NCBI GenBank assembly: GCA_046582595.1
Contig: JAYGEB010000127.1
Location: 1 to 46,836, forward strand
Length of the DNA stretch: 46,836 nt
From: Alphaproteobacteria bacterium
GTDB lineage: Bacteria > Pseudomonadota > Alphaproteobacteria > GCA-2731375
Direction of reading: 5' to 3'
Part shown: one piece after another, positions 1 to 46,836 of the stretch
How positions within the stretch are numbered: position 1 is the stretch's first letter
Layout: every line of letters starts with the position of its first letter
Notes under the pieces: model-generated
What the model saw: only the letters and a program-made list of their open reading frames with translations
The model's database searches: none
What the model was told of the DNA's origin: nothing
Made by a program: the position numbers and the translations under genes

Positions 1-528
1 CATGTCAACGAGACCGCCGCCGCCTTGGGCTGCGCCGTGGGGCAGACGGCCATGGCCTGCGCCGAGGCCATGCGGGCGGCGCCCCCACCGTCGGGCGAGG
101 CCCCGTCCTATGAAGAAGCACGCTTTCTATTCTCGGAAACAGAGGAAACCCCGGCAATATGGGGCGTTGATTCCGCCTCTCTGCTGCGCCCGGAAGATGC
201 CGGGCAAGTGGTCCTCACCGCCTCCCATGGCGCCCTGTTGGGCGGCGAGGCGGCCTCCGCCATCAAATATGACGTCCTTGCCTGCGCCTTCAATGATGCC
301 GGCGTGGGCATCGACGATATTGGCATCAGCCGGCTGCCGGCTCTTGATCAACGCCGTATCGCCGCCGTGACCGTAGATTGCCAAACTGCGCGCATTGGCG
401 ATGTCCGTTCCATGTGGCAAGGCGGCGTGATTTCCCATCTGAATGAAACCGCCCGAGGCTTGGGCGCCGCCGCCGGCGACAGTTTGCAAGCCTTTGCCCT
501 TAAAGCCTGTCAACAAATTCAATTGTGA
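1..528 (+). CDS. hypothetical protein, 5' end outside the window
   Basis: Frame 1 is open from base 1 to TGA 526-528. Globular-looking composition (e.g. AFNDAGVGIDDIGISRLPALD). Stop overlaps the GTG at 525 of the next ORF (GTGA). No family recognised. Confidence 0.5.
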   Translation, partial: HVNETAAALGCAVGQTAMACAEAMRAAPPPSGEAPSYEEARFLFSETEETPAIWGVDSASLLRPEDAGQVVLTASHGALLGGEAASAIKYDVLACAFNDAGVGIDDIGISRLPALDQRRIAAVTVDCQTARIGDVRSMWQGGVISHLNETARGLGAAAGDSLQAFALKACQQIQL

Positions 529-542
529 GAGAGTTAGACCCC

Positions 543-2294
543 ATGTCCGATCAAAATCTGAGTAATCAACCGTCACGCACCATGTCCGGGGGCCGCGCCC
601 TGGCGGAAATGCTGAAATTGCATGACGCGGCGCCGATGTTCGGCATGGGCGGCTTCCAATTGCTGCCGTTTTACGACGCGGTGGGGGAGGTGGGGCTGCA
701 ACATACCCTGATCAATGACGAACGCTGCGGCGCCTTCGCGGCGGACGCCTTCGCGCGGGTCTCGGGGCGTCCCGGGGTGTGTGACGCCACCTTGGGGCCG
801 GGGGCGACCAATCTGACCACGGGCCTGGTGGAAAGCCTGAACGCCGGCGTGCCCATGATCGCCATCACGGGGGATACCAACCGGAACTATTCCTGGAAAA
901 ACATGACCCAGGAATCCCGGCAACTGGAAATCCTGGCGCCGGCGGTAAAGGAAGTGATCCGGGTCGAGGTGATCCAGCGCCTGCCGGAACTGGTGCGCCG
1001 GGCCTATGGCGTGGCGACATCCGGGCGGGCCGGGCCGGTGTTGCTGGACATACCCGAGGATATCGCCCACGGCGAATATGATTTTCCGGAGGACGATCTG
1101 TACGCCGATCTTGCCGCCATGTCCGCGCCCGCCTACCGCAGCCGCCCGGACCGGGACGAGGTGGCCCGCGCCGCGGCGCTGTTGGCCAAGGCGGAGCGGC
1201 CGATCATTCTGGCGGGCGGCGGCGTGCATCTTTCGGGCGGGCAGGCGGCCCTGACCGAATTCGCCGAGCGTTTTAATATTCCCGTGGCCCATACCCTCAG
1301 CGGCAAGGGTGCCATCGCCTGTACCCATGCCCTGGCCCTGGGCCTGTTCGGGCGCTATTCCCGCATCGCCAACGATGTGCTCGAACGCACCGATTGCATT
1401 CTGGTGGTGGGCTGCAAGATGGGGGAGATCGCCACCAAGCGCTACACCCTGCCGGCCAAGGGCATTCCCCTGATCCATCTGGAAATTCTGGCCGAGGAGA
1501 TTGGCCGCTGCGTGCCCTGCGAGGTGCCGCTGTGGGGCGATGCCAAGGCGGGATTGGAGGATTTGGCCGCGGAAATGTCGGACTCCGCCGCCGCCCAGCA
1601 CGCGGCGCGCGGTGAATATGCCGCCGAGGTTGCCACCCGCATGACCAATTGGCGCATGGAAGTGCAGGATCGCCTGACATCCTCCGAACGCCCGGTAAAC
1701 ATGGCGCGCATGTGCCAGGAATTGAACAATGTCATGCCCGAGGACGGTATTCTGGTCGCCGACGGCGGTTTCGCGGCGCACTGGACCGGCCTGTTGTGCG
1801 AGACCAAGGCGCCGGGCCGCCATTACATCGCCAATCGCGGTTTTGCCTCCATCGGCTATGGCCTGCCGGGCAGCATGGGGGCGCAGTTGGCGGCGGGGGA
1901 CCGCCCCGTGGTCGGGGTAACGGGCGATGGCGGTTTCAACATGGTCATTGGCGAACTTGAAACCGCCGGGCGGCTGAACAGCGGCCTGACCATCCTGATC
2001 GTCAACAACGCCGCCTCCGGCTACGTCAAGGCCCTGCAACAGGCGCAATTCGACGGCCGCTTTCAATCCTCCGACCTGAACGAGATGAACTACGCCAATC
2101 TGGCCGAGAATTTCGGCTGTCAGGGGATCCGCGTGGAGGACCCCGACGATCTGGCCGGGGCCATCCGCACCGGCATGGCGGAACGCGGCCGGCCCACGGT
2201 GATCGACGTGGTCGTCACCCGCGACCCGAAGAAAATGCTGCCCGGCGTGGACAACCGCGCCGCCCCCATCAAGAAAGGCGACCGTATCGCTTGA
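543..2294 (+). CDS. thiamine-pyrophosphate-dependent enzyme, acetolactate-synthase-like
   Basis: Long ORF (GTG 525; ATG 543 preferred, preceded by GAGAGAG). N-terminal TPP pyrimidine-domain signature GGRALAEMLK..FGMGGFQLLPFYDA. C-terminal TPP/Mg motif GDGGFNM...NNAASG. Confidence 0.85.
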   Translation: MSDQNLSNQPSRTMSGGRALAEMLKLHDAAPMFGMGGFQLLPFYDAVGEVGLQHTLINDERCGAFAADAFARVSGRPGVCDATLGPGATNLTTGLVESLNAGVPMIAITGDTNRNYSWKNMTQESRQLEILAPAVKEVIRVEVIQRLPELVRRAYGVATSGRAGPVLLDIPEDIAHGEYDFPEDDLYADLAAMSAPAYRSRPDRDEVARAAALLAKAERPIILAGGGVHLSGGQAALTEFAERFNIPVAHTLSGKGAIACTHALALGLFGRYSRIANDVLERTDCILVVGCKMGEIATKRYTLPAKGIPLIHLEILAEEIGRCVPCEVPLWGDAKAGLEDLAAEMSDSAAAQHAARGEYAAEVATRMTNWRMEVQDRLTSSERPVNMARMCQELNNVMPEDGILVADGGFAAHWTGLLCETKAPGRHYIANRGFASIGYGLPGSMGAQLAAGDRPVVGVTGDGGFNMVIGELETAGRLNSGLTILIVNNAASGYVKALQQAQFDGRFQSSDLNEMNYANLAENFGCQGIRVEDPDDLAGAIRTGMAERGRPTVIDVVVTRDPKKMLPGVDNRAAPIKKGDRIA

Positions 2295-2363
2295 TTATCA
2301 TGCCCGTACTTGACATGGGCGTCCGCGGCGATGTTCGCGCCCGCCAACCGGTGCATGGTCCAA

Positions 2364-2744
2364 TCAGCCGGCGGCGACGGATTCTTCCGTGAAGGTCAAT
2401 TCGATTTTCAGGCCATCGGGCGTATCGAGAAACAACTGCGTCAAGTTGTACTTTGGCACCACCCGTTCGTCATATTCCACGCCGGCGTCTTCGAGGCGTT
2501 GCTTGATCTCGCCATAACCCGTACAGCGGAACGAGACGTGATCGACCACGCCCTTGCCTTCCGGCAATTTGTCGCGTTCGACCAGATGCAGGACCGGCCG
2601 GTCGCCGGCATAGACCCAGGCGCCGGGAAATTTGAAGGGTGGGCGGTCGCCGATACGCAGGCCAAGTACATCCACATAGAACTTGGCGGATGCCGCTGCA
2701 TCCTTGGTCAGGACATTGTAGTGATCGATAAATTCCAGTGGCAT
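2364..2744 (-). CDS. VOC / glyoxalase-bleomycin-resistance-dioxygenase family protein
   Basis: About 126 aa from MPLEFIDHYNVLTKD..FYVDVLGL..., a typical paired beta-alpha-beta-beta-beta VOC N-terminus. The ORF extends to 2813, but ATG 2744 fits the family start. Confidence 0.8.
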   Translation of the reverse strand: MPLEFIDHYNVLTKDAAASAKFYVDVLGLRIGDRPPFKFPGAWVYAGDRPVLHLVERDKLPEGKGVVDHVSFRCTGYGEIKQRLEDAGVEYDERVVPKYNLTQLFLDTPDGLKIELTFTEESVAAG

Positions 2745-2875
2745 GCTTCGGCCTCCCTTGCGCATTTTCCGGCAATAGTATGACCGCAGTCCGCGAAGGG
2801 AGCAATGCATCAAGCCATCGCCATATGCTATATGCGAGACAAGAAACGAGAGTAAACGACTGAGGAAACCAGACC

Positions 2876-4036
2876 ATGAGTTCGCAAAACGACGCTGAAA
2901 CGCCTTTGCTGTTTCAACCCATGACCATTCAATCTGTCACGGCGCGCAACCGCATCGTGGTGCCGCCGCTGTGCCAGTATTCCGCCAAGGACGGCGTCGC
3001 CAACGATTGGCATCTGGTGCATCTGGACGCTTACGCGCGCGGCGGTGCCGGCATTATTTTCGTCGAGGCCACCGGCGTTGAGGCGCGGGGCCGGATTACT
3101 CATGGCTGCCTTGGCATATGGACCGGGGAGCAGGCCAGGGCGATGGCGCCTCTGGTCAACATTATCAAGGCTCATGGCGCCGTCCCCGGCATCCAGATCG
3201 CCCATGCCGGACGCAAGGCGGCGAAGCAGCGGCCCTGGAACGGCCTCGGCGCCCTGACCGAGGCCGATGTTGCTCAGGGCGATGTGCCGTGGGAGGTGGT
3301 GGGGCCATCCGCCCTGCCGGCGGACGAGGGTTGGCTGGTGCCGCGCGAACTGAGCGCGGATGAAATCGGCGATATCGTCAAGGCGTTCGGCCAGGCGGCG
3401 GCGCGCTCCCATGACGCTGGCTTTGAATGTCTGGAAATCCACGGCGCGCACGGTTATTTGCTGCAATCCTTCCTCTCGCCCCTGTCCAACAAACGCACGG
3501 ACGGCCATGGCGGCGATCTAGCGGGGCGCATGCGCCTGGCCTTGGAGGTAACCCGGGAAGTCCGCGCCCACTGGCCCGAAAACAAGCCGCTGTTTTTCCG
3601 GATTTCCTCGGTCGATGGTTCGGAGGACGGTTGGCGGCTTGAAGATTCCGTCGCCCTTGCCAAGGAACTGAAAGCCCTGGGCGTCGATTGCATTGATTGC
3701 TCCTCGGGCGGCAATGCGGCCTCGGCGACGGTGAACCTGATCCCCCGCGGCCTGGGCTTTCAGGTGCCCTATGCCGCCGCCGTGCGGAAACAGGCCGGGG
3801 TTTTGAGCATGGCCGTGGGTTTGATCCTGGACGGCGAACAGGCCGAGGCGATCCTGCGGGCCGGCGACGCCGATCTGATCGCCGTGGGCCGGCAAATCAT
3901 GTACAATCCATTCTGGCCGGTCCAGGCGGCCCAGGATTTGGGCGCCGATCCAGGTTTTGAGATGTGGCCGCCGCAATATGGCTGGTGGCTGGAAAAGCGG
4001 GAACGCACGTTCCGGCGCATGGGTGTTGAGAGGTAG
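2876..4036 (+). CDS. NADH:flavin oxidoreductase, Old Yellow Enzyme family (YqjM/NamA-like)
   Basis: 386 aa. LFQPMTIQSVTARNRIVVPPLCQYSA..DWHLVHL..GGAGIIFVEAT and HGAHGYLLQSFLSP motifs are typical of OYE TIM-barrel flavoenzymes. Confidence 0.9.
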   Translation: MSSQNDAETPLLFQPMTIQSVTARNRIVVPPLCQYSAKDGVANDWHLVHLDAYARGGAGIIFVEATGVEARGRITHGCLGIWTGEQARAMAPLVNIIKAHGAVPGIQIAHAGRKAAKQRPWNGLGALTEADVAQGDVPWEVVGPSALPADEGWLVPRELSADEIGDIVKAFGQAAARSHDAGFECLEIHGAHGYLLQSFLSPLSNKRTDGHGGDLAGRMRLALEVTREVRAHWPENKPLFFRISSVDGSEDGWRLEDSVALAKELKALGVDCIDCSSGGNAASATVNLIPRGLGFQVPYAAAVRKQAGVLSMAVGLILDGEQAEAILRAGDADLIAVGRQIMYNPFWPVQAAQDLGADPGFEMWPPQYGWWLEKRERTFRRMGVER

Positions 4037-4038
4037 GG

Positions 4039-4800
4039 ATGAACGAAGCAATCAGGGTTTTCTGGCAGCCTGGGTGAAGCAGTTGCCTCCGCCTGAAGGA
4101 GCATTTGTCGGCCCGTGCGGTTGACTTCCAATCGATTAATATCGCCGCCGATCCGGACGGTCTGGCGCAATTGCAGGCCTTGGGCGTCCGCACCGTGCCC
4201 GTGGTGGCGAAGGGCAATGACTATGTCATGGGGCTGTCGCTGCGCGACGTGGGCGCATTCCTCGGCCTGGAGGACCAGGGCGCGGGGATGTTGCCGGCGG
4301 AGGAATTGATCCAGCGCCTGGACTGGATTCTTGCCGCCGCGCAGCGCTATTTGCGGCAATTGCCCGACAGCCAGATGCTGGCGCAACTGCCGGGCCGGCC
4401 GCGCAGCTATCGCGATCTGACCTACCATCTGTTTCAGATAACCCGCGCCTTTCTCGGCCTCGCTTCCGGTCAGGAATTGACCTACGAAAAACTGGGTGAA
4501 AGCCCCGGCGATGATCTGCTGACCTTCGCCGACATCGCCGACGACGGCGAGGCCACGCGCCAGGATCTCCTGGCCTGGTGGGAGAGCACCGGCGCGGAGA
4601 TGGATTTCGAGATGGAGGTCGCGACCTATTATGGCCCGCAATCTCTGCACGAGACCCTGGAGCGCACGGCCTGGCATACGGGCCAGCACGCGCGGCAATT
4701 GTTGTTCATCCTCGAAGGCCTGGATATCGCGCCCGATGGCCCCATCGGCGACCGCGAACTTTCCGGCCTGCCCCTGCCGGACCAGGTCTGGGACGGCTGA
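4039..4800 (+). CDS. glutaredoxin-fold / DinB(YfiT)-like fusion protein with in-frame TGA (4075-4077) at the first Cys position of CxxC; candidate selenoprotein, alternatively a pseudogene or a 231-aa product from TTG 4105
   Basis: ATG 4039 with GAGAGG 5 nt upstream lies 2 nt after the OYE stop. Translation is MNEAIRVFWQPG-TGA-SSCLRLKEHLSARAVDFQSINIAADPDGLAQLQALGVRTVPVV.., i.e. beta1-CxxC-alpha1 ... TVP cis-Pro of a glutaredoxin fold. It is in the same frame as the 4105..4800 track ORF. The C-terminal part has DinB-like His residues (YHLF.., WHTGQHARQL). Confidence 0.6.
4079..4108 (+). promoter_or_regulatory. SECIS-like hairpin immediately 3' of the in-frame UGA
   Basis: Upper stem CUCC(4087-4090)/GGAG(4098-4101) with 7-nt loop GCCUGAA. 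Extended by U4084-A4103 and G4085-C4102 with C4086 bulged, plus lower pairs 4079-4082/4105-4108. The loop starts 14 nt after the UGA and begins with G. Confidence 0.4.
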
Positions 4801-4805
4801 TAATT

Positions 4806-5840
4806 TTAGGCGGCGGCGCGGACGGCGCGGGCGATTTCGCTCCATTTGCCGAGGTTGGCGGGGTTTTCGCGGATTGATGTTTCAGCGTGGTACATCACCA
4901 CCCTGGCCGCCATGCCCTGGTAGCGGGCGATCAGCTTGTCGGCCATCTCATCCCAGCGGGCGGGCAGGGCGAAGTGGTTCACCATCTCGTCGTCGATCAG
5001 GGCCACCAAGGCCTCCGTATCGCCGCTTTTCAGATGTACGCGTAGTTTTTCGCGCATGCCGTCATAACCCAGATCATCGAATTGGAAGGCATAGTTGGGC
5101 GTGGCGCCGTAAAAACCTATCTGTGTCTTGGTGGTCAGGGTCGCCGCGGCCTGTTCCTCCGGGCTGTCGCCGGGGATGGCCATGACGGGGACGATCAGAT
5201 CGATTTCCGAAACATCGCGCCCGGTCCGGGCCGCGCCCAGCGCCAGATCGGGCAGCACGCGGTTCTCGATATAGGGCATGGAATGCATGGGATGGACGTG
5301 GATGCCGTCCGCCAACTCGCCCGCCACCCTGGTCATGTAGGGCCCGACGGCGGAAATATCGATCTTCACGTCTTCAAAATCATGACGCTCCGGGGTCCAT
5401 TGTTCGGGCAGCAGGCTCAAATTGTAGTAGGGCCCTTCGTGCTGTAGGGGGCCTTCCCGGCGGAAGGCCAGCAGACAGGCCCGGACGGCTAGCAGATAAT
5501 CCTTCATCTGTGGCGCGGGACGGTCGAAGAGAGAGGCATAGCGCCGGGTGATATGGGCCTTGACCTGGCTGCCCAGGCCCAGGCGAAAGCGGCCTTGGGT
5601 ATTGCGCGCCAGCTCCCAGGCGATCTGCGCCGACATCATGGGACTGCGGGGGAAAGCCACGGCGATGCCGGTGCAGAAATGCAGCGTCGGCGCGGCGGTG
5701 ACGGCCGCGGCGATCATCATCCAGGGCACCTGGCTGCCTTCCGTCATCAACATGCCGGAAAATCCCGCGCCTTCCAGCCGCGTCGCCAAATCCGCCGCAT
5801 CGGGCCAGGTCGATGCCCTGGCCATGAGATCGAATTCCAT
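4806..5840 (-). CDS. luciferase-like monooxygenase (LLM) class flavin/F420-dependent oxidoreductase
   Basis: Starts MEFDLMARAS..; ATG 5840 is preceded by GGGAGGAA. LLM-type TIM-barrel pattern (GFSGMLMTEG.., RFRLGLGSQVKAHITRRY). The track ORF extends to 5954 without support. Confidence 0.85.
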   Translation of the reverse strand: MEFDLMARASTWPDAADLATRLEGAGFSGMLMTEGSQVPWMMIAAAVTAAPTLHFCTGIAVAFPRSPMMSAQIAWELARNTQGRFRLGLGSQVKAHITRRYASLFDRPAPQMKDYLLAVRACLLAFRREGPLQHEGPYYNLSLLPEQWTPERHDFEDVKIDISAVGPYMTRVAGELADGIHVHPMHSMPYIENRVLPDLALGAARTGRDVSEIDLIVPVMAIPGDSPEEQAAATLTTKTQIGFYGATPNYAFQFDDLGYDGMREKLRVHLKSGDTEALVALIDDEMVNHFALPARWDEMADKLIARYQGMAARVVMYHAETSIRENPANLGKWSEIARAVRAAA

Positions 5841-5954
5841 GCTGTTCCTCCCGGTTTCAGGTACGGTTTCCGGCCATCTTAGAATATTTCCAGTGTGACC
5901 GGAATCGCCAGGCCGCCCCGGCGAAGCCAAAGCCAGCGGGCCGGAATTCCGCAA

Positions 5955-7202
5955 TCAGGTAATGCGGACGGGCAGGTGCTTGATACCGCGGATGAAATTG
6001 GAAAAGATCCGCTCCGCCGGGCCCATGATCTCGAAGCGCATGTCCCGCTTCAGAATTTCTTCCCAGAGGATCTGCAGTTGCTGTTCCGCCAGGCGGTCGC
6101 CGACACAGCGGTGAATGCCGGCGCCGAAGGCCAGGTGGCGGCGCGCCTTGGGCCGCCGGATATTGAATTCCGTGGGTGCCTCGATGGCCTCCTCGTCCCA
6201 ATTGCCCGAGACATACCACATCACCACCCGATCCCCCTTGCGGATGGATTTGCCGGCCAATTCCGTATCTTTCAACGCCGTGCGGCGCATATGGATGATG
6301 GCCGATTGGTAGCGGATCATCTCCGGCACCATGGTTTTGATCAGGCCGGGATCGGCGCGCAGGGCGGTGAATTGGTCGGGATTGTCGCACAATGCCAACA
6401 GGCCGCCGCTCATGGTATTGCGGGTGGTATCGTTGCCGCCGACGATCAGCAGAACGGAGTTGGCGATCAGGTCCATGGGACTCATATTCTTGGTGGCGGC
6501 GTTCTGCGCCAGCATGGAGATCAGATCGAAGCCCGGTTCGCCCTTGGCCCGCTCCCGCCACAGGGCGCCCATGTACTGGCCCATTTCCTGCAGCACTTCC
6601 AGGCGTTCCTCATCCGATTTGACCAGGGCGCCGGGCGCGCCGTAATCGGTGGTGGCCACGTCCGACCAGTAGGTCAGCTTGCGCCGGTCTTCGAATGGGA
6701 AATCGAACAGGGTGGCCAGCATCATGGTGGTTAATTCGATGGAGACTTTATCGACCCAGTCGAAGGTTTCCCCTCGGGGCAGGGCATCCAGCACTTCCTC
6801 CGTGCGTTGGCGGATTGTCGCCTCCATGTTGCGCAGGTTATTTGGCGCGACAATGGGGGCGACGGCCTTGCGTTGTCCGGTATGCTCGGGCGGGTCCATG
6901 CTGATGAAGCTCGTCATCCGGTCGCCAAAAGGGTTGTCGCGCAGGGTGATGCCGCCCAGATGGCCGGCGGAGGAATAGGTCGCGTGATCCAACTCCACCC
7001 GCATGATGTCGTCATAACGGGTGACGGACCAATAGGGGCCGTAGGGGCTGTCGGCGCAATAATGTACCGGATCCTCCCGGCGCAGGCGCTGGAAATAGTC
7101 GTAAAAATCGTCGTTTTGGTACAAAGCCGGATCGCTGACGTCGATCTTTTCCAACGGCAAATCGTCGATTTCGATGTTGACTGATGTTTCGATCACGGTC
7201 AT
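5955..7202 (-). CDS. cytochrome P450, CYP153-like
   Basis: 415 aa. Heme-thiolate loop FGAGIHRCVGDRLAE, I-helix GGNDTTRN, and an N-terminal EDPVHYC..GPYWSVTRYDDI pattern reminiscent of CYP153 alkane/terminal hydroxylases. GGAG lies 9 nt upstream of the ATG. Confidence 0.88.
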   Translation of the reverse strand: MTVIETSVNIEIDDLPLEKIDVSDPALYQNDDFYDYFQRLRREDPVHYCADSPYGPYWSVTRYDDIMRVELDHATYSSAGHLGGITLRDNPFGDRMTSFISMDPPEHTGQRKAVAPIVAPNNLRNMEATIRQRTEEVLDALPRGETFDWVDKVSIELTTMMLATLFDFPFEDRRKLTYWSDVATTDYGAPGALVKSDEERLEVLQEMGQYMGALWRERAKGEPGFDLISMLAQNAATKNMSPMDLIANSVLLIVGGNDTTRNTMSGGLLALCDNPDQFTALRADPGLIKTMVPEMIRYQSAIIHMRRTALKDTELAGKSIRKGDRVVMWYVSGNWDEEAIEAPTEFNIRRPKARRHLAFGAGIHRCVGDRLAEQQLQILWEEILKRDMRFEIMGPAERIFSNFIRGIKHLPVRIT

Positions 7203-7297
7203 CGCATTTCACTCCGCTTGGTTGCGCCAACAGCCTAGCGGCAGAGACCATATGGTATCAAGAGGGCCTTTAACGAGGGCCTTCAATTCCGGCGGGT

Positions 7298-7933
7298 TTA
7301 TTCCCGGAACGCCGGCGGATCGGCGAAGAAGAAAAGATCATTGTCCAGTTTTTGGTTGATACGGATATCGGTCAGGGACAGGGCCGTGATGCTGCCCTGG
7401 GAATCCTTGACTTTCCATTGCCGCAACAGCATCGGCGGCTCCGTGAAGGTTATGGCGATCCAGCCTTCGTCGGGCAACTCCCGGTCCACGATACGAACCC
7501 GCAGGACGCCCAGGCCGTGTTCCACTTCCACGACCTCGACTTTTTCGCGCAGATTGACGGGATCGTCCACCAACACGCCCAGTGGCGTTTCGTAAAGGGG
7601 AAAACGGCTGACCTGATCCAGCTCCTTGTCATGCAGCACCAACCAGACGCCATCGGCGACGATGAGCAGGGGCGAGGGGGCGTCATATTCAAAACGCAGG
7701 CGCCCGGGCCGGCGCATGTAGAGTTGACCATGCGATACATTGCCCTCGGAATCCACCTGCAGGAACCGCGCGGACAGGGTCTTCACGCTGTTCATATAGG
7801 TCTCGATCCGGTCCACGGCGGCGGTATCTTCGGAACTCAGGGCGGCAAATGCCGGCGCATAAATCAGGGGCAGCGCGGCCAGGGACATAGCACTTGCCAG
7901 AACGCGGCGTCTGTTCAAACTAGATATCCTCAT
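7298..7933 (-). CDS. lolA: outer-membrane lipoprotein carrier protein LolA
   Basis: 211 aa with a signal peptide (RRRVLASAMSLAALPLIYAPAFA) and LolA-like FLQV..G.LYMRRPGRLRFEY motif. Conserved position directly downstream of ftsK. Confidence 0.85.
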   Translation of the reverse strand: MRISSLNRRRVLASAMSLAALPLIYAPAFAALSSEDTAAVDRIETYMNSVKTLSARFLQVDSEGNVSHGQLYMRRPGRLRFEYDAPSPLLIVADGVWLVLHDKELDQVSRFPLYETPLGVLVDDPVNLREKVEVVEVEHGLGVLRVRIVDRELPDEGWIAITFTEPPMLLRQWKVKDSQGSITALSLTDIRINQKLDNDLFFFADPPAFRE

Positions 7934-7945
7934 CGGGGTTACGGA

Positions 7946-10306
7946 CTAAAACCTCGCGCTTGCCCACATGGTTGGCGCGGCCGACGACGCCTCCGTTTCC
8001 ATGCGGTCGATCAGATCGGCGGCACGGTTATAGCCGATTTTCAATTGCCGTTGCAAAAACGAGGTCGAGGCCTTTTGATTCCGGGCGATGACGTCGACGG
8101 CGGCATCATAGAGGGCATTGCCGCTATCGCCGCCCTGTTGATTTTGGGCCTGGCCGAATTCCATTTCCGCCCCTGGTTCGGCCTCCTCGGTCACGGCGTC
8201 GAGATATTCGGGCCGGCCTTGTCGTTTCAGATGATTGACCACCGCCTCCACTTCCTCGTCGCTGACAAAGGGGCCGTGTACCCGGTTGATGCGGCCGCCG
8301 CCCGCCATGTACAGCATATCGCCCATGCCCAGCAGTTGTTCGGCGCCCTGCTCGCCCAGTATTGTCCGGCTGTCCACCTTGGCGGTGACTTGAAAACTCA
8401 CCCGGGTCGGAAAATTGGCCTTGATGGTGCCGGTGATGACATCGACCGAGGGCCGTTGCGTGGCCATCATGACGTGGATGCCGGCGGCGCGGGCCATTTG
8501 CGCCAGACGTTGCACGGCGGCATCGATTTCCTTGCCGGCGACCATCATCAGGTCGGCCATCTCGTCGACGATGACGACGATATAGGGCATCGCCTCGGTA
8601 TCCAGCACCCGGTCTTCGAATAGGGGTTGGCCGGTCTCGGCGTCATATCCGGTCTGCACCGTGCGCTTCAGTTCCTCTCCGCGCCTCTCGGCTTCGGCCA
8701 GGCGTTGGTTGTAGCCGTCGATGTTGCGCACGCCCAAATTGGCCATGGCGCGGTAGCGGTTTTCCATCTCCCGCACGGTCCATTTCAAGGCCATGATGGC
8801 CTTGCCCGGATCCGTCACCACGGGGGTTAGAAGATGGGGGATGTCGTCGTAGACGCTTAATTCCAGCATCTTCGGATCGATCATGATCATGCGGCAACGT
8901 TCAGGCGGCAGGCAGTACAGCAACGACAGGATCATCGTGTTGATGGCCACGGATTTGCCCGAACCGGTGGTGCCGGCGATCAGCAAATGGGGCATCTTGG
9001 CCAGATCGACCAGCACCGGCGCGCCGGCGATATCCTTGCCCAGGGCGAGGGGCAGGGTCAGTTTGGACTTTTCGTAATCGGCGGTGGAAAGCAGTTCCCG
9101 CAGAAAGACGGTCTCCCGGTCCTGGTTCGGCAATTCGATGCCAATGGCATTGCGTCCCGGCACCACGGCGATACGGACGCTGCGGGCGGACATGGAGCGG
9201 GCGATGTCGTCGGACAGGCTGATCACGCGGGATGTTTTGGTACCCGGCGCCGGTTCCAATTCGTACAACGTGACCACGGGGCCGGGGCGGACCTGCACGA
9301 TGCGGCCATGTACGCCATAGTCGTCCAGCACGGTTTCCAGCATGCGGGCGTTCTGTTCCAGGGCGCCTTCGTTGATGCCGCGGCCTTGTTGGGCCCGCGG
9401 CGGCATGGCCAGAAGGTGCAAGGCGGGCAACTGGTATTCCTCGCCCTCGCTCAGCGCCAGGGCCGGTTGCTGCTCTTGCTGGGCCCGGCGGCTTTTGCGG
9501 ATTTTTTTGCTTGGCTTTCTGACCCGGCCCGGCGTGATCGGTTCGCCGACCTGAATGGGGACGGCCTCGGCCGATGGCGCCAACTCGTCTTCGGTCAAGC
9601 GTGGTTCGCGGCGGAACAGGGGATGGGTGGCGGCTTGCCGGCCCAGACGTTCCGCCGCCGCGGCCGCGAAACGGGCCGCGCCAAAGGTGCGGATCGAACC
9701 GGCGATGCCGGCCCTGACCAGCACCAGCCATTCGGCGAAGCGGATGCCGAGCAGATAGAGCAACAGCAATGCCGTGACCGGGGCGGCGACGGCGAGGACC
9801 AGGGGCGAGCCGGGGGATTGTCCGATCAGGGCCAGCGGCGGGGCGCTGATTTGCAGCAGCCAATCACCGCCATAACCGCCCAATCCGGCGGCCTGGGGCC
9901 ATTGTTCGGGCGCTGCCACGCTGCCCGTCAGGGCGGCCAGCAACAGCAAAACCGGCGGCGCCAGGGCCAGCCGCAAGCCATACCAGGGCAACCCTCGGTG
10001 CGAGGCGATGCGCCAGGCCCAACATGCCATGACGCCAACTACGGCCATGCTGGCCAGGCCAAGGGTCTGTAGCAATAGATCCGCCGCCCAGGCGCCCAGG
10101 CCGCCCAGCCAGTTGCCGGGGCTGCCGGCGCTGGCGACGTTCAGGGCGGCATCTTCCGGGTGGTAGCTGGCCAGGGCCAGGGCCAGGGCCGTGGCGACGG
10201 CAAACAGTAACAGCCCGGCGGTCTCCACCGCGCGGCGCCGTAGGTAGATCACGGCCGCGGGCGGCAACAGGGCCATGCCGCGCGGCGCACCACTATGTTG
10301 TGACAT
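7946..10306 (-). CDS. ftsK: DNA translocase FtsK (3' end apparently frameshifted; conserved frame would end at 7920)
   Basis: 786 aa: N-terminal membrane helices, Pro/Ala-rich linker, motor domain with Walker A GTTGSGKSV, and gamma domain ..QRQLKIGYNRAADLIDRME. The last ~18 codons of the ORF do not match the family, but the alternative frame does (see findings). Confidence 0.9.
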   Translation of the reverse strand: MSQHSGAPRGMALLPPAAVIYLRRRAVETAGLLLFAVATALALALASYHPEDAALNVASAGSPGNWLGGLGAWAADLLLQTLGLASMAVVGVMACWAWRIASHRGLPWYGLRLALAPPVLLLLAALTGSVAAPEQWPQAAGLGGYGGDWLLQISAPPLALIGQSPGSPLVLAVAAPVTALLLLYLLGIRFAEWLVLVRAGIAGSIRTFGAARFAAAAAERLGRQAATHPLFRREPRLTEDELAPSAEAVPIQVGEPITPGRVRKPSKKIRKSRRAQQEQQPALALSEGEEYQLPALHLLAMPPRAQQGRGINEGALEQNARMLETVLDDYGVHGRIVQVRPGPVVTLYELEPAPGTKTSRVISLSDDIARSMSARSVRIAVVPGRNAIGIELPNQDRETVFLRELLSTADYEKSKLTLPLALGKDIAGAPVLVDLAKMPHLLIAGTTGSGKSVAINTMILSLLYCLPPERCRMIMIDPKMLELSVYDDIPHLLTPVVTDPGKAIMALKWTVREMENRYRAMANLGVRNIDGYNQRLAEAERRGEELKRTVQTGYDAETGQPLFEDRVLDTEAMPYIVVIVDEMADLMMVAGKEIDAAVQRLAQMARAAGIHVMMATQRPSVDVITGTIKANFPTRVSFQVTAKVDSRTILGEQGAEQLLGMGDMLYMAGGGRINRVHGPFVSDEEVEAVVNHLKRQGRPEYLDAVTEEAEPGAEMEFGQAQNQQGGDSGNALYDAAVDVIARNQKASTSFLQRQLKIGYNRAADLIDRMETEASSAAPTMWASARF

Positions 10307-10341
10307 ATCCGGAATCCTTCATGAAATCGTCACGCAGCTTG

Positions 10342-11529
10342 TCATAACGTTTGGGCTATTCGGTTCAGGGCGTCTTCCATCACGGCATACTCATGCACCA
10401 TGGCGACCCGGATGTAGCGGTCGCCGGAATTGGCGCCGTCGCCGTCCGCCGCCGTCAGATAGCTGCCCGGCAGCACGCGGACGGCGGCCTGGGTCCATAG
10501 TTCCTTGGTTGCCGCCTCGCCGTCGCCCACATCCAGCCACAGGAAAAAGCCGCCCTCGGGGCGGTAGAAACCGAAGCGGTTGGACAAAATCCGTTCCGCC
10601 AGATCGAATTTCTCCCGATACAGCGCCCGGTTGGCCAACACATGCGCCTCGTCCTCCCACAGGGCCGTGGCGGCGGCATAGACGGGCAGGGGCGAGGGGT
10701 TGCCGCCGTATTCGCCAAGCCGGCGGAACAGCGTGATCATTTCGCCGTCGCCGGCCACGAAGCCGGAGCGCAAGCCCGCCACGTTGGAACGCTTGGACAG
10801 GGAATGAAAGACCAAAACGCCCGACAAATCGCCGTCCCTGGCGCAGGCTTGCAGGGTGCCGGGCGGTGGCTCGCCATTATAAATTTCGGCATAGCATTCA
10901 TCGACCACGAGCGTGAATTCGTAGCGCCGGGACAGCGCCACGAGGTCGGAGAGATAATCCAGATCCGCCACCGCGCCCTGGGGATTGCCCGGCGTGCAGA
11001 AATAAACCAGGGCGGTGCGGGCCAGTGTCGCTTCGTCCAGGCCGGCGAAATCGGGTAGAAAACCGTTCTCGGCCACGGCGTTGACAAAGACCGGCTCGGC
11101 GCCGGCCGCCACCGCCGCGCCGGCATAACATTGATAAAACGGGTTGGGCATCAGCACGATGGGCTGTTTGCCGGCCTTGTCGGGGGGCACGGCCAGGAAG
11201 GCGGTGCGGAACAGCCCCTCCCGCGTGCCGGCGCAGGGGGCGATATGATGGTCCGCCTCTATCAGCCCCTCGGGTAGATCATAGCGGCGGTTCAGCCAGC
11301 CCGCGACCGCTTGGCGGAATTCCGGGGTGCCGGCGACGGGGGGGTATTTGCCGTAAAGGTGCCGGTTGGCATGCAGTATCTCGCCCACGAAATCGGGATA
11401 GGGGTGTTGCGGTTCGCCCAGGCTCATGGCGAGGGGGGAGAGGTGGCCCGGCGGCGGCAGCGGGTCCAATAGGCCGCGCAGCCGCTCGAACGGATAATCG
11501 GGTAGCATGTCCAGGCGCGGATTGATCAT
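10342..11529 (-). CDS. PLP-dependent class I/II aminotransferase (succinyldiaminopimelate/aspartate aminotransferase-like)
   Basis: Starts MINPRLDMLPDYPFERLRGLL. PLP-lysine motif FHSLSKRSNVAGLRSG. An upstream alternative start at 11562 is possible. Confidence 0.85.
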   Translation of the reverse strand: MINPRLDMLPDYPFERLRGLLDPLPPPGHLSPLAMSLGEPQHPYPDFVGEILHANRHLYGKYPPVAGTPEFRQAVAGWLNRRYDLPEGLIEADHHIAPCAGTREGLFRTAFLAVPPDKAGKQPIVLMPNPFYQCYAGAAVAAGAEPVFVNAVAENGFLPDFAGLDEATLARTALVYFCTPGNPQGAVADLDYLSDLVALSRRYEFTLVVDECYAEIYNGEPPPGTLQACARDGDLSGVLVFHSLSKRSNVAGLRSGFVAGDGEMITLFRRLGEYGGNPSPLPVYAAATALWEDEAHVLANRALYREKFDLAERILSNRFGFYRPEGGFFLWLDVGDGEAATKELWTQAAVRVLPGSYLTAADGDGANSGDRYIRVAMVHEYAVMEDALNRIAQTL

Positions 11530-11605
11530 CCGGCGCTCCGCGGTGAAGGTCTGTGGAATCACGATTTCCGGGCCCGTTGCAATTGTTTGCCATAATAATC
11601 AGAAC

Positions 11606-11631
11606 CGATTCGCAAAGCGATTCGCGAATCG
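11606..11631. promoter_or_regulatory. direct/inverted repeat with three GANTC sites upstream of the aminotransferase gene
   Basis: CGATTCGCaaagCGATTCGCGAATCG: an 8-bp direct repeat plus the 14-bp perfect palindrome CGATTCGCGAATCG. Contains GATTC, GATTC and GAATC within 25 bp. Confidence 0.3.
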
Positions 11632-11782
11632 AGAACATAATATAAACGAACAATAGATAATGTGGCCAGCTTTTGTTGTCTATACAAGGAGTTGCGTCGT
11701 TAACTTCTTGTTAAAGGGTAAGAAATTTGCCGCTTCCGAATCGGTTTTCGCCTTTTGTTCCCGTTCGCTCCGCCGGGCGGCG

Positions 11783-11820
11783 CCAAAAGGCAAGGGCCCG
11801 GAGGTGCAACCCCCGGGCCC
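11783..11820 (-). terminator. putative intrinsic terminator after amtB
   Basis: On the minus strand, GGGCCCGG-11 nt loop-CCGGGCCC is followed by TTGCCTTTTGG, about 35 nt after the amtB stop. Confidence 0.5.
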
Positions 11821-11855
11821 CATGCGGCAACCCGCTAAACCGTCGAAACGTCGGC

Positions 11856-13151
11856 TCAGGTGATGCTTTCGCCATGCAGGCTGATATCCAGGCCTTCACG
11901 CTCGTCATCTTCCTCGACCCGAAGGCCCATGACCGCGCCGACCAGCTTGACCAGAATGAAGGTCGCGGCGGCGCTGTAGGCGATGGTAACGCCGACGCCA
12001 TACAGTTGCAGGCCGATCTGCCCCGCATTGCCTTCCAGCAGGCCCGGCGTGCCGCCGACCGCCTCGGCCGCGAAGACGCCGGTCAGTACGGCGCCGATGA
12101 TGCCGCCGATCCCATGTACGCCAAAGACGTCCAGGGCATCGTCGTAGCCCAGCTTGCGTTTCAGCCACATGACCGCGAGGAAGCAGCCCAGGCCGGCGGT
12201 CAGACCTATGATCAGCGCCCCGCCCGGCAACACGAAGCCGGAGGCGGGGGTAATGGCGACCAGGCCCGCGATGGCGCCCGAGGCGATGCCGAGAACCGAT
12301 GGCTTGCCCCGGGTCATCCATTCCGCGACCATCCAGGCCAGGGCGGCGGCGGCGGCGGCGATCTGGGTCACGGCCATGGCCATCCCCGCGTTGCCGTCGG
12401 CGGCCAGTTCGGAGCCGGCGTTGAAGCCGAACCAGCCGACCCACAACAGGGCGGCGCCGATCACGGTCAGCACCAGATTATGGGGTGCCAGGTTCTCCCG
12501 GCCATAGCCGACCCGTTTGCCCAGCACCAGGCACAGCACCAGGCCGGCGACGCCGCTGTTGATGTGGACCACGGTTCCGCCGGCGAAGTCCAACACGCCG
12601 GCGGCGCCCAGGAAGCCGCCGCCGCCCCAGACCGAATGAGCGATTGGCGCATAAACGATGACCTGCCACAGGGCCAGGAACACCATCAGCGAGGAAAACT
12701 TTATCCGTTCCGCCACCGCGCCCGTGATCAGGGCCGGCGTGATAATGGCGAAGGTCATCTGGAACATCATGAAGACCGATTCGGGAATGGTTCCGCTCAT
12801 GGAACCGACGCCGATGCCTTTCAGGAAGAGCTGGTCCAGATCGCCGATAAACGGCCCTTCGCCGGAGAAGGCCAGGCTGTAACCAATGATCATCCAGACG
12901 ATGGTGGCCATGCAGCAAACGGCGAAACTCTGCATGATCGTGGCCAGCACGTTCTTCTTGCGCACCATGCCGCCATAAAACAGGGCGACGCCGGGAATGG
13001 TCATCATCAGGACCAACAACGTGGACGTGAGCATCCAGGCCGTATCGCCGGAATTCAACTCTTCCGCCGCCAGGGCGGGCCGCGCGGCGGCGAAACAGGC
13101 GGCGGCGCTGGTGGCGCCAATCGTGATGGAACGCCATGAAAGATTGAACAT
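11856..13151 (-). CDS. amtB: ammonium transporter AmtB
   Basis: Starts MFNLSWRSITIG.. (signal peptide), with AGGAG 8 nt upstream of ATG 13151. Typical Amt helices (DTAWMLTSTLLVLMMTIPG, VVHINSGVAGL, FGVHGIGGIIG). Lies downstream of glnK. Confidence 0.92.
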   Translation of the reverse strand: MFNLSWRSITIGATSAAACFAAARPALAAEELNSGDTAWMLTSTLLVLMMTIPGVALFYGGMVRKKNVLATIMQSFAVCCMATIVWMIIGYSLAFSGEGPFIGDLDQLFLKGIGVGSMSGTIPESVFMMFQMTFAIITPALITGAVAERIKFSSLMVFLALWQVIVYAPIAHSVWGGGGFLGAAGVLDFAGGTVVHINSGVAGLVLCLVLGKRVGYGRENLAPHNLVLTVIGAALLWVGWFGFNAGSELAADGNAGMAMAVTQIAAAAAALAWMVAEWMTRGKPSVLGIASGAIAGLVAITPASGFVLPGGALIIGLTAGLGCFLAVMWLKRKLGYDDALDVFGVHGIGGIIGAVLTGVFAAEAVGGTPGLLEGNAGQIGLQLYGVGVTIAYSAAATFILVKLVGAVMGLRVEEDDEREGLDISLHGESIT

Positions 13152-13176
13152 CGAAAATCTCCTACTTGAAAAGTTA

Positions 13177-13277
13177 TTAGAGCAATTTTCGACTAATTGG
13201 ATTCGCTCTTGCGATCCAAGTAGTTGGTTCAATTGCTCTTTTCTTAAGAATTCGGGCATGTTCAAAGAGGACATGCT

Positions 13278-13280
<3 letters not shown>
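13177..13280. repeat. palindromic intergenic repeat, family A, copy 1 (fills the glnK-amtB spacer)
   Basis: 104 nt, 102/104 identical to 46599..46702. Termini TAGAGCA/TGCTCTA. 9-bp closing stem AGAGCAATT/AATTGCTCT, inner hairpin 13199-13217, TTCTTAAGAA spacer, second hairpin GCATGT/ACATGC. The right terminus contains the glnK stop codon. Confidence 0.85.
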
Positions 13281-13682
<402 letters not shown>

Positions 13683-13685
13683 TCA

Positions 13686-13702
13686 TCCAAGAATCGTGCC
13701 GG
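13686..13702 (-). promoter_or_regulatory. candidate sigma-54 (-24/-12) promoter for glnK-amtB
   Basis: The minus strand reads cGGCACgattcTTGGa versus consensus TGGCAC-N5-TTGC (the -12 C is replaced by G). It lies about 70 nt upstream of the glnK ATG. Confidence 0.35.
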
Positions 13703-13818
13703 TTTTTTAGGAATTCCCTTAAGCCATTGGAACCAAACGTAAAGAAAATTTTTTACGGGATCAATAGGGTTTAAAAACGTGATCGTTTCGCATAAATAAT
13801 AGGCAATTTCGATAATGT

Positions 13819-13833
13819 GCATAAAATTTATGC
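13819..13833. promoter_or_regulatory. 15-bp perfect palindrome, possible NtrC-type upstream activator site
   Basis: GCATAAAATTTATGC has GCA-N9-TGC dyad spacing, as in the enteric NtrC consensus. It sits about 125 bp upstream of the candidate -24 element, separated by AT-rich DNA. Confidence 0.3.
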
Positions 13834-13921
13834 GGCGCGGGTTCGGCTCAATGGGGAAACCATTAAAGTTGTCGATTATAATTTCCTTGACCGTTTTGGT
13901 TGCCGAGGGCAGGTTTGCGCC

Positions 13922-15067
13922 ATGAGCGATGACGGTAACGGTGCTTGCGGAGGGAGCCGTGAATTGACGGCGGCGGCACGGCTGGATTGGCTGCGCTTGA
14001 TTCGCAGCGAGAATGTCGGGCCCATCGTCTTTCAACAATTGCTGACGCGGTTTGGCTCGGCCGGCGCGGCGTTGCGCGCCCTGCCCGATCTGGCCCGGCG
14101 CGGCGGCCGCCGCGGGAATATCAAGCTGTGTTCCCTCGCCGCGGCCGAGGCGGAGCTGGAGGCCGCCGCCGCGGTCGGGGCCCTGCCGCTGGCCAGTTGC
14201 GAGGCGGCCTATCCGCCGCGTCTTGGCGCCCTGCCCGATCCGCCGCCGCTGATCTACGTTCTTGGCGATGCCGCGCGGTTGGCCAGCCCGGTGGTGGCCA
14301 TGGTCGGCGCCCGCTACGCCTCCGCATCGGCCATACGTTACACCCAGCGCCTGGCCCGCGATTTGGGCCGGGCGGGATTGCATGTCGCCTCCGGCCTGGC
14401 CAGGGGGATCGACACGGCGGCCCATGGCGGCGCCCTCGAGACCGGCACGATCGCGGTCTTGGCGGGCGGCGTGGATGTCGTCTACCCGGCGGAAAACCAG
14501 CAACTTTACCGCGCGATCGTCTCCCAGGGCGCGGTGATATCCGAGATGCCGCCGGGAACCCGGCCCCAGGCCCGCCATTTTCCCCGCCGCAACCGCTTGA
14601 TCTCCGGCCTGGCCCTGGGCGTCGTGGTGATCGAGGCGGCGGAACGCTCTGGCTCCCTGATTACCGCGCGCTTTGCCCTGGAACAGGGGCGGGAGGTCTT
14701 CGCCGTGCCCGGCTCGCCGATGGACCCCCGTTGCCGCGGCTCCAACCGGTTGATCAAACAGGGCGCCGGCCTGGTGCAGGAGGCCGGCGACGTGGTCGAG
14801 GCGATCGGCCCCATGATCGACCGGCCCGCTTTGTGGGAGGCGGCGCCGGGCCAGTATGACGGCCGGCCCGAAAATGCGGATTTTGATGCGGATTTTGATG
14901 CGGAACGGCGGCGGGTAACGGGTCTTTTGGGGGCCACGGCAATTGGCGTTGACGACCTAATCCGCCTGTCCGAGTTGACACCGGCCCAAGTCATCACCAT
15001 TTTGCTTGAACTTGAACTGGCGGGCCGTTTAGACCGGCATGCCGGAAATCGAGTATCTATTTCTTAA
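13922..15067 (+). CDS. dprA: DNA-processing protein DprA (Smf)
   Basis: RLDWLRLIRSENVGPIVFQQLL.. N-terminus and Rossmann core GARYASA..ASGLARGIDTAAHGGAL..GTIAVLAGGVD..YP, ERSGSLITA. ATG 13922 is preferred over GTG 13817, which lies in AT-rich promoter DNA. Confidence 0.85.
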   Translation: MSDDGNGACGGSRELTAAARLDWLRLIRSENVGPIVFQQLLTRFGSAGAALRALPDLARRGGRRGNIKLCSLAAAEAELEAAAAVGALPLASCEAAYPPRLGALPDPPPLIYVLGDAARLASPVVAMVGARYASASAIRYTQRLARDLGRAGLHVASGLARGIDTAAHGGALETGTIAVLAGGVDVVYPAENQQLYRAIVSQGAVISEMPPGTRPQARHFPRRNRLISGLALGVVVIEAAERSGSLITARFALEQGREVFAVPGSPMDPRCRGSNRLIKQGAGLVQEAGDVVEAIGPMIDRPALWEAAPGQYDGRPENADFDADFDAERRRVTGLLGATAIGVDDLIRLSELTPAQVITILLELELAGRLDRHAGNRVSIS

Positions 15068-15141
15068 CCGTCATTGGTCTGTATTGAACTTTTGCCACCG
15101 CGTTTCCGGTTCTTGTCTTAGATGAAGTGAGTCTCCGCATA

Positions 15142-17802
15142 ATGGATGTTGTGGTCGTCGAATCCCCGGCCAAGGCCAAAACCATCAATAAATACCTCGG
15201 TAGCAATTATATCGTGCTGGCCAGCTATGGCCACGTGCGCGACCTGCCGTCCAAGGATGGCTCGGTCTTGCCCGATGAAGACTTCGCCATGACCTATGTA
15301 ACCGACGATCAATCCGCCAAGCGCGTGAAGGCGATCGCCGATGCCATGCGCGGCAGCGATAGGTTGTTCCTGGCGACCGACCCGGACCGAGAAGGCGAGG
15401 CCATATCCTGGCATGTCATTAAGGCGCTGGAAGACGATCATGGTTTCAAGGACATCTCGGCCAAGCGCGTGGTGTTCAACGAAATCACCAAGCGCGCGGT
15501 GCTTGAGGGGATCAACAATCCCCGCGACCTGGACATGGACCTGATCAATGCCCAGCAGGCCCGCCGGGCGCTGGATTACCTGGTTGGCTTTACCCTGTCC
15601 CCGGTCTTGTGGCGCAAGCTGCCGGGCGCGAAATCCGCCGGCCGCGTGCAATCGGTTGCCCTGCGTCTGATCTGCCAACGGGAGATCGAGATCGAGGCTT
15701 TCGATCCGCGGGAATACTGGACCGTCGAGGTCGACTTCAAGACCGCCGCCAATGCGGCCCTGATCGGCCGTCTGACCCATCTGAATGGCGTCAAGCTGGA
15801 CCGTTACTCGATTGCCGACAGCGAAGCGGCGGAGGCCGCGCGGCGTACCTTGGAGGGCGGTGAATTCACCGTCGCGGGGGTCGAGACCAAGCCGACCCGG
15901 CGCAATCCTTCGCCGCCCTTCACCACCTCGACCCTGCAACAGGAGGCCTCCCGTAAACTCGGCTTTGGCGCCCGGCGCACCATGCAGGTCGCCCAACGCC
16001 TGTACGAAGGTTTTGACATCGGTGGCGAAACGGTGGGTCTGATCACCTATATGCGGACCGATGGGGTGCAAATGGCGGCCGAGGCGATCACCGCCTGCCG
16101 CGCCGTCATTGGCCGGGAATTCGGCTCCCCCTACGTGCCTGGAGAGGCGCGCGCCTACCGCAGCAAGGCGAAGAATGCCCAGGAAGCCCATGAAGCGATC
16201 CGGCCGACGGATTTTTCCCGCCTGCCCGGCGATATGTCGGGTTATCTGGATAATGAGCAAAGGCGGCTCTATGAGCTGATCTGGAAGCGGGCCATGGCCT
16301 CCCAGATGGCTTCGGCCCGTCTGTCGCGGACCACCATTGAAATAGTGGCCAGGGATGGTTCCGCCAATCTGCGGACGACGGGGACGGTGGTGGATTTCCC
16401 CGGCTTTCTGAAGCTGTACGAAGAAGGCCGCGACGAAAAGCCCGATAGCGATGAAGACCGCCGCCTGCCCAAGGTGACCGAGGGCGAGGGCCTGCGCAAC
16501 GAAAAGGTCCGGCCCGAACAACATTTCACCGAACCGCCGCCGCGGTATTCCGAAGCCACCCTGGTCAAGAAACTTGAAGAACTGGGCATTGGCCGGCCCT
16601 CGACCTACGCCTCCATCCTGACCGTTTTGCAGGACCGCGATTATGTCGTGCTGGATCGCAAGCGTTTCGTGCCGGAAGACAAGGGCCGTCTGGTCACGGC
16701 GTTTTTGGAAAGCTATTTCCACCGCTATGTGGAATACGATTTCACCGCCGATCTGGAGGGGCGTCTGGATGCCGTTTCCGCCGGCGACGTGGATTGGAAA
16801 GTGGTGCTGCGGGATTTCTGGAAGGATTTCTCCTCCGCCGTGGACGGCACGGCTGAATTGCGGGTGCGCGAGGTGTTGGACAAGGTCAATGATCTTCTGG
16901 CGCCCCATCTCTATCCCGACGGCGGCAAGGACCGTGCCTGCCCGGCCTGTAAAAAAGGCGCGCTCAATCTGCGCGGCGGGCGCAATGGATTTTTCCTGGG
17001 CTGCGATGCCTATCCGGAATGTCAATACACCCGCGCCATGCGCAAAGTGGCGGCGGGCGATGCGGACGAACAATTCGCCACCGGACCCATTGCCCTGGGC
17101 GACGATATCGAGAGCGGCATGCCCCTGACCCTGCGCAAGGGGCCCTATGGTCTTTATATCCAATTGGGCGAGGCGGCCGAGGGCGACAAGAAGAGCAAAA
17201 AGCCAAAGCGGGCCGGACTGCCCGCCGATGTCAGTGTCGGGGAACTGGACCTGGAAATGGCGCAAAAGCTGATCAATCTGCCGCGCCTGGTCGGCGAACA
17301 TCCGGAATCCGGCAAGGCGATATTTGCCGGCATCGGCCGTTTCGGCCCCTACGTGCAAAGCGAGGCGCGCTACCATAAGCTGGAGGGCACGGCGGATGCC
17401 CTGACCATCGGCTTGAACCATGCGGTGACGGTGATCGCCGAAGGCATGGCCAAGGGCGGCGGCCGGCGCGGGGCCAATACGATTCGGACCTTGGGCGATC
17501 ATCCCGACGGCGGTGAAGTCAAAATCCTCGACGGCCGTTTCGGACCCTATATCAAATACAAAAAACTGAACGCCACCCTGCCCAAGACCGCCGACCCCAT
17601 GGCGATGTCCATGGACGAGGCCCTGGCGTTGTTGCGGGCCAGGGCTGAAAAGTCTAGTCAGAAAACCACCAAGGCCAAGGCGAAACCGAAAACCAAGACA
17701 AAAGTCAAAGCAAAAGCCAAAGCCAAGCCCGGGGCAAAAGCCAAGAAGGCGGCGCCGTCGCCCTCGGAAGCCGGTGAAGCGGTGGCTGGATCCTCCGATT
17801 GA
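15142..17802 (+). CDS. topA: DNA topoisomerase I
   Basis: MDVVVVESPAKAKTINKYLG (Toprim), active-site region GLITYMRTDG, one Cys4 zinc ribbon (CPACKKG..CDAYPEC), and a Lys/Ala-rich C-terminal tail. Confidence 0.93.
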   Translation: MDVVVVESPAKAKTINKYLGSNYIVLASYGHVRDLPSKDGSVLPDEDFAMTYVTDDQSAKRVKAIADAMRGSDRLFLATDPDREGEAISWHVIKALEDDHGFKDISAKRVVFNEITKRAVLEGINNPRDLDMDLINAQQARRALDYLVGFTLSPVLWRKLPGAKSAGRVQSVALRLICQREIEIEAFDPREYWTVEVDFKTAANAALIGRLTHLNGVKLDRYSIADSEAAEAARRTLEGGEFTVAGVETKPTRRNPSPPFTTSTLQQEASRKLGFGARRTMQVAQRLYEGFDIGGETVGLITYMRTDGVQMAAEAITACRAVIGREFGSPYVPGEARAYRSKAKNAQEAHEAIRPTDFSRLPGDMSGYLDNEQRRLYELIWKRAMASQMASARLSRTTIEIVARDGSANLRTTGTVVDFPGFLKLYEEGRDEKPDSDEDRRLPKVTEGEGLRNEKVRPEQHFTEPPPRYSEATLVKKLEELGIGRPSTYASILTVLQDRDYVVLDRKRFVPEDKGRLVTAFLESYFHRYVEYDFTADLEGRLDAVSAGDVDWKVVLRDFWKDFSSAVDGTAELRVREVLDKVNDLLAPHLYPDGGKDRACPACKKGALNLRGGRNGFFLGCDAYPECQYTRAMRKVAAGDADEQFATGPIALGDDIESGMPLTLRKGPYGLYIQLGEAAEGDKKSKKPKRAGLPADVSVGELDLEMAQKLINLPRLVGEHPESGKAIFAGIGRFGPYVQSEARYHKLEGTADALTIGLNHAVTVIAEGMAKGGGRRGANTIRTLGDHPDGGEVKILDGRFGPYIKYKKLNATLPKTADPMAMSMDEALALLRARAEKSSQKTTKAKAKPKTKTKVKAKAKAKPGAKAKKAAPSPSEAGEAVAGSSD

Positions 17803-20084
17803 GCACCCCGCGCAACCGACCCGACAAGGCGGCGATCAAGCGGTTTATTGACGAGCAGACCGGGCCGATTGGCCGGCGCGAAATCGCCCGCGCCTTTGGC
17901 ATCAAGGGCGCCGACCGCGCGGAGCTGCGGGGCATTCTCAAGGAATTGGCCGAAGAAGGCCTGATCGGGCGGGGCGATGGGCGGGGCAGTGGGCGGGGCG
18001 GCAAGCGCTATACGGAAAGCGGCGCCATGCCGCCGGTGGCCGTGCTGCGGATTTTCGCCGTCGATGATGATGCCGTGCTTTATGCCGAGCCCATGCGCCG
18101 GGACGGTGAAGCCGCGGCGCCCATGCCGCGCATCACCGTGCTGCCCAGCCAGCGTGGTGGCGGGGAACTGGGGGTCGGCGACCGGGTCCTCGCCCGCTTG
18201 CAAAAAAAAGCCAAGGGCTATGAGGCCTCGATCATCCGCATTCTGCCCAAGGGGCCGGACCGGGTGATCGGGGTCTATGCGGAGGTGCCCGGCCAAGGCG
18301 CGCGCATCCGTCCCACGGACCGGCGGCAAAAATCCGATTTTGCGGTAGAGAGCAGCCAGGGCGGCGGGGCCAAACGAGGCGATCTGGTGGTGGCGGAGGT
18401 GCTTTTGGGCCGCCGTCACGGTTTGCGGGAAGCCAGAGTGGTGGAGGTTCTGGGTGATATGGACGACCGCCGGGCCATTTCCCTCATCGCCATCCACGGC
18501 AACGACATTCCCGATGTCTTTCCGCCCGAGGCCCTGGCCGAGGCCGAGGCCGCCAAGCCCGTGACCTTGGCCGGACGGGAGGATCTGCGCCATCTGCCCT
18601 TGATCACCGTGGATGGTGCCGACGCGCGTGATTTCGATGACGCCATCTGGGCCGCGCCCGACGACGATCCGAAAAACCCTGGCGGCTGGCAGGTCGTCGT
18701 CGCCATCGCCGATGTGGCCCATTACGTGACATTCAACGGCGCGCTCGACCGTGAAGCCCGCAAGCGGGGCAATTCGGTCTATTTCCCGGACCGGGTCGTG
18801 CCCATGCTGCCCGAGGCGCTGTCCAATAACCTGTGTTCCCTGCGGCCCGGCGAAGACCGTCCCGTGCTGGCGGTAACCATGCGCCTGGATGCCGGGGGCC
18901 AGCGCCTGGAACACAAATTCCACCGCGCCATGATCCGCTCCGCCGCCAGGGTGATTTATGAAGATCTGCAGGCCGCGCGCGACGGCCAACCGAACGAACG
19001 GACGGCGCCGATCCTGGAGAATGTAATCGAGCCGCTGTACGGCGCCTGGAACGCCCTGATGCGGGCGCGGGCGGGACGGCAGCCGCTGGATCTCGATCTG
19101 CCGGAAATGAAGATCATCCTGGGCGAGGACGGCCAGATTGCCAGCGTGCATCCGCGCCCGCGCCTGGACGCCCATCGCGTGATCGAGGAGTTCATGATCG
19201 AGGCCAACGTGGCGGCGGCGGAAACCCTGGAAGGGCAAAAAATGCCCTGCGTCTACCGGGTACACGATGTACCCGACCGGGAAAAATTGCTGGGTCTGCG
19301 GGAGTTCCTCTCCACCTTGAACCTGAGCTTTACCTTGGGCGAGCGTCCGCGGCCGGAATTGTTCAACCGCATTCTCGCCAAGGCCAAGGACACGGAGCAT
19401 TGGGAAGCGGTCAACCAGTCCATCCTGCGGTCCCAATCCCAGGCCCGCTATGACCCGGAGAATATCGGTCACTTCGGCCTGGCGCGGTCCCGCTATGCCC
19501 ATTTCACCTCGCCGATCCGGCGTTATTCCGATCTGTTGGTGCATCGCGCCTTGATCCGGGGCGGCGGTTTCGGCACCGATGGTTTGCGCGATGACGAGGC
19601 GGAGCGCCTGGCCGAGACGTCGGAACATATCTCCAGCACCGAACGGCGCGCCATGGTCGCCGAGCGGGAGGCCAACGACCGATACATGGCCGCCTTCATG
19701 GCGGCGCGGGCGGGCGCTGAATTCGCGGCCCGAATCAATGGCGTGACCCGGGCCGGACTGTTCCTGACCCTGCTCGAGACGGGCGCGGACGGCCTGTTGC
19801 CCATGCGCTATCTGCATGACGATTATTATCGGCTCGACGAGGCGCAAAAGGCCCTGATCGGCGAACGATCCGGGGTACGCTACCGTCTGGGCGACAGCCT
19901 TACGGCGCGTTTGGTGGAGGTAAATACCCTGACCGGCGGCCTGATATTTGAATTGCCCAACGAAAATGCCGAAACGACGGAAGGCGCCCGTGGCCGGCCC
20001 CGGATCGGCAAGCCCCGCAAGAATCCTCTCGAACGCGGGCAGCCCCGCAAACCCGGCAAACGCAAGGGGCGGCGGCGCTCTTAG
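17799..20084 (+). CDS. rnr: ribonuclease R
   Basis: TTG start overlapping the topA stop (TTGA). RNB catalytic region ITVDGADARDFDDAIWA, YFPDRVVPMLPE, HFGL..YAHFTSPIRRYSDLLVHR. C-terminal S1-like domain and basic tail. Confidence 0.9.
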   Translation: MSTPRNRPDKAAIKRFIDEQTGPIGRREIARAFGIKGADRAELRGILKELAEEGLIGRGDGRGSGRGGKRYTESGAMPPVAVLRIFAVDDDAVLYAEPMRRDGEAAAPMPRITVLPSQRGGGELGVGDRVLARLQKKAKGYEASIIRILPKGPDRVIGVYAEVPGQGARIRPTDRRQKSDFAVESSQGGGAKRGDLVVAEVLLGRRHGLREARVVEVLGDMDDRRAISLIAIHGNDIPDVFPPEALAEAEAAKPVTLAGREDLRHLPLITVDGADARDFDDAIWAAPDDDPKNPGGWQVVVAIADVAHYVTFNGALDREARKRGNSVYFPDRVVPMLPEALSNNLCSLRPGEDRPVLAVTMRLDAGGQRLEHKFHRAMIRSAARVIYEDLQAARDGQPNERTAPILENVIEPLYGAWNALMRARAGRQPLDLDLPEMKIILGEDGQIASVHPRPRLDAHRVIEEFMIEANVAAAETLEGQKMPCVYRVHDVPDREKLLGLREFLSTLNLSFTLGERPRPELFNRILAKAKDTEHWEAVNQSILRSQSQARYDPENIGHFGLARSRYAHFTSPIRRYSDLLVHRALIRGGGFGTDGLRDDEAERLAETSEHISSTERRAMVAEREANDRYMAAFMAARAGAEFAARINGVTRAGLFLTLLETGADGLLPMRYLHDDYYRLDEAQKALIGERSGVRYRLGDSLTARLVEVNTLTGGLIFELPNENAETTEGARGRPRIGKPRKNPLERGQPRKPGKRKGRRRS

Positions 20085-20175
20085 ACCAGTTTCGAGATTG
20101 ACATGGTCGATCAAGGCCGGAGCGGCGGCCCGGCGCTTATGCGCTCTTGCGCACAAGCGTGAGCGGAGAGAGCCA
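20082..20175. repeat. intergenic repeat, family B, uninterrupted copy (inverted relative to the copy at 46542)
   Basis: The reverse complement aligns with 46542-46577 plus 46703-46757 (e.g. CGCTCACGCTTGTGCGCAAGAGCGCA; AGCGCCGGGCCGCCG..CCTTGATCGACCAT.TCAATC.CGAAA). The terminal TA overlaps the rnr TAG stop. Confidence 0.7.
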
Positions 20176-20206
20176 GGCCCGGCGGTCAACATTGATTGAA
20201 AACGGT

Positions 20207-21061
20207 CTACGTTATACCGAGAATGGCCAGGCCAAGGGCCAGATCGTCGCTGAATTTTTCGCCCCTGCGGATCAGGGGCACGGTGTGGGGCAGGTCGGCG
20301 AAGGCGGCGTGCTCTGGGTCCAGGCTGGTCAACAACATAAAGGGCAGGTCGCGGCTGATGGGCATGGCTTGCAGGGCGCAGGCCAGGTCGATGCCCGATA
20401 GCGTTTCCATCACGGCGGCGGCAAGGATCAGATCCGGGCTGGTGCGGACAGCCGTTTCGATGGCGTTGAAGGGTTCGGTCTCGGTGACCACGCGGAAGCC
20501 GCAGCCCTGCAATTCAAGTTCGACGATTCGCGTCGATGTACAGCGTGGCATGACCAGCAGGACTTCCACGTCCTGTTTGACGATGTCGTCCACATCAAAA
20601 CAGGACTTGGCGGGCAGCGTGCGGACGACCTCGGACTCGGAGATGCCGTCGAACCTGCCTTCCATGACTTCCCGCATGCGATCGACAAAGAACTGGGCGT
20701 CGTTCAACAATCGATCATCCAGGTCACTTTTACCGGCGAAATAATCTTCCATGCGGTGGGATATCAGCGTTATCAGCGGATATCCGAAGGAGCTGCCCAT
20801 GCCTTTGAGATTGTGGCAGCCGTGGCGGATGGCTTCGATGATCCATTCCGGCGTTTCGTCGCCCTTTCGAGCCGCCGCGATCAGTCGATCGAGATCATCC
20901 AGGGAATCGTCGGCGAAGTCCCGGTACTCTTCCCTGATGCGGTCCATGATATTGTCATGATCGATCGCGGCGGGCGCCGCGCGGCCTTTGGACGCGTTTT
21001 CAATGCTGGCATTTCCCATGGCAACCAGGATATGAGGCGAGAGTAAACATTTGGTTGACAC
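20207..21061 (-). CDS. Hpt domain protein with C-terminal degenerate (pseudo-)receiver domain
   Basis: Hpt motif AIRHGCHNLKGMGSSFGY. The C-terminal ~120 aa have a CheY-like pattern but lack the acidic pocket (VLLVMPRC instead of DD; DLILAAAVM with Ala at the phospho-Asp position). Start is uncertain (GTG 21061, ATG 21019 or ATG 20947). Confidence 0.6.
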   Translation of the reverse strand: MSTKCLLSPHILVAMGNASIENASKGRAAPAAIDHDNIMDRIREEYRDFADDSLDDLDRLIAAARKGDETPEWIIEAIRHGCHNLKGMGSSFGYPLITLISHRMEDYFAGKSDLDDRLLNDAQFFVDRMREVMEGRFDGISESEVVRTLPAKSCFDVDDIVKQDVEVLLVMPRCTSTRIVELELQGCGFRVVTETEPFNAIETAVRTSPDLILAAAVMETLSGIDLACALQAMPISRDLPFMLLTSLDPEHAAFADLPHTVPLIRRGEKFSDDLALGLAILGIT

Positions 21062-21069
21062 CTGGGAGA

Positions 21070-22365
21070 CTATTTTGCGGTGTTTTTGGCATCATTTGCC
21101 TCGATAACGAACTCCAGTTCGCCATGGGCCGTGCGCAAGGCCGTTTCGACGGCCTGGGGCGTATCGCAACCGGCAAAGATGAAGCCCATATAGCGGTTGC
21201 CGTCTGGCACCGGCACCAAGGTATCGCCCAGGGGGATGGAGATAACCGCATCTTGAATGCCTTCCACCCGCCGGGCGGCATCCAGGCCCCGGACCTGGCG
21301 CAGCACGCCGGGTCCCGGAATGGGGATCATCATCACGCCCGAAGCCGGTTGCCTTGGATCGGCGGGCGCCACGGGCAGGCCCATGGCACGCCGGATGATC
21401 AAATCTTCCAACCGTCCGCCGTCGCCGAAATCCAGCGCGCGGGAACATAATCCGCCGATGGAACGGGCCGCGACCTCAATCAGCCAGGCGCCGCCATCGT
21501 TAATCCGCAACTCGGCATGAATAGGACCTTCGCGCAGGCCCAAACTCTCGACGGCGCGGCCGACCGTGGCGGTAATGCCGGCCTGAACGGATGCGGGCAG
21601 GCGTGAAGGCGTGACATAGATGGTTTCCTCGAAATACGGCCCTTCCAGGGGATCGGGCTTGTCAAACAGCGCCAGCACCTGCAACCGGCCGCCATGAAGC
21701 AGCCCCTCCAAGGCAACTTCGCGGCCCGGAATATAATCCTCGACCAAAACCTGGCCGGCGGTATCGGCCGCCGCATTATTCCGTTCACCCTCCGTCGCCA
21801 ATATGGTTTTGATGCGCTGGATGGCGGCCATGAATTGCTCCGGGTTATCGGCCCGGATTACCCCGCGGCTGGCCGACAGGGCCAGGGGCTTCAGGACCAC
21901 GGGGTATGACATGGTGGGGGCCAGCGCGGCCGGGCCGCCGCCAGGGGTGTCGCCGTCTTCCAGGGGCAGGAGCGTGAACCAAGGCGCGGGCAGGCCGGAA
22001 TTGGCCAGGCGGCTACGGAACCGGTGCTTGTTCCCGGCCGCTTCCACCGCCGAAGGCGTATTGTGGCTCAGGCCCAAGGCTTCCGCCGCCCTGGCGGCCA
22101 AGAGGGTGGTTTCCTGATCGACGCCGATGATGGCGGCCAAGGGATATTCGGCATGGTAATCCAGGATTTGCCCGACGCCATGATCGAGGGCCTTGAAATC
22201 TAGCGTGATGGTGGCGCCATCGGAGAATGCTTCCAACACGGCCCGTTGATCGCTGCCCACCGCGACGTCCACCTCAAGGCGGCCGGCGGCGTCGAGAAAA
22301 TCACCAATCCGGTAGGACGTGGTGGGTACCAGAAGTAACAGGCGGCCCTGACGGGCCGCCTTCAA
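21070..22365 (-). CDS. ATP-grasp domain protein (carboxylate-amine ligase-like)
   Basis: 431 aa with pre-ATP-grasp RLLLLVPTTSYRIGDFL, NKHRFRSRL, YPVVLKPLALSASRGV, VLVEDYIPGREVALEG, GPIHAELRI..WLIEVAARSIGG. TTG start overlaps the upstream nfu-like stop (TTGA). Confidence 0.8.
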   Translation of the reverse strand: MKAARQGRLLLLVPTTSYRIGDFLDAAGRLEVDVAVGSDQRAVLEAFSDGATITLDFKALDHGVGQILDYHAEYPLAAIIGVDQETTLLAARAAEALGLSHNTPSAVEAAGNKHRFRSRLANSGLPAPWFTLLPLEDGDTPGGGPAALAPTMSYPVVLKPLALSASRGVIRADNPEQFMAAIQRIKTILATEGERNNAAADTAGQVLVEDYIPGREVALEGLLHGGRLQVLALFDKPDPLEGPYFEETIYVTPSRLPASVQAGITATVGRAVESLGLREGPIHAELRINDGGAWLIEVAARSIGGLCSRALDFGDGGRLEDLIIRRAMGLPVAPADPRQPASGVMMIPIPGPGVLRQVRGLDAARRVEGIQDAVISIPLGDTLVPVPDGNRYMGFIFAGCDTPQAVETALRTAHGELEFVIEANDAKNTAK

Positions 22366-23210
22366 CCGCCCTTGCCCGGCTGATAATAGGGGTTGGTGCC
22401 GCCGGCATGGTCGGTGACGTCAAGGACATTGACGATTGCCGGCACCGTCGCCCTGATCTCATTGGCGACGCCCTGTTTCAGGGTTACATCGGCCATGCCG
22501 CAGCCCTGACAGCCGCCCTCCAGGCGCAGATAGACCGTATCGCCGACAACGTCGACCAGGGCAATGTGACCGCCGTGGCTGGCCACCTGTGGATTGACGT
22601 TTTCGTCCAGCAGCTTGCGGATGGCCCGGCCTTCGTCGGTGTCCAGGCCCGGCTTCGACGCGACGTCCTCGAAATCCACGATGCCTTCGATTTCGTGCAG
22701 GTAATGGCGCATCATCTGTTCGATATTCAGCCGCAAATTACGCGCCGAGCCCTTTAATTCCAAAATCACCATGCCATTCTTGAAACCGCGGTAAACGACC
22801 TCGCCGTCGCTGTCGCCCATGGCCGGGGCGACATGGGTGTCCAATAGATCCTTGATGTTGGCGACGACTTCCGCATCGATGTCATCATCGCTCAAATCGG
22901 CCTCCGACAGCTCTGTCCCGCCGTCATCCAGAATGACCACCTCGCCGGCGGTGAAATGGTTCATGATGGCCGCCAGGGCCAAGGTTTTCAGGGCCTGCCA
23001 GTCCCAATCGTCGGTCTTGGTCACGGTGATCGATTCCCGGTCCAGGGACACCCCCGCCACGCCGTCGATGGCAAACAGGCGCCGCGCCAGGGGCGAACGT
23101 TCGGACGTCGTGACATTGGGAAAATGCGCCGCGCCCGCGGGCATGACCGTCTGGCCCGGCAAGAATTTCATCTGCGCCGGATTGGGTGTGGCTTCGGTCT
23201 GAATGAACAT
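22362..23210 (-). CDS. NifU/Nfu-type Fe-S cluster scaffold/carrier, three-domain variant
   Basis: Nfu_N domain MFIQTEATPNPAQMKFLPG... A middle NifU-like domain lacks the CxxC (..ELKGSARNLRLNIEQMMRHYL). An extra C-terminal NfuA-type domain has GGCQGCGMADVTLKQGV. Confidence 0.8.
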   Translation of the reverse strand: MFIQTEATPNPAQMKFLPGQTVMPAGAAHFPNVTTSERSPLARRLFAIDGVAGVSLDRESITVTKTDDWDWQALKTLALAAIMNHFTAGEVVILDDGGTELSEADLSDDDIDAEVVANIKDLLDTHVAPAMGDSDGEVVYRGFKNGMVILELKGSARNLRLNIEQMMRHYLHEIEGIVDFEDVASKPGLDTDEGRAIRKLLDENVNPQVASHGGHIALVDVVGDTVYLRLEGGCQGCGMADVTLKQGVANEIRATVPAIVNVLDVTDHAGGTNPYYQPGKGG

Positions 23211-23217
23211 TATCCTA

Positions 23218-23276
23218 ATCCCCTATTTGAACCCTATACTGTCCCCGATGTGAATATAGATGTGAATATAGGGGAT
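23218..23276. promoter_or_regulatory. structured divergent promoter/operator between the nfu-like and rhodanese genes
   Basis: 9-bp inverted repeat ATCCCCTAT (23218-23226) / ATAGGGGAT (23268-23276). It encloses a perfect tandem duplication GATGTGAATATA x2 (23247-23270). Confidence 0.4.
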
Positions 23277-23355
23277 CATAACAATTAATCCCAGTTCTGA
23301 ATCACGGAATTGTCGCAATTCGTTAGGCATAATAAATCCATACCTTGGGGGATAC

Positions 23356-23685
23356 ATGATGGATTGGGGACCGGAGATAGACGTGCGGATGCTGGGGGAG
23401 GCGCGGGATGGTAGCCTGGCGCACGCCTTGCTGGATGTCAGAGAGCCTCGGGAAGTGGAGATTTGCGCCATTGCCGGCAGCCTCTTCATCCCCATGCAAC
23501 AAATTCCCGTCAGATTGGCGGAACTGCCCCGCGAGCATCCCTTGATCATCATGTGCCATCACGGCAGCCGCAGCGACACGGTGGCGCAGTTTCTGCGCGG
23601 CAACGGTTTTTCCAATATCCATAATCTCGCGGGCGGCATCGATGCCTGGGCCGCGCTCATGGAGCCGGGAATGCCCCGCTATTAG
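23356..23685 (+). CDS. rhodanese-domain sulfurtransferase (single domain)
   Basis: 109 aa. LLDVREPREVE.., active-site loop CHHGSRS, and C-terminal NLAGGIDAW. Confidence 0.85.
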   Translation: MMDWGPEIDVRMLGEARDGSLAHALLDVREPREVEICAIAGSLFIPMQQIPVRLAELPREHPLIIMCHHGSRSDTVAQFLRGNGFSNIHNLAGGIDAWAALMEPGMPRY

Positions 23686-23771
23686 GCCATTGGTTCGGCG
23701 GTGGACTGGACAGCGGGGCGGCAAGCGTGCGAATTTGCCGCTGTCGTAGAGCTTCCCCGTAACCCCGCCCA

Positions 23772-24473
23772 TTGAGTGAGATGTCCAACAAAACCAACCC
23801 AGCCCAACGCGCGGCGCGTCCGCGCGATGCCGCCACCTTGGTGCTGTTGCGCCAGGTGCGGGGCAAGACCACGGTGCTCATGGGGCTGCGCCACGGCAAG
23901 CATAAATTCATGCCCGATCAATGGGTTTTCCCGGGCGGCCGGGTCGACCGCTCCGACGGCTTTGCCCATGCCGCCACGGAATTGCGCCCGCATGTCGAAA
24001 AACATCTGGCCGCGGCGTCGTCGGCTCATCGCGCCCGCGCCCTGGCCATGGCGGCGGTGCGGGAAACGTTCGAGGAAACCGGCCTGATTTTGGGCCGCTC
24101 CCTGGAGGTGGCGCCCAGCCGCGCCGCGCCGTCCTGGGCGGCCTTCTACCGGACCGGCTACGCGCCGCTTCTGGACAGCCTGGAATATGTCTACCGGGCC
24201 GTAACGCCGCCTATTCGGCCGATCCGTTTCAATGCCCGGTTTTTTCTGGCCGATGGCTCGAACCTGCACGGCAAGCTGCAGGGTGACGGTGAATTACTGA
24301 ACTTGAGCTGGCTGCCGATCCCCAAGGCCATTGCATTGCCGACGCCGCCGATCCAGCGGATCGTGCTCGAGGCGTTGCCCGGCATGGTGGATGACGGCGG
24401 TAAGATCAGACGGCCCCGCCGGGTGCCCATCCGCATCATGCGCCATGGCGAACGCCGGCTGGAATACGAATGA
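23772..24473 (+). CDS. NUDIX hydrolase
   Basis: Nudix box FPGGRVD...AAVRETFEETGL. GTG 23772 or ATG 23781 as start. Confidence 0.8.
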   Translation: MSEMSNKTNPAQRAARPRDAATLVLLRQVRGKTTVLMGLRHGKHKFMPDQWVFPGGRVDRSDGFAHAATELRPHVEKHLAAASSAHRARALAMAAVRETFEETGLILGRSLEVAPSRAAPSWAAFYRTGYAPLLDSLEYVYRAVTPPIRPIRFNARFFLADGSNLHGKLQGDGELLNLSWLPIPKAIALPTPPIQRIVLEALPGMVDDGGKIRRPRRVPIRIMRHGERRLEYE

Positions 24474-25132
24474 GCGCCCCTGAAAAGACCCGCGACCGCC
24501 GCCCCTACCAACGCCCCGAGAAGCCGGTGCGGCCCCGCGATGCCGCCAGTCTGATGATTTACCGGCAACGCAAGGGCTTGACGGAGGTCCTCATGGGGCG
24601 CCGGGCCTCGCGCCATCGGTTCATGCCGAATGTCTTCGTCTTCCCCGGTGGCCGCGTCGATGCGGCGGACCGCCGGGCGGAGATCGCGGCGGACCTGGCC
24701 GCGCCCATGGCCCGTAAATTGCACAGCAAGTGGTCGCCTGGGATGTCCCGGGCGCTTGCCGTGGCGGCGGTGCGGGAAACCTTCGAGGAAACCGGCCTGG
24801 TGATCGGAGAGCGGCGAAGGGAGGGCGTGCGGCCCAATCTGGCCGCCCTGGACTATGTGGCCCGGGCCATCACGCCGCCCGACAGTCCCATGCGTTTTCA
24901 TGCCCGGTTTTTTGCCGTCGATGTGAAACAAACCACCGGCCGGGTGCGCGACAGCGAGGAATTACAGAATTTGCAATGGTTTTCCCTGGACGATGCCCTG
25001 GCCATGGACCTGGTCGACGTGACCGAATTCGTGCTGGGCGAATTCAAGCGCCGCCGCGAGGGTTGGCGCCCGCCCGGCGTGCCGCTGTTCAGCTATCGCA
25101 ACGGCCGTCCGGTGATAAAGTACGAGGCCTGA
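24470..25132 (+). CDS. NUDIX hydrolase (tandem paralogue)
   Basis: ATGA overlap with the upstream NUDIX gene. Same architecture (RPRDAASLMIY.., FPGGRVD, AAVRETFEETGLVIG, RFHARFF). Confidence 0.8.
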   Translation: MSAPEKTRDRRPYQRPEKPVRPRDAASLMIYRQRKGLTEVLMGRRASRHRFMPNVFVFPGGRVDAADRRAEIAADLAAPMARKLHSKWSPGMSRALAVAAVRETFEETGLVIGERRREGVRPNLAALDYVARAITPPDSPMRFHARFFAVDVKQTTGRVRDSEELQNLQWFSLDDALAMDLVDVTEFVLGEFKRRREGWRPPGVPLFSYRNGRPVIKYEA

Positions 25133-25150
25133 TTTCAGCCTGATGCGGAC

Positions 25151-25178
25151 TTGACAGAACGGCGCGGGGTATTATGTT
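25151..25178 (+). promoter_or_regulatory. candidate sigma-70 promoter for rpmG
   Basis: TTGACA (25151-25156), 16-nt spacer, TATGTT (25173-25178), about 50 nt upstream of the rpmG ATG. Confidence 0.45.
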
Positions 25179-25230
25179 CCCGGGCCAAGGATAGGGCGTG
25201 TGCGCGCCTGGCAATTTCGGAGTTTTGGTG

Positions 25231-25398
25231 ATGGCGAAACCCTCGACCATTAAGATCAGATTGGTGAGTAGTGCCGATACGGGTTATTACTACGTGACCA
25301 AGAAAAATCCCCGTACCCAGACCGAGAAGATGGTGGTCAGGAAATATGACCCCGTGGTCCGCAAACACGTGGAATTCAAGGAAACCAAGATCAAATAA
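25231..25398 (+). CDS. rpmG: 50S ribosomal protein L33
   Basis: 55 aa: [55 protein letters not shown]. Confidence 0.93.
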
Positions 25399-25416
25399 AT
25401 TTTGATTTTGTCGCTT

Positions 25417-25446
25417 GGCCGGCGCGTGCGCCGGCCGTTTTCGTTT
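25417..25446. terminator. bidirectional intrinsic terminator between convergent rpmG and pleD
   Basis: Perfect 9-bp GC stem GGCCGGCGC/GCGCCGGCC followed by GTTTTCGTTT. A/T-rich tract TTTTGATTTTG on the other side. Confidence 0.7.
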
Positions 25447-25460
25447 GTCCGGCGCTTTGA

Positions 25461-26864
25461 TCAGGCGCCTTGCGCCGTCGCCGCCAGCTCGTCCCAGTCT
25501 TCAAAAACGACCCTGTCGCGGCCGGAATTCTTGGCCGCATAGAGGGCGTCATCGCCGCGCCGGAGGAGGTCCGCCGGTTTGTCCGAGGCGCCATGGGATA
25601 CACTGACGCCAATACTGACCGTGATCGGTATCGCCAAATCCTGGTCGGGCACGGCGACGGCGGCTTCGGCGATGGCTTCGCGCAGACGTTCCGCGACGGC
25701 CATGCAGGTCTCGCGCTCGGAATCGGGCATGATGACGACAAATTCCTCGCCCCCCGTCCGCGCCGCCAGATCGATGAAGCGGACACAGCGTTTGACCCGG
25801 GCCGCGAACTCCTTCAGCACTTCGTCGCCGGCGGCATGGCCGTGGGTGTCATTAACCGCCTTGAAATGGTCGATGTCCAAGGCCAGCAGGCCGATCGGCT
25901 GGCCATTCTGCACCGCCCGATGCATCAGGTTTTCCAGATGGGATTCCAGATAACGGCGGTTATACAGGCCGGTCAGCGGATCGGTGACCGCCAAGGTCAT
26001 GCTCAAATGATAGTTCGCGCGCAGGCGGTCCTCATACTTCTTGCGCCGCAATTGGGTCCGGCACCGGGCCATCAGTTCGTTTTGGTCCACCGGGCGGATC
26101 AGGTAGTCGTTGACGCCCAGGTCCAGGCCCCGGACCAGCCGCTCCATCTGATCGGGCGTGTCATCGACCAGGATCAGAATGGGTATTTGCCGGCTTTCTT
26201 CCATGGAACGCAGCTGCGAACACAAACGCAGGCCATCGGTGTCCTGCAGGGATAGCGAAACGATGATCAGATCCACGTCCGCGGCCCGCGCCGCCGCGAC
26301 GGCGTCATCGGCGCCGCTGGCCATGGTGACCGTGTGATGGCCTTCCAAGGCTTGATTGATGTTGCGAGCATAGATGGCCCGGTCCTCGACCACCAAAATC
26401 CGGCCGCCCTCGGCTTCGATCACGGTGCTATCGGGTTCAGCCACGCCGAAGCTGCTTGATGTAGCTTCGCGCAAGCGCAATTCGTCCATCATGATCTTGA
26501 GACGGATCAAGGAACGGACCCGGGCGAACAGGGCGATGTCATTCACCGGTTTGGTCAGAAAATCATCCGCTCCCGCTTCCAATCCGCGCACCCGGTCGGA
26601 GGTGTCGGACAGGGCGGTAACCATGACCACCGGAATGTGCCTCAGATTGGCTTTGGCTTTAATCTTTTCGCAAACTTCAAAGCCATCCATGCCCGGCATC
26701 ATCACGTCGAGCAGGACGATATCGGGGACTTCCCGTTCAACGATTTCAAGGGCGTCGGGGCCGTTCATGGCCGTGAGAACATCGTAATATTCTCTGGAAA
26801 GTTTGGCTTCCAGCAGTTTGACGTTCGGGAGAACGTCATCGACGACCAGGATGCGTGCTGTCAT
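25461..26864 (-). CDS. pleD: response regulator diguanylate cyclase PleD (REC-REC-GGDEF)
   Basis: ILVVDD..DIVLLDVMMPGMDG (REC1), degenerate REC2, GGEEF active site with RFID I-site 5 residues upstream. Downstream of divK. Confidence 0.9.
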   Translation of the reverse strand: MTARILVVDDVLPNVKLLEAKLSREYYDVLTAMNGPDALEIVEREVPDIVLLDVMMPGMDGFEVCEKIKAKANLRHIPVVMVTALSDTSDRVRGLEAGADDFLTKPVNDIALFARVRSLIRLKIMMDELRLREATSSSFGVAEPDSTVIEAEGGRILVVEDRAIYARNINQALEGHHTVTMASGADDAVAAARAADVDLIIVSLSLQDTDGLRLCSQLRSMEESRQIPILILVDDTPDQMERLVRGLDLGVNDYLIRPVDQNELMARCRTQLRRKKYEDRLRANYHLSMTLAVTDPLTGLYNRRYLESHLENLMHRAVQNGQPIGLLALDIDHFKAVNDTHGHAAGDEVLKEFAARVKRCVRFIDLAARTGGEEFVVIMPDSERETCMAVAERLREAIAEAAVAVPDQDLAIPITVSIGVSVSHGASDKPADLLRRGDDALYAAKNSGRDRVVFEDWDELAATAQGA

Positions 26865-26881
26865 TGGTTGGCCTTAGAACA

Positions 26882-27247
26882 TTACTCGAGGAATTTTTTA
26901 ACGGTATCCAGAAACAATTGTACCGAGATCGGCTTGGCAATATAGGCTTCGCAACCGCCAACCCGTATTTTCTCTTCATCGCCCTTCATGGCGAATGCCG
27001 TGACGGCGATCACCGGAATGGATTTCAACTCATCGTCTTCCTTGATCCATTTGGTCACTTCCAGTCCCGACACTTCCGGCAACTGAATATCCATCAGGAT
27101 CAGATCCGGGCGTTTTTCGCGGGCGATCGCCAAGGCTTCCATGCCGTCCTTGGTTTGCAGGGTATCGTAACCGTGCGCATCCAAAAGATCGTGAAAGAGC
27201 TTCATGTTCAGGTCATTGTCTTCAACAATCAGTACCGTTTTAGCCAT
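26882..27247 (-). CDS. divK: single-domain response regulator DivK
   Basis: [53 protein letters not shown]. Forms the canonical divK-pleD pair. Confidence 0.88.
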
Positions 27248-27394
27248 AGCAAACTGGTCCCCAGGGCGCCGATTCAACGCGCATTATTCGTAATTATCGA
27301 GTGCGATCGTTAATATCTGGTATAGCCATCGCGAAACGCGGCTAACAAAGCACGAAATGCGGTACTCGGTCGATGGTTAATACGGAAGCCTAAC

Positions 27395-27673
27395 ATGAAC
27401 GAAGAACAAGCCAAAATCGTTGCCTTGCGGGCCTTGACGTTTCTGGTGGCCGAGGCGGACACTCTGCAGCGGTTCATGGACCTGAGTGGTGTCGATCGGT
27501 CCGACCTTCGCGAGCGCGCCGATGATCCCGCCATGCTTGCGGGTGTATTGGATTTCTTTCTTGGCTTCGAGCCGCAACTGCTGCAAATGTGTGAGGCCAC
27601 GGGGCTGGCGGCGGAGGCGCCGGCCCAGGCGCGGCGCCGGCTGTTCGGCGGCCAGTTCGAGGAATGGAGTTAG
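27395..27673 (+). CDS. DUF3572-like small protein
   Basis: 92 aa, ..ALRALTFLVAEADTLQRFMDLSGV..LAGVLDFFLGFEPQLL. This protein type is commonly divergent from divK in alphaproteobacteria (from memory, not searched). Confidence 0.65.
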   Translation: MNEEQAKIVALRALTFLVAEADTLQRFMDLSGVDRSDLRERADDPAMLAGVLDFFLGFEPQLLQMCEATGLAAEAPAQARRRLFGGQFEEWS

Positions 27674-27676
27674 ATT

Positions 27677-28351
27677 TTGGAAGACGATCCCCTACACGAC
27701 GATGTTTTGAGCCAACTGGAGGCCTTGCGGCTGACGTCGGACCGCCCTCTGATCGTCAGCGATGCCGATGAAGTCATCTTTGCCTTTGTCCGGGGACTGG
27801 AGGCCTATTTGCTGGACAATGGCCATTTCATGGACCTGAAATCCTTTGCGTTGCGAGGCAATATTCGCTCCAGCGAAACTGGGGAAGCTGTCTCGGCGGA
27901 GGCGGTGAAGGCGTTGATCAATGGTTATTTCGCGGAACGCACGGAACAAATCGAACCCGTCGAAGGCGCCGCCGAGGCCCTGGCGGCCTTGTCGAAACGG
28001 GCGCAAATCCTGGTCTTGTCCAACACCCCCCTGGACTGCCGGGAGGCCAGGCGCCGGGCCCTGGTCAAACATGGCATGGACTACCCCTTGGTGGCGAATA
28101 TCGGCCGCAAGGGCGGCGCCATGGCCTATCTGGCCGATCGGCAATCGGCGCCAATGTTTTTTCTCGACGATATTCCCCACAATATTTCATCGGTGGCGCG
28201 GGCGGCGGGGCGGGTAACGCGGCTGCATTTTATCGCCGACCGTCGGTTGCGGGATATGTTGGGCGCGGCCGAGGATGCGGATGCGCGGATCGACGATTGG
28301 CCCGGCGCGCGCCGGTTCATAGAACAACGGCTGGCGGCGGAAGGCTATTGA
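27677..28351 (+). CDS. HAD-superfamily hydrolase-like protein
   Basis: TTG start 3 nt after the upstream stop. Motif I SDADEV (DxDxV), motif II VLSNTP, motif IV FFLDD. Confidence 0.6.
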   Translation: MEDDPLHDDVLSQLEALRLTSDRPLIVSDADEVIFAFVRGLEAYLLDNGHFMDLKSFALRGNIRSSETGEAVSAEAVKALINGYFAERTEQIEPVEGAAEALAALSKRAQILVLSNTPLDCREARRRALVKHGMDYPLVANIGRKGGAMAYLADRQSAPMFFLDDIPHNISSVARAAGRVTRLHFIADRRLRDMLGAAEDADARIDDWPGARRFIEQRLAAEGY

Positions 28352-28354
28352 GAC

Positions 28355-29179
28355 ATGCGGATCGGCGTTGATTTGGGTGGCACCAAAATCGAGGCGTTGA
28401 TCCTTGCCGACGATGGAACGGAGCTGCGCCGGCAACGGGTGCCTACGCCGCGGGGGGATTACCGCGGCATCGTCACCGCGATCCGGGATCTGCTGGCGGC
28501 GGTGTTGGAGGGGCGGGACGGCGCGGGTATTCCCGCCGGCGTGACCATACCGGGCGCCCTGTCGCCGGCGACCGGGCTGATTAAAAACGCCAATACTACC
28601 TGTCTGATCGGCAAGCCATTCGATCAAGATCTGACCGCCGCCCTTGGCCGGCCCGTGCGTCTGGCCAATGACGCCAATTGTTTCGCCCTGTCGGAGGCCA
28701 GCGACGGCGCCGGGCAGGGCGCCGACAGCGTCTTCGGCGTCATCGTGGGGACCGGTACCGGGGCCGGTATCGTCATTGGCGGCCGCTTGCACGAGGGGCG
28801 CAATTTGATTGCCGGTGAATGGGGGCACGTGCCCTTGCCTTGGCCCGATGACGATGAACGCCCCGGCCCACCCTGTTATTGCGGCAAACGGGGCTGTATC
28901 GAAACGTTTTTGTCCGGCCCCGGACTGAGCCGGGATTTCCAGGCCGCCACCGGGGGGGCGGTGAAAGCCCATGAAATCGCTGAAATGGCGGCAAATGGCG
29001 ATGCCCGCGCCGAGGCCTGCATGGCGCGCTATGAACGGCGCATGGCCAAATCCCTGGCCATGATGATCTCGATCCTTGACCCGGAGGTGATCGTGATGGG
29101 GGGCGGGGTGTCGAATATCAGCCGTTTATACGACAATGTGCCCCGCTTGTGGCGGGAATACGCCTTCTCCGACCAGTAG
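28355..29179 (+). CDS. ROK-family sugar kinase (N-acetylglucosamine/fructo-kinase-like)
   Basis: MRIGVDLGGTKIE.., ANDANCFALSE, GTGTGAGIV, and zinc motif GEWGH..CYCGKRGCIETFLSG. Confidence 0.85.
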   Translation: MRIGVDLGGTKIEALILADDGTELRRQRVPTPRGDYRGIVTAIRDLLAAVLEGRDGAGIPAGVTIPGALSPATGLIKNANTTCLIGKPFDQDLTAALGRPVRLANDANCFALSEASDGAGQGADSVFGVIVGTGTGAGIVIGGRLHEGRNLIAGEWGHVPLPWPDDDERPGPPCYCGKRGCIETFLSGPGLSRDFQAATGGAVKAHEIAEMAANGDARAEACMARYERRMAKSLAMMISILDPEVIVMGGGVSNISRLYDNVPRLWREYAFSDQ

Positions 29180-29268
29180 AACACCAAACTGGTCAAGGCC
29201 CGGAATGGCGATTCATCCGGTGTCCGGGGCGCGGCCTGGTTGTGGCCGCTGCCCGCGGCGGGTTAGCC

Positions 29269-30528
29269 ATGGCCGCCCTGTGCCGCGATTGTCTCGCCAT
29301 CGGCACCGGCGGGGCGGGCACGGGGCGCTGCCAGGGCTGCGGTTCGCCACGGTTGCTGCGCCATCCGGAGCTGTTCCGCCTTGGCATCGCGCATCTTGAT
29401 TGCGACGCCTTTTATGCCAGCGTCGAGAAACGGGACAATCCCTCCCTCGCCGACAAGCCGGTCATCGTTGGCGGCGGCCAGCGCGGCGTGGTCAGCGCGG
29501 CTTGTTACGTGGCCCGCACCTATGGCGTGCGATCGGCCATGCCCATGTTCAAGGCGCGCAAGGCCTGCCCGAACGCGGTGGTGATCAAGCCCGATATGGC
29601 GAAGTATGCCGCCGCCGGGCGTCAGATCAGGACCATCATGAAGGATTACACGCCGCTTGTGGAACCATTGTCCCTGGACGAGGCCTTTTTGGATTTGACC
29701 GGTACCGAGCGCCTGCATGGCCAGGCGCCCGCCGCCACCGCCGCCGCCATCGTGGCGCGTATCGAGACGGAGGTGGGGGTCGGCGCCTCGATCGGTCTGT
29801 CCTATAACAAATCCCTGGCCAAGGTCGCCTCCGACCTGGACAAGCCCAGGGGGTTCGCGGTGATCGGCCGGGCCGAGGCGGTGACATTTCTGGCGGGACA
29901 GCCGGTTTCGATCATTTGGGGCGCGGGCAAGGCCTTGCAACGTCGCCTGGCCAAGGCAGGCATCACGACGGTGGCGCAACTGCAGGCGATCGAGGAAACC
30001 GATCTGATCGCCCGTTATGGCGCCATGGGCCGGCGCATGGCGCAATTCGTGCGCGGCGAGGATCCGCGCCAGATCAGGGCCGGCCGGCCCAACAAAAGCA
30101 TTTCATCCGAGACGACATTTCACCACGATATCGCCGATGGCGAAGAACTGCGGAAGGTCCTGTGGCGGCAGGCCGAGCGGGTGGCGCGCCGGATCAAGGC
30201 GACCGAACTGGCCGGCACCACCGTTGTCCTGAAATTGCGCCGCGCCGATTTCCGCATCCTCACGCGCAGCCGCCGCCTGCCCGATCCGACGCGGCTGGCC
30301 GACACAATTTACCGCCAGGCCGCGGAAATGCTGGCCAGGGAGGTCAATGGCACGGCCTATCGCCTGTTGGGCGTCGGGTTAAGCGGCCTGGTCGATGCCG
30401 CCGGCGCCGACCCCCTTAGCCTGGCCGACCCGGAGGCGGAGCGCCGGGCGGACGCGGAGCGGGCACTCGATCATGTCAGGGAGCGTTTCGGCGTGGACGT
30501 GATCGGCAAGGGCAGGGGCCTGCGTTAA
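29269..30528 (+). CDS. dinB: DNA polymerase IV (Y-family) with N-terminal CxxC..CxxC extension
   Basis: IAHLDCDAFYASVEKRDNP..KPVIVGG, catalytic SLDEAFLDLTG, little-finger region. N-terminus is MAALCRDC..GRCQGCGSPRL. ATG 29269 is preferred over the longer track ORF that overlaps the ROK gene. Confidence 0.88.
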   Translation: MAALCRDCLAIGTGGAGTGRCQGCGSPRLLRHPELFRLGIAHLDCDAFYASVEKRDNPSLADKPVIVGGGQRGVVSAACYVARTYGVRSAMPMFKARKACPNAVVIKPDMAKYAAAGRQIRTIMKDYTPLVEPLSLDEAFLDLTGTERLHGQAPAATAAAIVARIETEVGVGASIGLSYNKSLAKVASDLDKPRGFAVIGRAEAVTFLAGQPVSIIWGAGKALQRRLAKAGITTVAQLQAIEETDLIARYGAMGRRMAQFVRGEDPRQIRAGRPNKSISSETTFHHDIADGEELRKVLWRQAERVARRIKATELAGTTVVLKLRRADFRILTRSRRLPDPTRLADTIYRQAAEMLAREVNGTAYRLLGVGLSGLVDAAGADPLSLADPEAERRADAERALDHVRERFGVDVIGKGRGLR

Positions 30529-30532
30529 TTTC

Positions 30533-31360
30533 CTAATCGCAGTCCGGCTGCTCCAAATATTGTAGTTCGACCAATTTTCCGATCAGCCCGAAATCCGGGT
30601 AGTCCAGCTTCACCGCGGCGATGGTGCCGTCGCCGTACAGGGTGTAGCCAATTTCGAATTCAGGTACGCCGAGGGCGTTATCGTAATGGTAGTAGGCTAG
30701 GCGGACAGGCCAACTGGGTTGATCCTTGGGCACCGGAGCACTCTTGGTCGCCCGTTCCGCGCCGTTCTTGACTTGCGCGCCGATGAAGACCGAGGCGTGA
30801 TAGTAGCCGGCGTCGTTGCTGCCATCGAACAGCGGAACTTCGAAACCGCGGCTGCCTTGCAAGGCCCGGCGCAAAACCTCGCGGTTATGGCTGACGGGGA
30901 ACAGGGTGCCCTTGGGCAAGGCAAGCCGCCGCGCCTTGGGCAAGCTCCAGACCGCATCGCCGCCCCCGCCGCTGTCCAGATTGGCCCGGCCTTGCTCCCG
31001 TTCGACCACTTTGCCGTTTATTCTGTTCACCAGATTGAAACGCAGGGCCCGCCCATCGCGGCTTTCCCAGATCGAGGCCTGCATGTCGCCAACGATATCC
31101 CGGCCCTCGGTGGCGGTGATGCGGCTGACAAAACCCTGGTTGAAGATGAAGCCGGCGCAATCTTCACTAAATTCCACCACCAGGCGGCCCTTGGCGGCGA
31201 CGATGCCCGCGTTCTCCCGGTCCTTGTTCAGATGCAGGTCATAGACCGCGCGGGCCGGACGCAGCGTTTGCGCCGGGGCGGCGGTGCCGGCCAGAATGGA
31301 ACTCACAAGCAGTGCAATGCTTATCGTCCACCAATGGGACCACGATGTTGAAATTGCCAT
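30533..31360 (-). CDS. DUF1849 / EipB-like periplasmic protein
   Basis: Signal peptide followed by YDLHL....G.LVVEF..C.G...NQ.F pattern and a C-terminal Cys. Family assigned from memory of alphaproteobacterial DUF1849 proteins. Start is ATG 31360 or upstream 31402. Confidence 0.65.
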   Translation of the reverse strand: MAISTSWSHWWTISIALLVSSILAGTAAPAQTLRPARAVYDLHLNKDRENAGIVAAKGRLVVEFSEDCAGFIFNQGFVSRITATEGRDIVGDMQASIWESRDGRALRFNLVNRINGKVVEREQGRANLDSGGGGDAVWSLPKARRLALPKGTLFPVSHNREVLRRALQGSRGFEVPLFDGSNDAGYYHASVFIGAQVKNGAERATKSAPVPKDQPSWPVRLAYYHYDNALGVPEFEIGYTLYGDGTIAAVKLDYPDFGLIGKLVELQYLEQPDCD

Positions 31361-31507
31361 ATCTCCGGCAAGCTCCTCATTCTTTTGCCTACAACAAACC
31401 ATTTTACGTGATCGGCGGCGTCCAAGCTAGTTGGCGGGCGGCGGCAATCGGCGGACGGTCCATTGTGCCGGTTGAGAAATCCCCCGGTTCGTCCTAAACA
31501 ACCGGCC

Positions 31508-33172
31508 ATGACCGATAAATTGAAAATTGCCCTGGCGCAGATCAATCCCACCGTCGGCGATATTGCCGGCAACGCGGATCTGCTGCGTGGCGCGCGCGCG
31601 GAGGCCGCCGGCCTTGGCGCGGACTTGGTGGCCTTCGGCGAATTGGTGTTGTGCGGCTATCCGCCCGAGGATCTGGTTCTCAAGGGCGCTTTCCAGGAGG
31701 CCGTGGCCGAGGCCGTGCGGTCTTTGGCGGCGGAAACGGCGGATGGCGGGCCGGGCCTTCTGGTTACCGCGCCCTGGCGGGACGACGGTTTGCTTTATAA
31801 CGCGGTATTGCTGTTGGACGGCGGCGAGATCGCGGCGGTGCGTTACAAGCACGATTTGCCCAATTATGGCGTATTCGACGAGAAGCGCGTGTTCGCGGCG
31901 GGGCCCTTGCCGGGGCCGGTGAATTTTCGCGGCGTCCGTCTCGGCGTGCCGATCTGCGAGGATATTTGGGGCCCCGATGTCTGCGAGTGCCTGGGCGAAA
32001 CCGGCGCTGAAATCCTGCTCGTGCCCAACGGCTCGCCCTATGAGGATGGCAAGTTCGATGTGCGCCTGAACCATGCCGTGGCCCGGGTTACGGAAACCGA
32101 TTTGCCCCTGGTCTATATCAATCAGGTTGGTGGCCAGGATGAACTGGTGTTCGACGGCGGCAGTTTCGTGCTGAACGGCGATTGTTCCCTGGCCCTGCAG
32201 ATGCCCACGTTCGAGAGCGGCCTGGTGATCAGCGAATGGCGCCGGACGGATGACGGCTGGATTTGCCAGCCGGGCGAACGTCATGCGCCGCACGAAGGTC
32301 TTGGCGCGATTTACCGGACCATGACCCTGGGGCTGCGGGATTATGTCAACAAAAATCGTTTTCCCGGCGTCGTTCTGGGCCTCTCGGGGGGCATCGATTC
32401 AGCCCTCAGCGCCGCCGTGGCGGTGGACGCCCTGGGTCCGGAGCGGGTCTGGTGCATCATGCTGCCGTCGAAATATTCCTCCGATCATAGTCTGAAGGAT
32501 GCCATCGATTGCGCCGAATTGCTGCAATGCCGCCTCGACAAAGTGGCGATCGAACCGGCGGTGAAGGCTTACGAAACCATGCTGGCGGATCTGTTCGAGG
32601 GGCGGGAGCCCGATACCACGGAAGAAAACATCCAATCCCGCGCCCGCGGCATGGCGCTCATGGCAATCTCCAACAAATTCGGGTACATGGTGCTGACCAC
32701 AGGCAACAAGTCCGAAATGTCGGTGGGTTATGCCACGATCTATGGCGATATGTGCGGCGGTTTCTCGGTTCTGAAGGATGTTTACAAAATCACCGCGTTC
32801 GAGCTCTCCCGCTGGCGCAATCAACAGCGGCCCGAATTCGCCCTGGGCCCCGAGGGCCGGGTGGTGCCGGAGAATACCATTTCCAAGCCGCCCTCGGCCG
32901 AATTGCGCCCGGACCAGAAGGACGAAGATTCCCTACCCCCCTATGAGGTCCTGGACGACATTCTGCGCAGTCTGGTGGAAGAGGAAATGGCGTTTGAAGA
33001 TATTCTGGCCCGCGGCCACGATGCCGCGACCGTTCGGCGCATAGAACATCTGCTTTACCTGGCCGAATACAAACGCCGGCAGGCGCCGCCCGGCGTGAAG
33101 ATCACGGCCCGGAATTTTGGCCGCGACCGCCGCTATCCGATCACCAATGGTTTCCGCGACGGGCGGGATTGA
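31508..33172 (+). CDS. nadE: glutamine-dependent NAD+ synthetase
   Basis: N-terminal nitrilase/CN-hydrolase domain (KIALAQINPTVGD..ELVLCGYPPEDL..ICEDIW). C-terminal synthetase domain with P-loop GLSGGIDSAL and TGNKSEMSVGYATIYGDM. Confidence 0.9.
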   Translation: MTDKLKIALAQINPTVGDIAGNADLLRGARAEAAGLGADLVAFGELVLCGYPPEDLVLKGAFQEAVAEAVRSLAAETADGGPGLLVTAPWRDDGLLYNAVLLLDGGEIAAVRYKHDLPNYGVFDEKRVFAAGPLPGPVNFRGVRLGVPICEDIWGPDVCECLGETGAEILLVPNGSPYEDGKFDVRLNHAVARVTETDLPLVYINQVGGQDELVFDGGSFVLNGDCSLALQMPTFESGLVISEWRRTDDGWICQPGERHAPHEGLGAIYRTMTLGLRDYVNKNRFPGVVLGLSGGIDSALSAAVAVDALGPERVWCIMLPSKYSSDHSLKDAIDCAELLQCRLDKVAIEPAVKAYETMLADLFEGREPDTTEENIQSRARGMALMAISNKFGYMVLTTGNKSEMSVGYATIYGDMCGGFSVLKDVYKITAFELSRWRNQQRPEFALGPEGRVVPENTISKPPSAELRPDQKDEDSLPPYEVLDDILRSLVEEEMAFEDILARGHDAATVRRIEHLLYLAEYKRRQAPPGVKITARNFGRDRRYPITNGFRDGRD

Positions 33173-33320
33173 ATGGCCCAAGGTGATTGTGCCGGGCCCG
33201 CTTTTAGGATTACTGTAGGCCCTCAATGACCTGGCCGGAGAATTCCGGTCAGGTGTGAAAATGCCGAAACAACGGAAAGCAACTTCCGAATAACCTATGA
33301 TTAACCTTGATTGACGGGGA

Positions 33321-34916
33321 ATGACCATGAAACGAACATTACTTGCGGCTACCACTGCCTTGGCATTGGTTGTCGCCGGCGCCACGGGCGTCAACGCGAA
33401 AGAACTTCGCTGGGGCTTCCAGACCGATACGGATAGTCTGGATCCCCATGCGCATGCGGTGACCTTCACCATCGGCTTTCTGGGCAATGTTTACGAAGGC
33501 CTGGTGCGCCGCGATGGTGATCTGAAGATCGTGCCGGCCCTGGCCGAATCCTGGACCGTGTCCGACGATGCCACGGTCTGGCGCTTCAAATTGCGCAAGG
33601 GCGTGAAATTCAGCAACGGCAACGACTTCAACGCCGATGACGTGCTGTTCAGCTACAAGCGGATGTCCGATCCCGACGCGCAGATGAAAATCGGTCTTTC
33701 CAGCGTCAAGGAAGTGAACAAGATCGACGATCACACGGTGGAATTTATCACCAAGACACCGAACCCGATCCTGACCGGCCGCTTCAACAGCTTCTTCATG
33801 ATGGATAAGGAATGGTCGGAAGAAAAAGGCGCGACCAAGGTCACCGTGATGTCGGGTGACACGCAAAAAGTCAGCCCGGCCGGACAAATGTCCATGGGCA
33901 CGGGCCCCTTCGTCATCACCGACCGCACGGCGCAAGTGAAAACCACCCTGGTGCCGAACAAGAACTGGTGGGGCAAGGCGAGCCATAATCTGACCAAGGT
34001 CACCATGACGCCGGTGAAGCAGGATGCGACCCGGGTCGCTGCCCTGCTGTCCGGCGAACTGGACATGGCCTATCCAATTCCAACCCAGGATATCAAGCGG
34101 GTCAACAGCAACAGCGGCACCTCCGTCCTGGTGGGTCCGGAATTGCGCACCATCTTCTTGTTCATGGAACAGGGCAACGACAAACTGTTCGGCACGGATA
34201 CCAAGAACCCGTTCCAGGATGTCCGCGTGCGCAAGGCGCTGTATCAGTCGATTAATATCGAGGCCATCAAGACGAAGATCATGCGTGGGCTGTCAACGCC
34301 ATCCGCCATCATGATCTCGCCCAAGCTGTTCGACCGCGCCGGCGATTTCAGCCGCTATGCCTACGATCCGTCGGCGGCGAAGAAACTGCTGGCCGACGCC
34401 GGCTACGCCAATGGGTTTTCGGCCCGGTTCGATTGCCCGAACGACCGCTATGTCAATGACGAGCAGATCTGCCAGGCCGTGACCTCCATGGCCGCCAAGG
34501 TCGGCATCAGGCTGAGCCTGACGGCCAAGCCCAAGGCGCAGTATTTCAAGCAGGTGCTGGAGCCGAAGAAGCGGGACTATCACGTGGGCCTGATCGGCTG
34601 GACGCCGGGCTCCATGGACAGCTACAGCATAGTCAAAGATCTGCAAGCTTCCTACTCGTCGGAGAAAAAGACCGGCCGCTACAATCTGTCGAACATCTCG
34701 GATGCGCGGATCGACGCCCTGACCCCGATGATCCAATCGGAAAGCAACAAGACCAAGCGTGATGCCATGATCGCCGAGGTCTACAAACGGGTGCACGACA
34801 ATGTGTATTTCATTCCGTTGCATCAACAGGCCCTGGCATGGGGCAAACGCGACAACGTCTCGCTGACCCAGCGCGGCGATAACGTTTTCCGTTTTCGCTA
34901 TGTGAACATCAACTAG
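33321..34916 (+). CDS. ABC transporter substrate-binding protein, family 5 (peptide/nickel type)
   Basis: Signal peptide MTMKRTLLAATTALALVVAGATGVNA, about 530 aa, SBP_bac_5-like (LVRRD.DLKIVPALAESW). First gene of a five-gene Dpp/Opp-like operon. Confidence 0.88.
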   Translation: MTMKRTLLAATTALALVVAGATGVNAKELRWGFQTDTDSLDPHAHAVTFTIGFLGNVYEGLVRRDGDLKIVPALAESWTVSDDATVWRFKLRKGVKFSNGNDFNADDVLFSYKRMSDPDAQMKIGLSSVKEVNKIDDHTVEFITKTPNPILTGRFNSFFMMDKEWSEEKGATKVTVMSGDTQKVSPAGQMSMGTGPFVITDRTAQVKTTLVPNKNWWGKASHNLTKVTMTPVKQDATRVAALLSGELDMAYPIPTQDIKRVNSNSGTSVLVGPELRTIFLFMEQGNDKLFGTDTKNPFQDVRVRKALYQSINIEAIKTKIMRGLSTPSAIMISPKLFDRAGDFSRYAYDPSAAKKLLADAGYANGFSARFDCPNDRYVNDEQICQAVTSMAAKVGIRLSLTAKPKAQYFKQVLEPKKRDYHVGLIGWTPGSMDSYSIVKDLQASYSSEKKTGRYNLSNISDARIDALTPMIQSESNKTKRDAMIAEVYKRVHDNVYFIPLHQQALAWGKRDNVSLTQRGDNVFRFRYVNIN

Positions 34917-35017
34917 TATTGAATTGCGTATGAAGAAACCGGGCGCCGCCGCGGCCAAATGCCGTGGCGGCGCATCGGTTTAGCGGCGGTATTTTTGCCG
35001 CATAACGGAAGCGAACG

Positions 35018-36007
35018 ATGATTGCATTCCTGGTCCGGCGGCTCTTGCAGGCCATTGCCGTCATGGCGGTCGTGGCGCTGTGCGCTTTTTTCATGTTTCA
35101 ATTCGTCGGCGATCCGATCAACCAGATGGTCGCCGAGGATGCCACGGACGCGGACCGTGCCTACCTGCGCGAACAGCTTGGCCTGAACGATCCCATACCG
35201 GTGCAGTTCGCGAATTTCGCCTTGAATGCGGCGCAAGGCAATTTCGGCGTGTCCTATCAGCACAAGCGTCCGGTCTCCACGCTGATCCTGGAGCGCATGC
35301 CGGCAACCCTGGAACTGGCAGTGACCGCCGCCCTTATCGCGGCTCTGTTGGGGGTGCCCATGGGGGTCTACACCGGGCTTAGACGAGAGGGCTTCGCCTC
35401 CAAGTTGATCATGACCGTGTCGCTGGTCGGTATTTCCCTACCGACCTTTCTGATCGGCATTCTGCTGATCTATCTGTTTGCCGTGATATTGGGTTGGCTG
35501 CCGTCGTTTGGCCGCGGCAACGTGGTGCAAATCGGCGCCTGGGAAACCAATTTTTTGTCGGTCTCGGGTTTGAAATCGATCATCTTGCCGGCGATCACCC
35601 TGGCGCTGTTTCAAATGACCTTCATCATGCGGCTGATCCGTTCGGAGATGCTGGAGGTAATGCGCACGGATTTCATCAAATTCGCCCGCGCCCGCGGCCT
35701 GTCCAACCGCGCCGTCAATTACGGCCATGCGCTGAAGAATACCCTGGTGCCGGTGATTACCATCATCGGCCTGCAGCTCGGCTCGTTGATCGCCTTCGCC
35801 ATCATCACGGAAACCGTGTTTCAATGGCCAGGCATGGGGCAATTGTTCCTGCAGGCGGTGCAAGTGGTCGATATTCCGATCATGTCCGCCTACCTGATCC
35901 TGATCGCTTTCTTTTTCGTCGTCATCAATCTGATCGTCGACATGCTCTATTTTGTGGTCGATCCGCGCCTGCGCGTCGATCTGCCCACGGGGTCGGGGCA
36001 TGGTTGA
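35018..36007 (+). CDS. ABC transporter permease (DppB/OppB-like)
   Basis: MIAFLVRRLLQAIAVMAVV.. N-terminus and EAA-loop region FIKFARARGLS typical of family-5 permeases. Confidence 0.88.
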   Translation: MIAFLVRRLLQAIAVMAVVALCAFFMFQFVGDPINQMVAEDATDADRAYLREQLGLNDPIPVQFANFALNAAQGNFGVSYQHKRPVSTLILERMPATLELAVTAALIAALLGVPMGVYTGLRREGFASKLIMTVSLVGISLPTFLIGILLIYLFAVILGWLPSFGRGNVVQIGAWETNFLSVSGLKSIILPAITLALFQMTFIMRLIRSEMLEVMRTDFIKFARARGLSNRAVNYGHALKNTLVPVITIIGLQLGSLIAFAIITETVFQWPGMGQLFLQAVQVVDIPIMSAYLILIAFFFVVINLIVDMLYFVVDPRLRVDLPTGSGHG

Positions 36008-36965
36008 ACAGGTAACCGAACACCTCGATGCAGGCAAAATTCCGGCGGGGCCACCTTCGGCGTGGCATCGGATTTGGGATAGCGACATGTTCTATTCCTT
36101 CCGCGCCTCGAAAGTAGCCATGGCCGCGGCCATCGTGACCGCATTGATTTTCTTCCTGGCGATATTTGCCCCTTTGGTGGCGCCTCATTCACCATTCGAC
36201 GTGGCGACGATAGATCTGATGGACGCCGAGTTGCCGCCAGCCTGGGAGGCGGAAGGCGACCGGCGTTTCCTGCTGGGTACCGACAATCTGGGCCGCGATT
36301 TATGGTCGACCATCCTGTACGGCACGCGGATATCCCTGGCCGTCGGTTTTTTTAGCGTCATTTTCGGCCTTGTCGTGGGGGTGAGCCTGGGCTTGGTCTC
36401 GGGCTATGTTGGTGGATTTGTGGACGCCTTCATCATGCGCGTGGCGGAAATCCAGCTCTCCATCCCTGGCATCCTCATCGCCTTGCTGTTGGCCGGGGTT
36501 TTGCGCGGCGTTCTCAGCGCGGAGGCCTACAACGATGCCATCGTGTATGTTTTGGTTCTAACCATCGGTACTTCCATCTGGCCGCAGTTTGCCCGCACCG
36601 TGCGCGGCTCCACTCTGGTGGAACGCAACAAGGAATATGTTCTGGCCGCCCGGGTCATCGGCCTTTCGCGCCTGGCTATCATGTGGCGCCATGTGTTGCC
36701 GAATGTGATGGGTCCGGTTTTGGTGATCGCCACCATCAATTTGGCCATTGCCATTCTTTCGGAGGCGACCTTGTCGTTTCTGGGCGTCGGCGTGCCACCG
36801 ACCGAGCCGTCCTTGGGCACCTTGATCAACGTGGGGCAAAACTATCTGTTCTCCGGCCTGTGGTGGATCACTATATTCCCCGGCATTGTGCTGGCGGTTC
36901 TGGTGCTGGCCGTTAATCTCCTGGGTGATTGGCTCCGAGATGCCCTGAACCCAAAATTGCGTTGA
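36000..36965 (+). CDS. ABC transporter permease (DppC/OppC-like)
   Basis: ATG 36000 overlaps the upstream stop. LLGTDNLGRDLWSTILYGTRISL and EYVLAARVIGLSR motifs. Confidence 0.85.
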   Translation: MVEQVTEHLDAGKIPAGPPSAWHRIWDSDMFYSFRASKVAMAAAIVTALIFFLAIFAPLVAPHSPFDVATIDLMDAELPPAWEAEGDRRFLLGTDNLGRDLWSTILYGTRISLAVGFFSVIFGLVVGVSLGLVSGYVGGFVDAFIMRVAEIQLSIPGILIALLLAGVLRGVLSAEAYNDAIVYVLVLTIGTSIWPQFARTVRGSTLVERNKEYVLAARVIGLSRLAIMWRHVLPNVMGPVLVIATINLAIAILSEATLSFLGVGVPPTEPSLGTLINVGQNYLFSGLWWITIFPGIVLAVLVLAVNLLGDWLRDALNPKLR

Positions 36966-36967
36966 TC

Positions 36968-37981
36968 ATGGCCGCATCCTTGCAAGACGATAACCAGTCA
37001 CTTCTTTCGGTACGCAATCTCCGTATCGAGTTTCCCACCCGCCGGGGCACTCTGGTGGCGGTGGACGATATCTCCTTCGATATCGCGCCGGGTGAAATAC
37101 TTGGCGTGGTCGGAGAGTCCGGCGCCGGGAAATCACTGACTGGCGCGGCCATCATTGGCCTGATTGAGCCGCCCGGCCGGATCGCGCGGGGCGAAATCTT
37201 TCTGGAAGGCCAGCGCATCGATAATCTGCCCTATGAGGAATTCCGCCGCATTCGCGGCCGCCGCATCGGCGCCATTTTTCAGGATCCCCTGACCTCTCTC
37301 AATCCGCTCTATTCCGTCTCCCGGCAGTTAATCGAAACCATCCAGACCCACCTGCCCCTGAACGATCGCGAGGCCCGCGAGAGGGCCCTGGAATTGCTCG
37401 ACGAAGTGGGCATTCCCGGCGCGGCGGAGCGTATCGATCATTATCCCCATCAATTCTCCGGCGGCATGCGCCAGCGCGTGGTGATCGCGCTGGCGCTCTG
37501 CGCCGAGCCGCGCCTGATCATCGCGGATGAGCCGACCACGGCGCTGGATGTTTCCATTCAGGCCCAGATCATTTCCCTGCTGAAGCGCCTGTGTCACGAA
37601 CATGGCACGGCGGTGATGCTGGTGACCCATGACATGGGCGTGATCGCCGAGGCGGCGGACCGGGTCGCCGTGATGTATTCGGGCCGTATCGCCGAGATTG
37701 GTCCGGTGGGGGAGGTGGTGCGCGCGGCCAAGCATCCCTATACCCACGGCCTCATGGGATCGATCCCGCATATTGGCCATCATGTGGACCAATTGACCCA
37801 GATTGACGGTTCCATGCCGCGCTTGCAGGATATTCCCCCTGGCTGCGCCTTCAATCCCCGCTGCGAACAGGTTACGGCCCGTTGCCGGGTGGAGCGCCCC
37901 GATTTGCAGGCCGTTGAGAAATCAGCCGTGGCCTGCCATTTGTTCGACGCACGGTCGGTGGAGGCCCAGGCCGGTGAATAA
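36968..37981 (+). CDS. ABC transporter ATP-binding protein (DppD/OppD-like)
   Basis: Walker A GESGAGKS, signature FSGGMRQR, Walker [14 protein letters not shown]-terminal oligopeptide-type extension (HPYT..L..S.P). Confidence 0.88.
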
Positions 37982-38993
37982 TGTTGCCAACAATGGATCC
38001 ACGCCGCTGCTGTCGGTCGCTGGCTTGGTGCGGCATTTCGATGTTTCCGCGCCGTTCCTGAACCGTCTGATCGAGCGTTTGGACCGGTCCTACGTGAAAG
38101 CCGTGGACGGCATCAGTTTCGAAATTGGGCGGGGCAAGACTTTTTCCCTGGTGGGCGAGTCCGGTTGCGGCAAATCCACCGTCGCCCGGTTGATTGTCGG
38201 GCTCTATCAGCCCTCCGCCGGCTCGATCCGGTACGAAGGCGTGGAAATCGGCCCCCGGGAGGCGGCGGAGGACCGCAAGCGCATACAGCCGCATATGCAA
38301 ATGATCTTTCAGGATCCCTATGCTTCCCTCAATCCCCGCTGGCGGGTCGCCAACATAATCGCCGAACCGATCAACGTGCGCGGCCTGCTGAAAAACAAGT
38401 CTGAAATTCAGACCCGCGTCGGCGAACTGTTGACCCAGGTCGGCCTGTCGCCGGCCGATGGCGAACGCTACCCCCATGAATTTTCCGGCGGCCAGCGCCA
38501 GCGCATTTCCATCGCCCGCGCCCTGGCCGGCGAACCGGAGTTTCTGGTTTGCGACGAGCCCACCTCCGCCCTGGATGTCTCCGTCCAGGCGCAAATCCTC
38601 AACCTGATGAAGGAATTGCAGGACCGCCTCGGGCTGACCTATCTGTTCATCAGCCATGACCTGGCGGTGGTCTATCACGTCTCCACCACGGTCGGCGTGA
38701 TGTATCTGGGCAAGCTGGTGGAATGGGCCGAGACCAAGACCCTGTTCGAAAACCCCCGCCACCCCTATACGCGGATGCTGCTGGATGCCATCCCCGATCT
38801 GGAAATGTCCGGCCGCCAGCGCATCCCCGTCGCCGGTGAAGTGCCCAGCCCCATCAATCCGCCATCGGGCTGCGCCTTCCACCCCCGCTGCCCCCATGCC
38901 GATGACCGCTGCCGGACGGAAACGCCCCAGCCGCAAGTGTACGACGGTGTCCACGTGGCCTGCCACGCCGTCGCCGACGGGCGGATCGGTTGA
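37974..38993 (+). CDS. ABC transporter ATP-binding protein (DppF/OppF-like)
   Basis: GTG 37974 overlaps the upstream stop. Walker A GESGCGKST, signature FSGGQRQR, Walker B FLVCDEPTSALD, C-terminal HPYTRMLL..PSP..PPSGC.FHPRCP. Confidence 0.85.
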   Translation: MNNVANNGSTPLLSVAGLVRHFDVSAPFLNRLIERLDRSYVKAVDGISFEIGRGKTFSLVGESGCGKSTVARLIVGLYQPSAGSIRYEGVEIGPREAAEDRKRIQPHMQMIFQDPYASLNPRWRVANIIAEPINVRGLLKNKSEIQTRVGELLTQVGLSPADGERYPHEFSGGQRQRISIARALAGEPEFLVCDEPTSALDVSVQAQILNLMKELQDRLGLTYLFISHDLAVVYHVSTTVGVMYLGKLVEWAETKTLFENPRHPYTRMLLDAIPDLEMSGRQRIPVAGEVPSPINPPSGCAFHPRCPHADDRCRTETPQPQVYDGVHVACHAVADGRIG

Positions 38994-39067
38994 TGTCGTT
39001 CTGGCATCCGTTTTCGTTTGAACTGAAACGTCTGATGTACGATGCCGTATTGGCCTGAGTCTCCCGG

Positions 39068-39859
39068 CTATTCCTGATAATCGATCTGCTCGGCGGGAAT
39101 GTGGCGCCAGGTGTTGTCCTGTTCCTGCTCTTCCAGAAAATGCGTGCCCATGGAGATGCTGCGCGGGGTCAGCAGGAACATCCGCGTGGAGCGCCAGGAA
39201 AAGCCCAGATCGAGAATAACCAGGGCGCCGACCCCGTCCAGGTTCATCGGTACCGCCCGGCCGCCGCGGGCCGCCGCCAACGCGCGGCCCATGGCCTCTC
39301 CGAAGCGGCAATACAGGCCATGGACGCCCTGTTTCCTGGCGATCTCCAGAACCTTGGGCGCGCGCGGATCGGCGCCATGCAGGGGAATGCCGAAGCCCGG
39401 CACCCGCGCTCCCCGCGCCAATGTTTCGCCGACCAGTTTGGTGGCCCTGGCTTGCAGGGCGTCATCGCCGGGCGCCGGGCCATCGGCGATATCGGCGAGG
39501 CTTTCGACCATCATCTTCGCCATCTGTTCGCCCAAGCCGCCCATGCGGTCGCCGAAGGCCTGAATGCCGCCCGCCACCGCCGCCTGTATCGAGGTGCCGT
39601 AAGAGGCGTAACAGCGCGCGATCATGGAGGGCGGCGCGATGCCGTGTTCGACCGAGGCGACCAGCAGCGCATCCAGCACCCGGGTCTCGGCCGCCGAGGG
39701 CTTGCGCCCCTGCAGCATGACGAACATCATCCCGGCCAGACTGACATCATCGATCAGATCGTTCAGATCGTGGCCGCGCACGATGATCTTGTCCTCTCCC
39801 TCGGTGCCGATAACCTGGCTGATCGAGGTCTCCCATTTGCTCATATCCCGCGTTGCCAT
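39068..39859 (-). CDS. citrate-synthase-fold protein, citryl-CoA-lyase-like
   Basis: 263 aa: SKWETSISQV..DKIIVRGHDLNDLI..MMFVMLQGRKPSAAETRVLDALLVASVEHG..PS. Family recalled from similar short citrate-synthase-like proteins. Confidence 0.65.
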   Translation of the reverse strand: MATRDMSKWETSISQVIGTEGEDKIIVRGHDLNDLIDDVSLAGMMFVMLQGRKPSAAETRVLDALLVASVEHGIAPPSMIARCYASYGTSIQAAVAGGIQAFGDRMGGLGEQMAKMMVESLADIADGPAPGDDALQARATKLVGETLARGARVPGFGIPLHGADPRAPKVLEIARKQGVHGLYCRFGEAMGRALAAARGGRAVPMNLDGVGALVILDLGFSWRSTRMFLLTPRSISMGTHFLEEQEQDNTWRHIPAEQIDYQE

Positions 39860-40039
39860 GTTGAACTCCCAATAATCAAAGTAAAATTGCCCGCGTCGCC
39901 GATCTATTGCGATCCTATCCCACGCTCAATGCCGCAAATGTCCGGACGACGCAATTCGCCGATCAAGGCGCGGCGGACCGCTTCGCCTCCGGCTTGGCGG
40001 CGTCGGGTTTGCCGGAGGCCTGATCCGGTCGAAGCCGGC

Positions 40040-40897
40040 TTACGATATTTCGAATTTGTCCAGGTCGTTGCCGATTATCACTTCACCGGCGAAGGCGGCG
40101 GCGTCGAACTCCGGCTTGGCGCCCGGCAGATGATGGGTCAGCACCACCTTGCCGACATTCGCCTGGGCCGCGATATCAATGCAGTCCTGGGGGCTGGCAT
40201 GAAATTCGTGCAGGCGTTCGATGATGCGCCGGCGCGCGGACGGCAGGTCGGGAGAAGGCGCCACGGCGCAGGCGTCGATCACCAATACGTCGATGCCCCG
40301 GCAGAATGCGATCAGCTCGTCGCACTTGGCCGTATCGCCGGTGACCACCAGTGTGTGGCCTTCATAAGTAAATTTGAAGGCCAGAGCGTGCATGGGCGGA
40401 TGATAAACCGGTCCGGCTTCCACCAGGCATCCATCGATCTCCGCCGACCAACCGACGGCGACATCGCGGACGGTGATATCATCGAAGCCGGCGCGGGGAA
40501 AACCCAGATCGATTGCCCATTCCGCCTGCTCCCGGTAATAGCTCTCCACCAATTGATGATGCATGGCCTTGGTGCCGATGGGGCCGGTCACCGTCAATTT
40601 CTGGCGTCCGGCAGTCCAACCGCCCCAAACGAAGGCGGGATAGCCCAGAATATGATCCCAATGCATATGGGTCAGGGCAACGTTGTGAACGCCCTCCAGC
40701 GCCACCCCGGCCGCCAACAGTTGGCCGACCACGCCATCGCCGGCATCCACCAGCATATGACCGCCATTGCCCCCCTTGGCGCCCCATCGCACCAGGGCGG
40801 CGGGATGGTGACGCTCCAGCGTGGGGCGAGGCGAGCCGGTGCCAAGCAAGGTGACCTTGAAGGCGCCCCGGTCCCGCTCTGGTAATTCATCCGACAT
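40040..40897 (-). CDS. MBL-fold metallo-hydrolase (RNase Z-like)
   Basis: LLGTGSPRP.., HMHWDH metal motif, and downstream TGDT/H motifs. Confidence 0.8.
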   Translation of the reverse strand: MSDELPERDRGAFKVTLLGTGSPRPTLERHHPAALVRWGAKGGNGGHMLVDAGDGVVGQLLAAGVALEGVHNVALTHMHWDHILGYPAFVWGGWTAGRQKLTVTGPIGTKAMHHQLVESYYREQAEWAIDLGFPRAGFDDITVRDVAVGWSAEIDGCLVEAGPVYHPPMHALAFKFTYEGHTLVVTGDTAKCDELIAFCRGIDVLVIDACAVAPSPDLPSARRRIIERLHEFHASPQDCIDIAAQANVGKVVLTHHLPGAKPEFDAAAFAGEVIIGNDLDKFEIS

Positions 40898-41026
40898 GGC
40901 GGCAGTTTATGCCGGTGCGCCTTCATTGGCCATGGCGGCGCTTCCCACGGTGGTGGTATGCTTGTTAAGCTGCCTTACAGGGAATTTTGAAGCTTTGGGA
41001 GAGGCCGCGCTGGCGGCCGGAGCAAC

Positions 41027-43039
41027 ATGGCAACATCGGACATGGCAACATCGAATGTGAAACTTTCGGCGGAGACGGCGGAAACCATTTACACCACCAT
41101 GCGCCGCATCCGCGCCTTCGAGGAAAAAACCATGGCCCTGTTCGAACAGGGCGCCGTGAAGGGAACCGCGCACAGCTATATTGGCCAGGAAGCCGTCGCC
41201 GCCGCAGTTTCCGCCAATCTGCGGGATGATGACTACATGGCCTCGAACCACCGCGGCCATGGCCACTGCATCGCCAAGGGCGCCGAACAGAGCCTGATGA
41301 TGGCGGAACTGATGGGCCGCGAGAACGGCTATTGCGGGGGCTTGGGCGGCTCCATGCATATCGCCGATCTCTCCCTGGGTATCCTGGGCGCCAACGGCGT
41401 CGTTGGGGCCACCATGCCGCTGGCGACGGGCGCCGCCCTGGCCATCAAACTGCGCCGGGGCGATCAGGTGGTGGTGGCGTTTTTCGGCGACGGCGCCTCG
41501 AACCAGGGGACCTTTCACGAATGCGCCAATCTGGCCAGTATCTGGAAGCTGCCGATCCTGTTCATTTGCGAGAACAACCAATACGCCCTGACGACATCGT
41601 ACCGGGACACCACCTCGGCGCGGCAGATTTCCGACCGCGCCGTGGGCTACGCCATGCCGGGCCTGACCATCGACGGCAACGATGCCGGCGAAGTCTATGC
41701 GGTGGTCGGCGAGGCCGTGGAACGCGCCCGGCAGGGCGAGGGGCCAAGTCTGATCGAATGCCTGACCTACCGTTGGGGCCAGCATTCCCTGCGCGCCAAC
41801 CTGCGAGACCCCCGGCCGAAGGAGGAATACGACGCCTGGATCGCCCGCGATCCCATCAAGCTGCTGGAAGAGCGCATGCGGGCCGAAAAGACCGTGCCGC
41901 GCAAACGGGTCAAAGAAATTGGCGCCCAGGTGGAGCGGGATTTGGAAAGCGCGGTCGCCTTCGGCAGCGCGGGAGCGGAGCCGACGGTCGAGCGAATGCT
42001 GGCTTCGGTCTATTCCAGCCATGCCCATTATGACGAACCCGGCCCCGTCGGCGATCGTGAAATCACCTATGTGGAAGCCCTGAACGAGGCCATGGGGGCG
42101 GAGATGGCGCGGGACGACAATGTCTTTGTCATGGGCGAGGACGTGGGCCAGACGGGCGGCATTTTTGGCGTGACCAAGGGCCTGTGGGAGCGCTTCGGCA
42201 ACGAGCGGGTTCGCGATACACCCATCACGGAGGCCGGCTTCACCGGCGCCGGGGTGGGCGCGGCCATTGCCGGCATGCGTCCGGTGGTGGAGATCCAGAT
42301 CTTCGATTTTGTCGCCCTGACCATGGACATGCTGGTCAATCAGGCCGCCAAGTTCCGCTATATGCTGGGCGGCAAGCCGACCGTGCCCCTGGTCGTGCGC
42401 GGCCCCCAGGGCGGTGGCATCCGCATGGCGGCGCAGCATAGTCAAAGCCTGGAAGCCTGGTTCACCCATGTGCCGGGCCTGGTGGTGCTGGCGCCGTCCA
42501 CGCCCTATGACGCCAAGGGCTTGTTGACGGCGGCCATCCGGGACGACAATCCGGTGATCTTTCTGGAACACAAAATGCTGTACATGGAAAGCAAGGGCGC
42601 GGTGCCCGAGCAGGACTACGCCATCCCCATCGGCAAGGGCGATATCAAGCGGCCGGGCACCGATGTCACCGTCGTGGCGACCATGGCCATGGTGCCGCGC
42701 GCCCTGGCCGCCGCGCGCGTGCTGGAGCGGGAGGGGATTTCGGTCGAGGTGCTGGATCCCCGCACCTTGCGTCCGCTGGATGAAGATTTGATCTTGTCTT
42801 CGGTGGCCAAGACCAATCGTTTGTTGATTGCCCATGAGGCCTGCAAGCAGGGCGGTTTCGGCGCCGAAGTCGCCGCCCTGGTGGTGGAAAAAGGCTTCGA
42901 CGATCTCGATGCCCCCATCGTCCGGGTTGCCGGCCTGGATGTCCCCATGCCCTATAACGATACCCTGGAACGGGCGGTGATCCCCTCGCAGGAGCGTTTG
43001 ATGGATGCCATTAGGGAATTGGTCGGGAATGGCATCTGA
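41027..43039 (+). CDS. fused 2-oxoacid (pyruvate/acetoin-type) dehydrogenase E1 component, alpha+beta in one polypeptide
   Basis: 670 aa. The N-terminal half is E1-alpha-like ([25 protein letters not shown] motif [10 protein letters not shown]). The C-terminal half is E1-beta-like ([31 protein letters not shown]). Confidence 0.85.
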
Positions 43040-43361
43040 TCCCCGGCCGGCCATCGATCTGGAGCATCTGGGCACGTACACCCAGGGCGACCGGGCCCTG
43101 GAATTGGAACTGCTGAACGTGCTTTTGCCCAATGCCCAGGGCTATGTCGATACCATGGCGGCGCATTCGGGCGAGACCTGGTGGGCGGCGGCGCACGGTC
43201 TGAAGGGCGTCTCCTTGGGCGCCGGCGCCAGGGAACTCGCCACCCTGGCCGAGGCGGCGGAGGCCGCGATGGACGCGGCGGCCAAAATTCGTGGCGGCCA
43301 TGTCACGGCCCTGCGGGCGGCGCTGGAGCGGGTGCGCCGCTTTGTCACGGACCTGGATTGA
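43005..43361 (+). CDS. stand-alone Hpt (histidine phosphotransfer) domain protein
   Basis: ..[25 protein letters not shown]....[25 protein letters not shown] 43005 or 43029; either start overlaps the 3' end of the E1 gene. Confidence 0.6.
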
Positions 43362-43442
43362 TCTAGATCAAGCCGCGCGCTGGATAAAGCGGCGATCATC
43401 CCCATCTCGAAAGGGAAACGCCCCGGTGGCAAACCGGAGGCA

Positions 43443-43544
43443 AGAGCAGTTCCGATCTAATGTGAATCACGAAGTGATTCTAAGTGATTGAAAAAACTGC
43501 TCTATTCTTAAGAAGCGGAGCATTTCCAATTCGGAAATGCTCTA
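43443..43544. repeat. palindromic intergenic repeat, family A, diverged copy 3
   Basis: Same 102-nt architecture as 13179-13280: closing stem AGAGCAGTT/AACTGCTCT, inner hairpin GAATCAC-gaa-GTGATTC at the same offset, TTCTTAAGAA spacer, and a 10-bp second hairpin GAGCATTTCC/GGAAATGCTC ending in TGCTCTA. Confidence 0.65.
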
Positions 43545-43562
43545 GGCTGGAGGGATGGGACC

Positions 43563-44381
43563 GTGACGTACAAGGACATTGTCGTACATCAAGGTGAAGA
43601 CGCGCATTCGGACCGGCGCTTGAAGGCGTCCGTGGAACTCGCCAAACAATTCAGCGCCCGGCTCACGGGGGTTTATGTTTTGAGCTATCCGGCGATCCCC
43701 GGATTTGTACAGACCGAGCTGCCCAGGGAAATAATCGAGGGGCGCAACAAGGAAATTCGCGCGGCTGGCGAGGCCATGCGCGCCGCCTTCGATGCCGCCG
43801 CGGCCGGCGAGGATATTTCGGCGGAATTTCGGCTCATGGATGGCGGCACCGCCGATGCCGTGACTTTGTGCGGGCGTTATTCCGATTTGCTGGTGGTTGG
43901 ACAGCCCGACCCCGATCATCCCTCGCCCACGGATGGCTTGGCGGAAGAGTTATTGATGGCCTCGGGCCGGCCAATACTGGTGGTGCCCTATACGGGAAAT
44001 CAAGATCAAATTGGCCGCCGGGTGATGGTGGCCTGGCGGGCCACGCGCGAGGCGACGCGGGCCGTGCATGACGCCATGCCGATATTGCAACAGGCCGAGG
44101 AGGTCATCGTCTATTCGGTTAATCCCGAAGACCGCGATCACATCGCCGGCGCCGATATCTGTACCCATCTGGCCCGCCACGGGGTGAATGCCACGCCGCG
44201 CCACATCGTGGCGCCGGACATGGGCGTGGGCGACAGTCTGCTCTCGGCCGTTGCCGATAACGGCATCGATTTGCTGGTGATGGGCGGTTATGGCCATTCC
44301 CGGTTGCGGGAGTTGGCATTTGGCGGCGCCACGCGGGAAATCTTGCAGGCCATGACCTGCCCGGTGATGATGTCGCATTAG
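43563..44381 (+). CDS. universal stress protein, tandem USP domains
   Basis: GTG start preceded by GGAGGG. 272 aa with two UspA-like halves; C-terminal ..DLLVMGGYGHSRLRELAFGGATREIL. Confidence 0.8.
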   Translation: MTYKDIVVHQGEDAHSDRRLKASVELAKQFSARLTGVYVLSYPAIPGFVQTELPREIIEGRNKEIRAAGEAMRAAFDAAAAGEDISAEFRLMDGGTADAVTLCGRYSDLLVVGQPDPDHPSPTDGLAEELLMASGRPILVVPYTGNQDQIGRRVMVAWRATREATRAVHDAMPILQQAEEVIVYSVNPEDRDHIAGADICTHLARHGVNATPRHIVAPDMGVGDSLLSAVADNGIDLLVMGGYGHSRLRELAFGGATREILQAMTCPVMMSH

Positions 44382-44457
44382 GCCATGACATAGGTCCGGC
44401 TTCGGGGTACATCTTGTTGGCGCGATAGGCTGCGAAGTATTGGACGAGGATTACCCC

Positions 44458-45633
44458 ATGGCCGTCATCAACCGCATTGCGGATTTTCACGACGATATGG
44501 TGGAATGGCGTCACGATATTCATGCCCATCCCGAGACCGCCTTCGAAGAGGTGCGGACGGCGGCCGTGGTCGAGGAAAAGCTGCGCGGCTTTGGCATGGA
44601 CGTGCATACGGGCCTGGCGAAAACCGGCGTCGTGGCGGTGTTGAAATGTGGCCATTCGGAGCGCAAGATTGGCCTGCGGGCGGACATGGACGCCCTGAAT
44701 TTGCAGGAACTGGCGGATGTCCCCCATCGATCACGTCATGACGGCAAAATGCATGCCTGCGGCCATGACGGTCACACCACCATGCTGTTGGGCGCCGCCC
44801 GTTATCTGGCGGAAACCCGGAATTTCGACGGCACCGTTTTTTTTATCTTCCAACCGGCGGAAGAGAACGAAGCTGGCGGCCGGGTCATGGTGGATGAAGG
44901 GCTGTTCGAGAGATTTCCCTGCAACGACGTCTATGGCTTGCACAACATGCCGGGCATTCCGGTCGGCCAGATCGGCCTGATGCCGGGACCCATGATGGCC
45001 TCGGCCGATTTTTTCGAGATCATCGTGAACGGCACCGGCGCGCATGGCGCCATGCCGCACATGGGCGTCGATCCCATTTTAATCGGCTCGGAAATCATCA
45101 TGGGGCTGCAGCGCATAGTTTCGCGAACCGTTGATCCCTTGAAGCAGGCGGTCATTTCAGCGACCAAATTTCAATCCGGCTTTACCACCAACGTCATTCC
45201 CGAAACCGCCCTGATCGCCGGCACTACGCGGGCCTTTTCCAGCAAGGTGCAGGATATCATGGAAGCGGAAATCGAGCGCGTGGCGCGGGGCATTGCCCAG
45301 GCCCATGGCGCCACCATCGACTATACCTACGACCGCCGTTATGCCCCAACCATCAATTCCCCGGATGAAACGGAAATTGCCCACCGGGCTGCGGCGGAGG
45401 TTGTGGGCGAGGAAAACGTCCGGCGGGATTTGCAGCCCACCATGGGGGCGGAGGATTTTTCCTGGATGCTGCAGGCCAAGCCCGGCTGTTATATCTGGGT
45501 CGGAAATGGCGTTGGCAGCGAGCCGGGCGGCTGCATGGTGCACAATCCGAACTATGACTTCAACGACGAAATTCTGTCCATTGGCGCGTCGTATTGGGTG
45601 AAACTTGTGGAGCAGGAATTAGCGGCTGGCTGA
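44458..45633 (+). CDS. M20-family amidohydrolase (hippurate hydrolase / N-acyl-amino-acid amidohydrolase-like)
   Basis: WRHDIHAHPETAFEE.., GLRADMDAL, MHACGHDGHT, FQPAEE, and dimerisation-domain pattern. Confidence 0.88.
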   Translation: MAVINRIADFHDDMVEWRHDIHAHPETAFEEVRTAAVVEEKLRGFGMDVHTGLAKTGVVAVLKCGHSERKIGLRADMDALNLQELADVPHRSRHDGKMHACGHDGHTTMLLGAARYLAETRNFDGTVFFIFQPAEENEAGGRVMVDEGLFERFPCNDVYGLHNMPGIPVGQIGLMPGPMMASADFFEIIVNGTGAHGAMPHMGVDPILIGSEIIMGLQRIVSRTVDPLKQAVISATKFQSGFTTNVIPETALIAGTTRAFSSKVQDIMEAEIERVARGIAQAHGATIDYTYDRRYAPTINSPDETEIAHRAAAEVVGEENVRRDLQPTMGAEDFSWMLQAKPGCYIWVGNGVGSEPGGCMVHNPNYDFNDEILSIGASYWVKLVEQELAAG

Positions 45634-45716
45634 ACACTTGTAGTTTTGTATTAAGTTTGCTATCTTACCCTTTGATAACGTTATAGAATCTCGCGTGGGA
45701 TGACTGGGGGAATCCC

Positions 45717-46544
45717 ATGGGGTTCAAGGTCAAGTTTTGGGGCGTTCGGGGATCGATTGCATGCCCTTCATCGAAGTACGTCATGTTCGGCGGCAACACC
45801 TCCTGTATCGAGGTGTCTTGCGGCGGCCAGCGGGTGGTGTTCGATTGCGGCACCGGGATCCGTAATTTTGGCCATTGGATGATGAAAAAGGGCGTCCGCC
45901 GGGCCGATATTCTGATGTCCCACAGCCATTGGGATCACATCAACGGCTTTCCTTTCTTTTCACCGGCCTTCCAGGCGGACTGCGAATTCCGCATCATGGC
46001 CGGGCATTTGTTTGAAATGAAGGAAAACCTGCACGACATCATGTCGGGCCAAATGAACCAGCCGACATTCCCGGTTCCGATCGAGGCCATGCAGGCGAAG
46101 ATGACGTTCGAGGATTTCGTCGCCGGCGACAGCTTCACCTTGGGTGACGGCATCAAGGTCAGCACGACGTTGCTGAACCATCCGGACAATGCCACGGGGT
46201 ACCGCATTGATTATGCTGGCAAGAGCTTTTGCTACATTACGGATACCGAGCATGTTCCCGGCAAGCCGGATGAAAATATCCTGCAATTGATCGATCATGC
46301 CGACATCGTGGTCTACGATTGCACTTACACCGATCGGGAATTCCCCTCGAAAGTCGGCTGGGGCCATTCGACCTGGCAGGAAGGGGTGCGCCTGTGCCAG
46401 CAGGCCAATGCCAAGCGGCTGGTCATTTTCCACCATGACCCCGATCATGAAGACCCGTTCATGGAACTGCTGGAGGCCGAGGCCCGCATGGCCTGGGACG
46501 GGACCCTGATGGCCCGGGAGAATATGCGCCTTACCTTGGCCTAG
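45717..46544 (+). CDS. MBL-fold metallo-hydrolase
   Basis: KVKFWGVRGSI..GGNTSCIEV..FDCGTG.., SHSHWDHINGFPFF, C-terminal FHHDPDH. Confidence 0.8.
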   Translation: MGFKVKFWGVRGSIACPSSKYVMFGGNTSCIEVSCGGQRVVFDCGTGIRNFGHWMMKKGVRRADILMSHSHWDHINGFPFFSPAFQADCEFRIMAGHLFEMKENLHDIMSGQMNQPTFPVPIEAMQAKMTFEDFVAGDSFTLGDGIKVSTTLLNHPDNATGYRIDYAGKSFCYITDTEHVPGKPDENILQLIDHADIVVYDCTYTDREFPSKVGWGHSTWQEGVRLCQQANAKRLVIFHHDPDHEDPFMELLEAEARMAWDGTLMARENMRLTLA

Positions 46545-46598
46545 CTCTCTTCGCTCACGCTTGTGCGCAAGAGCGCACCGCTCCGCGCCGGCGGCGCA
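46542..46598. repeat. family B repeat, left arm (interrupted copy)
   Basis: TAGCTCTCTTCGCTCACGCTTGTGCGCAAGAGCGCA.. matches the reverse complement of 20140-20175. The first TAG is the stop codon of the MBL gene. Confidence 0.7.
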
Positions 46599-46702
46599 TT
46601 AGAGCAATTTTCGGCTAATTGGATTCGCTCTTGCGATCCAAGTAGTTGGTTCAATTGCTCTTTTCTTAAGAATTCGGGCATGTTCAAAGAGGACGTGCTC
46701 TA
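46599..46702. repeat. palindromic intergenic repeat, family A, copy 2 (nested within family B)
   Basis: 102/104 identical to 13177..13280. The differences are A/G at 46616 and 46695; the second converts an A-U pair of hairpin 2 to G-U. Confidence 0.85.
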
Positions 46703-46757
46703 GCGCCGGGCCGCCGTCGCGACCTTGATCGACCATTTCAATCCCGAAAATGCTATA
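46703..46757. repeat. family B repeat, right arm
   Basis: GCGCCGGGCCGCCG..CCTTGATCGACCATTTCAATCCCGAAAATGCTATA matches the reverse complement of 20082-20138. Further degenerate A-like fragments (CTTAATTGG, GTTAAGAAGCGG) follow to about 46810. Confidence 0.7.
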
Positions 46758-46836
46758 GCGCCGTCTTAATTGGTCGTCTGTTAAGAAGCGGCTCTGAGTG
46801 CTGAGAACGGTATCATGGCGGCCCAAATGGCGGCGA

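Follow-up and report, generated by a model that had tools for sequence, protein, structure and literature searches.

The stretch of DNA analysed here, 46,836 nucleotides in all and referred to as the window, carries two closely spaced forward-strand genes between positions 2876 and 4800. The features that define the second of them are as follows.

2876-4036, forward strand: gene for an OYE/NamA-type flavin oxidoreductase, lying upstream (NCBIfam NamA and OYE matches)
4028-4033, forward strand: Shine-Dalgarno-like GAGAGG, read from the sequence; ATG 4039-4041 starts 5 nt later
4039-4800, forward strand: full coding sequence of the predicted Grx-like/DinB selenoprotein, 253 codons including Sec13, with stop codon TGA 4798-4800
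4075-4077, forward strand: predicted Sec-encoding UGA at residue 13, a column in which 33 orthologues have Cys and 44 have TGA
4105-4107, forward strand: TTG, taken to be a false start, from which ORF and gene callers derive a 231-aa product

The initial annotation had described a single frame from ATG 4039 to 4800 interrupted by TGA 4075-4077, and all of its statements about the sequence hold. That TGA is the sole in-frame stop ahead of TGA 4798-4800, and an upstream in-frame TGA (4027-4029) closes the frame, making ATG 4039 the earliest possible start. The GAGAGG 5 nt before the ATG and the OYE stop 2 nt before it, both reported at the outset, are likewise present in the sequence, the stop being TAG 4034-4036. 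Translation with read-through gives MNEAIRVFWQPG-*-SSCLRLKEHLSARAV...TVPVV..., and the otherwise intact ORF has a high GC3. The program-made ORF list held only the frame from TTG 4105 to 4800; tblastn matches in relatives covered query residues 1-253.

An OYE gene lies directly upstream of the orthologous gene in loci L001 and L003-L008 and 1.2 kb upstream in L010, and in L015 it adjoins the Grx-like gene on the opposite strand. This neighbour is confined to the window clade and L015. It is the probable operon partner of the selenoprotein gene in the window clade. A conserved neighbour that might hint at function was sought across 82 loci, and no gene family was found in more than 12 of them.

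The codon at the residue-13 column was counted in 77 orthologues, these being the ones from species-representative reference genomes in which the motif was found. It is TGA in 44, TGC in 17, and TGT in 16. The proposal that the TGA stands at the position of the N-terminal Cys of a CxxC motif is thus borne out, the orthologues having either Cys (33 loci) or TGA (44 loci) there. Both flanks of the TGA are conserved in the 44 genomes, and the same TGA within the same flanking peptide was also found in four metagenome contigs of a divergent, low-GC clade; because of this recurrence, a chance origin of the in-frame TGA is rejected. Ahead of the TGA, 12 codons keep the peptide they encode while varying at their third positions: the peptide (I/L)(R/K)VFWQPG is retained, and synonymous entropy reaches 1.9 bits at V7, 1.1 bits at P11, and 1.9 bits at G12. 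Judged by this pattern of variation, the segment upstream of the TGA is translated. The earlier description had named orthologues starting at the TTG-equivalent position as evidence that would count against it; what we found instead was that the 12 upstream codons are kept as protein, so that no orthologue can meaningfully be said to begin at that position.

In the reference-genome scan, TGA forms span Rhodospirillaceae-like marine MAGs, Acetobacteraceae, Burkholderiales, and others. About three switches between Sec and Cys suffice to account for their distribution on a neighbour-joining tree, and the clades of Sec forms are deep, sharing less than 50% identity. On these comparisons, the Sec clades of the Grx-like/DinB family are ancient and stable.

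Reading through the UGA yields a two-domain protein, whose features were located using the translation with U replaced by C for the Pfam search.

4054-4224, forward strand: glutaredoxin-fold domain (PF00462, residues 6-62, 38.1 bits against a cut-off of 22.9); the fold reaches to about residue 75
4075-4086, forward strand: predicted redox motif U-S-S-C, with U13 and C16, at the N-terminal end of helix 1; from alignments A1 and A3
4192-4200, forward strand: T52-V53-P54, presumed to form the cis-proline loop; both A1 and A3 show P54 as invariant, and it lies directly before strand 3 (residues 55-58) in the structure model
4318-4701, forward strand: DinB/YfiT-type four-helix bundle (PF12867 DinB_2, residues 94-221, 36.4 bits against a cut-off of 24.8)
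4426-4428, forward strand: His130, first of a putative metal-binding His triad, in bundle helix 124-142; invariant in A1 and A3
4675-4689, forward strand: His213-x3-His217 (WHTGQH), the rest of the putative triad, in helix 202-226; invariant or nearly so in A1 and A3

In the Cys forms, the redox motif reads WQPGC[ST]SC, with C13 and C16 invariant in alignments A1 and A3. A structure model built for a Cys-form relative (pLDDT 94.4, pTM 0.90) has a beta-alpha-beta-alpha-beta-beta-alpha fold, with the CxxC at residues 13-16 and helix 1 at residues 14-25. A PDB profile search returned glutaredoxin and NrdH matches (best E = 7e-12), and Foldseek placed the glutaredoxin part closest to 3zit (TM 0.91 on target). 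The complete glutaredoxin-type signature recognised at the outset (CxxC at helix 1, TVP loop) is therefore backed by the PF00462 match, the invariant P54, and the modelled fold. It was also correct that the 231-aa version would lack the active site, as TTG 4105 corresponds to residue 23, near the end of modelled helix 1.

The NCBIfam scan put the window protein under every glutaredoxin, NrdH, and Uxx-star cut-off; at full length, the protein did not attain the cut-off of any NCBIfam model. Because the glutaredoxin-fold domain misses the NrdH cut-offs (39.3 versus 85.75 bits for TIGR02194, and 26.8 versus 131 bits for NF007657), the database name "NrdH-redoxin" is unjustified. The Uxx-star glutaredoxin-like selenoproteins (NF041212 and relatives) were rejected as a home for the protein on score (36 bits against a cut-off of 66) and on architecture: those proteins are ~70 aa long and end right after the Uxx, whereas the predicted Sec here is residue 13 of 253. 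The single-domain selenoprotein glutaredoxin listed in reviews (UxxC, PF00462; PMC9312934, PMC13188914; Kim et al. 2011) is alike in having Sec in place of the N-terminal Cys of CxxC and in its widespread Cys homologues; these proteins are small and come from anaerobes, whereas the window protein is ~3 times longer, has a fused DinB/YfiT bundle, and carries a C[ST]SC-type motif.

The DinB/YfiT-type domain makes up about two thirds of the protein and was overlooked by the initial annotation. Foldseek matched the bundle to 6iz2 (TM 0.83 on target, rmsd 3.7 A) and also to 2p1a, 2f22, and 1rxq. Compared with solved DinB/YfiT proteins (6iz2 DR0053, 1rxq YfiT, 2p1a, 2f22, and 2qe9), the window protein shares the four-helix bundle (TM 0.64-0.83 on target) and seemingly also a histidine pattern, one invariant His in helix 2 and HxxxH in helix 4, at an identity of just 14-19%; the solved proteins differ in being stand-alone, ~145-175 aa long, and without a thioredoxin fold or selenium. 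H130, H213, and H217 may be the equivalents of the YfiT metal ligands (one His in helix 2 and HxxxH in helix 4). The DinB/YfiT superfamily includes metal-dependent bacillithiol and mycothiol S-transferases. In its domain order, with a thioredoxin fold at the N-terminus and an all-helical part after it, the protein is analogous to canonical glutathione S-transferases, to which there were weak Foldseek matches, but the helical domain is of the DinB/YfiT type and not the GST C-terminal type; a canonical GST was rejected (TM ~0.3, rmsd 12-15 A, no GST Pfam match).

Two hairpins are predicted in the mRNA downstream of the UGA.

4079-4108, forward strand: proximal hairpin, which may serve as an accessory SECIS or as an alternative one; its apical loop (GCCUGAA, 4091-4097) comes 13 nt after the UGA; -9.3 kcal/mol
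4107-4125, forward strand: distal hairpin, the best SECIS candidate; 7-bp stem pairing 4107-4113 with 4119-4125, loop CGUGC at 4114-4118

The distal hairpin lies 36 nt downstream of the UGA and folds at -8.9 kcal/mol. RNAalifold applied to 45 TGA forms returned it as the consensus structure with three compensatory pairs, the compensatory changes being CG<->GC and UA<->CG. In the alignment, 96.2% of the cells of the distal stem are paired versus 17-48% in slid controls, and at least six of the seven stem positions are paired in 40 of 41 distinct Sec-form sequences; among the Cys forms, the hairpin was found in 0 of 33. A CGUGN loop occurs in 42 of the 45 Sec forms and in no Cys form. Synonymous entropy falls to 0-0.27 bits at codons 24-28, which encode the hairpin, versus a gene mean of 1.15 bits, and the Arg26 codon is CGT, although CGT makes up only 11% of the Arg codons in the window's genes. 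Across the whole window there are only two CGUG-type hairpins, counting both strands, and no second CGUG-loop hairpin following an in-frame TGA was found in the window or in nine close relatives. The suggested check for a SECIS downstream of the UGA has thus turned up a SECIS-like hairpin that is conserved, covarying, and restricted to TGA forms.

The bSECIS criteria, as given in the legend of Fig. 2 of PMC13188914, call for a loop of 3-9 nt, a stem of 4-16 bp, a G in the first two loop positions, a spacing of 16-37 nt, and an MFE of -7.5 kcal/mol or lower; the distal hairpin, itself a prediction, lies within all of them. Set against the bSECISearch model (PMC13188914) and the E. coli fdhF SECIS, it is alike in being a hairpin that follows the UGA within the coding sequence and in having a stem of 7 bp and a 5-nt loop with G at position 2 followed by U. 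It is unlike them in its 36-nt spacing, at the upper edge of the range, and in the extra proximal hairpin between the UGA and the distal element.

The covariation in the distal hairpin stems from a few deep clade splits and not from many independent events. Synonymous resampling of the window sequence by itself gives no significant excess of stability for either hairpin (p about 0.06-0.07), and a 66-nt fold has z = -1.2. It is only the comparative data that are convincing for the hairpin; single-sequence thermodynamics is not. An Rfam scan of the window gave no family at gathering score, and a permissive local scan gave matches at chance level to unrelated families.

Over the proximal segment, Sec forms fold more stably than Cys forms do (-6.0 versus -2.6 kcal/mol), and a proximal hairpin is present in every clade. 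As the pairing register differs between clades, it was rejected as the conserved SECIS and kept as a possible accessory; its 13-nt spacing is also shorter than the 16-37 nt that the bSECIS model allows. The divergent TGA forms L052 and L081-L084 have the proximal hairpin in place of the distal one, with its loop ~23 nt from the UGA in L052 and ~19 nt in L081-L084, and for this reason the proximal hairpin may be the SECIS of the window gene as well. The metagenome scan for low-GC forms, made with a GOS sequence, gave four loci, which sufficed to reveal a different hairpin but were too few for covariation analysis. Taken at face value, the alignments indicate that the SECIS may have shifted between clades of one family, from ~19 nt to 36 nt after the UGA.

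Genes for Sec decoding accompany TGA forms in relatives, in line with what the initial annotation had proposed to look for: selA, selB, and tRNA-Sec lie a few kb off on the same contig in L027, as do a SelB C-terminus and tRNA-Sec in L015. The 46.8-kb window and the flanks fetched for nine close relatives contained none of selA, selB, selD, and tRNA-Sec, and no second selenoprotein gene was found in the window and those nine relatives. TGA is the ordinary stop of 17 of the 39 putative genes in the window.

A family called "Grx-like" was predicted from the Global Ocean Sampling data, with 42 Sec and 255 Cys homologues and a UxxC motif (Zhang & Gladyshev 2008, PMC2398784, Table 2). It was described there solely as pfam00462-like (E > 0.001), and a DinB-type domain is never mentioned. 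BLASTP of the window protein to the "#Grx-like" supplement sequence JCVI_READ_1093016003158 gave 44% identity over 252 aa, its full length (E = 1e-82). The two share the motif WQP(G/H)-U-x-S-C at the same position, a length of ~250 aa, and the C-terminal signature WHxxQHxRQ...LPLPxxxWD. They differ in that most GOS members are low-GC "WQPHUTSC" forms, the fetched contigs of that type having a proximal hairpin in place of the distal CGUG-loop one, whereas the window clade has a high GC content (62%) and its assignment is to Rhodospirillaceae-like MAGs. By sequence comparison, the window gene belongs to the Grx-like family of selenoproteins predicted in 2008 and is not new, a membership that the initial annotation had overlooked. 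GOS_C (TRX_GRX_like, UxxC) was suspected at first but rejected: there was no NF045500 match at E <= 1e-5, the homologous sequences are filed under "#Grx-like", and the GOS_C example in the supplement starts differently. In the literature searched, we found no paper mentioning the DinB/YfiT-type C-terminal domain of the Grx-like family and no experimental report of selenium in any of its members. Among database proteins, the 38 closest go by the name of "NrdH-redoxin" or "DinB family protein"; all are 231-237 aa or shorter fragments, and none of the 38 reaches the N-terminus.

It is almost certain that the in-frame UGA (4075-4077) specifies selenocysteine in the active site of the glutaredoxin-like domain, and with high confidence the best overall explanation of 4039-4800 is one 253-residue Grx-like selenoprotein. 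The databases read the locus differently, with TGA 4075 as a genuine stop or non-coding, TTG 4105 as the start, and a 231-aa DinB protein with an inactive glutaredoxin remnant as the product. Gene callers and NCBI annotate all 38 closest relatives in this way, and TGA is a normal stop in this genome, but this reading is very improbable. In at least 45 genomes, the peptide encoded by the 12 upstream codons is retained despite synonymous variation, and full-length Cys forms have their Cys precisely in the column of the TGA. A protein starting at residue 23 would lose strand 1, the CxxC, and most of helix 1 of a confidently modelled fold, a Sec-form-specific hairpin follows the TGA, and it is ATG 4039 that has a good ribosome-binding site, TTG 4105 lying inside the hairpin region.

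Selenium might also be dispensed with altogether, the UGA being read by a near-cognate or suppressor tRNA (Trp or Cys) or by Cys-tRNA(Sec) to give a CxxC or WxxC protein. Low-level read-through of UGA is common in bacteria, and Sec machinery was not seen in the window itself. Leaky read-through, however, would not select a covarying hairpin confined to TGA forms, with a G-U-containing loop at SECIS spacing; the Sec genes on the L027 and L015 contigs also speak against it, as does the column itself, which is the catalytic Cys position and a typical Sec/Cys pair. We consider it very improbable. A sequencing or assembly error at the TGA has next to no chance of being the explanation, and neither has recent decay of the gene into a pseudogene. 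Nothing beyond one stop codon in one window favours either, and both are effectively refuted by the recurrence of the same TGA in 44 independent species-level genomes and four metagenome contigs, along with the intact remaining ORF, its high GC3, and the depth of the Sec clades.

If the gene is a selenoprotein gene, as the comparative evidence indicates, UGA 4075-4077 would be read as selenocysteine in translation, with SelB and Sec-tRNA(Sec) recruited by a hairpin in the coding mRNA, for which 4107-4125 is the best candidate; the weaker proximal hairpin (4079-4108) may assist in recruiting SelB. The predicted product has a glutaredoxin/NrdH-like N-terminal domain, whose helix 1 opens with the motif U13-S-S-C16, and a C-terminal DinB/YfiT-type bundle. 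The selenol would be the attacking nucleophile of a selenenylsulfide/dithiol redox couple and would probably cooperate with the DinB domain, which putatively binds metal and activates thiols, in detoxification or repair reactions that depend on thiols. In the window clade, this redox role may run alongside the presumably translationally coupled OYE-type reductase. The pTM of the Cys-form model suggests a fixed arrangement of the two domains. On a bolder but unlikely reading, the U13 selenol would be more than a faster nucleophile for a glutaredoxin and would pack against the DinB His triad to form a composite selenium-metal catalytic centre.

The scientific value of the locus is modest, the Grx-like family having been predicted as a selenoprotein in 2008. 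What the present analysis adds is recognition that a glutaredoxin fold and a DinB/YfiT domain are fused in this protein, a SECIS defined comparatively, and a clade-dependent SECIS position; the DinB/YfiT domain, that shift in position, and the systematic truncation to 231 aa in databases are possibly new, if minor. On the practical side, the locus offers a clean and well-supported example of a selenoprotein gene still cut short by annotation pipelines, and a dedicated family model would mend many records because 44 of the 77 orthologues are TGA forms. A composite selenium-metal centre, if it exists, would make the protein a selenoenzyme of a previously undescribed kind; it might, for instance, be a metal-assisted selenol/thiol transferase whose substrates are electrophiles made or consumed by the adjoining OYE reductase. 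If the SECIS does shift between clades, the family would be a natural test set for the evolution of SelB spacing constraints.

The subject gene (window 4039–4800, + strand) can be read from ATG 4039, the first possible start in frame because TGA 4027–4029 closes the frame upstream, to the stop TGA 4798–4800, and one TGA, at 4075–4077, is the sole interruption of this open frame. The preceding OYE-like ORF 2876–4036 ends in TAG 4034–4036, and GAGAGG at 4028–4033 lies 5 nt before ATG 4039. For this gene, the mechanical ORF list gives only TTG 4105–4800, 231 aa. The initial annotation had described the start, the GAGAGG spacing, the lone TGA, and the 231-aa TTG ORF, all of it correctly, and had proposed Sec at the first Cys of a glutaredoxin CxxC motif. 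TGA is the stop of 17 of the 39 putative window genes; it is thus a normal stop in this organism, and the internal TGA needs a special explanation.

In a search of a large protein collection, all 38 of the closest relatives (58–100% identity) were N-terminally truncated calls, mostly of 231–237 aa with a query coverage of 91–93%, a few being shorter fragments; relatives at ≤53% identity are mostly full length and have the glutaredoxin Pfam domain. Alignment placed a Cys at the TGA column of the full-length proteins, whose motif is WQPGC[ST]SC or WQPWCTSC, and showed that the short database proteins start directly past the motif, at MKEHLSAR or MSAR. The codon at this column was read in the DNA of species-representative genomes: of 80 orthologous loci, three gave no match to the motif, and the remaining 77 had TGA (44 loci), TGC (17), or TGT (16). 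The conserved peptide (I/L)(R/K)VFWQPG precedes the TGA in frame in every TGA locus, and codons 5' of the TGA vary synonymously (V7, 1.9 bits; P11, 1.1; G12, 1.9), which together are a signature of translation in this frame. The same column is therefore either a Cys codon or TGA, with the N-terminal frame kept in the TGA loci, in agreement with the initial annotation. Carriers of TGA forms include Rhodospirillaceae-like and other alphaproteobacterial MAGs (the window clade, loci L001–L011), many Acetobacteraceae, as well as Burkholderiales and other Betaproteobacteria; a divergent marine clade of low GC adds four metagenome contigs. Neighbour-joining places the Sec forms in large, deep clades with <50% identity among members, and about three switches between Sec and Cys are enough to explain the tree.

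The internal TGA might be a sequencing error or the mark of a pseudogene, or translation might start at TTG 4105, as in the mechanical ORF; the comparative UGA results rule out all three. Comparison of the orthologous sequences demonstrates that UGA 4075–4077 is decoded and that a hairpin specific to the Sec forms is under selection; that the UGA is decoded as Sec is, on this comparative evidence, highly probable. Two hairpins follow the UGA:

4107–4125, + strand: distal hairpin, the best SECIS candidate; stem 4107–4113 with 4119–4125, loop 4114–4118 (CGUGC), from the RNAalifold consensus
4079–4108, + strand: proximal hairpin; loop 13 nt past the UGA, folding at −9.3 kcal/mol

All 45 TGA forms were aligned over 66 nt counted from the TGA, and on this alignment RNAalifold, unaided, returned a single consensus hairpin (alignment columns 33–39 with 45–51), the distal one. 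Compensatory changes (CG<->GC, UA<->CG, and UA to GC) are seen at three of its pairs, the covariation deriving from a few deep splits. The stem is paired in 96.2% of cells, as against 17–48% when the 3' arm is slid by 1–3 columns, and at least six of its seven positions pair in 40 of 41 distinct Sec-form sequences but in none of the 33 Cys forms; similarly, 42 of 45 Sec forms have a CGUGN loop, which is absent from all Cys forms. Synonymous codon entropy in the Sec forms drops to 0.0–0.27 bits at Ser24, Ala/Val25, Arg26, and Val/Ile28 (gene-wide mean, 1.15), and the Arg26 codon is CGT, which makes up just 11% of Arg codons in the window genes. Counting both strands, the whole window contains just two hairpins that combine a stem of ≥6 bp with a CGUGN loop; the fold statistics of the window sequence alone are not remarkable. 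The bacterial SECIS model has a loop of 3–9 nt on a stem of 4–16 bp, a G among the first two loop nucleotides (as a rule with G or U after it), a UGA-to-loop spacing of 16–37 nt, and an MFE ≤ −7.5 kcal/mol (PMC13188914). With 7 bp, loop CGUGC, a spacing of 36 nt, and −8.9 kcal/mol, the distal hairpin lies within the published model and so agrees with all four bacterial SECIS criteria; a model-conforming element 3' of the UGA, confined to TGA forms, was thus found.

Stability of the proximal segment is higher in Sec than in Cys forms, but the pairing register of the proximal hairpin varies by clade and its spacing is outside the bacterial SECIS model. The divergent TGA forms L052 and L081–L084 (the latter the low-GC marine contigs) lack the distal CGUG-loop hairpin and have a proximal hairpin instead, its loop ~23 nt from the UGA in L052 and ~19 nt in L081–L084. 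The hairpin of L052 (3326–3365) has an 8-bp stem and a GUU loop, and the marine "WQPHUTSC" clade (36–43% GC; L081:1540–1575 and L082–L084) has the loop AGGA. Within this one protein family, the SECIS has therefore changed in both place and sequence.

The 46.8-kb window contains no tRNA genes and no selA, selB, or selD, which says little because the window is a small part of the genome. Across the 44 TGA-form loci, ARAGORN detected five tRNA genes, of which two are for tRNA-Sec. In L027 (116–2967), selA (PF03841, E = 1.6e-127), selB (EF-Tu GTPase domain, SelB beta-barrel, and SelB winged helix), and tRNA-Sec are consecutive, ~6.4 kb upstream of the TGA-form gene; in L015 (2–857), tRNA-Sec is directly preceded by a SelB C-terminus, ~9 kb upstream. 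At least two TGA-form carriers therefore encode core Sec-decoding genes. Because two of only five tRNAs are tRNA-Sec, these two betaproteobacterial MAGs suggest a loose clustering of the selenoprotein gene with the Sec machinery in their lineage. Between tRNA-Sec and the selenoprotein gene, L015 also has a 698-aa ORF (7138–9234, − strand) whose score on the reductive dehalogenase model TIGR02486, 160.0 bits, practically equals the cut-off of 160.35. A 38%-identity tblastn match to the N-terminal GTPase part of SelB in the Cys-form locus L064 (63–527, − strand) could come from SelB or from some other translational GTPase.

The 253-aa product, written with C in place of U, matches Pfam Glutaredoxin (aa 6–62, 38.1 bits; cut-off 22.9) and DinB_2 (aa 94–221, 36.4 bits; cut-off 24.8). 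NCBIfam scores are sub-threshold (NrdH, 39 bits vs. 86; Uxx-star, 36 vs. 66); there is therefore no good ground for calling the protein "NrdH-redoxin", as the databases do, and the family is not covered by any curated model. The closest full-length Cys form, supplied to AlphaFold2 with a 48-sequence alignment, gave a confident model (mean pLDDT 94.4, pTM 0.90), in which residues 5–75 form a classical beta-alpha-beta-alpha-beta-beta-alpha thioredoxin/glutaredoxin fold, followed by four long helices (87–107, 124–142, 163–183, and 202–226). The CxxC motif (residues 13–16) is at the start of helix 1, where the initial annotation had placed it; its Sec-glutaredoxin interpretation is thus supported by the fold as well as by the Cys/TGA column and the Sec-form-specific hairpin. 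Using Foldseek, the helical bundle resembles DinB/YfiT proteins such as 6iz2 (TM 0.83 on target), 2p1a, 2f22, and 1rxq, and the N-terminal domain matches the thioredoxin-like protein 3zit (TM 0.91); canonical GSTs match only loosely (TM ~0.3). In a PDB profile search, only the N-terminal domain drew hits, to glutaredoxins and NrdH-redoxins. Residues that the alignments show to be invariant or nearly so include C13 (or U13), C16, P54, H130, and a WHxxQHxRQ motif containing H213 and H217; the three histidines are consistent with the three-His metal site of DinB/YfiT proteins, to which they may be equivalent. The window also encodes an ORF with impB/mucB/samB domains (IMS, IMS_C; 29149–30528, + strand), presumably of the DNA polymerase IV family, whose E. 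coli gene is named dinB; it is unrelated to the DinB_2/YfiT domain, and the coincidental name could confuse annotation.

An OYE/NamA-type flavin reductase gene is directly upstream on the same strand in the window clade (stop-to-start 2 nt in the window; same gene order in L001 and L003–L008), 1.2 kb upstream in L010, and adjoining on the opposite strand in the betaproteobacterial L015. The close relative L002 retains only a 69-aa remnant (9722–9928) of the OYE gene, and the partnership is therefore not obligatory even inside the window clade. No neighbour is conserved family-wide above 12 of 82 loci; recurrent ones (acyl-CoA dehydrogenase, OYE, glyoxalase-family protein, OsmC-like protein, MFS transporter, and SDR) have at most a loose redox/detoxification flavour. 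The longest ORF in window 2310–2813 (2310–2783, + strand) has no Pfam or NCBIfam match; the real gene is probably the minus-strand ORF 2364–2813, a conserved upstream neighbour in the window clade, because the homologous stretch of L002 (9295–9675) encodes a glyoxalase/bleomycin-resistance family protein on the opposite strand. Two oxidoreductase genes (4806–5954 and 5955–7202, both − strand) are convergent with the selenoprotein gene: respectively an LLM-class enzyme scoring above the cut-off for the F420-dependent family TIGR03617 (294.6 bits, cut-off 278), also directly downstream in L001 and L006–L008, and a cytochrome P450. An F420-type enzyme is somewhat unusual in an alphaproteobacterium. 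Further away, nothing in Pfam matches the large ORFs 39101–40885 (+ strand, 594 aa) and 40907–43132 (− strand, 741 aa) at E ≤ 1e-5. Their GC3 is 0.66–0.67, lower than that of most genes around them, and they are possibly acquired or specific to the lineage.

SelB with Sec-tRNA(Sec) would bind hairpin 4107–4125 and bring Sec to UGA 4075. U13 and C16 would be redox partners in a selenenylsulfide/selenol-thiol couple, Sec being the attacking nucleophile, the DinB/YfiT domain would bind metal plus a thiol or electrophilic substrate, and in the window clade the protein would work alongside the presumably co-transcribed OYE reductase; as a whole, this functional sketch is tentative.

Among the entries of review tables are a single-domain glutaredoxin selenoprotein (UxxC) and several Grx-like ones (PMC9312934, PMC13188914). 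In the supplement of Zhang & Gladyshev 2008 (PMC2398784), a block headed "#Grx-like" comprises ~250-aa sequences, for example ...VRVFWQPGUTSCLRAKEFL...LERSTWHSGQHVRQ...LPLPEKVWD, and the window protein matches one of these over its full length (44% identity, E = 1e-82). In Table 2 of that paper, Grx-like is a UxxC family represented by 42 Sec sequences and 255 Cys homologues and is counted among "previously described" families (PMC2398784); the "Glutaredoxin" selenoprotein family of the 2005 Sargasso Sea paper (10 sequences) may be the same or another family. No link between a DinB domain and a selenoprotein was found in the literature searched. By sequence, the window gene is a new member of the already predicted Grx-like selenoprotein family and is therefore not a discovery; its residual value is that a widespread mis-annotation is corrected, the fusion of a glutaredoxin fold with DinB/YfiT is described, and the SECIS is defined, together with its shift between clades.
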